Part shown: positions 1 through 64,000 of the stretch, in pieces
How positions within the stretch are numbered: position 1 is the stretch's first letter
How the letters are laid out: each line of letters opens with the position of its first letter
Origin: Candidatus Latescibacterota bacterium
Lineage (GTDB): Bacteria; Latescibacterota; UBA2968; UBA8231
Length of the DNA stretch: 64,000 nt
Direction of reading: 5' to 3'
Assembly: GCA_963422735.1 (NCBI GenBank)
Contig: OY730476.1
Span: 1,696,001 to 1,760,000 of the forward strand
Made by a program: the position numbers and the translations under genes
The notes under the pieces: model-generated
Database searches by the model: none
What the model was told of the DNA's origin: nothing
What the model saw: the letters and a program-made list of their open reading frames with translations, nothing else

Positions 1-282
1 TCGGCTGGAGCTGCGATTGACGTCAAAACATCTGATCCACTCGACCGCTCCATCCAGTCTCTAGGCGGCAGTGTAGTGGGACTTCTCCGGGGCTTGGGGC
101 AACCTAGTCGGAATGGCGGCGAGACTTACCATCGTATTAAGGCACGGGATCGTAGAAGCGTCTTTAGATCTTGCCCTGACGTCCCGCCTGCTCGTTTGCC
201 GAATGTAGCCAAAATTCATATCCTATTATATTTTATGTCCGCATGTTCGCCATTATTCACCTTTCATCCTAGGGGAGCTACA

Positions 283-528
283 ATGGCCAAGTCGATGTTT
301 TCTCGGGAAGTCGCCATCAAGCTCGAAGGCGAAATCGATGCCTTTCAAGCCTGTCGCATTCTATCGCAACGCGCACGAGACATCAACATAGAGCGCAAAG
401 GGAGAGAAACCAAAAGCGCGATTCCCGCAGAAGAGTTGCCCAATTCGTCGGCTAGTGCCATGCTGGATTTTGCCGAGGGGCGCATCGCCCTCGTTCCAGA
501 AGAGAGTGCGGACTCAGACGAGGCCTGA
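283..528 (+). CDS. rpoZ: RNA polymerase omega subunit-like protein (81 aa)
   Basis: ATG at 283 after GGGGAG RBS. ILSQRARDIN and PNSSASAMLDFAEGRI resemble omega motifs (AKRARQI, KP..ALREIAEG.I). Divergent. Confidence 0.6.
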   Translation: MAKSMFSREVAIKLEGEIDAFQACRILSQRARDINIERKGRETKSAIPAEELPNSSASAMLDFAEGRIALVPEESADSDEA

Positions 529-752
529 ATCGCCCGCCGCTAGCTACAGCCCACCTACGCTCCTTGTGGGCCTGCCTTCGCTGCCGTCTCCAACGAAAAG
601 CCAACATCTAGCCATCGCGCTGTCGGTCGCGTAGCTGTGCTTGCTGACTGAAAGGAGGCTGGGGACGGGGTCGTCTGCTCGGCGGGTTTTACGTCACCCT
701 TTGCCACAGCGCGAAAAAGGCGCTTCCACTAAACGCCTGTAAAGGAGGCGTC

Positions 753-1691
753 ATGGGCCTAGAAAAAAACTGCTGTCCCCGCCGCCGCTGGGGCAAGACC
801 CAGCTTTCCATACCAGTAATCCCATTCGGGACGCAAGGATTCGGCGGTCACTTCGGGCCGGTCAACGACGAAGAGGCCATGGCCCTGATGCGCCGGGCCG
901 TCGATTTGGGTGTCAATCACTTCGACTGCGCCCGCTGCTACGGCGACTCGCTGCACAAGCTGGGCCGCGCGATCAAGGAAGGCGTCATCACCCGCAACGA
1001 GATCATCATCAGCGGGCGCGTATGCTGCCACAGTGCCGCCGCGTGGGGTGGCTACGGCGAGGGACGGCCCGACTACTCGGCTGCGCGGGTTTGGGCCGAT
1101 GTTGAAGACCAGTTAAAAATCCTGGGGATCGAGAAATTCGACGCGATCTTCCTCCACGACCCGCACGAGATGGAGCCAACCCTTGAGGCGAGCGGCGCGC
1201 TCGAAGGGCTAGAACGGGCGCGCCAGCAGAGTGCGGTGGACTTCATCGGCTATGGCATGAGGCCCCACGACTTTCACCTAGAGCATATTGCTTCGGGCCG
1301 CGCCGACGTGATGTTGTGCTTCAACGACTACAACTTGCTCCAGCAAAGCGCAGCCGACGCTATCCTACCAGCGGCCGCGGCCGCTGATCTCGGAGTACTC
1401 AACGGTTGGTCGATCATGCGCGGCTGGCTGACGGGCGTACCCGTGGAGCACTTTATACCACGCAACAAGTGGGGCGAAGACCAGCAACGGGCCGAGGCCA
1501 TGCGCTTGTGGTGCGGCGAGCAGAGCATCGACATGCTGGAGCTGACGTTGCAATTTTGCTTGCGCGAGGAACGAATCCACGGCAACCCAATCGGCTCGCT
1601 GAACATCGAGCAGCTAGAGCGGAACGTCGCGGCCGCCATGGCCACCGTAGCGGACGAAACCATCGCCGCATTTAGGGCCGCAGCCCTTTGA
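753..1691 (+). CDS. Aldo/keto reductase
   Basis: RRWGKTQL..PVIPFGT, GVNHFDCARCYG, D..FLHDP; AGGAGG RBS. Confidence 0.9.
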   Translation: MGLEKNCCPRRRWGKTQLSIPVIPFGTQGFGGHFGPVNDEEAMALMRRAVDLGVNHFDCARCYGDSLHKLGRAIKEGVITRNEIIISGRVCCHSAAAWGGYGEGRPDYSAARVWADVEDQLKILGIEKFDAIFLHDPHEMEPTLEASGALEGLERARQQSAVDFIGYGMRPHDFHLEHIASGRADVMLCFNDYNLLQQSAADAILPAAAAADLGVLNGWSIMRGWLTGVPVEHFIPRNKWGEDQQRAEAMRLWCGEQSIDMLELTLQFCLREERIHGNPIGSLNIEQLERNVAAAMATVADETIAAFRAAAL

Positions 1692-1703
1692 ACAGGAGCA
1701 ACC

Positions 1704-2480
1704 ATGCGCATGAGTGCTGCTGAAGAGTACTACGCGCAAACGATGGAACTGTTGCAACGTCTGCGCGACACCCAGATGGAACCGCTAGGACGAGCCGCCG
1801 CGATCTGCACCGAGAGCATTGCCAACGGCGGGTTGGTCTTTCTCTTTGGCGCCGGGCACTCGCGGATGATGTGCGAGGAAATGACGCCGCGCCAAGGATG
1901 TTTCGTGGGGTTTTTTGCGTTGGTCGAGCTCGCAGTATCAACCCATGCATCGATCGTCGGCACCAACGGGTTGCGCGGGCCGCTCTTTTTGGAGAAGTGC
2001 GAAGGCTACGCCGAGGAGATTCTCCAAGGGTTCGAGTTTGGGCCGCACGATGCCTTTATCTTGATTTCGACGAGTGGTATTCGGCCCCTGATTGTCGAGA
2101 TGGCCATGGGCGCTAAGGCGCGGGGTTTGCCCGTGATCGCCATGTTGTCGAAGCCGCACGGCGACCAGTCGCCGCCAGCGCACTCGTCGGGCCAGAAGCT
2201 GATGGATCTAGCCGACGTCGTCCTCGACAACCAATGTCCGCCGGGGGACTGCGTGCTCGAACTAGAGGGATTGGAGTGGCGGACCGGGCCGGTATCGACG
2301 GTGACCGGCGCGATGATGATGAATATGCTGCGCTGCGAGGTGGCCGAGCGGTTGTTGGCGCGGGGGATAAAACCGGAGCTATTGCCGAGCCATCAGTTTG
2401 TGGGCAATGCAAGTGCGGAAGAGCAGCTAGAGCGGTTTTACGGAGGCTACCGCAAGAGCCTCAAGCATTTGTACGAGTAG
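1704..2480 (+). CDS. SIS-domain sugar isomerase-like protein
   Basis: VFLFGAGHS, ISTSG, ADVVLDN..P.GD, GPVSTV motifs of the SIS_2 family. Confidence 0.85.
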   Translation: MRMSAAEEYYAQTMELLQRLRDTQMEPLGRAAAICTESIANGGLVFLFGAGHSRMMCEEMTPRQGCFVGFFALVELAVSTHASIVGTNGLRGPLFLEKCEGYAEEILQGFEFGPHDAFILISTSGIRPLIVEMAMGAKARGLPVIAMLSKPHGDQSPPAHSSGQKLMDLADVVLDNQCPPGDCVLELEGLEWRTGPVSTVTGAMMMNMLRCEVAERLLARGIKPELLPSHQFVGNASAEEQLERFYGGYRKSLKHLYE

Positions 2481-2516
2481 CGTTTCAACGCCTCTACAAA
2501 CCCCTTCCACTGAACC

Positions 2517-3296
2517 GTGAGTACTCTCAAAAACAAAGTTTGTCTGATTACCGGCTCTACCGGCATCGCCGAGGCCACGGCTCTGCACGCAGCCGAGGAA
2601 GGGGCCAAGGTATTCGTCGCCTCGCGCACGGAAGACCATTGTAGGGTACTCGCCGAGAAGTTGGGTGCCCAAGGGGCGCATCGGGCAGCCGATCTGACGC
2701 AGCAGGAACAGGTCGCCGAAGCCGTGGGGGCCTGCGTGGAGCAGTGGGGGCGAATCGACGGGCTGTTCAATGTGGCGGGGATCAGCGGGCGGCGCTTTGG
2801 CGACGGGCCGCTGCACGAGTGTACAGAGAAAGGGTGGGACGCAACGCTGGACGCCAACGCCAAGAGCGCGTTTTTGGTGTGCCGCACCGTGCTGCAACAA
2901 ATGTTGACCCAAGAACTTTGCGAGGATGGAGTACGGGGAGCGATTCTCAACATGGCCAGTGTGTTGGCCTTTTCGCCGGAGCGGAAGTTTTTTGCCTCGC
3001 ACGCCTATGCGGCCAGCAAGGGGGCGATTGTGGCACTGAGCAAGGCCATGGCCAGCTACTACGCGCCGCACGGAATCCGGGTCAATGCCATTGCGCCGGC
3101 GCTGGTGGAGACGCCCATGAGCCAGCGGGCCGGAGAAAGCGCGGAGATCATGGCGTTTATGCGCGACAAGCAGCCGCTCGGGGCGATGATGAGTGCGGCG
3201 GATGTGGCTGGGATGGCGGTCTTTTTGCTGGGGGACCGAGCGCGGGCGATTACCGGAACTGTGGTGACCGTAGATGCAGGCTGGTGCGTGAGCTAA
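2517..3296 (+). CDS. Short-chain dehydrogenase/reductase
   Basis: TGSTGIA Rossmann motif, NVAG, YAASK catalytic motif, IRVNAIAP. Confidence 0.92.
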   Translation: MSTLKNKVCLITGSTGIAEATALHAAEEGAKVFVASRTEDHCRVLAEKLGAQGAHRAADLTQQEQVAEAVGACVEQWGRIDGLFNVAGISGRRFGDGPLHECTEKGWDATLDANAKSAFLVCRTVLQQMLTQELCEDGVRGAILNMASVLAFSPERKFFASHAYAASKGAIVALSKAMASYYAPHGIRVNAIAPALVETPMSQRAGESAEIMAFMRDKQPLGAMMSAADVAGMAVFLLGDRARAITGTVVTVDAGWCVS

Positions 3297-3310
3297 CGCA
3301 AGGAGGGCGC

Positions 3311-4288
3311 ATGAAAGAATACGTCATTGGCTTTGACGTGGGCGGCACTCGGGTCAAAAGCGGCGCGGTAACTCGGCGGGGGCGGATGCTGGCACCCGGC
3401 ATCAATCCGTCGGGTTTTGCGCTGGGCATGAGTAATTTGCTCAAGACGCTGCAAGAAGAATGCGCACGGATTGCCAAGCGGCTAGGCGGCAAGCCGCAGG
3501 CGATTGGCTTGGGCTTTCCCGGGGCGGTCGATCCCGAGGTCGGCGTGGTGTACATGCCGGGAAAGATCAAGGGGCTGGAAGGCTATCCCATTGTCAAACG
3601 GCTGGCCAAGGCCACGGGTGTCCCGGTCGTCGCCGACAACGACGGCCGCATCTCTATCTACGCCGAGCGGCACTACGGCCTAGCGCGGGATTTGGACTGG
3701 GCAGTGACGATCACCATCGGCACGGGGGTCGGCTCTGGAGTTTTGCTCGACGGCAACATCCTGCGCGACCCGCATCTCCAATTTGGGACGCAGATGAGCC
3801 ATATCGTCATGCAGGCCCTCGGCGGGCGGCTGTGCCTGACCAACGCACGGGGCACCGCCGAGATGATGTGCTCGGCCACGGCCCTGACTCAGCAGGTGCG
3901 GGATGGGCTGGCGCGCGGCATTCCCTCGGTTTTGAGCGACCAGTATTTCAAGGACCCCAGCTCGATTGACTTCAAGGCCGCGATCCGCGGCGTGGTGCGC
4001 CAAGACCGGCTCTGCATGGACGAACTGGAGCACTGGACCCGCAACCTAGGCTGGCTACTGGTGAGCGCGGTACACGTGTACGCTCCCCAGCAGATCATCC
4101 TCAGCGGCGGGGCGACCAATGCGGCCGAGCACTTTCTCAAGCCGCTGCAAGAGCAAGTGAACGAACACCTCTTCCGCCATCCAGCGGGCGCCGGCGTACC
4201 GATTGTGCTATCCAAGCTGCGCGATCACGCCGGCGTTTTGGGGACGGCGGCTCTAGCTTGGGAAAAGGTGGATGGAGGCCAATCGTGA
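3311..4288 (+). CDS. ROK family sugar kinase
   Basis: ATG at 3311 after AGGAGG; IGFDVGGT, GFPG, DNDG, ITIGTGVGSG. Confidence 0.9.
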   Translation: MKEYVIGFDVGGTRVKSGAVTRRGRMLAPGINPSGFALGMSNLLKTLQEECARIAKRLGGKPQAIGLGFPGAVDPEVGVVYMPGKIKGLEGYPIVKRLAKATGVPVVADNDGRISIYAERHYGLARDLDWAVTITIGTGVGSGVLLDGNILRDPHLQFGTQMSHIVMQALGGRLCLTNARGTAEMMCSATALTQQVRDGLARGIPSVLSDQYFKDPSSIDFKAAIRGVVRQDRLCMDELEHWTRNLGWLLVSAVHVYAPQQIILSGGATNAAEHFLKPLQEQVNEHLFRHPAGAGVPIVLSKLRDHAGVLGTAALAWEKVDGGQS

Positions 4289-5313
4289 AAGAGCAACCCC
4301 TGCGCACCACCGTTATCGGCTCCTATCCCTTCCCGAGCTGGCTCGAATACGCATCTGAGCATCTCAATGCCTTCGGCCCGGACGATATCGCCGAAATGCA
4401 GGACGACGCGGTCGTTGCCGCGCTCGGCGACCAAGTGCGCGCTGGGTTGGACGTAGTCACCGACGGAGAGCAGACCCGCTTTGATTTTAACCTCTCCTTT
4501 TACGGCTATCTCGAAGGCATTGACCTTGAGTCCGCACCGCCGAGGCACTTCGGCCCCCCCGCCCACGACCAGCGGGGACATCGCGCAATCACTGGCCCCC
4601 TGCAAGCACCGCACGGCTTGGGCGCGGTGGGGGAATTTGCGCGGCTCAAGCGATTGGCACCAGCAGGACCGACGCTCAAGGCCAGCGTACCGGGGCCTTA
4701 TACGTTGAGCGGCCGATTGGTGCCCAACGACCAGTACCCGGATCGCTGGGCCGTGACCGAGGCCCTGTTGCCGATTGTGCGGCGCGAGTTGGAGGCACTC
4801 TGTGCGGCGGGTTGCACGGAGCTGACTGTCGATGAGCCGTCGATGAGTTGCTATGCCCACCGCGAGGATCCAGCGCGCTTCGTCGATATCTTCAACCGCA
4901 CGATCGAATCTGTCGTGGGAAAGTGTCGGCTCTCGACCCATCTGTGCTTTGGCAACTACAAGGGCCGCGCCGTGGGGCTGCGCCGCTACTCGCCCATGTT
5001 CCCGGCCTTCTTGGACATGCAGGTCGATGAGATGCACGTCGAGATGGCCAGCCGCGAGTTCGCCGAGCTGGAGATCATCGGCCCGATCGCCGCGAAGATG
5101 GACGCGGCCGTGGGGATCATCGACGTGAAGAGCTACTACATTGAAACCGTAGAGGATATCGCGGCGCGGGTGGAGGCTTGTTTGGAGTATGCCTCGGCCG
5201 ACAGGCTCTCCTTCGCGCCCGATTGCGGGCTGAGCCAAACGGCGCGCTGGGCAGCAAAGCAGAAGCTGGCGAACATGGTGGCTGGGGTACGCGCCGTGCG
5301 GGAGAAGCTATGA
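4285..5313 (+). CDS. Cobalamin-independent methionine synthase II (MetE C-terminal-like) family protein
   Basis: TTVIGSYP, TDGEQ.R, DEP, HLC.GN and PDCG Zn ligands; GTGA overlap with the ROK stop. Confidence 0.88.
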   Translation: MKEQPLRTTVIGSYPFPSWLEYASEHLNAFGPDDIAEMQDDAVVAALGDQVRAGLDVVTDGEQTRFDFNLSFYGYLEGIDLESAPPRHFGPPAHDQRGHRAITGPLQAPHGLGAVGEFARLKRLAPAGPTLKASVPGPYTLSGRLVPNDQYPDRWAVTEALLPIVRRELEALCAAGCTELTVDEPSMSCYAHREDPARFVDIFNRTIESVVGKCRLSTHLCFGNYKGRAVGLRRYSPMFPAFLDMQVDEMHVEMASREFAELEIIGPIAAKMDAAVGIIDVKSYYIETVEDIAARVEACLEYASADRLSFAPDCGLSQTARWAAKQKLANMVAGVRAVREKL

Positions 5314-6250
5314 GCTATAAACCACTCGCCGTCCAGCGACCCGATCGCTACAAAGTCTCCACGGCGGAATACGCCCAGTACCAGAGGCAGGGTTTTCTAG
5401 TCGTCGAACGCTTGGTCGATATGGAGGCTCAAAGCGCATGTCATGGCCATGCTCAACGGCCAAATCGACGTTCCCGGCCAAGAGCCTCCGGCCCCGGGAG
5501 CGACGGAGGCGGAGCTGGTGCAGCGTTTCACGCGGGTGCATCAGCTACACCGCTGGGACGCCACCTGCGAGTGCTTTTTGCTACACCCGCGCATCTTGGA
5601 CGTTTTGGAGGTGCTCATCGGGCCGGATGTGCTGGCCTTGCAGACCATGCAGTTTTTCAATGCGCCGGGCATGGGCGGACAGGGTTGGCACCAAGATTCC
5701 TATTATATCACAACCTACCCAGATACCCTCATCGGCACTTGGTTGGCCTTGGAGCGGGCCGACGAAGAGAACGGCTGTCTGTGGGGCGCGCCCGGGTCGA
5801 ATCACGAGCCTATTTATCCATATGAAAGTCGGGGACACCTAGTCCACGCCGAGAGAGCCTTTGACGAAATTGAGGCCGTGGAGGGGATTAGCGGTCAATA
5901 CGCTGTCGGGAGTGGCGCGGCGCTACGGTGCTGCGGTGCCGGTAGTGGTAGAGGCCGGAGATGTAGTGCTCTTCCATCCGCATCTCCTGCACCGCTCCCA
6001 TTCCAATCGGTCGCCCGACCGCTGGCGTCGGGCTTTTGTCAGCCATTACTGCAATACCCGCTCTTGGGTGCTGTAGAACCACGGGATGCCATATAAGGTA
6101 CCGGCGGCCCATTACAAACACATTCTGGCGCGCGGGCGGACCATCTGCCCTTTGCCCGCCCCGCATTCGGTGCGCCGTGCGCGGCGTTGGCAACCGATGC
6201 AAATGGCGCTCCCGAGCGCATGGTGGCCAGTGGCGGCGATATGGAGAACG
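5310..6250 (+). pseudogene. Phytanoyl-CoA dioxygenase (PhyH) family, frameshifted
   Basis: N-term (YQRQGFLVV), middle (WHQD, ENGCL..PGS) and C-term (AGDVVLFH..LLHRS) lie in three different frames. Confidence 0.8.
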
Positions 6251-6256
6251 GGAGGC

Positions 6257-7063
6257 CTAGGGTTTATGATCCGTGTCAATGGGCACTTCGTCATTGTCTA
6301 GGAAGCGCTCGGTAGTGTTGTGGGTCGCCGGGCTGGTGCGGAAATCGGCGATCCAAGGCTGGCGGAAATAAGCCTGTTTTTCGCGCGGCAGACTGTGCAG
6401 CACCACTGGGGGGATCTTCAGCCGGTGCCAGTGGGTGGCCAAATGCGAATAGGCATGGAGGACGGTGACGCGCGGGGTATCGCGATTCCACACCGGTCCG
6501 GCGTGACACAAGTTTTCGGTAAAAAAAACCGCGCTGCCGGCCGGGCAGGCGTACGTGGTGAGGAAGGGACTGCGCTTGCCCTCTTCCAGCGACAGGTGGT
6601 CTTCGTGAATGGGGAATTCCGACTTGTGGCTGCCGAGTAAGAAATGGGTGCTCTGATCTTCTAGGGCAATATCGGTCAATTCAAAAATAACCCGCACCAT
6701 ACCGGCGTGGATGCGCCCGTTTTTCACCCGGTAGCCAAAAATGGGATCGGCTTGCCCGGGGCCACCCCCGTGCAGCGGGCCGTGCTTCTCGCCCTTTTTG
6801 CGCCAGACGCAGCTACAGCCTTCCAGCCGGATATCGGGCCCGATTACCTCCCGAATTACATCGACCACTTGGGGATGGTCGATCAGTACGCTGGCCGGAC
6901 CGCCGGGCACGTCGCGGTGTTCGGACGGCAGCGATTGGGGATCGTGTTTGATGCGGTTGATCTGATCGACCATGGCGGCGACTTGGTCGGGAGTGAGTAT
7001 GGCGGGACGTACCAAAAAGCCGGTGAGGTCAAAGCGAAATCGTTCTTCTTCGGTCATGGCCAT
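6257..7063 (-). CDS. PhyH-family Fe(II)/2OG dioxygenase
   Basis: FDLTGFLV, LHGG, LGSHK, AGSAVFFTE.LCH. Confidence 0.8.
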   Translation of the reverse strand: MAMTEEERFRFDLTGFLVRPAILTPDQVAAMVDQINRIKHDPQSLPSEHRDVPGGPASVLIDHPQVVDVIREVIGPDIRLEGCSCVWRKKGEKHGPLHGGGPGQADPIFGYRVKNGRIHAGMVRVIFELTDIALEDQSTHFLLGSHKSEFPIHEDHLSLEEGKRSPFLTTYACPAGSAVFFTENLCHAGPVWNRDTPRVTVLHAYSHLATHWHRLKIPPVVLHSLPREKQAYFRQPWIADFRTSPATHNTTERFLDNDEVPIDTDHKP

Positions 7064-7140
7064 GGGATATCTCTCGGGAAAGCGTTTTTCTGGTGGGTTT
7101 AGGAAACGACTCGGTCAACTGAAGCCGAGGGTAGCCGTCT

Positions 7141-8274
7141 TCAGTTGACCCCCTGCATGAGGCGTTGGGTGATGGAGCCTTCCTGGGTCAGGGCATAGAC
7201 GATCACGTTGACCGCCATCTGATTGTAGCGCGGGTTGCTGCCCCAGCCTACGTTGTCGATGCCGACCATCCGGCCGCGAATGAAGTACCCGTTGACGATG
7301 TCCCTCCAGTCAACTTGGCCTCCAGTACCGCCTTTCAGCGCGAAAAAAGCATTGAAAATGGGATGGTCCAAGGGTAAGCGTTCTTTCCAGAAATCGTACC
7401 CGTCCACTAAGCCGCCGTACTTTACCAAGGCTTCGCGGTGGTAGCCTCCCAAAACGAAGCCCCCAGACAGCATATAGCGAGCGTAGTTTTCCATCTCGAT
7501 CTCGTTGAGGGAGCCTTGAGGGATGAGAATCGGCAGTTCGAGTAGGCGTCTGTCGTCGTAGGTGATCGTGCCGATAAACTTAGCTTCGAGTCCGGTGTAC
7601 TCATTGATGACGTCGCACAAGGCGTCGATTGAGCGCAGATTCAAATTGCCGTAGCCCTGTATTTGACCGGTAACAGCGCGGGCCGAAATCACATGGGCTA
7701 TTTTGATGAAGCCCTTGACCGCTTGGGGATCGCTGACGTTCTGGATGACCATGGCCCGGTAGCGGCCGGTATCCATGCTATTGACATCGAGCATCTCCAA
7801 GGCCATGTCGATTTTGTGCTCCGGCATCCGCGTGCTGGTCACCGAGGTGGAGACGAGCTTGGGCTCGAGTACAAAGCTGTTTGCGGTACTAGCGGTAATC
7901 GGCTTGAACAAGCCAATACCCGAGTTGCCGACGTGGCTGGAAATCAACGAGCGAACATTGAAGTGGGTCGTGGCCTGCACTTGATCTAGGCGGGCGGCGG
8001 CCAAGTGGACTTGGTGGCGGGCTAGTTGGCGCTTGAGCTTGGGGATTTTGCGCAGTTCTAAGGGCTTGGTCAAGCGGGGCTCGCGCTTGATGAATTTGGT
8101 ACTGAGAGGCCGGGAGGCTTTGGTTTCGACTTGTTGGAAGGGGTTGAGAGCGACGAAGACCGACGTGAGGGCGATGGCTAGCACCAAGGACAGGAAAAGG
8201 CCTCGGTACTGGCGACGGACCAATTCGGCGAGGTCAAAACCGGAAGCAGGGGAAACGAAACGGGAAGAACTCAT
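7141..8274 (-). CDS. DUF4159-like membrane-anchored protein
   Basis: N-terminal TM helix; Y.LSGGF, LP.DHPIF.AFF, C-terminal VNVIVYALT. Paralog of 18574-19897. Confidence 0.7.
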   Translation of the reverse strand: MSSSRFVSPASGFDLAELVRRQYRGLFLSLVLAIALTSVFVALNPFQQVETKASRPLSTKFIKREPRLTKPLELRKIPKLKRQLARHQVHLAAARLDQVQATTHFNVRSLISSHVGNSGIGLFKPITASTANSFVLEPKLVSTSVTSTRMPEHKIDMALEMLDVNSMDTGRYRAMVIQNVSDPQAVKGFIKIAHVISARAVTGQIQGYGNLNLRSIDALCDVINEYTGLEAKFIGTITYDDRRLLELPILIPQGSLNEIEMENYARYMLSGGFVLGGYHREALVKYGGLVDGYDFWKERLPLDHPIFNAFFALKGGTGGQVDWRDIVNGYFIRGRMVGIDNVGWGSNPRYNQMAVNVIVYALTQEGSITQRLMQGVN

Positions 8275-8370
8275 CGCGCCCTCCTGAGAGGAGGTTGAAG
8301 AGAGCAGCCGCCAAATCGGTGCTCAAGATATCCCAATCCACCGCTGCAATCAAGCACAGCTCACACCCGA

Positions 8371-8949
8371 TTACAGAAATCCAGCAGGAACTGGGTTGCC
8401 GGCAGCCGCGAGGCCCGCGACGGAGATGTACAATTGGCCTAGCAAGGGGTCTTGGGGCAGGGTCCGGCGCTGCTTGGCAAAGAGCTTCATGGCAAAACGG
8501 ACGCAGGCTTCGGTGGCCTGACTGCCCACGCTCAAGTAGATGGCCCGATCTGCCAGTTGGGCGACCCAGTGATCGATGAGCAGGGGCCACGTATGGGTGT
8601 GAGGGCAAGTCTGGGTGAACTCTTCGGGGATGCCCGGGAAGAGAGCGGCTACGGCACCCACTCGAGGATCGGCTGCAGCCAAGCGCAGCACGCGAAACTC
8701 CATAGCCTGCAGTTTTTTACCCTTGACCCCAATCTGCTCTAGGCAGAAGTCGAGGGCGACGAATTGTGCAAAGGGATCGTCGCCGGCCATGATGGCCCGG
8801 CCCATGCCCAACTGGCACTCGCCGTGGTTGGGCAGATCAAAGCTGAGGACATAGTGCCCGGCCTGCAAAAAGGGATGGGTCGGATGGTTCTGGGTCTCGT
8901 CGTACAGGGCGAGCTGCGCCGTGGTGCTGACATTGAGCAATAAACCCAA
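8371..8949 (-). pseudogene. Degraded alpha/beta hydrolase-like fragment
   Basis: GHYVLSFDLPNHGE and LRLAAADPRVGAVAAL, but the nucleophile region is corrupted and there are several apparent deletions. Confidence 0.5.
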
Positions 8950-8999
8950 CCGATTGCCCCCAAGGAAGTTTCAGGCATGGCTAGGGTGCAGCGGAGTTG

Positions 9000-9396
9000 T
9001 TGGTTGCCGCCGGGCTGGCCCTGCTCGGCTTGGTTTTTTGGGCGTCTTCTACCTGATGGCGCGGTAGTTCAAGTTGCAGCTAACGGCTTGGCTTTTCCAG
9101 GGCTTTTTCGCGGTGCTAGTGGTGGTTTTCCAGGATGATTTGCGCCGGCTCTTTGAGCAGAGTGCCGCGCTCGGTCTGCGCCGCAAGGCTCCGCGGCCGG
9201 ACCGCTTCAGCTTGGGGCGCTGATCAGGGGGTTGCATCCGTTGGCCGCGAAAAAACGCGGGGCCTTGGTGGTTCTGCCGGGGCGCGAGCCGATAGAGCGG
9301 CATTTGCAGGGGGGCGTCTTTTTGGATGCTGAGATCAGCGAAGAACTCCTCGACAGCCTTTTCGACCCCGGGCTTCACCGCGCCTTTATGCCCTAG
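9000..9396 (+). pseudogene. Diadenylate cyclase CdaA/DisA_N remnant
   Basis: Manual translation: TM segment with in-frame TAG then VVVFQDDLRRLFEQ; second frame KRGALVVLPGREPIERHLQGGVFLDAEISEELLDSLFDPG, ending before the HDGA motif. Confidence 0.7.
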
Positions 9397-9399
9397 AAG

Positions 9400-9765
9400 T
9401 GGCCGACCTCGTGCAGAGCCGGGCGCGGCCTAATCTGGGACGTAATCGAAAATCTTTTCCCGGAAATCTACTACAAGATCATGCTAGGGGTGGAGGGACG
9501 CGAGGAGCAGATGGAGCGGGTCTGTGAGTCTATCCGCACGGTAGGCGAGACCGCATCGGCGTCCTCCAGCTCTTAGGGGGCCTGCGGACCGAGTATAGCC
9601 CCACTGGCCGAGGCGGGCGCTTTGACATGCAGGTCGCCGAGCAGATGCCAGCAGCGGCCATAGATTGGCTCGGCGGCGTCTATCCGACCTTGCCCGACCG
9701 CCCCTTAAGTGCCAAGCAGGTCTGGGACAATCTCTGCTACTTTTTCCAACGCGCCGTACCTACCT
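9400..9765 (+). pseudogene. Mannonate dehydratase (UxuA-like) remnant
   Basis: Fragments YYKIMLGVEGREEQMERVCESIR and PLSAKQVWDNLCYFFQRAVP. Confidence 0.55.
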
Positions 9766-9914
9766 ACATGGGTCCGTAAGGTATTGGGTGCGTTCTGGAG
9801 CTATTACGACAAGCCGGTGTAGAGCCGAAGGTAGAAATTGAGGATGCTTTGATCGGTACGACCCTAAGCAACATAGAGCAACTCAGGTGCTTTTTCTATG
9901 CCTACTTGTCGCTT

Positions 9915-12536
9915 TCAAGTATTGAGTCGAAGGTCTTCTTCTCTCTCCTTTTTGCGGAATGGAATGCCGAGTTTCCGCAGCCGGCTGCGCAGCGTGTTGG
10001 GATGGATGCCGAGCAAGTGGGCCGCTCCTCGTGGGCCGTAAATGACCCCGTTGGTGTGGGCCAACACGCAGGTCAGGTATTCGCGCAAGTGGTCCTCAAG
10101 CGGCACAATGGCGAAGGCGCCTTCGATCGGATGGCATCTGGCCGCGCCTATACCTTGAGCAAAGTGATCCGGCTCGATAGGGCCTCGATGGGCCACTAGG
10201 ACGGCGCGCTGAACAACGTGTTCCAACTGGCGCACATTGCCCGGCCAGTCGTAGGCTTGCAGTGCTTCTATCCCGGCGGAACTGATGGGCGCGGAAGGCT
10301 GGTTCGGTTGGACCGCAAACTGCGTGGCAAAATACTCAGCAAGCAGCGGGATATCTTCCGGGCGTTCTTTCAGGGGGGGAATACGGATAGAATAGCCTTC
10401 GAGCCGGTAGAACAGGTCGGCGCGGAAGGTCCCGCTGACGACGGCCTGCTCGAGGTCGTCGTGGGTCGCAGCGATGACGCGAACATCAACGGGGATGGCT
10501 TGGTTGCCGCCGACTCTGTAGATCTGTTGTTCCTGTAGTACTTCCAGCAAGTTCGCCTGCACATCGAGGGTGAGATCGCCGATTTCATCGAGGAACAGGG
10601 TACCTTGGTCGGCCCGTTCAAATTTGCCTATGTGGCGGTCATGCGCCCCGGTAAAGGCTCCTTTTTCGTGGCCGAATAACTCGTTGTTGACCAGCTCGCG
10701 CTGAAGTGTGCCGCAGTTGACGGAGACAAACGGCGCAGCTCGGCGCGCGCTCAACTCGTGGATCGCTTGGGCGGCGAGGCTCTTGCCGGTGCCGGTTTCG
10801 CCGAGTAAGAGCACCGTCAAATCCGTCTCGGCCGCCTTGAGGAGATGGGCATCCACTTGGCGTATAACTTGGCTCTGGCCTACGAACCAGCGTTTCAGTA
10901 CGTCCATGCGGGTGTCTTCGGTGATCTCAAACTGAACCCTAGCTTGGTCGGAATAGGTGAGGTCCCGATCTATGGCTTGGAGGCAAAACGTATAAGTCCC
11001 CGGCTGAAGTGGCGGGTATTCCACTTGAGTCTCGGCCGTCTGCCGCCACTCCGACTCTAGGCCGTCAAGGCGGTAGCGGTAGCTCAGATGAGATGGGTGA
11101 TCAAGTGGGCTGGTGCCCTCAAAGTGGATGCGGACGCGATCCGCCGTACCGGGCAAGCGAATCGCTTGGTCGGCGACGACCTCATAGACTGCATCGGCCT
11201 CTAGGCTCACGATGGTCGCTTGTGGGGGTATGCGTTGGGGTGTGTACCGCACTAAGGCACCTTTGGTCACCAGATAGAGCGCACCGTCGCGGTCTTCAGC
11301 GAGAGCACGGACGGTGTTGCACAAGGAGAGTTCAGGCACCTCGACATTTTGGAAGACTTGGTCGTCGTAGCCGCACAGCCCGCGGCCTTCGGTGCCCATC
11401 CACAGCCGCCCGTCGCGGGCTTGGATGACGCTGGTGACGGTATCGCACGGCAGCCCGTCGCCCCGGGTGAAATGACGGATTCGACCCTCTTTTAAACACA
11501 ACAATCCTTGGTTGGTCCCTATCCACAGCCGCCCGTCGCCCCCCTCGTACAGGGCAAATACCAAACAGGCGGGCACGGCATCTACTTTTGCACACGTGGT
11601 GCCGTCGAAGCGGTACAGCCCGTGCTCTTCATCCGCAGAGTTCGACCCCAACCATAGATGCCCTTGACGACTCCAAGCGAGGACATCAATCTGAAGGGGA
11701 GTCGCTCGCCCGAACCAGCGAACCTGCCCGTCCTCGACATAGCCGAACCCGCCTCCGTGCTGATAGGCAAACCAGACCCGGCCGTATTCATCTATAGTAA
11801 TAGCCGAAATGGCGTCCGGCGACGCGGGTTGGTGCATTAATTTTATCTGCCGGGCGTCGTAGTCGTAACAATATAGGCCCGTGCCGGTTTCCCCAAACCA
11901 TACGCAGCCGTCCCGATCTAGGCATAGTGCCGTGATCTCTTGGCATCCGGGGATGGCTACGTTCTCGGCACGGCTCCAATGGGTGTCAAAACGGACGAGT
12001 CCGCCTTCGGTGCTGGTCCACAAAGGGTCGGCATTGCTCTGGGCGATGCAGGTAAGACCTGTCGCTGGCAGCCCGTGGTCGGGGCCGAAGACTTGCAGGC
12101 GTTGGCTGTCGTAGCAGTATAGGCCCCTATCGCGAGTTCCCACCCAGAGCCGCCCGAGGCGATCCACGCACAAACCCCGCGAGAAAGAGAGGTCGCCCCG
12201 GTGCGCGAAGTCCATTCGCTCGGCATCGCAACAGGCCAATGCGCCCTCGTAGGCGGTCAGATAGATAGTCTCTGAACGAGGATCCGCCTCAATGGCAAGG
12301 AAGTGAAGCTGGCGACTAGGCTCCAGCAGGCGGAAATCCTGGCCATCGAATACAAAGACGCCGACACTGGTGGCCAGCCAAAGGGTGCCGTCTGATCGGG
12401 CCAACAAGCCCGTCACCTCTGCATTGGGAGCCACCTCGTTAAATCGCGCATGTCTATGGGGTATGTCACTCATGCGGTTGTAGGAGTACAGGCTGCGACC
12501 ACCGCACCAGATAGTCCCCTGAGTGTCGATAGCCAA
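9915..12536 (-). CDS. Sigma-54 enhancer-binding protein with N-terminal Reg_prop beta-propeller and Y_Y_Y domain; 5'-truncated
   Basis: Repeated D..G.LW.GT blades, [44 protein letters not shown]-terminal HTH. No ATG/RBS; in-frame stop at 12597-12599. Confidence 0.88.
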
Positions 12537-12593
12537 GGCACAGATGCTTTCGCCGTGGAAGTAGGCGCGATCGGTTAGGGCGATGAGTCTGAG

Positions 12594-13004
12594 GTGCTAT
12601 GGGTCGTCTCTTGGGGGATGCTTTTCCTCTACAATATCATCCAGCGCCTAGCCCCTCGATCCTTCGTACAGGCGATGCCTATTCGGGCGTTGCGCGAAGG
12701 CATGGTGCCGCGTCTAGCGATCTACGCGGAGGATAAAGCGGGGGAATATCGTTGTGGCGCAGCGGTCGGGCAAAGGCAGGACGTGCTGTGTTATGCCGGC
12801 CGGCCGTTGACGAAGGGGCAAGTGCGGACGTTGCACGAAAAATCAGCGGGCGGTTCTTTCGCGCCATTTGGCCATGAGTTGGAAGTTGAACTAGCCGTAC
12901 CGTTCGCGCCCATAATCGCAGCCGCTGGGGTGCTGACCGTGGTCTTGGGCGGCAGTCTGATCAAACCCCTGATACAGCTATTCTCTCCTTGGCTGCCGTC
13001 TTAG
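12594..13004 (+). pseudogene. C-terminal fragment of an A24 (prepilin/preflagellin) peptidase-like protein
   Basis: I.ALREGM, LT.GQVRTL, VPFAPII...LT..LG match the remembered FlaK-like C-terminal pattern; catalytic N-terminal half absent. Confidence 0.45.
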
Positions 13005-13014
13005 TGGGGGACCT

Positions 13015-13638
13015 ATGAATCGGGATAGAAAAGACCCTGTAACGATGGCCTTTGGCGTCTTGTTGGTTGTGTTGCTGCCGACCTTTTTCCTGTTGGCGAG
13101 CCACTATCAGTCGCTAGACGAGCGCGTACGGCAGTTGCAGCCAAAGCCCTTGGTGCCCGCGCCTTCACCCGAGGCCCTGTTGGCGCAAGTGAGCCACGTC
13201 GCATCCGACCGTACGCTCCAACTCCAACAGGTATGGGCCGCCGAGCCGGAACCGGCTTCTGGCCTAGTGGCCGACTACACCGTCATGCGCGGCGACGAGG
13301 CGGTCTATCGGCTGGTGCTGTTCCGCTACGATATCGCTTGTAGTGTGTGCCGGGACGTGCTGGCCGCCGCGCTGTACGATGCCGAAGGCGACGCGCTGGT
13401 GCAGATATTCCTGCTCGACGATTGGGAGGTGCGCGGCGAGCGGGTTGATACCGCGCAATTTTTGCGCCAATTCGCCGGTCGCCCGGTGGCGGAGGAACTG
13501 GCTCTTGAGTCCAATGTCGATGGGATCAGCGGGGCCACGTTTTCAACCGGGGGTCTTGTCGAACAGCTCAACACCGCGGCGGCGTGGGTGCGAGAGCATC
13601 CGCTGGGGACGCCCGCAAGCGAGGAGGAACGACTGTGA
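13015..13638 (+). CDS. Membrane-anchored FMN-binding domain protein with CxxC
   Basis: N-terminal TM; VDGISGATFST flavinylation motif; CSVC. Confidence 0.78.
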   Translation: MNRDRKDPVTMAFGVLLVVLLPTFFLLASHYQSLDERVRQLQPKPLVPAPSPEALLAQVSHVASDRTLQLQQVWAAEPEPASGLVADYTVMRGDEAVYRLVLFRYDIACSVCRDVLAAALYDAEGDALVQIFLLDDWEVRGERVDTAQFLRQFAGRPVAEELALESNVDGISGATFSTGGLVEQLNTAAAWVREHPLGTPASEEERL

Positions 13639-14174
13639 ACGATCTCAAACCCAATCGCTGGGCTACGACCTTGATCGTGGCCACGGGTCTCCTGTTGGGA
13701 GCCTGTACCTTCTTGGCGGCCAAGATCGTCAACCCGCCTCCTATTGATCCGCTGGATGTGGAGTTTTGGGATTTGCTGGGTACGCAAGCGGCCGTACTGG
13801 AACTAGAGAGTCTGGCGGGTACGGGCAAGGTTTCCAACGCGCAATTTGCGGACGCGCCCTATCTGCTCATCTTCGCCGACCCGACTTGCAGTGCCTGCGA
13901 GACGATCTATCCGCACCTGCTGCGCGCCTCGCAGGTGCAGAGGGTGAAGGTCCTGTTCATTGCCTCGGGTGACCGGCAGGCGATGCAAGACAAAATGGAG
14001 GAACACAGTTTTTCGTTTCCCGTCGCCTTTGATTCCCTGTTGACGGCTAATAAGCCCTTTGCGGTAACTGCTTTTCCCACCTCCGTATGGGTCGATGCCG
14101 AAGGCAACATTGCCAAAGCCGCCACCGGCGTCCAAGGTGCCGCCGTCGTAATACACTTGGCTGGAGGGGCCTGA
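13635..14174 (+). CDS. Membrane-anchored TlpA/redoxin-like thioredoxin-fold protein
   Basis: GTG after GAGGAGG; TM helix; CSAC; FP cis-Pro loop (AFPTS.WVD..G). Confidence 0.8.
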   Translation: MNDLKPNRWATTLIVATGLLLGACTFLAAKIVNPPPIDPLDVEFWDLLGTQAAVLELESLAGTGKVSNAQFADAPYLLIFADPTCSACETIYPHLLRASQVQRVKVLFIASGDRQAMQDKMEEHSFSFPVAFDSLLTANKPFAVTAFPTSVWVDAEGNIAKAATGVQGAAVVIHLAGGA

Positions 14175-14189
14175 AAGGATGAATGCGCC

Positions 14190-14740
14190 ATGCAGTTTGT
14201 AACGCTCTTGGGTCGTCCGGTAGTCTGGACGATGGTAGCCTGTGCCGCGGTCGTGCTCTTTTTGATGTTGTGCCCTTCTTCGTCGGCCCTCTCTCCGGTG
14301 GTCTGGACCGCGCCCTCGGCCAATCCGCTATCCGAGGTGCTGCGCCCGATTTCGCTTTGCCGACCGTGCAGGGCGGCACGATGGCACTCAGCACGTTGCG
14401 GGGAAAGTCCGCCCTGCTCGCCTTTGTTACGGCGGAATGTCCGTATTGTCAAAAGTTAAAAAAGAAACTCGAAGCCTTTGCACTGGATGCAGACCACCAA
14501 CTCGTCTTCATCTGCACCGGGGAAGAGGGGGCTCGGAAGATCCGCGAGACTTATTCCTTTACGTACCCGGTGTTGATCGACTCGGCTGGTGCCGTCTCAC
14601 AGGCGTACAAAACCCCCGGGGTGCTTGCGGTGTATCAGATCGATACCGCGGGGAAGGTGGTGGACTTGGTGGTGGGGTGGCCGCCGGCTTGGGAGTTTGT
14701 CCGGGGTTTTGGCCGATCCCAGCCTAGCGAAGGCTCTTGA
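14190..14740 (+). pseudogene. TlpA/redoxin-like protein (CPYC) with a frameshift between signal anchor and domain
   Basis: Hydrophobic leader in frame 14190; APDFALP..CPYC..YPVLID in frame 14183; shift near 14330. Could be a sequencing error. Confidence 0.7.
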
Positions 14741-14868
14741 GGCGATTTGTTCAATCACCCCTACGGCCCAGAAAGGAGGTGCTATTACATGCTCGTAGGT
14801 TTGATTCCCAGTCAGCAACCACAACGGTTTGCTGATCCTTTTTCTACCCTTTTGAGGAGGATTTCGTT

Positions 14869-15216
14869 ATGAAGTCTTTGCCTTTGTTCTTGCAGTCGGC
14901 GCTGCTGCTGCCGCTGCTGGCCCCGCTGGTCGAGTTCGTTACCTCGCCCAGCGGCCACGTCGAGCCGCGCCAAGGGTTGGCGATGGGGTGGTTGGGTAGC
15001 GTGGTGGCGGGTCTGGCCGTGGTATTCGGCACGGCTGACCAAGGGCAGGCCGATTCCTGCCACGGAATAGCCAAAGGTTCGACCGGACAGATCTGCAGAA
15101 CTGACATCCCATGCGCTTGGGATCACGATGGAACGCCCAGAGGGTGGGCGCAGGTCACATACTATCACGACAGTGCGTTAGGCTGTCTATGGAAGAATGC
15201 GTCCTGCACCTGCTGA
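14869..15216 (+). CDS. Small Cys-rich secreted peptide/protein with long leader
   Basis: Strong GAGGAGG RBS; two hydrophobic stretches, GQA cleavage-like site, then a 54-aa domain with 6 Cys. Confidence 0.6.
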   Translation: MKSLPLFLQSALLLPLLAPLVEFVTSPSGHVEPRQGLAMGWLGSVVAGLAVVFGTADQGQADSCHGIAKGSTGQICRTDIPCAWDHDGTPRGWAQVTYYHDSALGCLWKNASCTC

Positions 15217-15223
15217 GACGTAT

Positions 15224-15262
15224 AGCCAATATGGCACTTTAGGGCCGGGTGCCATATTGGCT
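15224..15262 (+). terminator. Perfect 14-bp hairpin (terminator or mRNA stabiliser)
   Basis: AGCCAATATGGCAC / GTGCCATATTGGCT with 11-nt loop, 7 nt after the stop; weak U-tract. Confidence 0.65.
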
Positions 15263-15352
15263 GGTTGTCTTCTGTTCTACTGATCCTGTTGGGCAAATAG
15301 AGTAGGGTATTAGACCCGCTACGTATCCACCCACTACCTCTGGAGATGAACG

Positions 15353-17497
15353 ATGCGCTGCTTGCTCATAGCAATTTTGTTGTTGGCGGTTCCGTTGGGA
15401 GCCTGCGCCTTAACGTGGGATTTTACCGAAGGCACCACTTGGGGCTGGACCGCCCAAGAGAGTTTTTTGTCTAGGGATGGTACTATCACCACGGTGTCCA
15501 GCGAAGTCGAAGACGGCGTTTGGCGCATTGCTCCGGTGCCTAACGCGCAACGACCGGCCATTCAATTGCGCTCGCCGCCGATTGGGGAAGACTCCGCCCT
15601 ATTCGACTGGGTCACCCTACGGCTGCGCATCGCACATGATCGCCCCACTAGGGGAAACCTTCTGATGCAGTGGTTCAATCCCGAATACAGACGCCGCAAG
15701 GAGAAATTGGGCCAATTCGGACTACTAGGTGCCCTGACGAGCGTTAGTACGGGACGTTCTCAAATCTATCCCACGGAATGGGAAAACATCACGATAGATA
15801 TACGCGCTTTGGAAGCCGCTGCGGAAGCGAACCCAGCAGAGGAGATCGTTTGGCATGACACCCTCTTCTACTTCTATATAGAACTGAATTTAAACATCGA
15901 TGCGTCGGGCCCGGCCGATCATCCGGCCTTTGTCGAAGTGGACTGGATTCAACTGACGGGAGCTGAAGAGTTGCTGCTGGGAGAATTGCAGCCCCGGGAG
16001 ATCCCAGTAGAGGCCGGATTGCCCGGCGAGTTATTTGCCGCGCCCGATTTTTTTTCCCTCGGCGAGGGTATTGAGATAGTATCCTCTCCGCTATTATCGT
16101 CAAGTGCTTTGGGGGATGTGGATGGCGATGGGGATGTGGACCTCGTGGTGACTTGGGAGCGTAAAGCGGACGGTAGAGTAAGCTCAGGTTGGCAGGTAGC
16201 GTCCAACGACGGTTTGGGTGGCTTTGTGACCACCCAAGAGGTTCGCCGTCCAACAAGCCAAGACGAGTGGCTCGCTCTAGGCATAGCGGGGGGTGATTTC
16301 GGCGGAGATGGGCTGCTCGATCTGGCCTTTCGTGAAGGTCAGACCATTGAATTGTGGCTCAACCGGGGCGAGGATGGCTTTGAAACGATCCTACAGCTAT
16401 CCGACGTCCGTTTCCTTGGCTTGGCCGATGGCGACGGCGATGGCGATGTGGACCTGTTGGGTGTGGAGGAAGGCGACACTGAGTACAACGTAATTATATG
16501 GTTCAACGACGGGGCCTCTGGGTTTGTCCGCAGTGATCGGTTTACCCTCGACGGCGAGGAGGAGCTCTTTCCTTTTCTGTTGGCTGGTCAACCGTTGGGC
16601 GAGGCCGTGCGCCTGTTGTGGAACCGAGTGTGCTACGAGCCTTGGGGGCCTTGGCACCTGACCCGGCCGTGGTCGGCTAGCGAGCCGCCGCTGTTTTTTG
16701 AGGCAGAAGTAAACCCCTGTGACCTGCACCTGTTCACCGACCTTGATGGCGATAGAGCGGTTGAGTTCGTCGGGACTCCCAAGCGGGATCTACAATTCGA
16801 TCCTTTTTACGCTGGCATTACCTATCACGGTTTGGCGCTGTGGCGGGTGGACGCCTTGGGCAGGGTGGAACGCCACACTCTGCTCGGTCCGCAGGTGCGC
16901 GTACCGCATCGGGCCATTGCCAGCGACCTCAACGGCGATGGCCTGCTGGACTTGGCCATCGTCGATGGCAACTTGGTGACCGGGCCGGCACTGGTGGTGC
17001 TGGTCGGTCAGCGCGATGGGGTGCCCATCGTCGAAGGGCGCTACCGGCTGCCGGGCACGGGCGGCGAGGTACTGGCCGGCGATGTAAACGGCGATGGGGC
17101 GACCGATTTGGTGGTGCTGGGAAGGAGTGTGGAAGGCGGTCCGGGCGGGGCCTTCGTCTTCATCAACCAAGGCGTCCCGGCCACAGCCATCGCGGTCGAG
17201 ACGGCGGCCACGCCCTCAACCGTTGCCCTCGGTGCCAACTATCCTAATCCATTCAACCCGGCTACGACCATCCCCTTGGCCGTGCCCGCCCAAGCCGGGG
17301 GCGTGGATTTAACGATCTACAACACATTGGGTCAGCCAGTGCGCCACGTATGGAACGGTCCGTTGGCGGCGGGCGAGCACCGGCTAACTTGGGATGGCCG
17401 GGACGCACAGGGCCAGCCCGTCGCTGCTGGGGTCTATTTGTATCGGTTGCAGGTGGACGACCAGACGCGCATCCGCAAGATGGTCAAACTCGAATAG
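15353..17497 (+). CDS. Secreted FG-GAP/VCBS-repeat protein with C-terminal FlgD-Ig/T9SS-like sorting domain
   Basis: Signal peptide; multiple GD.DGDGD.DL repeats; LGANYPNPFNPATTI..WDGRD..G..VAAGVY. Confidence 0.88.
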   Translation: MRCLLIAILLLAVPLGACALTWDFTEGTTWGWTAQESFLSRDGTITTVSSEVEDGVWRIAPVPNAQRPAIQLRSPPIGEDSALFDWVTLRLRIAHDRPTRGNLLMQWFNPEYRRRKEKLGQFGLLGALTSVSTGRSQIYPTEWENITIDIRALEAAAEANPAEEIVWHDTLFYFYIELNLNIDASGPADHPAFVEVDWIQLTGAEELLLGELQPREIPVEAGLPGELFAAPDFFSLGEGIEIVSSPLLSSSALGDVDGDGDVDLVVTWERKADGRVSSGWQVASNDGLGGFVTTQEVRRPTSQDEWLALGIAGGDFGGDGLLDLAFREGQTIELWLNRGEDGFETILQLSDVRFLGLADGDGDGDVDLLGVEEGDTEYNVIIWFNDGASGFVRSDRFTLDGEEELFPFLLAGQPLGEAVRLLWNRVCYEPWGPWHLTRPWSASEPPLFFEAEVNPCDLHLFTDLDGDRAVEFVGTPKRDLQFDPFYAGITYHGLALWRVDALGRVERHTLLGPQVRVPHRAIASDLNGDGLLDLAIVDGNLVTGPALVVLVGQRDGVPIVEGRYRLPGTGGEVLAGDVNGDGATDLVVLGRSVEGGPGGAFVFINQGVPATAIAVETAATPSTVALGANYPNPFNPATTIPLAVPAQAGGVDLTIYNTLGQPVRHVWNGPLAAGEHRLTWDGRDAQGQPVAAGVYLYRLQVDDQTRIRKMVKLE

Positions 17498-17549
17498 ACG
17501 CACGGACTTGGAGCGGACATGCTGGAGAAATTGCGCCAACACATAGCGG
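17461..17549 (+). repeat. About 90-bp direct repeat (copy 1; copy 2 at 18396-18485) spanning the sorting-domain end and the next gene start
   Basis: CCAGACGCGCATCCGCAAGA..GGTCAAA..CGAATAGACG..GGAGCGGACATGCTGGAGA..GCGCCAACACATAGCGG seen twice. Confidence 0.85.
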
Positions 17550-17980
17550 GTGGTTTGCAGCATTTGAGCGTCCGTCTGCAACGGGCCGGCACGGTCGAGG
17601 GCCTGCCGCGCCACGAGTGCCCCGTCCTGATCTTTTTCCACGGTTACAGCTTGGCTCACACCATCCGGCCTCTGGTCGTGGGACGAGCGCTGCGAGCGCG
17701 CGGCTACCCCGTAGAATTCGCAGGCGTAGGGCCTCATACCGCCCGGATCGCCGCCGAAGGATTTCAAGTGTACGCGGTAGAAACCATGCCGCAAAGCCGC
17801 ATGGACGAGTACGTAGCCCGCAGCGACTATGGCTATTACAATGCAGAGTGGATAGAGTGCTGTGTACAAGCCGAATGTGCGCTCATCCGGCGGCTCCGTC
17901 CCGCCCTCGCGCTGGCAGACCTGCGGCCCACCTTGCGGCTCACTGCTTCTCTTGAGGGAGTGGATATAGCGGGGATACCG
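17519..17980 (+). pseudogene. GT-B (GT1/MGT-like) glycosyltransferase, N-terminal half only
   Basis: SLAHTIRPL.VGRALRARGY.V.FA, LIRRLRP.L.LAD; C-terminal domain absent. Confidence 0.7.
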
Positions 17981-17982
17981 AT

Positions 17983-18432
17983 ATGGTTGCGGGAAGGACC
18001 GTCACCTCTATGGCGATAGGCTCTGTGCTCACCGGGCTGGACCTTTTAATCAACCCCGGAGACGGCGTCTTGGACAAGGTTGCGTGGTATGAAAGGGTGT
18101 ACGTGCAACAGGATGTGGTATTTTCCGACCTCAATGAAGATGGTCTGTTGGCCGCCGTGTTTGTCGATCGCAATTTTCGCCAGCCGGCACTCGTCGTCAG
18201 TGTGGGCAGAAAGAATGGTGTGCCACTCCGGGAGGGCCACTATCCACTGCAAGGGTTGGGCGGGACGGTCATAAGCGGCGATGTGGATGGAGACGGTGAT
18301 ATAGACTTGGCCGTGCTGGAGCATGCCGTGCGCGGTGGGGGCAGTGGTATATACATCCTGTCCAACCAGACAAAAACGGACGATTAAATGGGCAACCAGA
18401 CGCGCATCCGCAAGAGGGTCAAAATCGAATAG
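17983..18432 (+). pseudogene. Fragment of a second FG-GAP protein plus sorting-domain tail
   Basis: SDLNEDGLL, GHYPL.G.GG.V.SGDVDGDGDIDL, similar to the end of 15353-17497; tail QTRIRKRVKIE* follows. Confidence 0.7.
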
Positions 18433-18573
18433 ACGAGCCGAGTCTGGAGCGGACATGCTGGAGACATGGCGCCAACACATAGCGGCTCACTGGCAGCGTT
18501 TCATGGAACGATTGAATGGGGATGGGGTGGGGACATGGGTTAGGCCCGGCCGAAAAGAGAGAGGCATAAGCCG

Positions 18574-19897
18574 ATGAGACGGCCATGGAAAGTACCGTTC
18601 CGAAAAAATAGAAAACTGCAAAGCTGCTTGGCGTTGTCGCTGGCCTTGCATCTGCTGGTGATGTTCGGCATCACGCACCGCGAGCGGGTTACTCAATTTC
18701 CCGTCCTCCCGCCGATCATGGTGGAGTTTACCAAACGGCCGCCGCCGCAACGCACGCTCACCCGCCGGCAACGGCCTCGCCAACGGCCCTTGGTGCGCCG
18801 TCCAGCACTCCAAGCCGCCCCGGTCGCCGCGGTGCGCCCGGCTCCCTCGGCGGCGCACCCGCCGCCGGTGTTCAAGTCATCGGCTCCTCGGCTGCCGACG
18901 GCGTCGCTGCCGGAGCAGCTAATGTTGCCCATCCCGGATTTCCCCGCTCGGCACATTGGTCCGCACCTGCACGTTGGGGCGTTGGAAGGGACGCGGCAGG
19001 GGCGGATGAGATTGACTTGTCCTTGGAGTTGATGGATGTGCAGGCGATGGACACCGGGCGGCACCGGGCGATGGTCGTAGTCGATCCAAACGATCGGCGC
19101 AAGCTCAAGGGCTTTCTCTATTTGTCCAATGTTTACAGCCCTTCTATTGAACGGGCTGAACAGGAAACATCACGCCGACTTTGGCAGACGCGCCAGCACT
19201 TTGGCAGACGCGCCAAATGCAAGAAAAACGGATGCTGCAAGGGTTGGCCGATAAGATGGTCGCCAGTACGCAGGTTCACGTCGAAGTACGCGACGCGGTC
19301 GCACTCGACGACCCGCAGCTTTTGCAGGTGCCCTTCGTGCTGCTGACGGCGAGTGCTCCCTTTGAGTTTACCGAGGCTGAGGCGGCCAATTTAGGGGCGT
19401 ATTTGACTTCGGGCGGCTTCCTGTTTGCGGAGATCGTGCGCGATTTGCGGCCCGATTACAGCTATGCCGAATTGGACATTCCCGCGGTGCGTTCCCTGAT
19501 TCGGCATAGCTTGCAGGTGGTGGGCTATCAAGAATGGAAGGACTGGCAGTTTACCCGTCTAGAGATAACCCATCCGATCTATCATTGCTTCTACGATATG
19601 TGCAGCCTCCCACGGGGGATGCGCGATATGCACTATGTAGGATCTCCGCCGCTAACTCCTGACTATTTGGAGGGCATAGTAGTAGGGGAACAGTTGGTGG
19701 GGGTGTATTCGATGCGCGGCTACGCCGACTTCTGGTCGGGAATCGGCCAGCAGGAGTGGGAGGCATTTGATGTGGTCAATAGTCCGTTTCTGTCCAGTGC
19801 CGAGGAGCCGTTGGTGTATAATTTGGGGGTGAATATCGTGGTGTACGCGTTGACGCGGGAAGGGTCATTGGCGCGGCAATTAGTCGATGCGGACTGA
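18574..19897 (+). pseudogene. DUF4159-like protein, two frameshifts
   Basis: Split over three frames; shares MDTGR.RAMV and VN..VYALT.EGS with 7141-8274. Confidence 0.78.
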
Positions 19898-20083
19898 GGG
19901 ATGTTGTGTCGTGATACTACGTGATACTATAAACTGAGGAGGGCACTGCGAGGTATGGAAATCATTCTGTTAATTGATGAACGCAACGTTGCGATCCAGA
20001 GTGCGCGGGTCACACAAAATCGCGATGTACGCACCCAAGCGAAGGCTTGTCTCCTTTTGGGCCGTTCTACATGTGGCCCCAGT

Positions 20084-20392
20084 ACGGCCACCGCTATCGC
20101 GGCCGAGACGGCGACCACCCCCTCCAGGTGCCAACTATCCTAATCCGTTCAACCCGGCCACGACCATCCCCTTGGCCGTGCCCGCCCAAGCCGGGGATGT
20201 GGACTTAACGATCTACAACGTCTTGGGGCAGCCGGTGCGCCACGTGTGGGCAGGTTCGCTGGCGGCGGGCGGGCACCGACTGGCGTGGGATGGCCGAGAC
20301 GCGCAGGGTCAACCCGTCGCCGCTGGAGTCTATTTGTATCAGTTGCAGGTGGGCAACCAGACGCGCATCCGCAAGAGGGTCAAACTTGAATA
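20084..20392 (+). pseudogene. Orphan copy of the NYPNPFNP C-terminal sorting domain
   Basis: Close nucleotide match to 17178-17497 with a short deletion; no upstream passenger domain. Confidence 0.75.
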
Positions 20393-20453
20393 TGACGGCC
20401 GCCAATGCCGACCGGGATGATGAGCGAACCGTCGCGCAATTGTTCAATGGCAT

Positions 20454-20930
20454 CTACTTGGGCTTCCCTAGTTTGGTCGAGGCAGCCCCACTCCCGCCAA
20501 GACTGGCCGTTGTCGCGTCGCGCAAGACGGTATTAACCGCCCGAATGACTCGGCCGCCGTCGCGGGTGAGCATGACCGTGTGCCCGTCGCTCATTTGGGC
20601 GTGGGTAGCACCGCCGTCGGTGACGATGAGGGTAGCCTGGGGTTCGGCGTACCAGTTGCGGTCGTTGGTCCAAGGCAGGACGCGGTGCTCGGCCGGAATT
20701 TCGCGTACGGCGCTGTGCTTTGAGTAGATGACGCCTTGATCGTCGGCTTCAAAGACTGGGTAGTTGACGAAGATATAGTCTTCAGGGGCGATGGGCTGAC
20801 CATTGCCATCGAGGAGGCGGGCGCGGAATTCGCCGATAAAGGGGAAGTCGAAGCTTAGTTTGCGCTCGGTGCGGCCCGGCGAGGGGTGGGCGAAGATCAC
20901 CCGGCCGCCGACTAGTTCGCTGATTTCCAA
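20454..20930 (-). CDS. Hypothetical protein, probably a 5'-truncated fragment
   Basis: Protein-like composition; no good start; no family recognised. Confidence 0.4.
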   Translation of the reverse strand: MEISELVGGRVIFAHPSPGRTERKLSFDFPFIGEFRARLLDGNGQPIAPEDYIFVNYPVFEADDQGVIYSKHSAVREIPAEHRVLPWTNDRNWYAEPQATLIVTDGGATHAQMSDGHTVMLTRDGGRVIRAVNTVLRDATTASLGGSGAASTKLGKPK

Positions 20931-21116
20931 AGTGAAGGGCGCGTTGCGCGGCTCGCGGCTGTGGTTGTAGGCCGTCCAATGGCGCGTCGGCGAGACGGAT
21001 GAGGGCTTGCCACTGCGGCTTCAACGGCGCATCGGGTCTCGAAGGGAGCCGCCTGCGGCCTGCGTTCCATTCGCGCCGCATCGAACTAGATCACCACTCC
21101 GGCTTGCGAGGAAACC

Positions 21117-22706
21117 ATGGCAGAGCAAACGGCCGCGCCCAACTACGGCATCATGTACAACTGGGATGGTGCGCCCCACGGCTACAGCGAGTACCCCCAA
21201 TCGCTGGCCCAGTTCCTCGACAAAGTGTACGCGCCGCTGGCGGATACTCAGGTGGGAGCCTTGTGCTGGTGCGTGGGCGTCCACGAAGTGCCTTGGCCGT
21301 CGCAGCAATTGGATGTGGTAGGGGCCTCAACCGGGCGACGCTACGATTCGGTGCAGACGATGCGCCACACCGAAAACATCCGCGCCTTTTTTGAGCGAGG
21401 GGACGATCTGTACGGGGCGCTGATGCAGCGCGGGCGCGAACTGGGCATGGCGGTGCTGCCGTCGCTGCGCATGAACGACAACCATTTCTGGGATTTGCGT
21501 CCGGGGGATCTGGGCGGCTTGCAACGGGCCGAGCTGACGCCGCTGCGGCAGCAGCACCCCGAGTGGCTTTTGGGCGAGGAGCAGGCGCCGGGCTGGGCCT
21601 CGACTTCGTGGAATATGGCCATCCCCCAAGTGCGGGCGTACGTCTTACAGCGCGTCGTCGAAGCCTGCCGCTTGGCCGATTGGGACGGCGTGGAATTGGA
21701 TTGGCAGCGGCACGCCTTTCACTTGCCAGCCGACGATGCGCACCGACTGCGCTACGTTTTGACCGATCTCATGCGGGCCGTGCGGACGCAGACCGACCAG
21801 ATCGCCGAGGAACGGGGGCGGCCCTTTCACGTGGCCGTGCGGGTGGCCACTACTTTTGAAGCCTGCCGCCGCATTGGCTACGATGTCGAAACTTGGGTGC
21901 GGGATGGATTGTGCGATGTGGTTATCAGCGGCGGCAATTCGGGGACCGATATAGGGGCCGAGGTTGAGCGTTTTGTCGAATTGTGCCGTCCCCACAGCGT
22001 GCGCTTCTACGCTGGTTTTGACTCGGACGGGCGACAACAAGCGCGGCGCTTGCGACCCCACGAGGTATGGCGCATCGATTGGTTCCGCGGCTTGGCGCAA
22101 GACCAGCTATCGCGCGGGGCGGACGGGGTGTACGTGTTCAACTGGCACGGCCACGCCCAGACGCATCGACCGTTGCTCACGACCATAGGGTCAGCAGAAA
22201 CACTGGCCGGCTTGGACAAAGTGTACACCACCCTGCACCGCAGCATTGGCCCCAAGACCGGGAACCGGGTGGATGCCGAGCGCGACGACCGCTTGTACGG
22301 CGAGGTGCCGGTGGTGCTGTATCCCACGCTAACGGACAGTGGGCCAATCTTCCACATCCGAGTTAGCGACGAGGTCGAGACCGAGGGCCAATTAGCCGCT
22401 GCCGAGTTGCAAATCGAAATGGCTCACTGGTCGCCCGCCGATCGGATCGAGGTGGTGTTGGACGGAGTCGTGTTGGGGACGCCTGTGGTGCGCGATGCCG
22501 CGGCCGAAGATCCGAGCGCTCCGAGCGATGTGTCGGAGAACGCTTGGCTTTGCTGGCGCTTGACCGCGGCACAGGTGAAACGCGGCGTCCACCAAGTCCG
22601 GCTGCGTCTGCTGGAGCGGGATGGGCGGCTGCGGGTGCCCCTGCAGGTTGAGCAGGTGGAAATCTATTTGCAGTACCCCAAAACTATAGAAGCCTTTGAC
22701 GGCTGA
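21117..22706 (+). CDS. Glycoside hydrolase-like TIM-barrel protein (GHL10/DUF187-like)
   Basis: YNWDG, SLRMND.H, HPEW, N.AIP.VR, DGVELDW.R, GADGVY.FN. Confidence 0.72.
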   Translation: MAEQTAAPNYGIMYNWDGAPHGYSEYPQSLAQFLDKVYAPLADTQVGALCWCVGVHEVPWPSQQLDVVGASTGRRYDSVQTMRHTENIRAFFERGDDLYGALMQRGRELGMAVLPSLRMNDNHFWDLRPGDLGGLQRAELTPLRQQHPEWLLGEEQAPGWASTSWNMAIPQVRAYVLQRVVEACRLADWDGVELDWQRHAFHLPADDAHRLRYVLTDLMRAVRTQTDQIAEERGRPFHVAVRVATTFEACRRIGYDVETWVRDGLCDVVISGGNSGTDIGAEVERFVELCRPHSVRFYAGFDSDGRQQARRLRPHEVWRIDWFRGLAQDQLSRGADGVYVFNWHGHAQTHRPLLTTIGSAETLAGLDKVYTTLHRSIGPKTGNRVDAERDDRLYGEVPVVLYPTLTDSGPIFHIRVSDEVETEGQLAAAELQIEMAHWSPADRIEVVLDGVVLGTPVVRDAAAEDPSAPSDVSENAWLCWRLTAAQVKRGVHQVRLRLLERDGRLRVPLQVEQVEIYLQYPKTIEAFDG

Positions 22707-22739
22707 AACGACCGCGCCCCAACGAACTGTTTGGCCTTG

Positions 22740-23699
22740 CCGAGCGCATCAAGCAAAAACTCAACGAAATGTCCAGTACGCAGAATATCGGCGACGATTG
22801 GGTCCCAAAAATCAAAAAATCGCCGTTGAAATCGGCCCGCCCAAGACCCACAACGCCGGCCTGACTAACCAAGATATCGCCCTTTCGCTACAGACCGCGC
22901 TCACCGGGTTCAACACGGGTGCTTTCCGCGAAAGCGACCAAAGCCTGCACAACGAAAGCAGTCAAGATGTCGATGTGCGCCAGTTAGAGAGCATCAACAT
23001 CTACGCCCAAGGGTCGGGCAAAAACGTGCCCTTGGGACAAGTGGCGCAGATTGTGCCCCAGTGGCAATTGGCCAAGATCAAACGGCGCGATTTGTACCGC
23101 GCCTTGACCGTGACCTGCGATGCCAAAAGCGGCTTTACGGCGCAGGATATCACCGATGTGCTCATCCCTTGGCTCGAAGAAGACAGCAAATCTTGGAAGC
23201 AGGGCTATCGCCACGAGCGGGGCGGCGAGTCCGAGCAGATGCGGTCGTCGCCAAGCTGCCTCTGTCCGGCTTTATCATTCTGGTGCTGTTGATTGTTCAG
23301 TTCAACCCCTTCCGCAAAACCTTCACCATTCCTCTCGGCTTGATTGGGGTCATCGCCGGATTGCTCGTCTTCCGCTCGTTCTTTGGTTTTTTCGCCTTTC
23401 TCGGATTGATTTCGCTGGCCGGTATCGTCATCAACAACGCGATCGTGCTCCTAGACTGCATAGACCGATCCGGGCAGACGCCTATTGAGGCGATTGTCGC
23501 CGCGGCTCAGCAGCGTTTTCGCCCCATCCTGCTGACCACCTGTACGACGACGCTGAGGCTTATTCCTCTCTATTTTGGCGGTGGGTTGATGCGGGAGCCG
23601 ATGGCGGTGGCCATCATGGTGGGCTTGCTTTTTACCACCGCGATTACCTTGCTGTTTGTGCCGGTGCTCTACAAAATTCTCTTTGCGGTCAAAAATTGA
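22740..23699 (+). pseudogene. RND (AcrB-family) efflux transporter C-terminal fragment, frameshifted
   Basis: VPLGQVA, LAGIVINNAIVLLD, RFRPILLT, PMAVAIMVGL; N-terminal two-thirds missing. Confidence 0.82.
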
Positions 23700-23787
23700 T
23701 CTACGATTTTTAACGCGCATCCTCTGAGGTGCCCGTGCATCGCAGACTATCTGACGGGCCGCAGACGACCAAACAATAGGAGGCGTC

Positions 23788-24270
23788 GTGAAAGTCACGG
23801 AGATAGAAGTACACGAAATCAGCCTAGAGTACCAAGACTGGATCGCCTATCCGGTCAGCCACTACCAAGGCGTACCCCGGCGCACGGTGTACGTGGCCCA
23901 CACCGATACTGGTCTGATCGGCCTAGGCGAGGGCGGCCGCACCGAGCCGCAGGAAGTAATAGACCAATACCTAGGCAGCAATCCCTTTGAATGGATGGGC
24001 GATGAAGTCTCCCTTGGGCTGGGCACGGCCATGTACGATTTGATGGGCCAGGCCGCCGGGGTACCGGTGTACAAGCTCTTCGGCCAGAAGTACCGCTCGT
24101 GGGTGCCGGTGGGCAGTTGGACCGTGTCGAGTGCTCCTAGCCACATGGCCGAGGCCGTGGAGCACTACGCCGCCCCCATTGAGACTGAGTACTGGGATGA
24201 CGACGGCACACCCGAATTCGCCCAGATGATGGCGCGGTTGGTGGAGGAGGGGACGGTATTGGAGCGATGA
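23788..24270 (+). pseudogene. Enolase/mandelate racemase superfamily protein with large internal deletion
   Basis: MKVTEIE, TDTGLIGLGE, AMYDLMGQAAGVPVYKL.G; the TIM barrel is missing and the N-term is joined to a C-terminal stub. Confidence 0.72.
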
Positions 24271-24295
24271 AGGTCAAGTTTTTCGAGGAGGGAGT

Positions 24296-24991
24296 TTGAT
24301 GAGTATTCCGGTTGATGATACGTCCCTGATTGCCCGAGGGGATGGTTTGTGGTCGATTTGTGAGCCATTCTCGTTGTTCGGAGCCCGTTTTGGGCGGCGC
24401 ATGATGCTATTGTCTCGAAATGGCGTGACGGGCGCACTGTCACCGAACCAAGGCCTGCGCGAGACGATCCACGCGTCGTTGGGTCGGGATTGGGATGTGG
24501 ATTACTTGATCGCGCCGACGGGGTTCCACGATACGTACTTTTGTGAAGTTTCCCAAGAGTACCCCGCTGCTCGACGCTTGGTTTCCGCAGCGTTTCCGCA
24601 GCACCTTGTAGAGGCCGAGACGCTGGAGAATGCGTGGCCGGAGGCGTGGAAGGATGATCTGGTTTGCTACCCAATTGACGGCATGCCTAGGGTGCAGGAG
24701 ATAGTCATCTACGATCGCGCCAATCAAGCACTCTTGGTCAGTGATCTTGTCTTTTTCTTCGATGCGTCATGGGACCTTTGGTCGAGAATGTTTACCCAAC
24801 TTGCTGGAGTTTACGGCAAGCCCCGGCTGAGCCGCTTGTTCCGCATGATGATCAAGGATAAGCGAGCTTTTCTAAAGTCCCTAGAACCGCTCTTGGACTT
24901 GCCGCTGAGGAACATCTTGCCTACCCACGGAAAAGCAATCCTCGGTGATGGCCAGGCCGTCATGGCAGATCTCTATGCTCAGATCGCTTGA
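24296..24991 (+). CDS. DUF4336 family (metallo-beta-lactamase-like) protein
   Basis: RM...., V.YLIAP..FH, E.V.Y.....L.VSDL.F, I.P.HG. Confidence 0.75.
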   Translation: MMSIPVDDTSLIARGDGLWSICEPFSLFGARFGRRMMLLSRNGVTGALSPNQGLRETIHASLGRDWDVDYLIAPTGFHDTYFCEVSQEYPAARRLVSAAFPQHLVEAETLENAWPEAWKDDLVCYPIDGMPRVQEIVIYDRANQALLVSDLVFFFDASWDLWSRMFTQLAGVYGKPRLSRLFRMMIKDKRAFLKSLEPLLDLPLRNILPTHGKAILGDGQAVMADLYAQIA

Positions 24992-25141
24992 GTGTGTCGG
25001 TCTGATAATGCTTGAGATGATGGCGCGGGATTGCTAAGAAGCGTTCTTAAAATTCCCGTGCTGGCTTCGTGGTTCGTGGTTCGTTCCCCCGGCCCATAGG
25101 GGCGTAGTGTGGAGACCACTAATCGCTGCCCGATGAGTACG

Positions 25142-25410
25142 CTATCGATGAGAGATTGGGCGTTTTGCCAAGCGCGGCGAAAAATGTAGTGCTCCCAAAT
25201 CTCGATCGTGCCCCATCAACTCGCCGGCCCGGGTGTCGTGCAGCATGGTGCGGCCCTCGCCTAGGCAAAAGGCAATGGCTTCGACCGTGGTGCCGGCTAG
25301 TTCGTCGCTCAAGGCGATGTACTCCTCTTCGTGCATGGGCGGCTCGTAGCAGTAGATGTGGGGGTGCCGGCCGTCGCGGTAGTAGATGATTTGGGGTTGG
25401 TTCACGGCGC
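25142..25410 (-). pseudogene. N-terminal fragment of a GHL10-like protein
   Basis: IIYYRDGRH..Y.YEPP..DELAGT.VEAI.FCLG; truncated. Confidence 0.5.
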
Positions 25411-25439
25411 GATCCTTTTCCTCTGAGAATTCCAAACCC

Positions 25440-26702
25440 CTACGGCTTGTCGATCAGGACGATCCGGTTGGTGTTGGTGCCTTTTTTGCGGTTATCCACG
25501 CCCCAGCAGTTTGCAGTTTTGGTGAACATCTGATCGTTGACCAACACCATCAGCGGCTCGAGTCCGGCCTCTATTGCCGCGGGCGCGACTAGAGTTTCCA
25601 GTAGTACTTCTCCGTTGCGAACCTCGCCCACCTCAAAGGCGACAAAGCCCCCTTTTGCGAGGATTCGGTGTAGCTCCCGGAAGGTGCGGGTTATGGCAGC
25701 TTGCCAGTCGGCTGGTTTTTTTAATTGCCACATAGCCACCTCTTTGGCATCGATGTCGTTAAACCAGCAGCGCAACCAGTTGTCCGCTTGGTAGTTGACG
25801 ATGTCCAAAAAGGGAGGCGAGGTAACGATGAGTTGGACGGATTCACTGGCGATGGCAGGGGTGTTGTCGGACGAGCCGATTACGAGCAGCGGAGTACTAG
25901 CCGCCAGTGTATCCAAGTCGTGCGTTTGCAGCTTGCCTAGTAGGGACCGCGTTTTGCGAAGGATGATGGCCTTTAGGTCGCGCTCCGGGGGTGTCTGCTG
26001 GCGTCTGGTGTTGATTTTTTTTTGCGATTCGATGGACACCGCCTGATTGGGCGGCAGCGTATATACAGAGAAAAACCCCGGTGAGTGCCCGGTCAGGCGG
26101 TTGGTCGCCACCATCTGAATCCACGCATCAGCGCGATCTAATGTCCCCTCTTGGCGGCGCGTGAGAAGGTAGGAGCGTAGGTTGGCGATTTGGCGGAGCG
26201 TGTTGGGGTGATAAAAAACGAGAAGATCGTCCCAGACCTCGATCGCTTTGTCGAGATCGAGCGAGGTCAAGCGCTTTTCTACCTCTGTCGATTCGGGTGG
26301 GTCCAAGCGAGGGCCGACCAGCCGCTCACTCAGGGGATTTATGTCGCAGCCGATGGGGCGGCGGCCCAACAGCGCCGCTTCGAGCACGGTAGTGCCGCGC
26401 CCCATGAACGGGTCGTACACCGCGTCTTTGGGCTGGGTCAGTCGGCTGATGAAAAAGCGCGGCAACTGTGGCTTGAAACAGGCGCGATAGGAGACCTCGT
26501 GGAGCGAATGAGCAGCGCGCTGCTTGGAGGTCCAGAACTCGTTGACGTATACCGGAATGGAAATGGTTGGATCGGGAAAATCGAGGATGTGCGTCTCTTT
26601 GCCAAAATCTGCAAAGGCCCTGATCTCGGCGGCGAATTCCTTGGCGTTTAGGGGCCGCTGTCGAGAGGTCTGGTGGGCGAATAATTCGAGTTGTGTAGTC
26701 AC
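25440..26702 (-). CDS. Site-specific amino-DNA methyltransferase (probably N4-cytosine)
   Basis: Motif I DPFMGRGTT precedes motif IV VTSPPF; EL.R.L..GG. Confidence 0.88.
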   Translation of the reverse strand: MTTQLELFAHQTSRQRPLNAKEFAAEIRAFADFGKETHILDFPDPTISIPVYVNEFWTSKQRAAHSLHEVSYRACFKPQLPRFFISRLTQPKDAVYDPFMGRGTTVLEAALLGRRPIGCDINPLSERLVGPRLDPPESTEVEKRLTSLDLDKAIEVWDDLLVFYHPNTLRQIANLRSYLLTRRQEGTLDRADAWIQMVATNRLTGHSPGFFSVYTLPPNQAVSIESQKKINTRRQQTPPERDLKAIILRKTRSLLGKLQTHDLDTLAASTPLLVIGSSDNTPAIASESVQLIVTSPPFLDIVNYQADNWLRCWFNDIDAKEVAMWQLKKPADWQAAITRTFRELHRILAKGGFVAFEVGEVRNGEVLLETLVAPAAIEAGLEPLMVLVNDQMFTKTANCWGVDNRKKGTNTNRIVLIDKP

Positions 26703-27001
26703 TAGATACTCATAAGCAAAGTGAGTGCCTTAGCGCGGCTTATCTTCGATGCTGAACTAAGTTCGCCCTGATGCCACCACGCCCGTACGATGTCCACGGG
26801 AATTTTCCAGTATGGTATGGAGGGAAAGCACTGGATGTCAGATACAATATAACCAGCTATATGGTCTAGTTTTTGCAAGAAGCCATCCTCGTCAAAGTGC
26901 CTACCTGATCCAACCATATAGCTGGGACAGAAATAGATGCCACCTTTAGACACGCTGCGAACATTCCACTTTAAGAAACCATTAGCAGTATCCACGTTCA
27001 T
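26702..27001 (-). pseudogene. Lower-GC ORF coupled to the methyltransferase; possible truncated restriction endonuclease
   Basis: TAG/GTG 1-nt overlap; AT-richer; W.VRS..GG.YFCPS.MVGSGR.FD pattern; too short for a complete nuclease. Confidence 0.4.
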
Positions 27002-27097
27002 GTTTTCTTTCTGTACTCGAAAGCCTTTACGTTCCTAAGCAGTCGGCTGGGGCCGATCAGGACTTCCATGGACCTCTGTATCGGACGAGCCGACACC

Positions 27098-27720
27098 TCA
27101 GTGGACCTCCACGCCCACCTTTTGCGCCAACTCGTGAATGTACTGGCGCGCCCGAGTATTTTCCCAGTCCGTGTCGGGGGAATTGACGTACACCGGTGAG
27201 GCGACTGTCCCCGAAACTCCGACGTCTCGGTAGTGTTCTATGGTGAGCAGCACATCCTCATCCAATTCGCCTAAGCGTCTCAATTAGGTCTCGTAGAAGC
27301 CATGTCGTCGAGCAGGCGGCACAGTTGTGCGGGCGCATCGAGCGGTCCGCGATTGCCGGGATGGACGCCCAAGTTTTCGGCATTGACCGCCGCTTGGGCC
27401 ATGCCCTGCACCAGCCGATGCCAACCTCTCGACCACAGGTCGCCTTCCTCGGGCCGCTAGCCATGACGCTGACGCCGACGCAGTGAGCCTTGAGGGTACG
27501 GGACGGCGCGAAAATTTTGGGCCAAGAATTCGCTGGTTTCTCGGCGGCTAGGCTAGCAGAACAAGGTGACCTCGCCGATAAAGCAGCCCTGTGCTTCAAC
27601 CGCGGCTCGGCACCATAGGCGATATGGCCGATCCCTTTGACGCCCATCTGAGCCAGGCGCTGCAACATGCTGTCGATGTTGTCGGGGTTGACGCCGCTCT
27701 AGAATCCCACAGTTGTACCT
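27098..27720 (-). pseudogene. Degraded sugar phosphate isomerase/epimerase-like (TIM barrel) gene
   Basis: Fragments LQRLAQMGVKGI and LGELDEDVLLTIEH..ENTRARQYI in different frames. Confidence 0.4.
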
Positions 27721-27774
27721 CTATTAGCGGATCAGTGATCAGTCCCCCAGCCCCGCCCGGGAGCAGTGCGGGGG

Positions 27775-27802
27775 CTGGCCACTGGCCACTGGCCACTGGC
27801 CA
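27775..27802. repeat. Heptamer tandem repeat (CTGGCCA)x4
   Basis: Directly visible; preceded by GATCAGT x2 and a GC hairpin. Confidence 0.9.
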
Positions 27803-28006
27803 CTTCAATTATCGGGGACAAGCCGGGTGGAGTGGGCGACCTACTTGCTTCCGGTGCGGCTGCGGATAGGAGGATCGTGGCGTTTGACTTTCTGCTTGAA
27901 AATATCTTGAATCCCTTAACGTACGAGCGTACTCTGCGGACAAATTGCGCGTTTTCGCCGGGTAGCCCGCGTGGTAAAAAGTTAGCTACAAGGAGGATTG
28001 AGTTCC

Positions 28007-28843
28007 ATGAGCGAGTCGAAGAGCGATGCGAGATACACGATGGGACGCACCCAAGGGGAGGAGGAGCGTCTGATTCAGCAGTCGCAGTTGTACGATGCTG
28101 TGACGCGGCGTTTCCTCAAAGAGGCGGGCCTCAGCAGCGGGATGAAGGTACTCGATATTGGCAGCGGTGCCGGGGATGTGGCTCTGACAGCCGCCGAGTT
28201 GGTCGGTCCAGAAGGGATTGTCGTGGGCGTGGATGTAAATGCGGCGATTCTCGAAACGGCGCAGGCACGGGCGCAGGAAGCCGGGTTTGCCAACGTCGAA
28301 TTCATCGCGGGGGATGCCCGGACTCTGGACCTCGGAAACGATTTCGACGCCCTGATCGGTCGGCTGGTCCTCATGTATATGGCCGATCCCACCGACGCCC
28401 TAAAACAGCTAGCGACCCGCTTGCGCCCGGGGGGGATCGCGGCCTTTCAGGAGGCTGATTTCACGCCCTATCGGTGGCTTACTCATCCAGACACGCCCTT
28501 GGCGAACCAGCTAATCGAGTGGGCTCTCGGAGTATTCGAGCGCTCCGGGGCGCATATTGGCATGGGCCTCGACCTGTACCGCGCTTTTGTCGAGGCTGGT
28601 TTGCCCGAGCCTGCCATGCACTTCGAGTCTCCGGTCGGCGGTCCAAAGATGTGGGCGGGGTACCAATTCGTTGTCAACAGCTTTCGCAGTATGCTCCCGC
28701 TCATAGAAGAGTACGGGATTGCGACGGCAGAAGAGGTCGATGTGGAAACCCTCGCCGAGCGGGTTCGGCGAGAAGTGGTCGCGGCGAAACGCCCGTTTGC
28801 CCTGCCGCCCCATGTAACCGCTTGGGCACAGCTTGCGAGCTAA
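28007..28843 (+). CDS. Class I SAM-dependent methyltransferase
   Basis: VLDIGSGAG, GVD, FD, LRPGG; AGGAGG RBS. Confidence 0.9.
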   Translation: MSESKSDARYTMGRTQGEEERLIQQSQLYDAVTRRFLKEAGLSSGMKVLDIGSGAGDVALTAAELVGPEGIVVGVDVNAAILETAQARAQEAGFANVEFIAGDARTLDLGNDFDALIGRLVLMYMADPTDALKQLATRLRPGGIAAFQEADFTPYRWLTHPDTPLANQLIEWALGVFERSGAHIGMGLDLYRAFVEAGLPEPAMHFESPVGGPKMWAGYQFVVNSFRSMLPLIEEYGIATAEEVDVETLAERVRREVVAAKRPFALPPHVTAWAQLAS

Positions 28844-28847
28844 AGCA

Positions 28848-29924
28848 ATGAGCAAGTGGAAAATCGCCGGAATCAACTTCGACCATCTGCACATGGGCGA
28901 CAATCTGCGCATGGCCTTTGAGCACGCAGACGTCGAGATCGTCGGCATTTGCGACGAGCAGCCCGAGCGCATGAGGCAGGCGTGTGAGGATTTCGCCATT
29001 CCAGCCGACCGGGTTTTCAGCGACTACCGGGCGTGTTTGGAAAAGACCCGGCCGGACATCGTCCTTTTGTGCCCGGCCACGGCCGAACACGGGGAGTGGA
29101 CCGAAAAGGTCGCGCCTTTTGGCGTGCATATTATCATGGAAAAACCCTTTGCCGCCACCCTCGCCGAGGCGGACCGGATGCAGCGGGCCATGGAAGGGAC
29201 GGGCAAACTGTTGGCGATCAACTGGCCGCTGGCTTGGTATCCGCCGCACCGCACCGCACGGCGGCTCATCACTGCCGGCGAGATCGGCGAGGTGATCGAA
29301 GTCCACTACTACGACGGCAACCGAGGACCGCTGTGGCACCTCGCCGACAAAGTGGAGCGCACGGCCGATGGTGTCGAGCGCGAAAAGCCCACGAGTTGGT
29401 TTTACAAAAAGGCAACGGGCGGCGGCTCCCTGTTAGATTACCTAGGCTACGGCACCACATTGGGTGCCTGGTACATGGACGGCCGGGCACCGATTGAGGT
29501 GACAGCGACCGTAGATCAGCCCCAAGGGCTCGAAGTAGATGAGCACTGCATTGCGGTGGCGCGCTACGAGCGAGGCCTGTCGAAATTCGAGACGCGCTGG
29601 GGCACCTTTACCGACCCTTGGACCCTGCAACCCCAGCCCAAGTGCGGCTTCGTCATCGTCGGCAGCAAGGGCACGATCAGCTCCTACGACTACGAGGAGG
29701 TAATCCGCGTACAGACGCGGGCGCAACCAGCAGTCGAGCAACGGCCCGTAGATGTGCTCGAACCGCCTTTCCAGAATCCCATCCAGTACGTGATTCACTG
29801 TATCGAAGAGGGCCAACCCATTGAGGGACCGCTCTCGCCGGCCCTGTGCCGCATCGGGCAACAGATCGTCGATACCGCTTATCAGAGCGCCGCGCAGAAG
29901 CGCACGTTGCCCCTGGTTCAATAG
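28848..29924 (+). CDS. Gfo/Idh/MocA oxidoreductase
   Basis: MEKP, GGGSLLDY.GY. Confidence 0.88.
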   Translation: MSKWKIAGINFDHLHMGDNLRMAFEHADVEIVGICDEQPERMRQACEDFAIPADRVFSDYRACLEKTRPDIVLLCPATAEHGEWTEKVAPFGVHIIMEKPFAATLAEADRMQRAMEGTGKLLAINWPLAWYPPHRTARRLITAGEIGEVIEVHYYDGNRGPLWHLADKVERTADGVEREKPTSWFYKKATGGGSLLDYLGYGTTLGAWYMDGRAPIEVTATVDQPQGLEVDEHCIAVARYERGLSKFETRWGTFTDPWTLQPQPKCGFVIVGSKGTISSYDYEEVIRVQTRAQPAVEQRPVDVLEPPFQNPIQYVIHCIEEGQPIEGPLSPALCRIGQQIVDTAYQSAAQKRTLPLVQ

Positions 29925-29927
29925 CTT

Positions 29928-31043
29928 ATGGCAGAAAGCCAAGATAGCGGCTACGGCCGAGGCAAAACCGGGTCGGAAGCTGAAGTAGCAGCTCCAGATT
30001 TGCCCTACCAGCCGCGCGATCCGGTGACCTATCGTCCGCAGATCGGCTTGATTGGCTGCGGAGGCATATCCGAGATGCACTTGCGGGCCTATAAAAACGC
30101 CGGCTATGAGGTCGCGGCCCTGTGCAGCCGAGATCGGGGGCGCGTCGAGCAGCGGCGGGAATTCTACCCGGCGGCCGACACATACCTCGACTATCGGGAG
30201 CTGCTCGCCCGCGACGATGTCGAGGTGGTGGACATTACGCCCCATCCGCAGGAGCGGCTGCCGATTCTCGAAGCGGCCATTGACGCTGGCAAACACGTCC
30301 TGAGCCAGAAGCCTTTTGTGCTCGACTTGGATGTGGGCGAACAACTCATTGCGCAGGCCGAGCGACGCGGCTTGCAACTAGCCGTCAACCAGAATGGCCG
30401 TTGGGCACCGCATTTTAGCTACATGCGCCACGCTGTGGCCGCTGGCTTAGTCGGCCAAGTGCAGAGCGTTGAGTTCGCCGTGCATTGGGACCACAACTGG
30501 ATTGCTGGCTCCGCTTTTGACGCGGTGGACGATCTGGTGCTCTATGACTTTGGGATGCACTGGTTCGATATGGCGGTGGTGCTCTTAGGCAGCGAAAAGC
30601 CGCAAAGGGTCCACGCTTCCGCTCGGCACGCAGCCGGCCAAGAGGCCAAACCGCCGCTTTTGGCCCAAGCGGCGATTGAGTGCGCGGGGGCGCAGGCGAC
30701 AATCTTCTTTAACGGCAACACTCGCCAGGGACAACAAGACCACACTTATCTCGTCGGCACGGAGGGCGCAATAGGGGCCAGTGGTGTAGATCTGACCGCG
30801 CAGGAAGTCATCTTATACACCGCAGCGGGTGTGGCCCGGCCGCAGCTTACAGGGACGTGGTTTGAGCAAGGTTTTCACGGGACCATGGCCGAACTGCTCT
30901 GCGCCGTCGAGGAAGGCCGCGAACCTTCTAACAGCGCCCGCGCCAATCTCGCAAGCTTGGCGCTGTGCTTTGCGGTCGTGGCGAGCGCCCGCAGTGGAAA
31001 GCCAGTAGTGCCGGGGACGGTGCGACGATTGCCCGGCCGTTAA
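29928..31043 (+). CDS. Gfo/Idh/MocA oxidoreductase
   Basis: IGLIGCGGI, GKHVLSQKP, D.GMHWFD. Confidence 0.9.
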   Translation: MAESQDSGYGRGKTGSEAEVAAPDLPYQPRDPVTYRPQIGLIGCGGISEMHLRAYKNAGYEVAALCSRDRGRVEQRREFYPAADTYLDYRELLARDDVEVVDITPHPQERLPILEAAIDAGKHVLSQKPFVLDLDVGEQLIAQAERRGLQLAVNQNGRWAPHFSYMRHAVAAGLVGQVQSVEFAVHWDHNWIAGSAFDAVDDLVLYDFGMHWFDMAVVLLGSEKPQRVHASARHAAGQEAKPPLLAQAAIECAGAQATIFFNGNTRQGQQDHTYLVGTEGAIGASGVDLTAQEVILYTAAGVARPQLTGTWFEQGFHGTMAELLCAVEEGREPSNSARANLASLALCFAVVASARSGKPVVPGTVRRLPGR

Positions 31044-31091
31044 GCCGCCTACAATTTTGCCGCCAGACGGCAATCCTCTTGGAGGTTTTCT

Positions 31092-31940
31092 ATGGATTCG
31101 ACCTGCCTGCAACACCCCTTGACCAAGGAGGAACGCCGCCAATTTGAAAAAGATGGCTTCTTCATCGTCCGCGATGTGCTGCCCTTGGATTTGGTAGATA
31201 AGCTCATTCCCATCGTCGATCGCCTCGATGCCGAGTACCGGCTGCAAAAAGGGCTGGAAAAGCACCAGATGCACAACTTGTTCGACTTTATCGGCAAAGA
31301 TGAACTCTTTCTGGCGTTGCTCGACTGGCCAAAGACATTCGCCAAGGTCTTTGGGATTTTGGGCTGGCACATTCAGCTCTACCACTCGCACTTGATCGTT
31401 ACTCCGCCTTTAGACGGCGTCGTGCCCAAACGCAAGCGGCTAGGCTGGCATCAAGACAGCGGGCGGCTCAACATCGACTTGGAGACTCAGCCCCGGCCGA
31501 GGGTCTCGCTCAAGGTGGCGTACTTTCTCACGGACTGCACCGAGACCAATCGCGGCAATTTCCACGCCGTACCCGGCTCGCATCTGAAAAGCGAGGTCGA
31601 GATGCCAGCGGACGAGGACTTAGATCCAGCGGGCGCAGTGCCGATCCAAGTGGCGGCGGGAGACGCGGTATTTTTTGACCGACGGATCTGGCATGCGGCC
31701 GGCCACAACTTTTCGCCCGAGGCGCGCAAGGCACTGTTTTACGGCTATAGCTACCGCTGGTTGCGGCCGCGCGACGACATGACGGTGGAGCACCTGATGG
31801 ACCGCTGCGATCCAATCCGACAGCAGCTACTCGGTGCCGGTCCGAGCGGCGGGCACGGCTACACCTCGCCCAAAGAAGAAGACGTGCCGCTGAGAGAGTG
31901 GATTCGCGAGCATCTGGGTGGAGAAGCGGTGGTGCAATAA
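31092..31940 (+). CDS. PhyH-family Fe(II)/2OG dioxygenase
   Basis: WHQD, VPGSH, GDAVFFDRRIWH. Confidence 0.9.
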   Translation: MDSTCLQHPLTKEERRQFEKDGFFIVRDVLPLDLVDKLIPIVDRLDAEYRLQKGLEKHQMHNLFDFIGKDELFLALLDWPKTFAKVFGILGWHIQLYHSHLIVTPPLDGVVPKRKRLGWHQDSGRLNIDLETQPRPRVSLKVAYFLTDCTETNRGNFHAVPGSHLKSEVEMPADEDLDPAGAVPIQVAAGDAVFFDRRIWHAAGHNFSPEARKALFYGYSYRWLRPRDDMTVEHLMDRCDPIRQQLLGAGPSGGHGYTSPKEEDVPLREWIREHLGGEAVVQ

Positions 31941-31942
31941 AA

Positions 31943-34900
31943 TTAGGCTGCCGTCAGGCCCACGAAGAGCCGGCTGGACAGGCTGGTCAGCGGCTCGACC
32001 TCGCCGCGCACAGCCGCCCTAGCAAAGACTACGCCTGGCTGCGCGGCCCTAGCGGCCCGACCCAAAATGTGGTAATCGGCGCGACCGGGCTGTTGGGCCG
32101 CTTCCCGCGCCTCGGTCCAGCCTTGGTTGGTAGCGGCCAAGCCCCATAAAGCACGCGGTGCCCGCACCTTGGTCTCCTCGACCGATAGGCCGTCGCGCCA
32201 ACAACCGCGCTGGGCGAATAGACCGCCGTCTTCCCGATAGATCAGCCCGCCGCCCACGTATTGGATCAACTGCTGTTGGCTGCCCCGCGCCCCCGATAGC
32301 GTCAACAAGGCTAGGGTCCCCAAGTCGTTGTCGTCGAAATCGGCCTGCCGGTAGAAAGCCGCCACTAACTCGTCGCTGTACATTTGCCACTCGTCCCAAT
32401 TGATCTCTTTGGGTTGCTCAGGCCACTCCCTGCTCGAACCCAAGAAGGGATTGAAGGAGGCCCCCGACTGCTTGCAGACCTCAAAGCCGCGCCGCGTTAG
32501 CTGGTCGAGCACTTCCAGTGCTCGCTCCCAACCCTCGCGCTGCAGCACCTGAGCTAGCAAGCGGTTGAGTGTGCGCTTGGTGAATAGCCGGCTGCCATCC
32601 ACGGCCCCTTTGGTCAGCTCCTCCACTTCAGCGCGACCTTCCTCGGTGCGGCACAGCCGAGCCAAGCCCCAGCTCATGCCGTGATAGTTGTCGGCTATGT
32701 AGCGCCATACATCCGCATCGCGCTGTATGTGTCCGGCCACCGACAGCGCGGTTCCGGCTTCGGCCTGAGCTTCTTCAGTGAGGGGCAAAAACACCTCGAT
32801 GTGGTCGCCGTCGAAATCTAGCTCCATCAGTCGGCAAACGCGCGGATGGACGCGCACGGCAGCCCCGGCCAAACGCTGCGGACGAAAGGCCACCACCGCA
32901 GTGGGCGGCACGTGGCCCTCGTCCACCAGCACCCGCTGGGCACTGTACAGCAGCACCCACGAGCGTGCCATAATCGCGTCTAGAACCTCAGCCGCTCGGG
33001 CTGAACGCCGCGCACGACCCATCTCCCGCTCTACCTGAGGCCCAAACAAAGCCCAAGCCATTTCCTCGGGCAGGCCCACTTGGTCGAGATTCAGTTCAAA
33101 GCCCGAAGCGAGCGCGGCTCGGCCACTGAACAGCGGTCTGGCCTCGAAGTGAAGGAACTCCGGGCGCAACAACGCGGCAAAAAAATCCTCCACCCGTTGG
33201 GCCACCTGGGCCACTGCGGGGCCGGTTAGGGCCTCGGGTGCATCGCTATCGACGACGCGTTGCAAGCGCTCATTGGCTTCGACCAAATCCTCGAAGCAGG
33301 CTCGGATTGGATCGAACTCGGTCCTCGCGGGCAAGGCAACGGGAGACCCCACCGTCCCGATCTGGTGCCCCGGGGCCCACGGGTGCGGCACTAGCTGGGC
33401 CAAGGTCAGCCCCTCGGGCTCGGCAAAGGAAAAGCGCAACTCCGCGCCCGCCAATTTGGCCCGTATCCCGGCCATACCCAACAACTGCTGCAACAAGGCA
33501 AAGCGCGGGGACGGGGCTGGGGACGGGGACACCGGGCCGGTGGTTAGGCGCTGGCCCAGCGTATTGGCGTCGGGCCGCTCAGCTGCGGCCGTGTTGAACA
33601 AAGCGTGGATATTGGCTACGGCCCCGGCCTCACACAAAGCTCCGTAGGCCATCATATCGAGCTCTGGGCCGCCGGCCCTTGCCACCGCGGTTTCCAAGCG
33701 TTCGGCCGCGGTGTGGGTCAGGCGGCCCCAGTACACCCAACCCACGGTACTGCGATAGGGCAGCTTTGCGCCTTTGAGGGTCAGTTGCTCCATGCCGTCT
33801 TCGGGCAGTCCCGCCTCGACTAGACGCGCTTTCAACATCTCTTCGCTGGGTGCCTCGAAAGGCGGCACCACCGCCGGAGTCTCTTCGGCCCGGGCAATGC
33901 GACCCATGACCGCCTCGCGCTGCTGGCCGAAATTGAGCCGCGAGACCATACTGGTGGGACTGAAGATGAGCTCTACCAGCGCCCCATCGGGCAACTGCGG
34001 CATGTCGGCGTCGGGCAGGATGCGGGTCACCACCCCTTTGGCACCGTGGCGATTGCCCATGCGGTCTCCCACCCCGACTGCGGCGGGAAAATTCATCCGC
34101 GCCGCAGCCGACTCGCTGATGACCAAGCCATCCTCAAACGTGTCCCCGTCCCACATGATGAAGGCGGTCAGCAGATTGTACCCACCCCAAAAGTCGGGGG
34201 CTTCGGGCTCGTATCCCGTCTGCACTAGAGCTGGCTCGGGTTTGTTGCCCTTAGAGGCCAAGCACTGGTCGTACTGCTGGCGGAACCAACCCGTAGAGTG
34301 GACCGGAGCCGCTGTATCGGCGGCACTCGTCCACTGGCGCATCATGTTGATGCCCATCAGGGCGCGATTGGTATCGTCGTGTTCGAGAAAGGGCACCATG
34401 GAGGCCGAAAAGCCCAAGATGCTGTCGGGCGCATTGTCGATCCGTTCGAGCTTGCCGTCGCGGATGCGAGCCCCGCGGGCCACTTCGAGCACGCGGCCAA
34501 TATTGGGGCCCTCAGGGGTGCAGTAGGGGCACACTAGGCCGTATTGGCTGTAGGGGAAAACGCCCTGATCGTCAAAAGGCTCGACGACAACGGGGATCAA
34601 AGTCAGCCGCCGCAGATGGGTATAGCGGTCGAGCCAGTTGGTCGCCTGTAGGTACTGCGAGGTTTCCCCCAAGTGGAAGTCGCGCATCCAGGCGTCCAGC
34701 GGCAGCCAGTTGCGCACCAAGTCGCCGTCCCAAGCCAACTGTTCGGGGGCCACCTCCAACCTTTGGTCAATAAAGTCGTAGAGCTGCTCACCCACGCACA
34801 GAATCCGCGCTTGTTCGAGCGCACGCCGGTCGGGATAGGGAACCACGACCCGGTAGTTGCCTTCAATGTGGAAAAGGCCGTCTCGGTCGGGCCGCGGCAA

Positions 34901-35092
34901 ATCCCGGTACTCAACCTCGACCGAGGCATGGCCGAGCCCCAAACTCAGTTTAACGGAAAAAGTATAAGGGTCCTGTTGTTCGACTCGATAATCGGCCAGC
35001 GGCAAGCGCTCGCCCAAAAGCCGGGGCAGTCGCTGGTGGACGAAAAGGTCAAAGGACTCCCGGTGCCAAGGTACGTCGAGATTCAATGTCAT
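31943..35092 (-). CDS. Minimal single-chain RNA polymerase beta-beta' fusion protein (1049 aa)
   Basis: Collinear beta motifs (TPEGPNIG, PFLEHDD.NRALMG.NM.RQ, FED...ISE, GD.M..RHG.KG, SR.N.GQ) then beta' motifs (clamp helices, SGR, GLP..MA..LF.P, DFDGD, SGARGS, region H). GGAGG RBS; ATGA overlap with the sigma stop. Confidence 0.92.
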   Translation of the reverse strand: MTLNLDVPWHRESFDLFVHQRLPRLLGERLPLADYRVEQQDPYTFSVKLSLGLGHASVEVEYRDLPRPDRDGLFHIEGNYRVVVPYPDRRALEQARILCVGEQLYDFIDQRLEVAPEQLAWDGDLVRNWLPLDAWMRDFHLGETSQYLQATNWLDRYTHLRRLTLIPVVVEPFDDQGVFPYSQYGLVCPYCTPEGPNIGRVLEVARGARIRDGKLERIDNAPDSILGFSASMVPFLEHDDTNRALMGINMMRQWTSAADTAAPVHSTGWFRQQYDQCLASKGNKPEPALVQTGYEPEAPDFWGGYNLLTAFIMWDGDTFEDGLVISESAAARMNFPAAVGVGDRMGNRHGAKGVVTRILPDADMPQLPDGALVELIFSPTSMVSRLNFGQQREAVMGRIARAEETPAVVPPFEAPSEEMLKARLVEAGLPEDGMEQLTLKGAKLPYRSTVGWVYWGRLTHTAAERLETAVARAGGPELDMMAYGALCEAGAVANIHALFNTAAAERPDANTLGQRLTTGPVSPSPAPSPRFALLQQLLGMAGIRAKLAGAELRFSFAEPEGLTLAQLVPHPWAPGHQIGTVGSPVALPARTEFDPIRACFEDLVEANERLQRVVDSDAPEALTGPAVAQVAQRVEDFFAALLRPEFLHFEARPLFSGRAALASGFELNLDQVGLPEEMAWALFGPQVEREMGRARRSARAAEVLDAIMARSWVLLYSAQRVLVDEGHVPPTAVVAFRPQRLAGAAVRVHPRVCRLMELDFDGDHIEVFLPLTEEAQAEAGTALSVAGHIQRDADVWRYIADNYHGMSWGLARLCRTEEGRAEVEELTKGAVDGSRLFTKRTLNRLLAQVLQREGWERALEVLDQLTRRGFEVCKQSGASFNPFLGSSREWPEQPKEINWDEWQMYSDELVAAFYRQADFDDNDLGTLALLTLSGARGSQQQLIQYVGGGLIYREDGGLFAQRGCWRDGLSVEETKVRAPRALWGLAATNQGWTEAREAAQQPGRADYHILGRAARAAQPGVVFARAAVRGEVEPLTSLSSRLFVGLTAA

Positions 35093-35688
35093 TGATGTTC
35101 CTCCGGGTTATTAATGGCCTGCCAAGCCCGTGAGATCTGGCGGCGGCCGTGGTGCAGACGCGACTTTACGGTGCCTTCGGGAATGCCCAGTCGCTCGGCC
35201 GCATCTCGCACTTCGACTTGGGCGTCGTAGATCAGACGGAAAACCTCGCGCTTGTCCTCGGACAGTGCCTGTACTTGTCGCCGCAGCCAGCGCTGCTGGT
35301 CGGCCCGTTCCACCTCGGCGTCGGGGCGCTCAGACGCGGCCTCAATCATCCATTCGGGCACTTGGTGCGTTTCCTTCTCCACGGTTTCAGACAGCATTTC
35401 CAGCCGTTGCTCCCGCCGCCTTTGCACAGTGCGCAGGTGAGTTAGAGAAAGATGAGTAGCAATGCGGAACAGCCAGCCAGCCGCAGAGCCTCGACCGCTC
35501 CATTGGCCAGCTCGGTTCCACACCCGCAAGAAAACCTCCTGCACCACGTCGTTGGTACTCGCATCATCGCGGACGATGCGGCGCACGTGGTGGTGGATCT
35601 GCTCCCGATAGCGCTCAAAGAACTGCTCAAACGCGCGGGCATCGCGTTCTTTTATTTGCACTATGAGTTGTGAGTCCGGTATCTGCAT
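35089..35688 (-). CDS. ECF-family sigma-70 factor (199 aa)
   Basis: ATG at 35688 after GGAGG; region 2 DVVQEVFLRVW..WLFRIA; region 4 AAERLGIPEGTVKSRL. Confidence 0.93.
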   Translation of the reverse strand: MQIPDSQLIVQIKERDARAFEQFFERYREQIHHHVRRIVRDDASTNDVVQEVFLRVWNRAGQWSGRGSAAGWLFRIATHLSLTHLRTVQRRREQRLEMLSETVEKETHQVPEWMIEAASERPDAEVERADQQRWLRRQVQALSEDKREVFRLIYDAQVEVRDAAERLGIPEGTVKSRLHHGRRQISRAWQAINNPEEHQ

Positions 35689-35708
35689 CGAGGCCCTCCG
35701 CAGATAAA

Positions 35709-35734
35709 GACGCCGCCCGGAAAGTACAGGTTCA
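35709..35734 (-). promoter_or_regulatory. Putative ECF-sigma (autoregulatory) promoter TGAACC-N16-CGTC
   Basis: Minus strand TGAACC tgtactttccgggcgg CGTCT, 20 nt before the sigma ATG; matches the general ECF AAC/CGT pattern and spacing. Confidence 0.65.
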
Positions 35735-35881
35735 AGGACGAAGATGAAAAAGCCCGGAAACCTCATTGGAGACTGGCTTTCTCCCCGAATTGACTCACTA
35801 GTCGAGCACGGTATCTTACCACCCACCGCCTGAAGACCAGCCTCAACCCTTACAGACGCTCCTGCGCTAGATCGAGACCCC

Positions 35882-36530
35882 ATGAGCCTAACACCAGCCC
35901 AACTCAACCAGTTCCACCGCGACGGCTATATCATCGTCTCCGATCTGTTCACGGCCGACGAGATGGATGCCGCCCTAGCGGCGATGGAACAGATTTTCTA
36001 CGGCCAATCCTTCCAGCAATGGTTGGCCGTTTGCGACCGCGGTGAAGCGGCCAGAGTCTCGGACGGCTTTACCACCACGCACGACCACTCGGAGGGGCGC
36101 TCGCAATTTCCCGTGGGTGCGCCGGCCTTGGACCGGCTAATAGAAAAAGAGACCTACCTCGACATTTTTGAGCAATGCTTAGGCGCAAAAGCTAGCTACT
36201 GCAATGCCCACCTCTTTATGCGCTCGGGGCCTACTGACAAGCGCCATCCCCACAACCCTTGGGAGGGCTACCACATGGACCACTACACTAATTGCCTGCT
36301 GCCGCCCCACGACCAGACAGGCCGGTTTGACTACGTCAATTCGGGGGTGTACCTGCACGATGTCGGCGACGACGGTGCCCCCATGCTGGTCATCCCCGGC
36401 TCGCACAAAGTAGCCGGTCCCGCTTTTGTGCGAGCCTTTGCCCAAGGCAACGCTGCGGGTGGGTCCTTCAAAGACCTGTGCCAAGTCACCGAACTAGCCG
36501 CCCCGGTCCCCGCCACCGCCCGGCGCGGGA
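35882..36530 (+). pseudogene. PhyH-family dioxygenase, 3'-truncated
   Basis: FHRDGY, YHMD, IPGSH; ends at RRGS before the distal His. Confidence 0.75.
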
Positions 36531-36534
36531 GTCT

Positions 36535-37344
36535 ATGGCGGCCATCCGCCGCCTGCTAAGTCACCTCGATCCAGCGGCCTTGCGGGGCCGCCTCACGGCC
36601 ATCCCGGTAGTCAACGAGGCGGCCTATTGGCGCGGCCAGCGCACGGCCGAAGATGGGCTGGACTTGGCCCGCACCTGCCCAGGTCGGCCCGATGGCTCGA
36701 TTACCGAGCGCACAGCCCACGCCGTCAGCCAAGAAATCCGCCGGGCCGACTATCTCATCGACCTGCACAGCGGCGGGCTAGTCATGGAATTCTACCCTAC
36801 CGCGGGGTACACCCTGCATCCCGATAAAGCCATCCTCGAGGTGCAACGGCGCATGGCCCGAGCGCTGAATATGCCCATCATCTGGGGCACTTCGGCCCGG
36901 CTCGACGGACGCACGCTTTCGGTAGCCCGCGACGCCAACGTGCCAGCCATCTACGCCGAGTGGATGGGGGGTGGCACGTGCGATCCCCAGGGCGTGGATG
37001 CTTATTTCGAGGGCTGCTTGAACATCTTGGCCGAACTAGATCTGATCGACCGCACCCTGCCGCCCCTGCACACCGAGTACACCGTGGAGGACGACCGCGA
37101 CAACGCTGGCCACGTGCAGCTCAATTACCCAGCGCCCTTTGCTGGCTATTTTGAACCCCAAGTGACATTGAAAGCACCCGTGCAACCGGGCGATGTGATC
37201 GGCACGGTGGTAGATCATCTGGGGCAGCGGCGCGAGGAAGTGGTATCGACCCAAGCGGGCTTGATCCTGTGTCTGCGGGTCTTCAACCGCGTCCACCAAG
37301 GCGACAGTTTGGCCGCGGTTTTAGAACTCGACCCTTCCCAATAA
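36535..37344 (+). pseudogene. Succinylglutamate desuccinylase/aspartoacylase family, 5'-truncated
   Basis: IPVVN, DL.R.CPG, IDLHSGG, C-terminal biotinyl-like hairpin; lacks the N-terminal HG.E motif. Confidence 0.75.
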
Positions 37345-37612
37345 CCCCCTTTTCTGCGCCGCTAGACCCGCGCTGTTTCCAGCCCTCGCAAGTAGAAGAC
37401 CGGATAAATGCGCTTTCCAAAGATGTCCGACGGCTTACTGTGGCGCAGACTCACTGGACCCTAACTTCGGCTACGAAGGATGAGAATCTCTACCGAATCC
37501 AGACGTATTCGCACTCAAAGAAGCCATTGATGGGCGATCGATATTCGAGAGACTCTGGATCGTTGACAACGCGGTTCGGGCACAAATGATTTTTGGGGTC
37601 GGACACCGGTTT

Positions 37613-38473
37613 TTATACGCTGGCCACCTTGCTGCAATCTAGCGAAAACATGAGCGGCAAACTGCGATCTGGAATTTCCCAGTACCCATCGGCACCTTGC
37701 ACCATACACGCGAATCTGCGATAAGAGCAGTAAGGAAACTCCTCTAAGCGGTCGATCGCCAGACCAGCGGATGCAGCCGCTGTGACAAATTCCCCCATGT
37801 GGTGAGACCACTGGTATGTAGTCGTGTTCACCAGACGACCGCCCTCACCTGTGTAAGATTCCTCGGCCGTGCATAATTCGGGCGTCTCCTCGTGGAAATA
37901 GCTGTCGTTGAGTGAAAATGAACCGCTCGCGGCATCATAGGTAAGCATGTCGAGCACTGGATGTCCATCGACGACGAAAACTCGGCCGCGAAGTTTCAAC
38001 ATTGCGCTCGCAATCGAAAACCAGCGCTGGAGATCCGGTATCCAGCAGAACACGCCGTGGGAAGCAAAGACCAGATCGAATGATTGGCGCTCCAAGCGAT
38101 CGCCCACAGAGTACACGTTAGCACAGTGGAACTCGGCACTCAATCCAGTCTCTTCGGCCAGTTCGCGTGCTTTCTCAATTGCTGCGTCGGAAAAGTCCAC
38201 GCCCGTCACGATCCCACCCATTCTACTGAGAGAAAGGGAATCGAGGCCGAAGTGGCATTGCAGGTGGAGAATTCGCTTTCCGGCGACATCGCCAAGCGCT
38301 TTGATCTCGACCGGTCCCAAGGTGCATTGACCAGAGAGAAATCCCAACACGTCGTAAAACTTCGTCCCCAAGTGGAGTCCGACTCTTTCGTTCCAATTCT
38401 CGCGATTGGCGCGAAAGTAGGTTTCGTCAAAGGGCTTCAATCTTGAAACCTTTCGCGTATCCCCGGCGCACAT
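37613..38473 (-). CDS. Class I SAM-dependent methyltransferase
   Basis: N...WNER, LHLQCHFGLD, GVDFS, WIPDL. Start uncertain. Confidence 0.88.
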   Translation of the reverse strand: MCAGDTRKVSRLKPFDETYFRANRENWNERVGLHLGTKFYDVLGFLSGQCTLGPVEIKALGDVAGKRILHLQCHFGLDSLSLSRMGGIVTGVDFSDAAIEKARELAEETGLSAEFHCANVYSVGDRLERQSFDLVFASHGVFCWIPDLQRWFSIASAMLKLRGRVFVVDGHPVLDMLTYDAASGSFSLNDSYFHEETPELCTAEESYTGEGGRLVNTTTYQWSHHMGEFVTAAASAGLAIDRLEEFPYCSYRRFACMVQGADGYWEIPDRSLPLMFSLDCSKVASV

Positions 38474-38499
38474 CGTCTATCACCCTGTCCGAGAACATT

Positions 38500-39471
38500 T
38501 TAGGCGCAGACGGCCGCATCGGTGCTCCAGCGGTTGAAGGGGGTATGCTCCTCTTGGGCCAGCCGGTCGCGGGTGTCGCGCCAGAGCTTTTCCCACGCTA
38601 CGGGATCGCGCAAGACGCTTGCGGGGTTAGCTCTGCTGCGGGCGGCAAAGCCGGGGAAGAGGTCGCGGCCCGTGGGCTGGCCGACTGGATTGTAGCGCAA
38701 ATCAAAGCTCCAGCGCACATCGTCGCTGGCGTTGACCAGCGAGCCGTGGATGGTGTGGCGAGTGAGGAAGAGCACATCGCCGGGCTGCATGGGCACCGGC
38801 AGGGCCGCGTCCATATCCATAAGCAGCTCCGGGATCCACAGACCCCCCGGTCCCCCCGGACAGTGCGTGTGCAGCCCCCGGCGGTGGCTACGGGGCATAA
38901 TCTGCAGACAGCCGTTTTCGATCGTCGCCTCATTGAGCGGAAACCACACCGTCAAGACCTCCGAGTCGTCGGCTTCGGGCAGGACTACGCCGTTGTCTTG
39001 GTGCCAGTTGGTGGCACTGACTAGGGCTTGGCCGTTGTGGTCTTTGGGCACTAGGCGTTCGGGCGGCTTGAGGCGCACGTGCTGGACGGGGTTGGACCAG
39101 ATCTCGGGACCGACGATGGACTCGACCGCATCGAGGAGGTCGGGGTCGGTAATGCAGCGAAAGACGGCTGGCCCGGCCCAGAAGGGAGTGTCGGCCTCGA
39201 TGCCCGTCTGGGGCAGGGAGAAGTCGAAGTACTGGGCGTGGATCTGGCCGCTATCGACGACGATTTGAGTCAGGCGCTTGCCAAAGGGCAGGTCATCGTA
39301 CGTGGACGCGATCCGGCCGGCTTGGTAGAGCGCACAAGCGAGCTTGTCGAGGACGCTGTGGTATTCGTCGATAATGGGCTGGATGACCTCGTCCACGTCG
39401 AGCATCCCCCTGACTAGTAAGTAGCCTTCTTCGTCAAAGTGTGCGAGTTGTTCGTCCGTCAAGCATGGCAT
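38500..39471 (-). CDS. PhyH-family Fe(II)/2OG dioxygenase
   Basis: WHQD, ENGCL, PGDVLF..HTIH.S, RWSFDLRY. Confidence 0.9.
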   Translation of the reverse strand: MPCLTDEQLAHFDEEGYLLVRGMLDVDEVIQPIIDEYHSVLDKLACALYQAGRIASTYDDLPFGKRLTQIVVDSGQIHAQYFDFSLPQTGIEADTPFWAGPAVFRCITDPDLLDAVESIVGPEIWSNPVQHVRLKPPERLVPKDHNGQALVSATNWHQDNGVVLPEADDSEVLTVWFPLNEATIENGCLQIMPRSHRRGLHTHCPGGPGGLWIPELLMDMDAALPVPMQPGDVLFLTRHTIHGSLVNASDDVRWSFDLRYNPVGQPTGRDLFPGFAARSRANPASVLRDPVAWEKLWRDTRDRLAQEEHTPFNRWSTDAAVCA

Positions 39472-39666
39472 ATGCTTTCCTCCGTGGGTTCATGGGGTTC
39501 TCCTTTAGGGTTAAGGAGGTTAATTATTCTTTATCCACTCGGCACCAAAGGCATCTAGCCAGTATGTGCGTGTCCTGTTGAAGAGTTCAATTTGCGCTTG
39601 AGTATAGCGATATGGTCCGTTTGCGAATAGCTAAAAGGAGGAGCGTCGCTTAATTGTCGCGTCGCA

Positions 39667-40584
39667 ATGGTTATGGAATTTCCCAAACTCGACGAAGCCC
39701 TGCGCTTGGATCGGTTGAAACCGCCGACAGACAAGGTGCGGATGGTGCTCGACACCGATACGTACAACGAGATCGACGATCAGTTCGCAGTGGTCCAAGC
39801 GCTGCTCTCGCCCGACCAGCTTGCAGTCGAGGCGATCTACGCGGCACCGTTCTACAACAGCCGTTCGGCCGGGCCGGGCGACGGGATGGAGAAAAGCTAC
39901 GCGGAAATCCTGCAGCTCTTGGAGCGGTTGGATATCTCGCCTGAGGGCTTGGTGTTCCGAGGAGCGACGGATATACTGCGAGACGACGCGCCGCAGGAAA
40001 GCGCAGCGGTCGATGACCTGATCGCCAAATCCAAAACCGCCGACCCGCTCTACGTGGTAGCTATCGGCGCGCTCACTAACATAGCGTCGGCTATTCTGCA
40101 AGATCCTGCCATAATCGAGCGGATCGTCGTGGTCTGGCTCGGCGGCCACGCTCACTACTGGCCAACGGCTGACGAATTCAACCTTCAAGGCGATCTCGTA
40201 GCAGCACAGGTGGTCTTTGACAGCGGCGTGCCCTTCGTCCAGATCCCATGCCACCCCGCGGCCTCGCACCTACAGACGACGCTGGCGGAGTTGGAGCGCT
40301 TCGTCAAGGGGCGAGGGGCGATTGGCGACTATTTGGTCGATATCTTCACCGCCTATTCCCAAAACCACTTCGCCTCTTCCAAGGTGATCTGGGACATGTC
40401 GGCGGTCGCTTGGCTGCTCGACGCATCGTGGGTGCCAACCGACGTGGTACATAGCCCGGTGTTGACCGATCAAAAGACTTGGAGCCACGACTCGTCGCGG
40501 CACTTTATGCGGGTGGCGCGAACGGTGCGGCGCGATGCGATCTTCGGAGATTTATTCGAGAAACTGGAATTGCGCCAGAGCTAG
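39667..40584 (+). CDS. Nucleoside hydrolase
   Basis: LDTDTYNEIDDQFA, IGALTNIA, WLGG, EFN, WD. Confidence 0.88.
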   Translation: MVMEFPKLDEALRLDRLKPPTDKVRMVLDTDTYNEIDDQFAVVQALLSPDQLAVEAIYAAPFYNSRSAGPGDGMEKSYAEILQLLERLDISPEGLVFRGATDILRDDAPQESAAVDDLIAKSKTADPLYVVAIGALTNIASAILQDPAIIERIVVVWLGGHAHYWPTADEFNLQGDLVAAQVVFDSGVPFVQIPCHPAASHLQTTLAELERFVKGRGAIGDYLVDIFTAYSQNHFASSKVIWDMSAVAWLLDASWVPTDVVHSPVLTDQKTWSHDSSRHFMRVARTVRRDAIFGDLFEKLELRQS

Positions 40585-40604
40585 TCGATTAGTAGCATAC
40601 ATCC

Positions 40605-43112
40605 ATGACCACTGTCGTCCTCGCCGAAAAGCCCAGTGTGGCGCGCGATATTGCCCGGGTCCTAGGGGCCAACAAACGCGGCAAAGGCTATGTCGAAGGC
40701 AACGGCTATATCGTCGCCTGGGCACTTGGGCACCTCGTGCAATTCGCCGAGCCAAACGATTACGGCCCGCCTTGGAACAGCCGCTGGTCTTTTGCCCAGC
40801 TACCGATGATCCCCGAGCAGTGGAAGCTCAAGGCGACGCGCTCGACCTCCGACCAGTACCAAATCGTCAAAAAATTGCTCAACAGCCCGCAGACGGAGCG
40901 CGTCATCTGCGCCACGGACGCCGGGCGCGAGGGCGAGCACATCTTTCGCCTGATCTACGAGCACGCCCGCTGCAAAAAGCCATGTAGCCGGCTGTGGGTT
41001 TCGAGCCTGACCGACGAGGCGATTCGGGGCGGTTTCCGCGCCTTGCAGGCGGGAGCGGCCTTCGATCATCTCGCTGCGGCCGCACGGGCGCGGGGCCAAG
41101 CCGACTGGTTGATGGGCATGAACCTGACCCGCGCCTATACTGTCCACAATAAGGCACTATGCACCATCGGCCGAGTGCAGACGCCAACCCTGTCCATGAT
41201 AGTCAAGCGCGATGCGGCGATTGCCAGCTTTGTAAAGGCGTACTTTTACGAGTTGGTCGCGCAGTTAGAAGAGGGCTTCGCCGCCAAGTACTGCAAAGAT
41301 GGCCAGACGCGCATCGACAAGAAGGAGGAAGCCGAGCGCCTCCATCGCCAGCTCAGCCCCAACAAGGTCGGCACCGTCCGCAAAATTGAGAAGAAAGTCA
41401 AAAAACATCGGCCACCCCCCCTCTACGACCTCAACAACCTCCAGCGCGACGCCAACCGCTACTTTGGCTTTACCGCGGCGCAAACCCTCGAACGCGCCCA
41501 AGCCCTCTACGAAACCCACAAGCTCATCACGTACCCGCGCACCGAGAGCCGCCACATCGCCGAGGACATGGTGCCCAAGCTGCCCGGTATCCTAGAAAAG
41601 CTAGCGCACCCTCAGGCAGCGGCTGCACTGGCGCGCCTGCGCGGTGGGCACCGGCTCAGCAGAGCGTATGTCGATCGCACCAAGCTCACCGATCACCACG
41701 CCATTATTCCCACCGGGCAACGGCCCACCCCTAATTTTGCACCGGACCTACAGAAGGTGTACGACTTGGTGGTGGCGCGCTTTGTCGGCGTCTTCCTGCC
41801 CGACCAAGTGGTTGAGGAGACGACTGTCTTGCTCGACATCGGCGGTGCCGATTTTGTGGCTAAAGGGTCTATCGTCTTAGAAGCGGGCTGGACGGTGGTG
41901 GAACCTGCCCCCGCGAAAGCGGGAGTGCGGCCTCCAGATGCTGCAAAAGGCAAGGGACAGAAAGACGACGATCAGCGACAGGTGCTCCCGCCGCTGCAAC
42001 AAGGTCAGCAAGTTCGCGTAACGCGCATGGATGTGGTCGAGAAGGAAACCCAGCCGCCCCGGCCGTACAACGACGCCACGCTCCTAGCGGCGATGAAAAA
42101 CGCCGGCCGCGAAATCGAGGACGACGAGTTGGCCGCGGCCATGAAGGAATCGGGGCTGGGCACACCGGCGACGAGGGCCGAGACCATCGAAAAGCTGATT
42201 CGCACCGGCTATGTAGTCCGCAACCACAAGGCGATCACCTCGACAGAGAAGGGCAAAGCCCTAGTGAGCTTGGTGGCCGAACCGCTGCGTAGCCCGGAAC
42301 TGACGGCCGAGTGGGAGCAGCAGCTCAAGGAAATCGAGGAAGGACAGCGGCCGGTGGCCGGGTTCTACGAAGAGATCGCCGAGCTGGTGAGGACGCTAGT
42401 GCCCACCGTTCAGCAGGGGCCGGCGCTCTCGCCCGAGCAAGCGGCGCAGGCACAAGGCAAGAAGAGGGGCAAGGGGAAAGGCCGCGGCAAGGTGTTAGGG
42501 CCTTGTCCCAAGTGCAAAGAGGGGCAAGTAGTAGAAAACGCCAAAGCGTACGGATGCAGCCGCTACCGGGAGGGCTGCAACTTGACTATCTGGAAGACGG
42601 TGGCACACAAGCGGCTAACCGAAAAGCAGGCGCAGTTGTTGATGGCCAACGGTCGCACCGAAAAGATGCAGGGCTTTATCTCCAAGGCCGGCAAGAAGTT
42701 TGCGGCGCGGCTCAAATTCGACGATGAGTTCAAAGTCGTCTTTGAGTTTGATGATCGGCCGCGAAATGGCTCCTCTAGCCCCTCAGCCCAACAGAGGCCA
42801 CCAGAGGAGACTGTCCGATCCGCCGCCGACCCATGGGCCGCCCTTACCTGCCCCAAGTGTCGGCAGGGCCAAATCATCGAGGGCCAACGCGGCTTTGGCT
42901 GCAATCGCTATCGCCAAGGATGCGACTTCGTGGTGTGGAAGGAAATGGCGGGCAAGAAGCTAACGGAACGGCAGATACAGACCTTGATCGCCAAAGGCAA
43001 AACCGGGGTGATCAAGGGCTTCAAAAGCAAAAAGGGCGGCAAGTTCGACGCGCGGTTGAGGCTCGGGCCGGAGTGCAAGGCCGCGTTTGATTTTCCCGCC
43101 AACGCGTGCTGA
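40605..43112 (+). CDS. topB: DNA topoisomerase III with C-terminal Zn-ribbon/Toprim_Crpt repeats
   Basis: AEKPSVA, ATDAGREGE, GRVQTP, TYPRT, GLGTPATR; two CPKC..C.F.WK repeats. Confidence 0.93.
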   Translation: MTTVVLAEKPSVARDIARVLGANKRGKGYVEGNGYIVAWALGHLVQFAEPNDYGPPWNSRWSFAQLPMIPEQWKLKATRSTSDQYQIVKKLLNSPQTERVICATDAGREGEHIFRLIYEHARCKKPCSRLWVSSLTDEAIRGGFRALQAGAAFDHLAAAARARGQADWLMGMNLTRAYTVHNKALCTIGRVQTPTLSMIVKRDAAIASFVKAYFYELVAQLEEGFAAKYCKDGQTRIDKKEEAERLHRQLSPNKVGTVRKIEKKVKKHRPPPLYDLNNLQRDANRYFGFTAAQTLERAQALYETHKLITYPRTESRHIAEDMVPKLPGILEKLAHPQAAAALARLRGGHRLSRAYVDRTKLTDHHAIIPTGQRPTPNFAPDLQKVYDLVVARFVGVFLPDQVVEETTVLLDIGGADFVAKGSIVLEAGWTVVEPAPAKAGVRPPDAAKGKGQKDDDQRQVLPPLQQGQQVRVTRMDVVEKETQPPRPYNDATLLAAMKNAGREIEDDELAAAMKESGLGTPATRAETIEKLIRTGYVVRNHKAITSTEKGKALVSLVAEPLRSPELTAEWEQQLKEIEEGQRPVAGFYEEIAELVRTLVPTVQQGPALSPEQAAQAQGKKRGKGKGRGKVLGPCPKCKEGQVVENAKAYGCSRYREGCNLTIWKTVAHKRLTEKQAQLLMANGRTEKMQGFISKAGKKFAARLKFDDEFKVVFEFDDRPRNGSSSPSAQQRPPEETVRSAADPWAALTCPKCRQGQIIEGQRGFGCNRYRQGCDFVVWKEMAGKKLTERQIQTLIAKGKTGVIKGFKSKKGGKFDARLRLGPECKAAFDFPANAC

Positions 43113-43113
43113 C

Positions 43114-43692
43114 ATGGCTCTCCAACGCTGCCCGTGGCTCGACCTCGACAAACCCGATTACGTCGCGTACCACGACCGCGAGTGGGGAGTCCCGGTCCAC
43201 GATGACTGCAAGCACTTCGAGTTTCTCACCCTCGAATCCGCCCAAGCTGGCCTCAGTTGGTACACCGTCCTGAGCAAGCGAGCCAACTACCGCAAAGCCT
43301 TCGCCGAATTCGACCCTGCCAAAGTCGCTTGCTTCAGCGCGGCCAAAATCGAACAGATGCTCCAAGACCCCGGGCTGATTCGGAATCGCCGCAAGATCGG
43401 CGCGGCCGTAGAAAACGCTCGGCACTTCCTCGCCATGCAGGACGAATTCGGCAGCTTCGACGCCTATATTTGGCGCTTTGTCGATGGCAGACCCATTGTC
43501 AACGAGTTTAGCACCCTCGCCGATTTACCGGCCACCAGCCGCGAATCCGACGCCCTGAGCAAAGACCTCAAGATCCGCGGCTTCAAATTCATCGGCTCAA
43601 CCGTCATCTACGCCCACATGCAGGCTACTGGCTTGGTCAACGACCACGTGCTCGGCTGCTTCCGCCGCGGCCAGATTCTCAACGCGGGCTAG
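43114..43692 (+). CDS. tag: DNA-3-methyladenine glycosylase I
   Basis: RC.W, YHD.EWG.P, LE.AQAGLSW, IRNR.KI, GFKF.G, NDH..C. Confidence 0.95.
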   Translation: MALQRCPWLDLDKPDYVAYHDREWGVPVHDDCKHFEFLTLESAQAGLSWYTVLSKRANYRKAFAEFDPAKVACFSAAKIEQMLQDPGLIRNRRKIGAAVENARHFLAMQDEFGSFDAYIWRFVDGRPIVNEFSTLADLPATSRESDALSKDLKIRGFKFIGSTVIYAHMQATGLVNDHVLGCFRRGQILNAG

Positions 43693-43715
43693 GTGCCCCG
43701 CAATGGAGAACCCCG

Positions 43716-44447
43716 GTGCTCAGCAACGAACAATACCAACACTTTCAGACCTTTGGCTTCATCATCCTGCGCCAATTCTTCACCGCCGCCGAGGTGGCCA
43801 CCTTGAGCGCAGAGTTTGAAAAGGGCCTCGACCTCGCTTATGCACACCGCCCCTTCGACGGCTCTGAGCGCCATTGGGTGCCGCAAATGGGGCCGAGCAC
43901 GCCCTTGTACGCCAGCTTGCTAGAAGAAGAGCACTTCTGGTCAATTACCGCGCAGCTCTACGGCGAGGATGCCAACCGCTACGTCGGCGACACTCGCTGG
44001 CACCCCGATCACCGCGTCGATTCCACCGAAGACTGCTACGGAATCAAGTTTGCCTTCTATCTCGATTCGGTCCGCCCGGATACAGGTGTGCCTGGCTCGC
44101 ACAAAAACCCGCTGCACGACGACCTGCGGGCATACATCGAGGACCAAGGCATGGAGCTGGCAGATATCCCCTCGTGCGCCTGCTCCTCCGAGCCGGGCGA
44201 CGGTTGGCACTCCAGCTTCGGTGGGCGGCAGGGACGCCGCATGAGCACCTGCGTGTACTACAAAAACCCCGAGACCCCGGCGCAAGAACGAGCCGCACGG
44301 CAGCGCACCCAAAAAGCCACCAAGCACCCGCCCAATACCACCGCCCCAACGACCCGCTCATCCACCCCTATTGGCTCGGCCAGCCCCTTGCGCCAACGCT
44401 GGATCGAGCGGTTGGACGCCCTCGGCTTCCTGCATCCAGCGGCCTGA
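43716..44447 (+). pseudogene. PhyH-family dioxygenase eroded by several small internal deletions
   Basis: WHPD present but core segments are abutted (DTG|VPGSH, PGD|GWH); C-terminal frame disturbance. Confidence 0.65.
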
Positions 44448-44524
44448 GCCTTGGGCCGCAACGTTGCCACACTAGCTTTCGTACAGTTTTCGACCTGATC
44501 CTTTCGCCCCACAAGGAGCCTCTC

Positions 44525-45508
44525 ATGCACGTCGGCACCCAGCAGTTCAATACATCGGACGAAGATCTCGAATATCTGGCCCGCCACGGGGTCTTCAACA
44601 AGAACGAAAACTTCATCGCGTTCCACCGCGAATACGGTTGGGACGTCGAAGAGTTGGTCGCCAAGAAGGAGAAGTGCGCCCGCTTTGGCATCGACATGGA
44701 GATGGTTGCCCTGCCCATGGCCCAATTCAATATCAACGGCGAGGCCGTGCCCAACTTTATGATGGGTAACTACGAAGAGGGCGATAAGGAAATTGAGCTG
44801 GTCGTCAACATGGTGCGGCAGGCGGCCGAAGCCGGCATCCCAGCCATCAAATACTACCTCTGCGCCCTCGAAAACCAGCGCACCGCAAGCATCCCCCCCG
44901 GCCGCGGCGGCTCCATCTACAGCACGTGGGACCTCGAAAAGGCCGACGCCGATACGCCTCGCTACGACCAACCGGTCACCGCAGAGGAAAACTGGCGTCG
45001 CATCACTTATTTCTTGGAGCGAGTCATCCCGGTCGCCACTGAGTGCAAGGTCCGCATGGCCTGCCATCCCTGCGACCCCTGGCTGCCGCCCGGCTTTAAG
45101 GGCGTCGATCGCGTGATGGGCGGCTTTGACGGCTTCAAGCAGTTTATCGAGATCTGCCCTAGCCCCTACCACGGCGTCAACCTGTGCTTGGGCTGCATGG
45201 CCGAAAGCGTCGAAGATCCGCTCAACGAGGTACCGGAGATCATCCGCTACTTAGGCTCGCGCAACAAAATTTTCCTCTGCCACTTTCGCAACATCGTCGG
45301 CAAGCGCAACAAGTTCCAAGAGGTCTGGCCGGATGAAGGGGTGATGAACATGCACCGCAATATGCAGGCCCTCCAAGAAGTGGGCTACCAGCACATGTGC
45401 GTCCCGGATCACGCGCCCGGGCACAAAGACCCCCACAGTATGCGCCAAGCTTGGGCCTATGAATTTGGCTATATCCAAGCCATGCTCCAAGCGGTAATGA
45501 GCGCGTGA
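44525..45508 (+). CDS. Mannonate dehydratase (UxuA-like)
   Basis: W..ITYFLERVIPVA, HPCDP, CLGC, HFRN, PDHAP; AGGAG RBS. Confidence 0.85.
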   Translation: MHVGTQQFNTSDEDLEYLARHGVFNKNENFIAFHREYGWDVEELVAKKEKCARFGIDMEMVALPMAQFNINGEAVPNFMMGNYEEGDKEIELVVNMVRQAAEAGIPAIKYYLCALENQRTASIPPGRGGSIYSTWDLEKADADTPRYDQPVTAEENWRRITYFLERVIPVATECKVRMACHPCDPWLPPGFKGVDRVMGGFDGFKQFIEICPSPYHGVNLCLGCMAESVEDPLNEVPEIIRYLGSRNKIFLCHFRNIVGKRNKFQEVWPDEGVMNMHRNMQALQEVGYQHMCVPDHAPGHKDPHSMRQAWAYEFGYIQAMLQAVMSA

Positions 45509-45569
45509 CCACATTTTTGGCGCGGCGGTCGGCAAGGGGCCACTGGCGGTCTCTTGCCGACCGCGCTAG

Positions 45570-46400
45570 GTGCCCATGAGCACCGCCCATCCACTGCGCG
45601 ACATCGAGCGCATCAACGGGCCGCCCGGCCTGTATCTCGAAGCAATCGGCACCATCTTCGCCACCTTCGGTGCGGCCACCCAAGACTCCGGCAATGTCTC
45701 CTATGGCGTGCAGGTTGGCGGCGAGTGCTTCTTCGTCAAAACCACCGATCCCGAGGCCGAGGTATTCGGCGACCACGCGACCCGCGTGGCACTCCTGTAC
45801 AATGCGGCTCGGCTCAAGCGCAGCTGCGATCATCCGACCTTGCCGACCCTGCATTGCATCGTCGAAACTGCACACGGCCCGGCACTCGTGTACGACTGGG
45901 TTGACGGCGAGTGCTTGCACGGTGGACGCGACGATTGGCAATCGGCGCATCAGCGATTTCGCCGCCTGCCCGCCGCCGCCATTCTCGCCGTGCTCGACGC
46001 GATTTACGATTTGCACGTCCGGCTCGCCCAACGCGGGTGGGTTGCCGTGGATTTCTACGATGGCTGTCTGATGTACGACTTCAAACGCCAAGTCGCGCAT
46101 ATCGTGGATCTCGACATGTATCACTTGGGGGCATTCACCAATCAGATGGGGCGGATGTTTGGCTCGACGCGCTTTATGGCTCCAGAGGAATTTGAGCGCG
46201 GTGCGCTAATCGACGAGCGCACGACCGTCTTCGCCATGGACCGCACCGCAATCGCCTTTCTCGGCAACGACATCGGCGGTGCGTTGGGTAAGGTCGTGCG
46301 GCGCGCCTGTCGCGATGAGCGCACGGCGCGCTACCGCTCTATGGAGGAATTTTGCGCTGCTTGGCAGCAGGTGAGGCGGCTAGGGCACTGTATCCTTTAG
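45570..46400 (+). CDS. Stand-alone Ser/Thr kinase-like protein
   Basis: FFVK, HP.LP, DFYDG atypical catalytic loop, DLD, GSTRFMAPEE. Confidence 0.75.
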   Translation: MPMSTAHPLRDIERINGPPGLYLEAIGTIFATFGAATQDSGNVSYGVQVGGECFFVKTTDPEAEVFGDHATRVALLYNAARLKRSCDHPTLPTLHCIVETAHGPALVYDWVDGECLHGGRDDWQSAHQRFRRLPAAAILAVLDAIYDLHVRLAQRGWVAVDFYDGCLMYDFKRQVAHIVDLDMYHLGAFTNQMGRMFGSTRFMAPEEFERGALIDERTTVFAMDRTAIAFLGNDIGGALGKVVRRACRDERTARYRSMEEFCAAWQQVRRLGHCIL

Positions 46401-46473
46401 GTGCCAAAACCGTAGCGTCTAGCCCCCATTCTGCATTTCACACATCCCTACCAATCTCAGAGCACATCCTCGC

Positions 46474-46488
46474 TGGCACGGTTCTTGT
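46474..46488 (+). promoter_or_regulatory. Possible sigma-54 -24/-12 promoter
   Basis: TGGCACG-N4-TTGT upstream of comM; one mismatch at the -12 C. Confidence 0.35.
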
Positions 46489-46521
46489 TTCCTTTTGCCT
46501 GTCTCAACGGAAAGGAACCCC

Positions 46522-48048
46522 ATGCCCTCCACCGTCCTCTCGGCCGCTACGCTCGGGATTGACGCGTATCCGGTCCACGTAGAAGTCGATACCGACCGCA
46601 GCTTGCCGACCTTCGCGGTCGTCGGCCTGCCCGACTCCGCAGTCCGCGAAAGCAAGGAGCGCGTCTTGGCGGCCATCAAAAACGCCGGCTATCAGTGGCC
46701 GCGCCGCAAGATCACCATCAACCTCGCGCCGGCCGATCGCAAGAAGGAAGGTTCGGCTTTCGACCTGCCCATAGCCGTCGGCGTCTTAGCAGCCTCCCAA
46801 CAGATCGAGCCCGTGTGCCTCGCCGAGTTCGCGCTCTTGGGCGAGCTGTCGCTCAACGGCAGCGTGCGCCCGGTTCACGGCATGCTTTCCATGGCCACGT
46901 CCCTGCATCAGCAGGGCCTCTACGGCATGATCGTGCCGACGCAAAATGCCCGCGAAGCCGCCATTGCCAATGGACCGCTCATTTATGGCGTCAGTTCGCT
47001 GAGCGAAGCCCTAAGCATTTTGACCGGCGACGCGCGCCAACGGCCCTACGAATTGAACGTGGAGGAGATGTTTCGCAGCAACGCCAACTACGGGGTTGAC
47101 TTTGCGGAAGTGCGCGGCCAAGATCACGCCAAGCGCGCCCTCGAAGTCGCCGCCAGCGGGGGACACAACTTGCTCATGGTCGGGCCGCCTGGGTCGGGCA
47201 AGACCATGCTCGCCCGCCGCCTACCCACGATCCTCCCGGCACCAACTATGCGAGAGGCACTCGACACTACCAAGATCCATTCGGTCGCCGGCATCCTTCC
47301 CCCAGGCCAAGCTCTAGTCGCCACCCGGCCTTTCCGCGCCCCGCACCACACCATCTCGGACGCTGGCCTCATCGGCGGCGGTGCGTACCCCCGTCCGGGC
47401 GAGGTGTCGCTCTCCCACCACGGCGTGCTCTTTCTAGACGAGCTGCCCGAATTTCGCCGCAATGTCGTCGAGGCTCTGCGCCAGCCGCTCGAAGACCACG
47501 CCGTCACCATCACGCGGGCGCAGATCGCGATCGCCTACCCAGCGGATTTTACCCTCGTCGCAGCGATGAATCCCTGCCCTTGCGGCTACCTTGCGGACGC
47601 CCGCCACACCTGCACCTGCTCTCTGGCCGCAATCCGCCGCTATCGCGCGCGCGTTTCCGGACCACTCCTCGACCGCATCGACATCCACATCGAAGTGCCA
47701 GCCCTCGCCTACGACGACTTGGCCAACAGGGAAGGCGGCGAAGACTCAGCGCAAATCCGCCAGCGCGTCAACGCCGCCCGCCAGCGGCAACTCGACCGCT
47801 TTGCCGGGGAGCTATTCTGCAACGCCCAGATGAGTACGCGACACATCCGCTGCCACTGCTTGCTCGACGACGCCGGGCAGGCCCTGCTCGAAAAAGCCAT
47901 GGCCCGCCTCGGCCTCTCGGCCCGAGCCTACGACCGCATCCTCAAAGTCGCCCGCACCATAGCCGACTTGGCCGACGCGCCGATCCAGTCGCAGCACCTA
48001 GCGGAGGCCATACAATATCGGGCACTTGATCGCAGCGGCCTTCTGTAG
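46522..48048 (+). CDS. comM: ComM/YifB Mg-chelatase-like AAA+ ATPase
   Basis: [52 protein letters not shown]. Confidence 0.93.
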
Positions 48049-48128
48049 TTTGGGAACGTAGCGCATTAAGTGCCCGCGCTTCATATTCCTATGTAGATAG
48101 CCGTCCCCACCACAAAAAGGAAACGACC

Positions 48129-49058
48129 ATGGCCCCTAGTCCTGACCCGCGAATTCCCTGGTACACCTCCATCGGTGCGGTGACCGTAGAAAAGCACGCC
48201 CTGGACAAACCGCACCAAGGCAAGGTACTGGCCGCCGTCCAAGCCCACGCGGATGATATTCCCCTCTTTTGCGCCGGCCTCGTCGCCAAGCTCATCGCCG
48301 AAGGCTACACCGCCTACTTGATCCAGACCACCAACGACGAGAAGTGCGGACCGGGGACGATAGGCGAGACGATCCTCCAAAACGAGCGCGAAGTCGAAGT
48401 GCTGGCCGGGGAGTTGGGCTTCAAACAGGTCATCCACCTCGGCTACCGCAATCACTTTCTCGATGAAGCCGCTCCCACCGAGCTGAGGGCCCGGCTGGTA
48501 TTTTTGATCCACGCCCTCAAAATCGACACCATCACCACCTTCAGCCCTTGGGGCCACTGGGAGGAAAACCCCGATCACTACATCACCGGCCAAGCGGTCG
48601 AAGCGGCTCGCTGGATGGCCGGCATGAACAAGGATTACCCCGAACAACTTTCCTGCGGCCTCCAGCCTCACTCGGTCAAAGACCTCTACTACTGGACCTG
48701 CCGCCCGGGCCAGCCCTACAACACAGTCGTCGATATAGCACCTCATCTCGACGCAAAGGTTGCCGCAATGAGCACCAACAAGGCTCAGGGGCCAGCGGGG
48801 GGCCACGGTCGCCGCCTCAAGGAAGGGCTAGCGCGCCAAGGCAAACACCTACCCGCCTTGGGCAATGACGACGAAGAGGCCGACCGCCAGTACATCCGCC
48901 TCTTTGGCTTGCAAGAGTACCAGCACATTGGCGAGCGCTATGGCTTGGACTACGCCGAGGCGTTCTACTACATGCCGCCCGGCGGAACCTTTACCGGCGC
49001 GATGAGCGGAGCGGAGATCGAGCGCTATGTCGAAGAGCACGCCGAGGACTTGGGCTGA
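48129..49058 (+). CDS. PIG-L/LmbE family deacetylase
   Basis: AHADD, NPDH, YAEAF. Confidence 0.82.
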   Translation: MAPSPDPRIPWYTSIGAVTVEKHALDKPHQGKVLAAVQAHADDIPLFCAGLVAKLIAEGYTAYLIQTTNDEKCGPGTIGETILQNEREVEVLAGELGFKQVIHLGYRNHFLDEAAPTELRARLVFLIHALKIDTITTFSPWGHWEENPDHYITGQAVEAARWMAGMNKDYPEQLSCGLQPHSVKDLYYWTCRPGQPYNTVVDIAPHLDAKVAAMSTNKAQGPAGGHGRRLKEGLARQGKHLPALGNDDEEADRQYIRLFGLQEYQHIGERYGLDYAEAFYYMPPGGTFTGAMSGAEIERYVEEHAEDLG

Positions 49059-49158
49059 GCGCACTGTTGCAGACCGGAGACTAGAAGACGCCGAGAAATT
49101 TACACTTCAATGGGAATTTCTTTAATTTGCCCGCACAACGGATTGGGGAGAAGCCGCT

Positions 49159-50043
49159 ATGAAACTCACGATAGAACAGCTTGCAGAATTCGACACCCGC
49201 GGCGTGATCATTGCCCGCGAGGCTCTAACCCACGACGATTTGCAGCCAGTAATCGACGAACTGTCCGCGTGGATTGACGTGCGTGCGCGGACGCTGCATG
49301 AGGAAGGCGCAATAGCCGACCTGTACGAGGACGCCCCGTTTACCACGCGCTACGGCTTGCTGTTCAAACAATGCCCTGAGATCGGACGCGGAATGGACAT
49401 TATGCACTATCGGGGCCGGGCGATGTTCGAGTTTTTGCACAACGAAAATCTGCTCGACCTGCTCGAATCGCTGCTGGGCCCCGAGTTGATCTGCAACCCC
49501 ATCCAGCACCTGCGAGCCAAGCCGCCGCAAGCCTACGAAAACCGCGAAGGCCCCTCTTTCCACAACGCGCCTTGGCACCAAGACGCCGGCGTGATGATGC
49601 CGGAAGCCGAAGGCTCTGACGTGGTCACCTGCTGGCTGCCTTTGGCCAAAGCCACGATAGAGACCGGCTGCATGGAGGTCTTGCCCGGCCTCGTCGAAAC
49701 TGGCTATCTCCGGCATTTGGCGGCCGGTGGCACCACCATCGCTCCCGAGGCCATGCCCCAAGTTGAACCCATTCCCTTGGAGTGCAAGCGCGGCGATGTG
49801 GTGCTCATGAGCCGCTTTACCCCCCATCGCTCCACTCCCAACTACTCCCATCAGTGCCGTTGGTCGCTGGATCTGCGCTACCAACCCGCCGGCCAGCACA
49901 CCGGCCGCACTGGCCACCCCGATTTTGTCGCGCGCTCCCGCCGCGATCCGTCCAGCGAGCTGACCGACTACGAGGAATGGTACCGCTTGTGGATCGACGC
50001 CTTTGAGCATCCTCGCGGCGTGGTCGCGCACCGCGGAGAATAG
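49159..50043 (+). CDS. PhyH-family Fe(II)/2OG dioxygenase
   Basis: WHQD, GCM.V.PG, GDV..M...TPH.S, RWSLDLRY. Confidence 0.9.
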   Translation: MKLTIEQLAEFDTRGVIIAREALTHDDLQPVIDELSAWIDVRARTLHEEGAIADLYEDAPFTTRYGLLFKQCPEIGRGMDIMHYRGRAMFEFLHNENLLDLLESLLGPELICNPIQHLRAKPPQAYENREGPSFHNAPWHQDAGVMMPEAEGSDVVTCWLPLAKATIETGCMEVLPGLVETGYLRHLAAGGTTIAPEAMPQVEPIPLECKRGDVVLMSRFTPHRSTPNYSHQCRWSLDLRYQPAGQHTGRTGHPDFVARSRRDPSSELTDYEEWYRLWIDAFEHPRGVVAHRGE

Positions 50044-50064
50044 CGCGGTGGTACAAGCAAACCC

Positions 50065-50220
50065 ATGCCCAAAACCAGCGAGATCGCCTTTAACGTCGAG
50101 CTGTCGAACGTGCTGCGGAGCAAAAGAGCATCCTCCGCGAGGCTGCCCTACAGCCGGACGTCGTCATTCGCCCTCCGAGTGGTATCCCGGTCGTCCTCGA
50201 AACCGAATTTGAACCTCGCT
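50065..50220 (+). pseudogene. N-terminal remnant of a large fused (Type IIG-like) restriction-modification enzyme
   Basis: MPKTSEIAFNVELSNVLRSK, then shifted-frame ILREAALQPDVVIRPPSGIPVVLETEFEP (PD..ExE nuclease-like motif). Confidence 0.5.
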
Positions 50221-50494
50221 ATTCTGCTGAAGAGACGGCACGGCGGTGGCGACGCGGGAGAAATCTATTCGGCATGGGCATTGGGGCACACTATATTCGG
50301 GGCGGGACAGCGGGCAGGCTTTGTGGATGTATTGGCCGAAGTACCCACGGAGGTTGGGGGCGACTGGCCATGATGAGAGAAAGGCTGCCCATTGTCAAAG
50401 TAGGCTGAAAGGCGGCTTCGCAGATGCCAGAGAAACCCATCGCTAGATATGAAGCACCTATAATCCATGATCTATATGTGAAAGGAGCCGTTAC

Positions 50495-51168
50495 ATGACA
50501 CAGGATAAAACGCGCAGCAACGGGGGAATGAGCCGAGCGTCGAGAGCGTCGAGTTCTCCGTTGTTTTAGTCGCAACTGCAAACAACCCATCCATCTTAAA
50601 TCCAGATTTCTTGCAATACAACGAAATCGTGAATCCAGATTGGCAGGTACAAGGTTCCCCCGTCTTGAGTCCAGCTCTTGCCCAAGTATCATTTGAGGGC
50701 GGGCCTACCGTGACCGCTGACCTAAACCGCGTTATCTTTGAGCAAAAAACCGGACGCAAATTGGTCGCATCAGAAGTGGCGAAACGCTACCTTCGACAGG
50801 TCCCGCATGTTCCTTATTCCGCCATCGGCATCAATCCCAAGTTCTTTCTGCGCTCAACGGGAGAGCATCTGCCACTTATGGAGAGTGTAGTGCGCGATCA
50901 AGGCACTTGGATGTCGTTCAAGGATGCAGAACCGACGGTTCAACTGAAATTAATCTATAGCTACGAAGAAAGAACTATTCTCCTTGATGTTGCCCAGATT
51001 AAACCAACGACAGATGACCCGACGTCCTCTGGGATACTGTTCCAAGCGAATGTCCATCGTGATGTGGAAGGACTGAACGCACAAGCCCGAAACAAGCGCA
51101 TCCGGTCTATTTTGGACAGATGGGAAGACGATCTGGAGGATGTTCGTCAGTTGAGTAAGATTCTGTAA
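50495..51168 (+). CDS. Hypothetical protein (SVVLV...NPSILNPDFL family), frameshift close to the start
   Basis: AAAGGAG RBS and ATG at 50495 are one frame off the body; the body frame is open from 50509; G5 run at 50522-50526. Confidence 0.6.
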
Positions 51169-51179
51169 GGAGGGATGAA

Positions 51180-52097
51180 ATGACTATGGTTCTCGATGAA
51201 TCCGTACCGATTACATACAACTGGAACGAACCCGTATCGCCAACGGCTGGGGGTCCTAATCTAGCCATATCGCCGGTGCCTCCTTCGGAAGATGATTCGG
51301 CAGCAGAAGATCTACGCAGTACCTCTCAGCTTAGAGAACACCGAGAGGCCAAACTCATATCACCCAAAACGGCATACGCGGGAGATTCGAGGTGGAGTGG
51401 AGTAGGAGAACATCTCTTTACGAGCCGGATTGCGGAGGATTTTCCCACGCCTCCTGATGCCTTATTGGGTCTTGAACAAATCGATAAAACAAGCGAAGAT
51501 ATCTCATTGGAATCACTCCAAACGGCCTTACAGAACGTCTTCGATATTCTCAAACGGCATTACAATACCCATCCCATGTCGGCGTATGTATCTCCGTATG
51601 TATCTTCAACGTGGAATGAGGGAGGAAAGCACCACGTCTGGTTTGAAGTACGCCGGATTGCGGAACGTTTTTCCGGGGCGTTTCCCGTTGCCTTATTCGG
51701 TCTTGAGCAGAGCAACGACGAGGCGAGGGAAGAGGGCTTACCCGCTCCGCTCGCCAATGCCCTGCGCGATCTTCACGAATTAATCGCCGAGGCGCACGAA
51801 GAAGAAATTGCGCCGCCTTCCGAATCGGCTATGGCCGACGCGGATAGTCTGATACGAGCAATCTATGACATACGGCCACGTCAATATCTGGTGGAACTCC
51901 TGCCGGAGGGGGTTATTGCTATCACTATTCCCGGTGGGTTTCGGTGTTCAGTTATGTTGTTGTGCGAATCTGAGGGCGGGGCACTGTGCTCTGTCAACAT
52001 AAACGGCAAACACCGACGCAAACGGTACTTACGTACGGACCAACTATTGCCGGATAGTTTTCTGCGCGAAGCCTTGCGTGAATTGGAACGGGAGTAG
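51180..52097 (+). CDS. Hypothetical acidic protein, middle gene of a lower-GC cassette
   Basis: AGGAGG RBS; low-complexity N-term, compact C-terminal domain. Confidence 0.7.
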   Translation: MTMVLDESVPITYNWNEPVSPTAGGPNLAISPVPPSEDDSAAEDLRSTSQLREHREAKLISPKTAYAGDSRWSGVGEHLFTSRIAEDFPTPPDALLGLEQIDKTSEDISLESLQTALQNVFDILKRHYNTHPMSAYVSPYVSSTWNEGGKHHVWFEVRRIAERFSGAFPVALFGLEQSNDEAREEGLPAPLANALRDLHELIAEAHEEEIAPPSESAMADADSLIRAIYDIRPRQYLVELLPEGVIAITIPGGFRCSVMLLCESEGGALCSVNINGKHRRKRYLRTDQLLPDSFLREALRELERE

Positions 52098-52102
52098 GCT
52101 AG

Positions 52103-52528
52103 TTGGCTTACATAAACCCTCCTCAGAGCATATCTCTAAAAGAGACTTTGGGGCGGGGTGTATTTTCAGGCAAACAAGCACGTCGAGCTAAAAATGGGAT
52201 AGTTCCCCGTCATGCATTTCTCGAGCGGCGGGGGGAAGTGAATATATCCGTTGATCGGCTTGGTTTCGCTGAACCTGAAGAGATGGAGACGCTTGGCGAC
52301 AGTGTAGCAGTTGGCCGCAGTGTAGGCCGTGAGGTCACTTTTTATGGCTGGGCTTTCATTGCCGCTGAAGACGCCGGAAGCAATAAGCGGCGGGTGGTTG
52401 CCACTCCAAGACCCGATAATCCATACCATACAGACATTATCTTGCCCGACTCCACAGCTGAAGACCGCGACGAACAAATTCGTCACGCCCAAAAGCTGGC
52501 GCGAACGCCCGGACTCTACGAAAATTGA
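52103..52528 (+). CDS. Hypothetical protein, possible ART/RES-fold toxin
   Basis: E.LGR, AF, ISVDR, VVATP..DNPYH.DI pattern; C-terminus may be clipped. Confidence 0.5.
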   Translation: MAYINPPQSISLKETLGRGVFSGKQARRAKNGIVPRHAFLERRGEVNISVDRLGFAEPEEMETLGDSVAVGRSVGREVTFYGWAFIAAEDAGSNKRRVVATPRPDNPYHTDIILPDSTAEDRDEQIRHAQKLARTPGLYEN

Positions 52529-52531
52529 CGA

Positions 52532-52717
52532 ATGACTCTTTTTGTTGGATTGGAACTGCCAGCCAATGAAGCGTATCAAGACGAGGCGTGCCAAGCCCTT
52601 GACCTCTCTGTCTTGGTGGAGCTGTTGCACCTTCCTGAAGCAGCTTTTGAACCGTTTGTCATTTTGAGCGACCAATGGTGCAACGAGCCGAGTGTCCACG
52701 GTGGCCAGAAGGCATAG
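52532..52717 (+). pseudogene. C-terminal remnant of a large RM-type enzyme
   Basis: LPANEAYQDE.CQALD..VL..LL.LP..QWCNEPSVHGG matches the remembered C-terminus of the family whose N-term lies at 50065. Confidence 0.45.
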
Positions 52718-52845
52718 TATTGACTCAATCGAGAATAAAATCGACCTAATCGGCTTCTCGGGCTTCCTCGCAAGAGCTTGACCCAGCAGGCGGATTGCAT
52801 TAACTCACTCTGGGCGGCCAAAGCGAAGCGAAAGACAGGTGCAAA

Positions 52846-54786
52846 GTGGACCTAGACGAACTGCTGAGCGACGTAGATACAGACGAAATGCTGCGCCTCT
52901 ACGACGAGGCGGCTGAGGAACTGCTGCAAGTCGCCATAAGCGATGGCCACTTCGCCGACTGCGATCCAAGCAAAATCACCTGGCCGGTGGCCGGGGATCT
53001 TGGCGCACTTGTGCGACGCGCCGAACTGATCGGCACCATTCACGAGGGCATCCCCTCACTCCGCGACAAGCGCCTGCAAGAGGCTTATGACCACTACGAG
53101 CGCGTCGGCCCGGCGTACCACCAAGCGAACCGCCTCTACCTAGCAACGCGCCAGCTCTTCGTCAAACGCGGGCGCGGCGACGCGCTCGACTTCCACGCGC
53201 TCTACCAATCGGTCTATCTACACGCCCTAGGCCGAGACAATCCCTACACGCTTGACGAAGGCGAGGCGGCCCTCGTCAAGCTGCGGGTCGCCCGCGTCCC
53301 GCTGTCCCACGCCCACGCCGTCGCCGAGAAGCTGCAGGCCGGTACGGCGCAAAAAGAGCCCGCGACCGACTCGACAGAAGATCTACGCCTCGCAGAGCAC
53401 TACGCCTGTGAAAGCGACGGAGTGCGCCACGCTGGGACGCTCGGCGACCTGCTCAGCGAGGTTGCCGAGCGCGTCGTCGATTACCTCGCCGCTGGCGAGC
53501 ACTTCGCCATCCGCTTCAACACCTATAGCAACTTCATCTATCTTGGTATATCGGTGTGGAAGGCCATCACGGACGCCGACTTGCTCTTGGCCCGCATCGA
53601 GGGCCGGGTGCGCACCCAATGGCACCAAAAGCTGGGCAAGCTGGTCCTGCTGGGTAAGGCCATGCTGCTCAAGTTCCTCCAAGCCCACTCCGAAGATCCC
53701 GCTCAAATCAAGCCGAGGGAATTTTGGTACGGCCAAGAGTACAGCTACCTGACGCGCGACATGATCGACCTGACACGCCGCTTAGTCGGCTACGTCAACC
53801 GACTAGCGAGCCGGGTGCGCGGGGGGATTGATCCAGTGGTTCTGCCGCCACTGCTCGACGGCAAGGCCAAGGGCCGTTTTCTCGAATACCAGCACGTCGG
53901 GCGACGCCAGACCTTCGGCCCATGGCACCGCCGGGCGCGTCTCTTGCGCTGGGCTCTCCTCTACTATCGCACCGGCCGCAAAAAAATGAGCCTCCTAGCG
54001 GCTCAGCTCGAGGAAGCGGAGCGTCTCAAAGCGGCCAGCGTCCAAAGCGGCGAATGGGGGAGGGAATCGCTGGATATTTTCGGCATTGAACTGACCATAA
54101 GCGCCGACCCGCTCTTCGCCGCCACCGCGCGTGCCCTCGACCTAGCCAACAAACAGGAGAAGGTCCTTTTTCTTCCCACGCACCGCAGCCTCTTCGACCA
54201 TCCGGTGATGAGCAGCCTGCTCCACGACCCCCGCTTCCTCAAACTGATCGGCTGGCGCGAACCCCCCACGCCCGTGATCCTCGCCCGCGCCCGACTCACC
54301 GAACCCGCAACCCTGCGCATCGGCGGCCGCTCTTTTTCGCTGATTGGCTTTACTACCGAGGAAGTTGACAACATGATGGAGGCCGTTGACGGGCACGTCA
54401 TTATGACCCGCTCGGCCGACGCGAAAAACCCCACGCGCCGCTTTGCCAAGCTCCTCGCCAAGCGGCCGGGCGTCGTCTATGGCGAGGGTACCACCGCCGC
54501 CTTCGAGCCTCAGTGCCTGCCCATGCAGCACGCGCTCTTTGCTTACCTGCCGCCCGACGTGATCATCGTGCCGCTGGCTTTTCGCGGCATCCACTCGCTG
54601 TGGCCCAAATGTCCCCGCGGCAATCTCGACATCGGCAGCGGACGGGTCGAAGTGGTGGTTTGCCCGCCGATGCTCGGCGAAACCACGCTCCTGCCGCGCA
54701 AGCGCGCGCTGCGCACCCAGCTAGAGCCGGCGACGCTATTCCAAGCCGTACACATCGCACGGCTTTTTAATCCGTTGCCAGCCTAA
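52846..54786 (+). CDS. Large protein with C-terminal PlsC-like acyltransferase domain
   Basis: PTHRSLFD (HX4D), YGEGT, IVPLA; about 400-aa unassigned N-terminal region. Confidence 0.7.
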   Translation: MDLDELLSDVDTDEMLRLYDEAAEELLQVAISDGHFADCDPSKITWPVAGDLGALVRRAELIGTIHEGIPSLRDKRLQEAYDHYERVGPAYHQANRLYLATRQLFVKRGRGDALDFHALYQSVYLHALGRDNPYTLDEGEAALVKLRVARVPLSHAHAVAEKLQAGTAQKEPATDSTEDLRLAEHYACESDGVRHAGTLGDLLSEVAERVVDYLAAGEHFAIRFNTYSNFIYLGISVWKAITDADLLLARIEGRVRTQWHQKLGKLVLLGKAMLLKFLQAHSEDPAQIKPREFWYGQEYSYLTRDMIDLTRRLVGYVNRLASRVRGGIDPVVLPPLLDGKAKGRFLEYQHVGRRQTFGPWHRRARLLRWALLYYRTGRKKMSLLAAQLEEAERLKAASVQSGEWGRESLDIFGIELTISADPLFAATARALDLANKQEKVLFLPTHRSLFDHPVMSSLLHDPRFLKLIGWREPPTPVILARARLTEPATLRIGGRSFSLIGFTTEEVDNMMEAVDGHVIMTRSADAKNPTRRFAKLLAKRPGVVYGEGTTAAFEPQCLPMQHALFAYLPPDVIIVPLAFRGIHSLWPKCPRGNLDIGSGRVEVVVCPPMLGETTLLPRKRALRTQLEPATLFQAVHIARLFNPLPA

Positions 54787-55400
54787 CCTAGATTGTCTCC
54801 CAACTAGGGTAGTGGACCGGCTCAGGGCCTCTAGGAATACGAGTCCCTCGTGCCTCTTTCCTTTTACTCGCCCGTCATCTCGGCCAAGGTCGCCAGAGCG
54901 GTTCGTTCCCATCTGGCGAGGGTACACAGCCGCGGCTGAATGCGCGGTACTACACTCGTCGTTTCCTTGGCCGCCCCTTTGAAGCACAAATTCTTCACCA
55001 CAAACCAGCTTTGGGAAATCGACTCAAATTCTCGGCTGAGGTCATTTAGACGGGGAAGCTAGCAAACCTGAGCCGCATGGTGGAGAAAGCGACTATGGCC
55101 TTCGCGGAGTAAGGCGATTTCCAAAAGCAATTGAGCGCATCGTCCTAAGCGAGCTTTGAGGAACGGCTTTTCGTACTCCTTCCAAGTTCCAGTATCCTCG
55201 GAGAGTCGCTCAATACCCTCCAGACCCACAGCGAGATTCGCTTGCCCGCTGGACGGACGCGGACATGCTGCGCAGGTTGCGCTGTAGGAGGGCACGGGCA
55301 GCTTTGGGCCGTAGGACAAGCCGTCGCTTCGACACCTCCAGCCAGAACCAGTTTATCGGTCCTGCCCCTCTCTGACCATCGCGCCCATATCCCAACTGGC

Positions 55401-55482
55401 ATAGTGAATAGTGGACAGTGAATAGTGAATAGAGGGAAGCGGGAACTAACCACTGATCACTAACCACTAACCACTAACCACC
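55401..55482. repeat. Two opposed heptamer arrays (ATAGTGA-type x4 and ACTAACC-type x5)
   Basis: Directly visible; intergenic, downstream of the EndoQ-UvrD gene. Confidence 0.85.
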
Positions 55483-55534
55483 TCATTTGCCACGACTTGC
55501 ATTGTGTTGAGATTCGCCGACTAAAGTACACACC

Positions 55535-58500
55535 CTAAAAGAGCGATAGCTGCTCAGCCCGCCGCCGGCGCGGCATGGCCACATCCTCGCGCACGAGCAA
55601 CCGAGCGGGGATCTCGTCCACAAACGGCGATAGCGCACACTGCACCCGCTCGCCATAGCACTGGCGGCTGCGCGCCCGGAGCAATACCAGTTCCTCCTCG
55701 GCTCGCGTCATGCCCACGTAAAAGAGCCGCCGCTCCTCGGCGAGATCGGCGTCCCGCTCGCGAAAGGGGATGAGTCCGTCCTCTACCCCGCAGATAAAAA
55801 CCACTGGAAATTCCAAGCCCTTGGCTGCGTGTAAGGTCATCAGCGCGACGGCCTCCGGGCCTTGGGGACCGCCCCGCTCCTCGTAGTCGGCCTCCGCGCC
55901 TAGGAGCACGGTCTCCAAAAGCTGCGCGAGCGTCCCGGCCGCGTCCGCTACTCGAGCTAGGTGCTCCAAGTCCTCGTCCTCCGGGTCGCCGAACTCGGCC
56001 TGCCAGCGGCGCACCCAAACACCCGGCCCCTCCTGCGTGGCCCATTGCCTGTACTCTGCTATTCGCGCCTCTAGCACCTCAACCCGAACCTGCGCCGCTG
56101 CCGACAGATCCCCCCGTTGTACTTGGCGCAAAATGTGCGGTTCCGCGCCTATGGCCTCTAGAGCCTGCCAGCGGCGCACATCCTCTTGCGAGATCGAGGC
56201 ATAACGAGCAAACGCCAAGGCGGCCCGCACCATCGGTGCTTGGAGAAAGCCCTTCTGCCCAACGAGCCGGTAGGGCAGGCCCTCCTTGCGGAAGCATTCC
56301 TCCAACACTTGGCCCTGTCGGCCGGTGCGGAAGAGCACGGCAAAATCGGCGAAGCTGCGGGTGCCCTCTGCGCCGGCATCGGCCTGTACCATATCGGTGC
56401 CGCCGACCATGCGGGCAATCTCCCGCACCACCGCAATACCTTCGGCCGTCTCGCCCGGCACCTCGATTAGGCGGAGCCGCCCCTTGCCCGGGCGCATGGC
56501 TACAAGTTCAATGGCCTCTCGCCCCGGATTGTGGCCAACGACGGCAGCGGCAGCTTCGACGATATGGCCCTGTGAGCGGTAATTCGCGCCTAGATGGAAG
56601 AGCCGCGTACCCGAGAAACGGTCTCGCAAGTCGGCGAAGTAGGCGGGCGAAGCTCCGCGAAAGCTGTAGATCGCTTGATCGGGGTCGCCGATGGCCATCA
56701 GGCCCGCGCCTTCACCCGCCAACTGGAGGACCAATCTATACTGCGCGGCGTTGAGATCTTGGAATTCGTCTATTAGCAGATAGGGAAAACGCGCTCGCAC
56801 CTGTTCCCGCACAGCTACATCCCCTTCTAAGAGGCGCAGCAAATCCAAGAGAATGTCGTCGTAGTCGCAAGCCCCGTACGCATGGAGGGCCGCCTGGTAA
56901 GCATCGTAATGCGGCCGCCACTCCTCGGCGATCTCATCCGGCCCTTGCGCGGCGGCCTTGGCCAGCGAGAGGGCTCGACTAGCGGCGGCAGCCGGGCCCG
57001 GCAAACCAGCGTCTGCCAGCGCTCCTTCCAGCAACCGGTGCGCTTCCACCTCGTCGAGAACCAGCTTTGGCTCGCAGCCCAACTGCCGCAAAAGCGACAA
57101 CGCCAAGCGGTGGAAGGTCCCCACCTGCATCGCTCCTAGCCCGGACTCACCGCCCAACAATGCGCTCAGCCGCTGCCGCATTTGTCCAGCCGCCCGCCGG
57201 GTAAAGGTAATGGCCATGATCCGCCCCGGGTCCACGCCGCTTGCGACCAGCCGGGCAATGCGCCGCGTCAGCACCCGGGTCTTGCCCGACCCTGGCCCGG
57301 CCACGACCACTAAAGGCCCTCCTGCGGCCTCTTCGATTTGCCGCTGTGCGGCGTCGGGCGCGGCCGCGTTCCGATCCGCTTGTGAGGGGCTAGCAGACCT
57401 TGGTGGCTGCACCGGCACTACTTCCTCAGCCATATTGGCAGCCGCCGGTCCCAAGTCGAACAATGCACCTTGCCCTTGTAAGCGCGTCCGCTCCTCCTCG
57501 CTGAACACGCTGATTGCGCCGTACTCCCCATCGTGGCCGGGGTAGATTTCGACTTCGCCGCAGCGCATCCGGCGCACGCTTTCGGCCACCAACGGCCCGC
57601 CGCAGCTTTCAATTGCCCCGAGCCCAGCGCGGCGCAAGACTTCGAGTTCCGGGCCTATTTCAGCCAAGAGCCGGTCGTACACGGCGCGGACTTTTTTGGT
57701 CTTAGGTCCCGCGCCAACCGCTGCGCCGATCACTTCGTCGAGTGGGATCAAGTACTCGTAGGGCGGGGCCACATCCGGGCGGAACCCCTCCGGGCGATCG
57801 GCCAGCCTTTCCACCCGGTGTAAAACCCCCACCGTCAGCTTGCGTCCGCACACCGGACAGATTCCCCCGGCGGCCAGCGTTTGCTCTGGCTTGTAGCACA
57901 CCGCGCACTTGCGGTGTCCGTCGTAGTGGTATTTACCTTCTTCGGGATAAAACTCCAAGGTGCCCAAAAAGCGTGCTGGGTCGCGGTCTTTGAGCGCAGA
58001 GTAAATGCCCGGATACGAGCACTCGGCGTCAAAACACGTGGCCTCGCGGGCCAGCTTTTGCGGAGAGTGCGCGTCGGAATTGGATACGATCGCATAGCGG
58101 TCCAGGGCCGACAGCCGCCAGTTCATCGGCGGATCCGAGGACAGGCCGGTCTCCACTGCGAAGATGTGCGGCAGCAAATCCTCGTAGCACTCCTCCAACG
58201 AGTCAAAGCCCGAAGAGGCCCCCAAAGCGGCAAAGTGCGGCGTCCATATATGGGCTGGGACGAAGAGCACGTTTTCGTCGGCTTCGAGACAGATTTCTAA
58301 AAGGTCGCGGCTGTCCAGCCCCAAAATGGGCCGGCCGTCGGACTGCAAGTTGCCAATGGCACCGAGGCGGCGGTTGAGTCGGGCTGCGGACTCGAGGGTA
58401 GGCAGGATGACGACGTGGTGGATCTTGCGAGTTTTGTCGCCCTTCTTATAGATGGTGCTGATTTCCACCGAAAGCATGAAACGCACGGCGCGACGGCAGC

Positions 58501-58741
58501 ACTCGGGCAACTCTTGTTCCACGGCGGCGCGACGGCCGGGTTCGAGCTGATACAGGCCCTCTTCGGCTGGTTCGAGTTGCTCAGATAATTCGGCAAACCA
58601 CTCGGGATGCGTGTAGTCCCCGGTGCCGACTACGTCAACGCCCTTGAGCACCGACCACTTGTGCAAATTGGAAGGGTTGAGGTTGCGGCTCGTCGCTCGC
58701 GCAAAGCGCGAGTGCAGATGCACGTCAATTATGAACTGCAT
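55535..58741 (-). CDS. Fusion of PHP-domain endonuclease Q-like protein and UvrD/PcrA SF1 helicase
   Basis: D.HLHS, GTGD.THP, PAH.WTP, ETGLSSD, SNSDAHS, Zn finger; then AGPGSGKT, DEFQD, GDPDQAIY.FRG, NYRS, T.HAAKGLEF, EERRLFYVGMTRA. Confidence 0.92.
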   Translation of the reverse strand: MQFIIDVHLHSRFARATSRNLNPSNLHKWSVLKGVDVVGTGDYTHPEWFAELSEQLEPAEEGLYQLEPGRRAAVEQELPECCRRAVRFMLSVEISTIYKKGDKTRKIHHVVILPTLESAARLNRRLGAIGNLQSDGRPILGLDSRDLLEICLEADENVLFVPAHIWTPHFAALGASSGFDSLEECYEDLLPHIFAVETGLSSDPPMNWRLSALDRYAIVSNSDAHSPQKLAREATCFDAECSYPGIYSALKDRDPARFLGTLEFYPEEGKYHYDGHRKCAVCYKPEQTLAAGGICPVCGRKLTVGVLHRVERLADRPEGFRPDVAPPYEYLIPLDEVIGAAVGAGPKTKKVRAVYDRLLAEIGPELEVLRRAGLGAIESCGGPLVAESVRRMRCGEVEIYPGHDGEYGAISVFSEEERTRLQGQGALFDLGPAAANMAEEVVPVQPPRSASPSQADRNAAAPDAAQRQIEEAAGGPLVVVAGPGSGKTRVLTRRIARLVASGVDPGRIMAITFTRRAAGQMRQRLSALLGGESGLGAMQVGTFHRLALSLLRQLGCEPKLVLDEVEAHRLLEGALADAGLPGPAAAASRALSLAKAAAQGPDEIAEEWRPHYDAYQAALHAYGACDYDDILLDLLRLLEGDVAVREQVRARFPYLLIDEFQDLNAAQYRLVLQLAGEGAGLMAIGDPDQAIYSFRGASPAYFADLRDRFSGTRLFHLGANYRSQGHIVEAAAAVVGHNPGREAIELVAMRPGKGRLRLIEVPGETAEGIAVVREIARMVGGTDMVQADAGAEGTRSFADFAVLFRTGRQGQVLEECFRKEGLPYRLVGQKGFLQAPMVRAALAFARYASISQEDVRRWQALEAIGAEPHILRQVQRGDLSAAAQVRVEVLEARIAEYRQWATQEGPGVWVRRWQAEFGDPEDEDLEHLARVADAAGTLAQLLETVLLGAEADYEERGGPQGPEAVALMTLHAAKGLEFPVVFICGVEDGLIPFRERDADLAEERRLFYVGMTRAEEELVLLRARSRQCYGERVQCALSPFVDEIPARLLVREDVAMPRRRRAEQLSLF

Positions 58742-58771
58742 ATTGGATTCCCGTTGACCTGTAGGGTCGCC

Positions 58772-59668
58772 CTAATCCCGCTCGACCCAGTTGGCAACCA
58801 CAATGCCCACAGCCACCAATCCCATGCTGGCCAACAGATAGGGCGATATGACCTCGCCCAAAAGCGCAGCACTCAACAGTACGCCCACCACCGGCGTGAC
58901 AAAGCTGAAGCCCCCCAATCGCCCCGGCGAGTGGTGTTGGAGCAGAAAGACTAGGATGATAAAACACAACCCAGCGACGGCGACTCCTTGGTAGAGTACG
59001 CCGGCGACGACCGGGCCGGTTAGGACGTACTCGGCTTCGGATTCTAAGAGCGCGCTCCAAACGGCAAACAGCGGCAGGCTCAGTACGGCCTGCCAAAACA
59101 GAACCTGATAGGGATTAAGCCCCTGTACCAGCCGCTTGATCACCACCTGCCGCAAGCCCAACAACAAGCCGCTAGCGGCCACCATCGCGTCGCCGAGCAG
59201 ATGCTGCGTCTCGGCCAGCGCGAGCGACTCCCCAAACAACAATACCACGCCGGCAAACGAAATGACCAGGCCAAACCACCGCCCCAAGCCCAAGCGGTCG
59301 CCGACGAGCAAGTGTGCGAAGAGTGCCGTGAAGAAGGGATAGATATTGACCACCACCCCCGAGCGGCTGGCCGTGGTGTATTGAGTGCCGGCGTTCAAAA
59401 GCCATATTTGCAGCGCGAAAAGCAGCACCAAGCCGCCCAACCCCTTCCATTCGCTGAGGGGTATGCGCAGCCGAATACCAGCAAAAAGTGCCCCGATCCA
59501 TACGGTCAGGGCACCTAGTGCGAAGCGCAAACCAGCCATGGCCGCGGGCGGCACCCCTTCGAGACCCATCTTGATCGCCACCGGATTGCCGCCCCACAGT
59601 ACAGCGGTCACAAGAGCTAGAGAACCGGCCTTTAGCCCAATAGCCTCATTGCGGATTTCGACGGCCAA
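58772..59668 (-). CDS. DMT/EamA family transporter
   Basis: LWGGN..AIK, RF, about 10 TM helices, FVTPVVGVLLS. Confidence 0.88.
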   Translation of the reverse strand: MAVEIRNEAIGLKAGSLALVTAVLWGGNPVAIKMGLEGVPPAAMAGLRFALGALTVWIGALFAGIRLRIPLSEWKGLGGLVLLFALQIWLLNAGTQYTTASRSGVVVNIYPFFTALFAHLLVGDRLGLGRWFGLVISFAGVVLLFGESLALAETQHLLGDAMVAASGLLLGLRQVVIKRLVQGLNPYQVLFWQAVLSLPLFAVWSALLESEAEYVLTGPVVAGVLYQGVAVAGLCFIILVFLLQHHSPGRLGGFSFVTPVVGVLLSAALLGEVISPYLLASMGLVAVGIVVANWVERD

Positions 59669-59669
59669 C

Positions 59670-60311
59670 TTAGTCGATGATCTCGGCCTTGGCGATGTAA
59701 TCGAGGTTGGGAAAGTTTTCTTTGAGATAGGTGCTGCCACGCATAGAGATTTGCTGCTGGGAAGGCTGCTGGCCGTACTCGGCGTTGATCTGGTCAACTA
59801 TTTCCATGCCCTCTACTACTTCGCCGAAGGGTGCAAAATTCTGGCCATCAAGTCTGCTATTGTCTCCCAAGTTGATAAAGAGCTGGGTCGTGCGCGTATT
59901 GGGCTGATTGGTTTTGGCGTACGTGATCCGTCCGCGCGTATTGCTCTGCTTGACCGGGTCGTCGAGGATATGGGCTTGGTGCCAGACCTTGTTCAGCTCT
60001 GGATTGCCGCTCAAGCCCCACTGCACTACAAAGTTAGGCATTACTCGGAAGAAGCGCTGCTCGTCGTAGAAACCATTGCGGACCAAGTTGTAGAAGCGGT
60101 CGGCACCGTGCGGTGCCCAGTCGCGCGTCACTTGGATGACCACCGGGCCGATACTAGTCTCCAAGCGCACTGCGAATTCGTCGGGCGCCTGCACCTTGAA
60201 GGCGTCACTTGCTGGATCCATTAGGCCCTCCTTGTTTGCTTTCCCACCTTGGCCGCCGGTTCCACAGCCGAAAGCCCAAAGTGCGATGATTAGTAGTGCG
60301 CTCCGCTTCAT
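59670..60311 (-). CDS. Cyclophilin-type peptidyl-prolyl isomerase, lipoprotein
   Basis: MKRSALLIIALWAFGC lipobox; FFRV.PNFVVQWG, QLFINL.DN..LD, F.PFG.V. Confidence 0.92.
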   Translation of the reverse strand: MKRSALLIIALWAFGCGTGGQGGKANKEGLMDPASDAFKVQAPDEFAVRLETSIGPVVIQVTRDWAPHGADRFYNLVRNGFYDEQRFFRVMPNFVVQWGLSGNPELNKVWHQAHILDDPVKQSNTRGRITYAKTNQPNTRTTQLFINLGDNSRLDGQNFAPFGEVVEGMEIVDQINAEYGQQPSQQQISMRGSTYLKENFPNLDYIAKAEIID

Positions 60312-60349
60312 TTTTAATGCCTTTTTCTTGGTGTGTTTATTGATTTCCG

Positions 60350-62587
60350 CTACAGCCCGCTCACGGCTGCGACGAGGGCCTCGGTCGTAATGCCAAAGTG
60401 CGCCCACGTCTCTAGATGGCCTTCTGACGGGGCCGTCGTCGGGTCGGTGATGCCGATGTGCGCTGCCGGAATTCCCAAGTCACCGGCGACGGTTGCCACC
60501 AGCCCGGCGAAACCGCGCACGCCGACATTGACCGCGCCGATCAGGCCATCTTCTATGGTTGCCACGCCCTTGGGATAGCGGCTTACGAGCTTTTCGAGGG
60601 TTTCGTCGGGCAGCGGTAGTCCATTGATGATGTGTGCATCCACCGCGCCTTCGAGCTGTTCGGCCGCTTCGCCAGCGAGAAAAGCTGGCGCGCCAAAAGC
60701 TAGGATCGCTCGCTCGGCTCCGGAGTATGTGCGATAGGCGGTCATCGGCTCCCAATCATCGCCCGCTTCCCACAGCGGCTCCGAGCCGTTTTGCTTTTCG
60801 AGGATGGGCAGGGAGTCGCGCGGGATGCCGATGATGTGTCCTCCGTAGTGCGCCGCCATATCGCAGACAGCTAAAAACGCCACCCGCGCATCGGCTGGCC
60901 CGTAGAAGCGGTGCAGATAGGGCAAATAGCTCAAGCCGACGTTGATCCACTCCAAGCCCCAACCCGAAAAGTGATCGCGCCCGGTGCAGGCCCCCACGTG
61001 CGAGACGTGGAAGCCGACGTTGAGGCCCTCGTTGACGCCAGTGAGGTTGCGCTGATAACGCCAGACGTCAAAGCCCTCGCGGGCAATACCCTCGTAAAAG
61101 GCGGCAAATGTCGATACCACATTGAGCTGCGGACCCGGCGCGCTCATCGCCAACCCATCGATGATCAGACAAGCGGCTTGCTCCTCAATGCTCATCTCAA
61201 ACTGGTGATCGGCGGCCAAGAAACCGCGCGCCTTCGCCAGTTTGGTCGAGGGGTCGAGATCGCAGCTAACGACGAAGACGCCGTCGGGAAAATGCGCGGC
61301 CACCGCCGCGTACCCGGCTTCGGAGCCGGCGCGCGGGCTTTCGCTCGTGCCCGCCGAGGGCAGGCTGACCTCTTGCTTGATGCTTTGGGGCAGGACCAAG
61401 TTGCGGCTGCCGGGAGCGGGTCTCGCTCGGGTTTCGACTTGGCGCTTCTCGTCTTGGCGCAGCGACGCTAGGGCTTGGCAAGCCGCCGCTGTTTTTTGGA
61501 ACATCGGATTGCTCAGCACTTGCGCTGCGTCGCGGCCTTTCATGTGGCCGTCGTGATGCCCTTCGCCGCCGGGTAGCTTGTTGACCAAGAAGATGCACTC
61601 GAGCATCGGCACTACGTCGCGGTAGCTCATCAGCGAACCGGGAACCCAGATGCGGGTGCTGAGAGCGACGCCGTGCTCGGCGGCGAACGTTGCGACCTCG
61701 GAACCAATGCCCAAACGCTCGCCAAAGTCGTCGAGGCGCTCGTGCGTTCCCGTGGGATAAATCAGCGCGGGCCGGCCCTGCTGCGCCAGTTTGTAGCCTT
61801 CGAGATAGATTTCGTAGAGCGTCGCGGCGTCGTGCAGGGTCTCGATCTCGATGATTTCTACGCCCATCGCCGCGACGCTCGGGCGCGGGTCCTTGTCCAT
61901 AATGCCCTCGGTAGTGCCCGAAAGCTGGATGCCGTTGCGATGCATGACAAAGGTGATCGGTGCCCCGTGGACGGCTGCGCCATTGAAGCCATTGAGGGCC
62001 TGACCCGAAATGTAGCCGGCGTCGCCACAATGGCAGATGACCCAGCTGCCCTCGCCGCGCTTGGCCCGCTTGCCGAGGGCTTGGCCCACGGCCACCGGGA
62101 TCATCACCCCCAAACGCCCACCGTTGAGTTGGGTGCCGCCCGGCAGCCAAGACACGTGCCCGGGAACATCGAGCCCGCGGCGAAAACCCTCGACGACGAT
62201 CTCCTCATCGACAAAGCCCAGCGCCGCCAATGCCGCATAGTAGCCCACGGAGGTGTGGGCGTGTTCAATGGTGTATTCGATGCGTTCGTAATCGGTGATC
62301 GCCAAGGTCAGCAAGAGCGACGGAATCAACTCTAGGCCACCGCCGAGGTGGTCCAGCTCGCCGATTTCAGCTAGCGAGGCCAGCGAGCGGATCGCGATCT
62401 CGGCCGCTTCGATCTGCAAGCCCTCTAGAGCGGCAATTTGCTCTTGGTGCAGTGCTTGTTGTTTGCCGATATCCACTGTGAGCGGCAAGACCTCGGAATG
62501 CACCTTCGCGCCCAAGTAGCGCACTCCGCCCAACAGCTCTTTGTTGCGCTGCCGCTGGCCTGCTTGCGCCGCTTCGATCCCCCGCAT
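60350..62587 (-). CDS. Transketolase-like TPP enzyme (single chain)
   Basis: DHLGG, GH, GDAG..N TPP motif, DL..ST, SIEEQ, H.S. Confidence 0.8.
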   Translation of the reverse strand: MRGIEAAQAGQRQRNKELLGGVRYLGAKVHSEVLPLTVDIGKQQALHQEQIAALEGLQIEAAEIAIRSLASLAEIGELDHLGGGLELIPSLLLTLAITDYERIEYTIEHAHTSVGYYAALAALGFVDEEIVVEGFRRGLDVPGHVSWLPGGTQLNGGRLGVMIPVAVGQALGKRAKRGEGSWVICHCGDAGYISGQALNGFNGAAVHGAPITFVMHRNGIQLSGTTEGIMDKDPRPSVAAMGVEIIEIETLHDAATLYEIYLEGYKLAQQGRPALIYPTGTHERLDDFGERLGIGSEVATFAAEHGVALSTRIWVPGSLMSYRDVVPMLECIFLVNKLPGGEGHHDGHMKGRDAAQVLSNPMFQKTAAACQALASLRQDEKRQVETRARPAPGSRNLVLPQSIKQEVSLPSAGTSESPRAGSEAGYAAVAAHFPDGVFVVSCDLDPSTKLAKARGFLAADHQFEMSIEEQAACLIIDGLAMSAPGPQLNVVSTFAAFYEGIAREGFDVWRYQRNLTGVNEGLNVGFHVSHVGACTGRDHFSGWGLEWINVGLSYLPYLHRFYGPADARVAFLAVCDMAAHYGGHIIGIPRDSLPILEKQNGSEPLWEAGDDWEPMTAYRTYSGAERAILAFGAPAFLAGEAAEQLEGAVDAHIINGLPLPDETLEKLVSRYPKGVATIEDGLIGAVNVGVRGFAGLVATVAGDLGIPAAHIGITDPTTAPSEGHLETWAHFGITTEALVAAVSGL

Positions 62588-62664
62588 GTAGAACTCCCCT
62601 AAGTGGGTATTTTCAGTTGAGTAAAGGACTTTAAAAGTATAAACCCAGCACCGAATGCGGGCAA

Positions 62665-63675
62665 TTAACGCGGCTTGAATTGCACCGCCAATTTCTCTGC
62701 CCACGCCTTGTTCGCGTCGATCGTGCGCCCGGCATTGTGGGGAGTATGTACCACGTTGTGCCGCCCCAGTAGCGGATCGTCCAGGGGCAGCGGCTCTTGG
62801 TCCCACACGTCCGCCGCTAGGCTCAGCTCGTCGGCCATCACTCGTCGCCGGATTGAGCCGGTATCGCAGATTCTGGCTCTAGTCACCAGTACCACTAGAC
62901 AGCCCTTGGGCAGCGCGTCAATGTGCCCAGCGTCGACTAAGCCGCGCGTCGATTCCGCGAGCGGCACCATGGGCGCGAACACTTCGGCATCGGCGACTAG
63001 CTGCTCTAGATGGTACACGCGGCGCGATCCGGCCCGGTGGAAGCACGGCTCTGTGGCAAACGGATCCCAAGCCGCCACCTCGGCTCCCAGCATCGCAGCG
63101 AAGCTGGCGTAGCGGCTGGCGATATTGCCGGCCCCTACGATCCGCACCCGCTTGCCGCACAGCGTGCCATTGGCAAAAGCCGGGTCGTCGCCAAACTGGT
63201 GCCCTCGCCCTCCGGGCCGCCCCTCGCCCTCGGACGGCTCGTAGTTCCAAGGCGCTTGGCTTTGGATGATCTGTCGGTGCAACTGCGGAATTCGCCGCAG
63301 CCCGCACAGCGTCAATGCCAACCCAAATTCCGCTACGGTCTGAGACCAAAATCCCTCGCTCGGATGGTCGTAAACAGCGACGCCGGCCTCGGCCAGATAC
63401 TCGCTACAGCCCTCGCCTAGCCGCCGGCCATAAGACCCCTGAAAGGTCGCTTCCTGCAATGCGCTGAAACGCTGTAGGCACGTCAGGCGCACCGGCACCC
63501 CCAGCGCAACCAACCGCGCCACGCGGCTCGGATCCTCGACGAACTCGCCCAAGGGCCGCTCGTCTCCATGCGCTAGACGCACAAAGCCCGCTTCGGGCCA
63601 CAAGGTGCGGAAGTGGTCGGCGGCAAAGGGCCAAACTCCGTCAAAATCTGGATGAACGACGATCAAATCGCCCAT
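62665..63675 (-). CDS. D-isomer-specific 2-hydroxyacid dehydrogenase family
   Basis: VAEF.L.L.L..LR, GAGNIA, DVWDQEPL, TPH.AG. Confidence 0.88.
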   Translation of the reverse strand: MGDLIVVHPDFDGVWPFAADHFRTLWPEAGFVRLAHGDERPLGEFVEDPSRVARLVALGVPVRLTCLQRFSALQEATFQGSYGRRLGEGCSEYLAEAGVAVYDHPSEGFWSQTVAEFGLALTLCGLRRIPQLHRQIIQSQAPWNYEPSEGEGRPGGRGHQFGDDPAFANGTLCGKRVRIVGAGNIASRYASFAAMLGAEVAAWDPFATEPCFHRAGSRRVYHLEQLVADAEVFAPMVPLAESTRGLVDAGHIDALPKGCLVVLVTRARICDTGSIRRRVMADELSLAADVWDQEPLPLDDPLLGRHNVVHTPHNAGRTIDANKAWAEKLAVQFKPR

Positions 63676-63676
63676 G

Positions 63677-64000
63677 TTATTCGCTTTCCCAACTAAAAAA
63701 TGGCTGCGTCCAAGCAAACGCCTCTCCTGCTCCCCAACACTCAAAGCGCACGTATCCGGCCCGCTTGGGCACCTCCACCTCAATTTCTCGCCCATCGGCC
63801 GCGGCTATCCGCTTTGCACCAGCGCACAAGGCCACGATCCGCGCCGCGTTCTCCGTCTCAATCCAGATCCTGTTTCCCTCGACTTGGATCTGGTTGATTG
63901 CGACGCCCGTCGATGCGTAAAAGCGACCGACGCGTAGGGCCTCCATCACGCCGTGGGCCGTCTCCTCCGCCACGTAGGCCACATTCCACCCCAAGCCCAC
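63677..64000 (-). CDS. C-terminal part of a PHP-domain metallohydrolase (partial, runs off window)
   Basis: GW..V..ALR.GRFYASTG, YVR.EC..AWTQPF. Confidence 0.65.
   Translation of the reverse strand: MGLGWNVAYVAEETAHGVMEALRVGRFYASTGVAINQIQVEGNRIWIETENAARIVALCAGAKRIAAADGREIEVEVPKRAGYVRFECWGAGEAFAWTQPFFSWESE

Follow-up and report, generated by a model that had tools for sequence, protein, structure and literature searches.

A single-chain β::β' polymerase fusion coupled to an ECF-type σ factor in Latescibacterota: a candidate minimal transcription module with an altered nucleotide site

The 64,000-nucleotide stretch of a Candidatus Latescibacterota chromosome analysed here (the window) carries a two-gene cassette on its minus strand. 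One gene encodes a σ factor; in the other, reduced versions of the two large subunits of RNA polymerase are joined in a single chain:

31943..35092, minus strand: gene for a single-chain β::β' fusion of 1049 aa (P0001), from its open reading frame, domain scans and a structural model
35089..35688, minus strand: gene for a dedicated ECF-type σ factor, probably of 199 aa, with its ATG at 35688, from Pfam, NCBIfam and aligned starts
35709..35734, minus strand: ECF-type promoter-like element, TGAACC-N14-GGCGTC, about 20 nt upstream of the σ ATG, from its motif

In P0001 a minimal RpoB-like half comes first and a minimal RpoC-like half second, and the polymerase motifs quoted in an earlier note on this DNA were all found again, at their positions, within this one minus-strand frame. 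Matches to the Pfam families RNA_pol_Rpb2_6 (PF00562, 2.5e-29) and RNA_pol_Rpb1_2 (PF00623, 7.3e-11), together with phmmer matches to β (3.6e-42) and β' (5.5e-18) chains of the PDB, establish a homology to RNA polymerase subunits that far exceeds chance. P0001 nevertheless falls below the cut-offs of both NCBIfam equivalogs (rpoB, 158 against 801; rpoC, 76.5 against 963) and far below those of the models for full-length RpoB-RpoC fusions, NF007172 and NF011417 (148 and 135 bits against 5372 and 4632). These natural fusions, of about 2850-2890 aa, also carry β and then β' in one chain, but they are complete housekeeping enzymes. The AlphaFold2 model of P0001 has a pLDDT of 93.6 and a pTM of 0.91, and the protein contains the two-barrel core: a β-type barrel, a β'-type barrel with the metal triad, and the bridge helix.

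The β-derived half comprises:

33491..35092, minus strand: β-derived half, aa 1-534, from BLASTP against the genome's own RpoB and structural alignment
34034..34069, minus strand: GDRMGNRHGAKG, aa 342-353, the β barrel motif with two NTP-contacting basic residues, from motif placement

This half opens with a remnant of the β N-terminus. Alignment with the genome's own RpoB assigns aa 108-210 to the Rif/fork segment, 210-268 to region E and 267-327 to region F, which ends in FED; aa 339-534 then run from GDR..HGAKG on to the β C-terminus. The motifs are FED at 319-321, GDR at 342-344, HGAKG at 349-353, SRL at 384-386 and RLTH at 457-460. VIA-align comparisons with β and Rpb2 chains give Z values of 28-31 over model residues 1 to 466-550. 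An Atlas search with the N-terminal 135 aa leads to Rpb2_1/Rpb2_2 only (score 0.91; 124-142 of 256 features in common), which agrees with a structural alignment that begins at the β N-terminus. A resemblance to the β' N-terminus over 15 aa (E 0.58) was judged to be chance. Missing from this half are the flap domain and its flap-tip helix: residues 782-1036 of the genome's own RpoB, about 255 aa, are reduced to about 11 aa in P0001.

The β'-derived half contains the following features:

33170..33322, minus strand: coiled coil, aa 591-641, aligned with the β' clamp helices, from RpoC alignment and model
32936..32947, minus strand: YSAQ, aa 716-719, replacing NRAP, with S717 at the position of β' R425
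32912..32932, minus strand: loop insertion, aa 721-727, specific to the sub-clade described below, from alignment and model
32804..32824, minus strand: ELDFDGD, aa 757-763, the Mg-binding Asp triad, with E at the position of β' N458, from motif and alignments
32096..32182, minus strand: complete bridge helix, aa 971-999, from RpoC alignment and the AlphaFold2 model
31955..32068, minus strand: C-terminal helices, aa 1009-1046, probably region-H-like by motif, placed directly after the bridge helix with neither trigger loop nor jaw before them, from alignment and model

BLASTP against the genome's own RpoC gives a colinear alignment in which aa 600-995 of P0001 correspond to RpoC 265-772. Within it, aa 600-637 match RpoC 265-303, the clamp helices, which the model forms as two helices (591-615 and 620-641); σ region 2 usually docks on these helices. 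Within LYSAQRVL (aa 715-722, 32927-32950, minus strand), LYSAQR lies over LLNRAP, and further on MELDFDGD lies over FNADFDGD. The loop at aa 721-727 is the only segment of the model with a pLDDT below 50, and at 723-724 the family alignment has gaps in 62-64 of 71 rows. The earlier note had seen only the start of the bridge helix, marked by RDGLSVEE (aa 966-973) and APRALWGLA (aa 978-986); the model and the RpoC alignment both give a complete helix of 29 residues. The absence of the trigger loop and jaw, in contrast, is borne out. Beyond aa 995, P0001 has 54 residues left where the genome's own RpoC has about 595; the AlphaFold2 helices that follow the bridge helix are all short (1009-1015, 1019-1029 and 1038-1044), and no helical hairpin of the trigger-loop (region G) kind is found in the model, which likewise offers no trigger-loop equivalent that had been mis-aligned. 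The gap is family-wide: trigger loop, β flap, lobes and jaw have been lost across the whole family.

The family runs to hundreds of proteins, none of them named, in Latescibacterota, Poribacteria and a part of the Chloroflexota. In sampled genomes the fusion is present in 54 of 151 from its own phylum, with 14 of 21 from its own genus among them; for the phylum to which the Poribacteria locus belongs the count is 20 of 101, and for that of the Caldilineaceae locus 2 of 201. A search of a contig collection was swamped by ordinary rpoBC loci, with 5 family members among 80 loci. Four contigs of 151-290 nt from a run guessed to be RNA lie inside the gene and have unrelated A/T-rich ends; they carry no weight as evidence. 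Canonical rpoB (a 1271-aa open frame) and rpoC (1367 aa) lie on the same single contig of 4.95 Mb, and the fusion is accessory to them.

The patchy occurrence within the genus and across phyla, the compactness of the cassette, its flanks, which vary between loci, and a type II methyltransferase with a restriction-enzyme fragment 5 kb from the fusion would all suit a polymerase that belongs to a mobile element, such as a phage or plasmid, integrated here by chance. Such an origin is nonetheless very improbable. The flanking genes are metabolic (PhyH, GFO/IDH/MocA, methyltransferases, topoisomerase) and the GC content of the locus is unremarkable; among the best 80 of 116 relatives in IMG/VR none spans residues 1-1049 (best E-value 3e-19), and of 67 plasmid records none reaches 80% coverage of P0001. 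PADLOC has no match for the fusion, and PHROGs returned generic RNA polymerase β matches only.

A decaying paralogue without function is disfavoured still more strongly, and we regard it as improbable in the extreme. The catalytic neighbourhood is indeed altered, and among the relatives one copy is truncated (G142) and another has in-frame stops (G446). Yet in the window the frame of 1049 aa is intact, the modelled fold is confident, and dN/dS for the fusion gene against nine close relatives is 0.159-0.194, so that purifying selection acts on it; the altered residues, moreover, are fixed in 48-49 of the 49 members of the window's lineage.

The partner σ factor consists of regions 2 and 4 only, in about 200 aa (Sigma70_r2, 3.8e-15; Sigma70_r4_2, 5.3e-13), and scores 97 bits against TIGR02937 (cut-off 42.9). 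Its longest open reading frame, of 272 aa and reaching up to 35907, is probably too long because the starts of relatives match the ATG at 35688, and the N-terminal extension was dropped. The ATG of the fusion overlaps the σ stop codon by 4 nt (ATGA), and the two genes are translationally coupled. Directly upstream of the fusion, a σ gene is present at all 4 of the named loci, which come from three groups, at 23 of 30 loci of the phylum and at 6 of 6 others; at another five loci of the phylum a single gene separates the two. In the window's genome the cognate σ scores 304 bits and the next ECF factor 85.6, and no σ above 100 bits was found in any of the three closed genomes that lack the fusion. 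An exception is the closed genome G148, which has an intact fusion and no cognate σ anywhere.

The promoter-like element is also shared. The pattern TGAAC[CT]-N13-15-G[GC][CTA]GTC recurs across phyla: it was located upstream of σ for 21 of 31 frames, and 6 of 8 loci have it as well. A regular-expression scan of the genome with the strict pattern gave 1 match, the operon itself, against about 3.3 expected, and a looser pattern gave 8 against about 8; thus, no target regulon is visible.

This arrangement recalls the usual σ/anti-σ operon, in which σ is followed by its partner gene behind an autoregulated promoter. Here the fusion occupies the anti-σ slot, behind an autoregulatory-looking ECF promoter whose strict copy occurs in the genome at the operon alone. 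No anti-σ domain was found in Pfam scans of the neighbours, the gene downstream of σ being the fusion itself; some ECF groups have no anti-σ factor. The sub-clade protein might then be a pseudo-polymerase or regulator that binds σ, through the clamp helices, and/or nucleic acid, and so buffers or redirects a σ acting with the host core enzyme. A σ that acts on the host core would be just as compatible with an autoregulated ECF promoter. We consider the regulator reading rather unlikely, as 1049 aa would be an extravagant size for a σ binder and the active site is fully canonical in most of the family.

The family consensus at that site is NADFDGD / NRAP / GDK. The metal-binding triad is conserved, as the earlier note had claimed: it is present in P0001 and nearly invariant in the family, being complete in 82 of 90 rows of one family alignment and 101 of 112 rows of a larger one, with Asp at D759, D761 and D763 in 67, 69 and 68 of 71 rows, respectively. 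R348, G350 and G342 are invariant and R243, N249, R252, Q253, D321 and R385 nearly so; along the catalytic cleft, over 100 positions are conserved to at least 90%, which itself argues against a mere regulator. The regions that bind the RNA/DNA hybrid are conserved as in RNA polymerases.

The position of β' R425 is R in 55 of 71 rows, and that of N458 is N in 37. The NTP-selecting residues are changed in P0001, S717 and E757 standing in their places, but homologs in general do not share these substitutions: R425S, P427Q and N458E are derived changes of one nested sub-clade of 16 rows. In the window's own lineage they are fixed, with S717 in 48 of 49 rows and Q719 and E757 in 49 of 49. The change from GDK to GDR, to which the earlier note had also pointed, is present in P0001, but it is a neutral polymorphism within the window's lineage, where 29 of the 49 rows have K and 20 have R. 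In the family, position 344 is K in 59 and R in 10 of 71 rows, and position 352 is K in 64.

The sub-clade yields evidence on both sides of the regulator question. Its changes concentrate on NTP and metal contacts (R717, N757, K352 and a single Asp) while the cleft is otherwise invariant, and among the sister lines one Asp has been lost in 6 of 16 rows and the K352 position in 6 of 16. One sub-clade member, L131, which reads SFDGD, still has σ directly upstream. These losses hint that selection in the sub-clade may be for something other than catalysis. Set against them, DDD and K352 are retained in 49 of 49 rows of the window's lineage, and every sub-clade member that has lost an Asp carries E or D at 757, so that three carboxylates always remain.

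R425 and N458 of β' are described as universally conserved contacts of the 2'-OH, with R425 as the main sugar selector: in the account of PMC7862312, R425K by itself lowers selectivity 17-25-fold in E. coli, and the effect of N458S on sugar selection is 4-5-fold or less. In P0001, R425 is replaced by S and N458 by E, and the trigger-loop residue Gln929 is missing, so that all three contacts are gone. This would fit a polymerase with a non-transcriptional product, one that has lost its sugar gate and uses dNTPs to build DNA or mixed polymers, or else produces short primers or oligonucleotides, and no long σ-directed transcripts. PolD, as presented in PMC4996933 and PMC6355029, is a precedent for a two-barrel DNA polymerase, and the lack of a visible downstream regulon points the same way. 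This alternative is nonetheless unlikely. The strict coupling to σ and the autoregulatory-looking promoter indicate promoter-directed synthesis over primer making, the hybrid-binding regions are those of RNA polymerases, and no primase, helicase or replication gene was found conserved beside the fusion in neighbourhood comparisons. For the window's sub-clade, dNTP use or a structural role may still apply, given the leading part of R425 in sugar selection and the single Asp residues missing from sister lineages.

The reading that we favour, with a probability of about one half, is a σ-directed, trigger-loop-independent mini-polymerase with relaxed sugar selectivity. The two genes would form a self-contained accessory transcription module, an ECF-type σ with a single-chain mini RNA polymerase, and its own ECF-type promoter would drive the operon. 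The polymerase retains the two double-psi β-barrels, hybrid-binding regions, clamp coiled coil, funnel and bridge helix, and has shed flap, lobes, Zn finger, trigger loop and jaw. Fusion of both halves in one chain would stand in for assembly by the α subunits, σ would dock on the retained clamp helices, and nucleotides would be added by two-metal chemistry, in the absence of a trigger loop, as in YonO. In the window's sub-clade the carboxylates are retained, with E757 as a putative fourth. The loss of the 2'-OH contacts together with this retention would lead one to expect an active polymerase of low fidelity that discriminates weakly between NTPs and dNTPs. Several observations count against the favoured reading. 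σ region 4 is normally positioned by the β flap, and the absence of the flap leaves a standard -35/-10 reading of the promoter without explanation; the G148 fusion without a σ and the lack of a visible regulon also count against it.

Comparison with known systems places the pair nearest to bacterial RpoB/RpoC with an ECF σ. P0001 is homologous to β and β' in sequence and fold, has both barrels with their GDK..RHG.KG and DFDGD motifs, keeps bridge helix, clamp helices and a switch/region C segment, and, as in the bacterial holoenzyme, has a partner σ with regions 2 and 4 and a -35/-10 type promoter. It differs in packing into one chain of 1049 aa what takes about 2640 aa in β plus β', in lacking flap, lobes, Zn finger, trigger loop and jaw, in a cassette that contains no gene for α or ω, in its accessory and patchy occurrence, and in the replacement of R425 and N458 in the window's sub-clade.

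The single-polypeptide enzyme YonO of the Bacillus subtilis prophage SPβ, of about 100 kDa and also without a trigger loop, is described as fast and highly processive, if less accurate and without RNA cleavage (PMC5467207). The earlier note had doubted processive transcription on account of the missing trigger loop; that loss alone is no reason for doubt, because it extends to a family whose site is mostly canonical and because YonO is processive. YonO, set against P0001 by description, is phage-encoded and very distant from the multisubunit enzymes (PMC5467207), whereas P0001 is chromosomal, has a σ partner and matches bacterial β at about 1e-42; the phage context of YonO has no counterpart here, by IMG/VR, PHROGs and the metabolic flanks. 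Orf6 of the yeast linear plasmid pGKL2, also compared by description, is an Rpb2::Rpb1 fusion of 982 aa, with the same order, a similar size and roughly half of each parent subunit deleted (PMC2919709), but it is of eukaryotic origin, resides on a cytoplasmic plasmid and has no σ. No description of a σ-linked short β::β' fusion was found in the literature, where a mention in Iyer and Aravind 2012 (J Struct Biol) is possible; in the ECF re-classification paper (PMC7826278), RpoB, RpoC and Rpb2 are absent from the main text and the Pfam names RNA_pol_Rpb1/Rpb2 from one supplement.

A bolder form of the σ-directed mini-polymerase may also be considered. The pair would be the smallest known σ-dependent polymerase of the cellular type (a 1049-aa chain and a 199-aa σ, orthogonal to the host), whose rebuilt nucleotide site takes dNTPs or other non-ribo substrates, and would thus be a σ-directed, promoter-specific synthase of DNA or mixed polymers. 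E757, as the fourth carboxylate, would then be what allows sister lines to do without one canonical Asp. We hold this to be decidedly unlikely.

If the pair works as the favoured reading proposes, it would provide a minimal parts list for a σ-using two-barrel polymerase, without flap, trigger loop or α, and would bear on how σ is positioned, on catalysis without a trigger loop and on the evolutionary build-up of polymerases. At about 3.8 kb, it would also be a compact tool for synthetic biology, as an orthogonal transcription pair. The sub-clade is a natural experiment on sugar selection, with relatives that have the canonical site, R425S/N458E, or the loss of a single Asp. Latescibacterota and Poribacteria are uncultured and, by the names of their records, often host-associated. 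In these phyla, the module would represent a second, unstudied polymerase and, with it, a further regulatory layer.

The segment at 31955-32960 corresponds to aa 711-1046 of a minus-strand ORF (31943..35092) encoding a single chain of 1049 aa (the fusion), and the motifs quoted from it in the earlier note are all in place. Pfam assigns Rpb2 domains 3 and 6 to the N-terminal half of the fusion and Rpb1 domain 2 to the C-terminal half, and a phmmer search of PDB sequences finds bacterial β (3.6e-42) and β′ (5.5e-18). Matches to the NCBIfam models for rpoB and rpoC are piecemeal and far under the cut-offs; an RpoB or RpoC equivalog was rejected on these scores, and a full-length RpoBC fusion was likewise rejected on NCBIfam scores. 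Its superfamily is that of the two-barrel polymerases, and its origin lies in bacterial β and β′. BLASTP against the genome's own RpoB and RpoC yields four colinear β blocks and a single colinear β′ block, and this mapping identifies the parts that have been removed.

Colinear blocks and contracted regions of the fusion (BLASTP against RpoB and RpoC of the same genome)
β block 1: fusion aa 108-210, RpoB 432-538
β block 2: fusion aa 210-268, RpoB 602-660
β block 3: fusion aa 267-327, RpoB 715-781
β block 4: fusion aa 339-534, RpoB 1037-1249
β′ block: fusion aa 600-995, RpoC 265-772
β N-terminal 430 aa: reduced to ~107 aa
β flap (~255 aa): reduced to ~11 aa
β′ N-terminal 264 aa: reduced to ~60 aa
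All after the bridge helix (~595 aa in RpoC): reduced to 54 aa

The AlphaFold2 model, computed from an alignment of 90 sequences, has very high confidence (pLDDT 93.6, pTM 0.91) and contains a coiled coil at aa 591-641 and a bridge helix of 29 residues (aa 971-999). The suggestion that the trigger loop is missing holds in this predicted structure: in the 54 aa after the bridge helix, three short helices reach the C-terminus, and the model has no trigger-loop hairpin there. Foldseek and VIA-align match model residues 1 to ~530 to second-largest subunits of RNA polymerases (VIA-align Z 28-31, rmsd 2.3-3.0 Å over 438-523 residues), and β′ chains are also among the Foldseek matches. Both barrels, the Rif/fork and hybrid-binding segments, the switch/region C segment, the clamp helices, and the bridge helix are retained; the lost parts serve regulation, proofreading, and assembly in canonical enzymes. 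Within the segment aligned to the rifampicin-pocket region of RpoB (aa 143-166, about 34595-34666), several positions differ from the genome's own RpoB.

The nucleotide site, which the earlier note described as remodelled, is indeed altered in the window's protein, but the change is a trait of a sub-clade and is not family-wide.

Residues at the nucleotide site in 71 full-length family members
Asp triad D759, D761, D763: 67, 69, and 68 of 71
Position 757 (E. coli N458): N 37, D 18, E 10, Q 3
Position 717 (E. coli R425): R 55, S 8
Position 719: P 57, Q 6
Position 344: K 59, R 10

These counts indicate that the family consensus is still NADFDGD, NRAP, and GDK. Alignment of the homologs bears out the Asp triad, but N458E and R425S are not common features of the homologs (E in 10 and S in 8 of 71). 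In all family members only a short path separates the bridge helix from region H. In the 90-row alignment, R717 is absent from all 16 sequences closest to the window and E757 is present in 15 of them. In a FastTree tree, midpoint-rooted for drawing only, these 16 rows group as a single clade (local support 100%) nested within canonical-site lineages. Across the window's lineage (49 cluster representatives at at least 75% identity), S717 is found in 48, Q719, E757, the three Asp, and K352 in all 49, and position 344 is split between K (29) and R (20). This split indicates that GDK to GDR, previously listed among the active-site changes, is a neutral polymorphism, and that the S, Q, and E are fixed.

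Six of the 16 sub-clade rows, all of them sister lines, lack one Asp: the motif is DxDxN in four, and S or Y takes the place of the first Asp in two. Another residue stands at K352 in 6 of the 16, again in sister lines, where the remaining cleft residues are invariant. All six Asp-loss rows bear E or D at 757, so that three carboxylates are always left; E757 presumably stands in as a metal ligand. Compared with nine close relatives, the window gene has a dN/dS of 0.159-0.194, which indicates that selection maintains it.

The fusion gene is an accessory gene. The genome, a single contig of 4.95 Mb, contains full-length rpoB and rpoC ~1.56 Mb away, and the fusion is single-copy. By a word-indexed search there are 753 relatives; where a name is attached it is 'hypothetical protein', and the bins are of Latescibacteria, Poribacteria, or Gemmatimonadota. 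In an exhaustive search against representatives clustered at 50% identity, 319 proteins reached E 1e-30 or better, many of them of 1000-1070 aa, and the weaker matches include ordinary β subunits. Distribution within the window's phylum is patchy (54/151 genomes): 14/21 genomes of the window's genus and 20/20 of another genus carry the fusion, and several closed genomes of the sample have no match. It is present in 20/101 genomes of the phylum of the Poribacteria locus and in 2/201 of that of the Caldilineaceae locus. In one relative (G446:C2:821104-824204) the β′ half contains two in-frame TGA codons, and the gene gives two separate matches; genomes G002 and G009 match in two pieces (1-666 and about 652-1007) inside a single open frame. 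These split matches may reflect an insertion or domain duplication at the β/β′ junction.

No full-length relative was found among the best 80 of 116 relatives in IMG/VR, or in PLSDB. Several viral contigs (L148, L166, L197, L201, and similar loci) match residues ~136 to ~990 at 21-26% identity, the matches spanning 3.7-4.6 kb; they carry phage β and β′ homologues arranged head to tail or perhaps fused. A YonO-type phage enzyme was rejected by context, using phage-family and IMG/VR searches.

The ORF directly upstream (35089..35907) contains Sigma70 regions 2 and 4 (Pfam) and passes the ECF superfamily model of NCBIfam. Its stop codon overlaps the fusion ATG (ATGA), and by alignment with relatives its start is likely the ATG at 35688, for a protein of 199 aa. 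A σ gene directly precedes the fusion in all four named loci with upstream DNA (two Latescibacterota, one Poribacteria, one Caldilineaceae), in 23 of the 30 loci of the phylum sample, the window itself included, and in 6/6 further loci, among them L131, whose polymerase has SFDGD. In five more of the 30, one gene intervenes: an ABC exporter in three, an ORF of 381 aa that has no Pfam match in one (L122, genome G033), and a gene at a contig end in the fifth. The exporters are half-size (597-620 aa), on the same strand, and from one genus of the window's phylum (L118, L119, L123; genomes G068, G083, G049). Such inserted genes could be cargo of the module. In the other 2 of the 30, both closed genomes of the window's genus, no σ gene was found within ~6 kb: G148 (L101/L120) has an intact 1047-aa fusion and G142 (L116/L121) an N-terminally truncated one. 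In G148 a nucleoside hydrolase gene, 4.5 kb away in the window, now lies near the fusion, which suggests a deletion.

The σ makes up a well-conserved family of its own, with 507 matches at E 1e-20 or better, ~50% identical across groups, with a mean column identity of 61%. In the window's genome the cognate σ scores 304 bits versus 85.6 for the next ECF, and nothing exceeds 100 bits in three closed fusion-less genomes or in G148 and G142. Thus, in the genomes examined, this σ is not found without the polymerase, and the polymerase is occasionally found without σ. The linker between regions 2 and 4 (aa 111-113 and 122) has a nearly invariant VP.WM..(8 aa)..P motif, with P111, W113, and P122 each at least 90% conserved in 90 sequences, which is unusual for a linker; this motif could be a contact that replaces the missing flap.

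A promoter-like element, TGAAC[CT]-N14-(C)GG[TC]GTC, occurs upstream of σ across phyla, ending 5-22 nt ahead of the start codon. A script located it in 21/31 sigma-bearing frames; some of the 10 misses are script failures, since the window locus was missed and yet a genome scan finds the element there:

35709-35734: window copy, TGAACC-N14-GGCGTC (pattern scan of the genome)

Another check found it in 6 of 8 loci. The layout, GAAC at -35, CGTC-like at -10, and a spacer of ~17 bp counted from those cores, is the form typical of ECF promoters. The strict pattern matches the genome once, at the operon, versus ~3.3 expected from first-order Markov sequences, and a looser pattern 8 times versus ~8 expected; no regulon outside the operon is visible in either scan.

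The surroundings of the cassette include the following:

25440-27001, minus strand: type II DNA methyltransferase, 420 aa (PADLOC MTase_II 2e-194), directly adjoining a 99-aa ORF whose match to a type II restriction enzyme model is limited to the C-terminal half (69-152 of 160)
27998-31940 and 35882-39471: dense small-molecule tailoring genes (three PhyH-type dioxygenases, two GFO/IDH/MocA oxidoreductases, two SAM methyltransferases, an AstE/AspA-like deacylase)

The methyltransferase and its neighbor may form a restriction-modification system whose nuclease is truncated. The PhyH neighbors are common to the window and L008, the closest named locus, and are absent at more distant loci.

Clamp helices are the usual seat of σ region 2, and those of the fusion align residue by residue with the RpoC clamp helices (BLASTP). 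Given this and the other parts kept, σ and the fusion would constitute an accessory transcription module complete in itself. The enzyme would catalyze synthesis with no trigger loop, as in YonO, which is described in one study as processive and less accurate, lacking both a trigger loop and RNA cleavage (PMC5467207). According to another study, β′ R425 is the major determinant of sugar selectivity, N458S shifts selectivity 4-5-fold or less, and active-site closure by the trigger loop adds 5-10-fold (PMC7862312). Since R425, N458, and the trigger loop are all missing in the window's sub-clade, the direct prediction by analogy is weak NTP/dNTP discrimination, if the enzyme is active. A σ-directed, trigger-loop-independent mini-polymerase with relaxed sugar selectivity is the best overall reading, at a probability of about 0.5.

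This reading has four weak points: the flap that would hold σ region 4 is absent, no target promoters are visible, single Asp residues are lost in sister lines, and an autoregulated ECF promoter would look identical if σ used the host core. Because of them, two other explanations retain some weight: that the fusion is a regulator or pseudo-enzyme, which is unlikely, and that it is a polymerase working outside transcription, which is slightly less likely again.

No description of the family was found in the literature searched, and the main text and one supplement of the ECF re-classification paper do not describe it. The nearest analogy in design is Orf6 of the yeast plasmid pGKL2, an Rpb2::Rpb1 fusion that is eukaryote-derived and has no σ factor, unlike the window's fusion (PMC2919709). 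The remodelled nucleotide site sits atop a larger finding, a putative mini-polymerase linked to its own σ factor.

Follow-up and report, generated by a model that had tools for sequence, protein, structure and literature searches.

Genes and features of the locus

The window, a stretch of 64,000 nucleotides from a Candidatus Latescibacterota bacterium, carries on its minus strand a gene for an ECF sigma factor followed by a gene for a single-chain RNA polymerase of reduced size (Table 1), the start codon of the latter overlapping the stop codon of the former (ATGA). A longer sigma ORF of 272 aa opens at 35907, and the part upstream of the Met taken as the start is not conserved.

Table 1. Positions in the window of the two genes, the protein segments discussed in the text and the upstream elements.
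Feature	Position	Strand	Remark
Fused beta::beta' mini RNA polymerase, single chain, 1049 aa	31943..35092	-	Pfam Rpb2_3, Rpb2_6, Rpb1_2
Beta-like half, mini polymerase residues 88-552	33437..34831	-	hhalign against host RpoB 401-1267
Beta'-like half, residues 599-994	32111..33298	-	hhalign against host RpoC 270-777
Clamp-helix (coiled-coil) homologue, residues 600-638	33179..33295	-	equivalent to host RpoC 271-309
Catalytic DFDGD, residues 759-763	32804..32818	-	counterpart of beta' NADFDGD
ECF (group 4) sigma factor, 199 aa	35089..35688	-	start taken as ATG 35686-35688
Region 2.2 motif STND, sigma residues 44-47, DAED column	35548..35559	-	D47 is the invariant core Asp
Ribosome-binding site GGAGGG	35694-35699	-	ahead of sigma start
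ECF-type promoter-like element, 5' of sigma gene	35709..35735	-	from reading the sequence
-10-like GGCGTC	35709-35714	-	14 nt from -35-like TTGAACC
-35-like TTGAACC	35729-35735	-	part of promoter-like element upstream of sigma gene

The sigma factor matches Pfam Sigma70_r2 (3.8e-15) and Sigma70_r4_2 (5.3e-13) and scores 97.2 bits against TIGR02937, for which the cut-off is 42.9. Consisting of regions 2 and 4 only in about 200 aa, it belongs to the ECF (group 4) sigma factors, and its closest relatives in the PDB are ECF sigma factors as well (E 3.9e-31). PADLOC returned one weak match of the sigma factor to a CARF model (E 4.7e-4) and no match for the mini polymerase. The promoter-like element is invariant in the genus alignment, and of 29 diverse loci inspected most have the pattern TGAAC[CT]-N14-GG[TC]GTC ahead of the sigma gene; it was not seen in L022, L024, L036 and L164. 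A narrower pattern, GAAC-N15-19-CGT, was discarded because it misses this motif where it is visible in the upstream sequences. The locus is best explained as a two-gene cassette, in which an ECF-type sigma gene precedes that of the 1049-aa single-chain polymerase and a conserved ECF-type promoter stands in front.

The mini polymerase belongs to the enzymes with a two-barrel catalytic core (Pfam Rpb2_6 2.5e-29, Rpb1_2 7.3e-11) and is clearly homologous to both large subunits of the host enzyme, with hhalign probabilities of 100% (E 3.6e-46) for the beta-like half against RpoB and of 99.8% (E 3.8e-30) for the 47-sequence family alignment against RpoC. The NRHG-KG and DFDGD motifs are present in it and in most of 111 relatives; DFDGD is substituted in 11 of 111 family proteins, by replacement of the first Asp with N (3), S (1) or Y (1) or in the forms DFDGN (4), DFAGD (1) and DYDGD (1), and is intact in the rest. 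Nevertheless, it is an equivalog of neither subunit, scoring 158 bits against TIGR02013 (cut-off 801) and 76.5 bits against TIGR02386 (cut-off 963.5), and the NCBIfam rpoB and rpoC models match only partially. It is one chain of 1049 aa as opposed to roughly 2600 aa for RpoB and RpoC, and it has no beta flap, since about 240 residues of host RpoB (791-1031) are without a counterpart and fall into a gap between its residues 331 and 337. The beta'-like half includes the clamp helices, the catalytic double-psi barrel and the bridge-helix region; its alignment to host RpoC ends at residue 777 of 1373 and the protein stops shortly after, so that no counterpart of RpoC residues 1-269 or of those beyond 777 was aligned. 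The zinc finger, lid and trigger loop were presumably lost with these parts.

The clamp-helix hairpin

The clamp-helix hairpin is the canonical dock for sigma region 2. The earlier note had placed its homologue at about 33180-33313, which corresponds to residues 594-638 (DPIRAC...EDFF; 33179-33313), and had described a gapless alignment on which most basic residues are lost, and both statements hold. With RpoC of the same genome (G000:C1:165591-169709) as the host reference, BLASTP (E 2e-20) aligns residues 600-638 without gaps to RpoC 271-309, hhalign starts at 599/270 in the same gapless register, and the hairpin, in register with beta' 269-307, is immediately followed by the YSGRS segment. 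Over these 39 residues the net charge is -6 in the window and +6 in the host. A metagenome scan with the family alignment returned family members only at L037-L044, the rest being mostly ordinary rpoB and rpoC, which served as the canonical baseline: 30 distinct beta' clamp helices range from +2 to +6 with a mean of 4.6, compared with -6 to +3 and a mean of -1.8 in 111 full-length family proteins. The A-P turn is kept (P619 in 110 of 111 family proteins), and N607, R609, R612, P619, L622 and R633 form a conserved core of the hairpin.

Eight of the ten basic clamp-helix positions of the host are non-basic in the family. The two arginines that stay are the counterparts of E. coli R278 and R281, which fall in the gapless register and are K or R in 99% and 92%, respectively, of the 111 family proteins. 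R270 and R271 became acidic or neutral (position 270 is K/R in 20% and D/E in 60%), R275 became Ala or Val (A 80, V 27, K/R in 0%) and L285 Ser or Asn, E295 is replaced by Ala or Thr (A 83, T 25), M298 by Gln (Q 92) and A302 often by Arg (R 103). In canonical beta', by comparison, R275, R278, E295 and M298 are each found in 30 of 30 sequences, and all 30 have A or S at position 302. The 17 pairs from a third phylum deviate in part, with A 7, R 5 and K 2 at position 302 and a variable position 298. The published contacts of the clamp helices in the sigma32 open complex comprise R275, R278, R281, L282, L285, I291, E295 and M298 on the beta' side and D77, E81, I84 and M87 on the sigma side, as named in PMC10216364; in the family, positions 278, 281, 282 and 291 are kept or conservatively replaced, and 275, 285, 295 and 298 are changed. 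NusG is described as needing R270, R278 and R281 (PMC12364105). That the changed positions are conserved at new identities in the set of 111 proteins, without drift, points to a hairpin surface still under selection. Comparison of the sequences thus supports the view that the predicted docking hairpin differs from that of the host in a conserved, family-wide manner.

The sigma factor motif and its linkage to the polymerase

In the sigma factor, STND indeed occupies the DAED column, as the earlier note had it: in an alignment of 19 family sequences it immediately precedes the invariant V/L-x-Q-E-x-F helix, and HMMER aligns it to EAQD in PDB 6in7_B and to EAED in SigW (5wuq). The background it drew on, that the DAED acids of ECF sigma factors contact the basic beta' helices and that EcfP needs phosphorylation, agrees with the relevant passages of PMC8999054 and PMC8103513. 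D47 and Q50 are invariant (19/19), E51, L54 and W57 complete the canonical partner residues, and two Asp lie ahead of the motif. The first motif Asp is commonly absent: 61 of 63 representatives of neighbouring ordinary ECF sigma factors lack it, as do 6 of the 9 further ECF sigma factors in the genome. SAND or STND is limited to the window's genus, in which Thr45 is unique to the window (Ala in the other members) and Ser44 does not extend beyond the genus; in the rest of the family the motif is xA(E/D)D, the form also found in ordinary ECF sigma factors. Since the third motif position is acidic in 62 of 79 family-signature representatives and the final Asp is present in 78, the homologous sigma factors largely retain DAED, a finding that the earlier note had itself named as one that would refute its proposal.

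The sigma factor and the mini polymerase are co-inherited in three phyla. Among 168 genomes of the window's phylum, 62 have both, 4 the polymerase only, 1 the sigma factor only and 101 neither; the corresponding numbers for a second phylum are 31, 1, 1 and 143. In the third, the polymerase is present in 26 of 26 sigma-bearing genomes, and 5 further polymerases have a weaker sigma factor directly upstream. Intact family sigma factors score at least 237 bits and any other ECF sigma factor in the same genomes at most 124. Sigma region 2 and the clamp helices lie on the same strand, 2.3-3.0 kb apart, in 65 of 74 fetched loci, and of 34 distinct junctions 20 have the polymerase start overlapping the sigma stop, the two being at most 30 nt apart in 7 others. 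Conservation of the neighbourhood is limited to these two genes (17 loci). Members of the family lie on chromosomes of uncultured Latescibacterota, Poribacteria, Chloroflexota and Capsulimonas, and phage records gave no place covering 80% of the mini polymerase. An apparent sigma-polymerase fusion of 824 aa (P0172) joins sigma residues 1-165 to polymerase residues 416-1046; as both partners are truncated, it was not counted as natural. Of the sigma-polymerase pairing proposed in the earlier note, the conserved change of the hairpin and the co-inheritance therefore stand, and the matching charge loss on the sigma factor does not.

Interpretation and comparison with known systems

The reading we prefer, to which we give an even chance, is that the sigma factor docks on the remodelled hairpin of the mini polymerase and that the peripheral loss of charge is a family-wide trait, arisen without charge-for-charge co-evolution with the sigma factor. 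The polymerase has shed most of the clamp and retained the hairpin with the polar and hydrophobic core (E. coli R278, R281, L282 and I291) that touches the sigma factor in solved holoenzymes, and on this hairpin the sigma factor would most likely dock through the retained core of Asp/Glu and Arg, both the binding and the touching residues being predicted from sequence. The peripheral positive charge would have been lost across the mini-polymerase family because the contacts that these residues make in the cellular enzyme, such as that of R270 with NusG, are no longer needed. STND is a variant, at the level of the genus, of xA(E/D)D, the consensus in the family.

Alternatively, the sigma factor could serve the host core only and activate its own operon, with the mini polymerase as a sigma-independent cargo enzyme like YonO, a proposal that we consider unlikely but the most serious competitor; its corollary, that the clamp-helix charges changed since binding of sigma factors and NusG was no longer selected, appears equally unlikely. 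The beta flap is the canonical anchor of sigma region 4, and the mini enzyme has none, yet the promoter keeps the ordinary ECF-like -35/-10 layout, which fits use of the host core. Canonical core-binding residues in the sigma factor, a hairpin net charge that spans -6 to +5 in the family and long polymerase ORFs that persist in two genomes of the window's genus where the sigma gene is lost (L006, L010) point the same way, and the published account of YonO leaves its factor requirement open (PMC5467207). Against this, the hairpin was kept although the N-terminal clamp is missing, the RpoC alignment beginning only at residue 270, and N607, R609 and R612 show conservation instead of drift, as do Q629 and R633 in most members. 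Moreover, the family sigma factor is essentially never found without the polymerase, and the frequent overlap of start and stop codons suggests coupled production.

A more specific variant of pairing, raised in the earlier note, holds that the sigma factor lost acids in step with the loss of bases on the clamp helices, yielding a charge-matched orthogonal pair whose sigma factor is excluded from the host core. In its favour, the window's genus joins hairpins that are the most acidic (mean -4.3 over 48 close relatives) to the least acidic motif, SAND or STND; helix 1 there starts Y/F-E-D and has Glu at 605, in place of R-R and Asn in the host, and an acidic third motif position could clash with these hairpin acids. 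When all 74 distinct pairs are taken together, the charge of the clamp helices correlates with sigma acidity at rho 0.43. However, this correlation is driven by that single lineage: in the 57 pairs outside its clade rho is -0.14 (p 0.31), and the mean hairpin charge is +0.14 with an acidic third position (n=44) and +0.31 without one (n=13). Tree-based contrasts (5 state changes, 4 independent supported pairs) reveal no trend and have no power. One member of the genus regained an acid (L011, GTDD) with the hairpin unchanged at -5, and other lineages (L155, L156 and L032) combine AAED or AADD with hairpins of -4. The sigma residues for canonical clamp helices (core Asp, Gln and Glu) are intact, and a solved ECF sigma factor, 6in7_B, has EAQD in the same column. 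Outside the clade, clamp-helix charge shows a weak trend with the net charge over a stretch of 10 sigma residues (rho -0.27, p 0.04, uncorrected and from related sequences), and some electrostatic tuning is therefore possible. Since the sigma change is a local variant, charge co-evolution is not demonstrated, and we rate the charge-matched pair as improbable; striking paired charge changes in one genome can dissolve once the family is sampled.

The phosphorylation switch also suggested there, in which phosphorylation of Ser44 or Thr45 would restore negative charge and redirect the sigma factor between polymerases, has S and T at motif positions 1 and 2 and the Ser/Thr in or near the motif of some kinase-linked ECF groups (as listed in PMC8999054) in its favour but is very improbable. 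EcfP is phosphorylated at the second Thr of STTA, and the corresponding third position of the motif holds Asn in the window; the final Asp, which EcfP lacks, is invariant here; Thr45 does not occur outside the window, nor Ser44 outside its genus; and the cassette has no linked kinase, none being among nine neighbouring ORFs of the window or conserved across 17 loci and the genome's three Pkinase matches lying at 0.83, 4.89 and 4.91 Mb, the nearest about 0.9 Mb from the cassette at 1.73 Mb.

If docking on the remodelled hairpin is taken further, the cassette might be a self-contained second transcription system in the chromosomes of at least four bacterial phyla, with the sigma factor recruited through a rewritten clamp-helix dock, which on the sequences we judge somewhat less probable than docking as such. 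The rewritten contact code would comprise R275A, E295A/T, M298Q and often A302R, and the window's genus would have adjusted charges further and locally (E-D-x-x-E on the helix, Asn in the sigma factor). Such a system would by its nature be shielded from NusG and from the cell's own pairings of sigma factor and core. A compact enzyme with its own ECF sigma factor and a recognisable promoter would offer a natural template for orthogonal gene expression, and the family, in which evolution appears to have retained two arginines on the clamp helices and dropped the remaining ones, gives a handle on which of these residues serve sigma binding and which other functions.

To our knowledge, all sigma factors studied so far act with the five-subunit cellular core, and no description of a cassette of sigma factor and mini polymerase was found in the literature searched outside subscription journals and supplements. 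Among ECF sigma factors, those of the EcfP/ECF43 type resemble that of the window in that the DAED column holds Ser/Thr and is poorer in acids than the textbook motif. In the accounts of PMC8999054 and PMC8103513 EcfP has STTA without any acid and a co-encoded kinase, in contrast to the final Asp and the lack of a linked kinase here; an acid-free column, a third-position Ser/Thr and an adjacent kinase are thus all absent. YonO of the Bacillus subtilis prophage SPbeta is likewise a single chain (about 100 kDa) that is akin to the multisubunit polymerases and has no trigger-loop homology (PMC5467207). By that description, what YonO has in common with cellular enzymes comes down to a few catalytic residues, a remote, catalytic-only similarity that sets it apart from the mini-polymerase family, which aligns over about 850 residues; it is a prophage enzyme for which that paper describes no sigma partner, whereas the mini polymerase is chromosomal and has a linked sigma factor. 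A counterpart in architecture is K2ORF6p (Orf6) of the yeast killer plasmid pGKL2, in which Rpb2 and Rpb1 are fused (Rpb2::Rpb1, about 980 aa) in the same beta-then-beta' order; its size is similar and its clamp is likewise much reduced (PMC2919709, PMC6211774), and in 2018 it was called a fusion type unknown in any other polymerase (PMC6211774). It belongs to a eukaryotic cytoplasmic element without a sigma factor and, by the account of PMC6211774, probably lacks the clamp coiled-coil that the mini polymerase retains. Sigma use is thus not described for the single-chain relatives compared, YonO and the killer-plasmid enzyme, and the mini polymerase, if sigma-dependent, would be the smallest sigma-dependent polymerase known.

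The sigma-polymerase cassette

The Pfam matches of the mini polymerase to Rpb2 and Rpb1 domains, together with partial matches to the NCBIfam rpoB and rpoC models that fall far under their cut-offs, identify it as a fused, shortened beta::beta' polymerase. A wider search scored 1251 proteins at E <= 0.001, some of which may be ordinary RpoB/RpoC. The ECF sigma scores 97.2 bits against TIGR02937 (cut-off 42.9), its start codon is the conserved one, and its stop codon, TGA, overlaps with the ATG of the polymerase in the sequence ATGA. In most lineages an ECF-type promoter-like element precedes the sigma start by about 25-35 nt, and in the loci L153 and L165 it sits further upstream; it was found in L026, L027, L029-L033, L039, L041, L139, L141, L142, L145, L149-L153, L155, L157, L163, L165 and L166, and its conservation suggests that the cassette may be autoregulated.

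Features of the cassette and its surroundings in window coordinates
Feature	Window position	Strand	Residues or remarks
Mini polymerase ORF	31943-35092	-	1049 aa; Pfam Rpb2_3, Rpb2_6 (2.5e-29), Rpb1_2 (7.3e-11)
Flap gap in mini polymerase	33437-34831 (beta-like half)	-	Residues 331-337; hhalign
Clamp-helix stretch of the earlier note	33179-33313	-	Polymerase residues 594-638
ECF sigma	35686-35688 (start ATG)	-	199 aa; Sigma70_r2 and r4_2; directly upstream of polymerase
STND	35548-35559	-	Sigma residues 44-47
Promoter-like element TGAAC[CT]-N14-GG[TC]GTC	35709-35735	-	Conserved in most lineages, across phyla
Nine neighbour ORFs	27998-31940 and 35882-40584		Flank the cassette; none a kinase

The alignment columns of the catalytic loop (residues 752-772) carry a substitution in 11 of 111 family proteins (DFDGN in four, ANFDGD in three, and SFDGD, YFDGD, DFAGD and DYDGD in one each), changes that may modify or abolish the activity of these copies.

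Remodelling of the clamp-helix hairpin

Ordinary RpoB and RpoC are also present in this genome, encoded at 161755-169709. BLASTP of the mini polymerase against this host RpoC (E 2e-20) places residues 600-638 on RpoC 271-309 with no gap, and hhalign of a 47-sequence family alignment against it (probability 99.8%, E 3.8e-30) starts exactly there in the same register; beyond the hairpin the RpoC alignment runs on through the FSGR and GLPEEMAW segments and the DFDGD loop. The net charge over the 39 hairpin residues is -6 in the window's mini polymerase versus +6 in host RpoC. Across the 111 full-length family proteins it ranges from -6 to +3 (mean -1.8), with means of -4.3 for 48 close relatives of the window and 0.0 for 63 distant members, while 30 distinct canonical beta' sequences from metagenome contigs and the host span +2 to +6 (mean 4.6). 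The clamp-helix alignment and charge loss claimed in the earlier note are thus confirmed, and the drop in positive charge is genuine, goes far beyond the canonical range and is common to the whole family.

To compare individual residues, host Tyr271 was taken as Ec269 (E. coli beta' numbering), an offset that we infer. PMC10216364 names R275, R278, R281, L282, L285, I291, E295 and M298 as the clamp-helix contacts in the E. coli sigma32-RPo structure, and in the register chosen these eight land on host R, R, K, L, I, I, E and M.

Hairpin positions in the mini polymerase family and in canonical beta'
Position	Family (111)	Canonical (30)
Ec270	20% K/R, 60% D/E	R 29/30
Ec271	0% K/R	R 30/30
Ec275	A 80, V 27	R 30/30
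Ec278	99% K/R	R 30/30
Ec280	1% K/R	K 26, R 3
Ec281	92% K/R	R 24, K 4
Ec285	S 70, N 30	L 17, I 12
Ec286	5% K/R	K 16, R 3
Ec293	8% K/R	R 27/30
Ec295	A 83, T 25	E 30/30
Ec296	5% K/R	K 29/30
Ec297	23% K/R	R 30/30
Ec298	Q 92	M 30/30
Ec302	R 103	A 20, S 10

Only Ec278 and Ec281, out of ten basic host hairpin positions, are basic in the family. Four of the named sigma contacts (278, 281, 282 and 291) are retained or conservatively replaced, and the other four are swapped for different residues that are themselves conserved within the 111. The sigma contacts from that list face each other across the hairpin, their residue numbers adding up to about 576-577 (285/291, 281-282/295, 278/298), and by the same pairing geometry the numbering would place Ec302 opposite Ec275, in which case the Arg lost at 275 and the Arg gained at 302 may keep the charge in one layer. 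This swap is not universal, as Ec302 is A in 7, R in 5 and K in 2 of 17 third-phylum pairs. The older genetic literature holds that R275Q, E295K and A302D impair sigma70 binding. R270, R278 and R281 are also NusG contacts according to PMC12364105.

The sigma region 2.2 motif and covariation with the hairpin

STND indeed occupies the DAED column of the window sigma, as had been claimed, with the helix V-V-Q-E-V-F directly after it. Over 15 distinct pairs of the window's genus the column reads SAND, with a single GTDD, and outside the genus it reads AAED, AADD, VADD, TADD, SAED and similar. A sigma-profile search of 1.84 billion representatives had all four columns aligned in 142 of the 150 matches listed; among these, the first Asp is present in 3 of the 79 that carry the family signature (W-x4-Q-[WFYL]) and in 2 of 63 other ECF-like sequences, the third position is D/E in 62 and 55, and the fourth is Asp in 78 and 54, respectively (D/E in all 63 of the latter). 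The nine other ECF-type sigmas of the genome read LAED, TAED, EADD, DAED, QALD, AAED, DTED (twice) and AVED. An absent first Asp is therefore ordinary among these ECFs, and the sole unusual feature of the window motif is Asn at the third position. Nor is this sigma alone in having a neutral residue there, since a solved ECF sigma (6in7_B) has EAQD in the column. D47 and Q50 are invariant (19/19), and D47, E51, L54 and W57 have the same spacing as sigma32 D77, E81, I84 and M87 in PMC10216364.

The earlier note had further proposed a matching charge loss on the sigma. In sigma/hairpin pairs drawn from loci gathered by four routes, hairpin charge rises with the count of motif acids (rho 0.43, 74 distinct pairs), but this is due to the window's clade alone, the correlation being rho -0.14 (p 0.31, 57 pairs) once the clade is removed. 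Outside it, mean hairpin charge is +0.14 with an acidic third position (n=44) and +0.31 without one (n=13). On a FastTree of 55 polymerases built with the hairpin left out, the third-position state changes five times, giving four supported independent contrasts in which, on average, the hairpin moves the same way in 0.5, the opposite way in 0.5 and shows no difference in 3.0, numbers that have no power for significance. Counter-examples are L011 (GTDD with a hairpin of -5) and L155, L156 and L032 (AAED or AADD with -4). A weak residual trend is left when net charge is taken over a sigma stretch of 10 residues (rho -0.27, p 0.04); it is uncorrected and comes from related sequences. The sigma charge loss is a variant at the level of the genus, and its covariation with the hairpin is not replicated.

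Linkage of the two genes and a putative dedicated pair

Both genes lie on one strand in 65 of 74 loci, some genomes being represented twice. As for the exceptions, L021, L023, L038 and L043 have one flank that is too short, L006 and L010 from the window's genus have lost the sigma to deletions that leave remnants of 9-15 codons, L148 has its sigma 2.4 kb further upstream with an inserted ABC exporter gene between, and L037 and L044 showed no sigma in the locus DNA examined. The polymerase ORF of the two deletion loci is 1052 aa in L006 and N-terminally truncated, 966 aa, in L010.

Within the window's phylum the polymerase is found in 66 of 168 genomes and the sigma family in 63 (both 62, polymerase only 4, sigma only 1, at a contig end, neither 101); intact members of the sigma family score at least 237 bits there, fragments 141-195 and any other ECF at most 124. 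The phylum of L024 (176 genomes) has both genes in 31, a sigma pseudogene only in 1 and a polymerase fragment only in 1. In a sample of 401 genomes from the phylum of L031, all 26 sigma-bearing genomes have the polymerase, and eight further polymerase genomes comprise five with a lower-scoring sigma (145-154 bits) immediately upstream and three fragments. Related genomes are not independent in these counts, yet the pattern recurs across three phyla.

Some genomes have a gene between sigma and polymerase (L169:753-2546, L171:1033-2793, L173:660-1850): two genomes of different families have an ABC exporter there (ABC_membrane and ABC_tran), and another has a 396-aa ORF that matches nothing in Pfam; several more have a gap of about 1.3-2 kb. 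The cassettes of L009, L012, L017 and L021, titled Gemmatimonadetes or Gemmatimonadota, are 86-90% identical to Latescibacterota ones and represent either the same lineage under different labels or mixed bins. P0172, an 824-aa protein from the representative library, was set aside as an in-frame chimera of sigma 1-165 and polymerase 416-1046 that has neither sigma region 4 nor the beta half, probably a deletion or assembly artefact. One relative genome, G071, has two diverged cassettes, L141 and L147 (= L022), whose polymerases are 47% and 46% identical to the window's; their motifs are SAED and TADD, and in the second hairpin Arg is absent from Ec302 but stands at Ec280 and Ec298. In this genome, cross-talk between cassettes could be put to a natural test.

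Judged from sequence, the hairpin has been remodelled yet conserved as a predicted docking site for the sigma, a finding in favour of a dedicated pair of sigma and polymerase whose interface has changed. The beta flap is the canonical anchor of sigma region 4, and hhalign against host RpoB (probability 100%, E 3.6e-46) gives the flap (host ~791-1031) no counterpart, so this anchor is missing from the mini enzyme; either the mini enzyme would hold region 4 some other way, or the promoter would be read by the sigma with host core. An EcfP-like phosphorylation switch, the other proposal of the earlier note, is unlikely. In EcfP, according to the reviews PMC8999054 and PMC8103513, the motif is STTA, phosphorylation falls on the second Thr and the kinase is encoded alongside, whereas that position is Asn in the window sigma, Thr45 is Ala in other genus members, and the neighbouring ORFs are three PhyH-family dioxygenases, two Gfo/Idh/MocA oxidoreductases, two methyltransferases, an AstE/AspA-like (desuccinylase-like) gene and a nucleoside hydrolase. 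Across 17 diverse loci, conservation at the cassette is confined to sigma and polymerase and includes none of these neighbours, and the three Pkinase matches of the genome lie at 0.83, 4.89 and 4.91 Mb, the cassette at 1.73 Mb.

A literature search outside subscription journals and supplements found no description of the cassette. The architectures closest to the mini polymerase of this putative dedicated pair are YonO (PMC5467207) and the killer-plasmid Orf6 fusion (PMC2919709, PMC6211774), neither described with a sigma partner in these papers. The coiled-coil of Orf6 is described as likely missing in PMC6211774, whereas the mini polymerase retains the hairpin.
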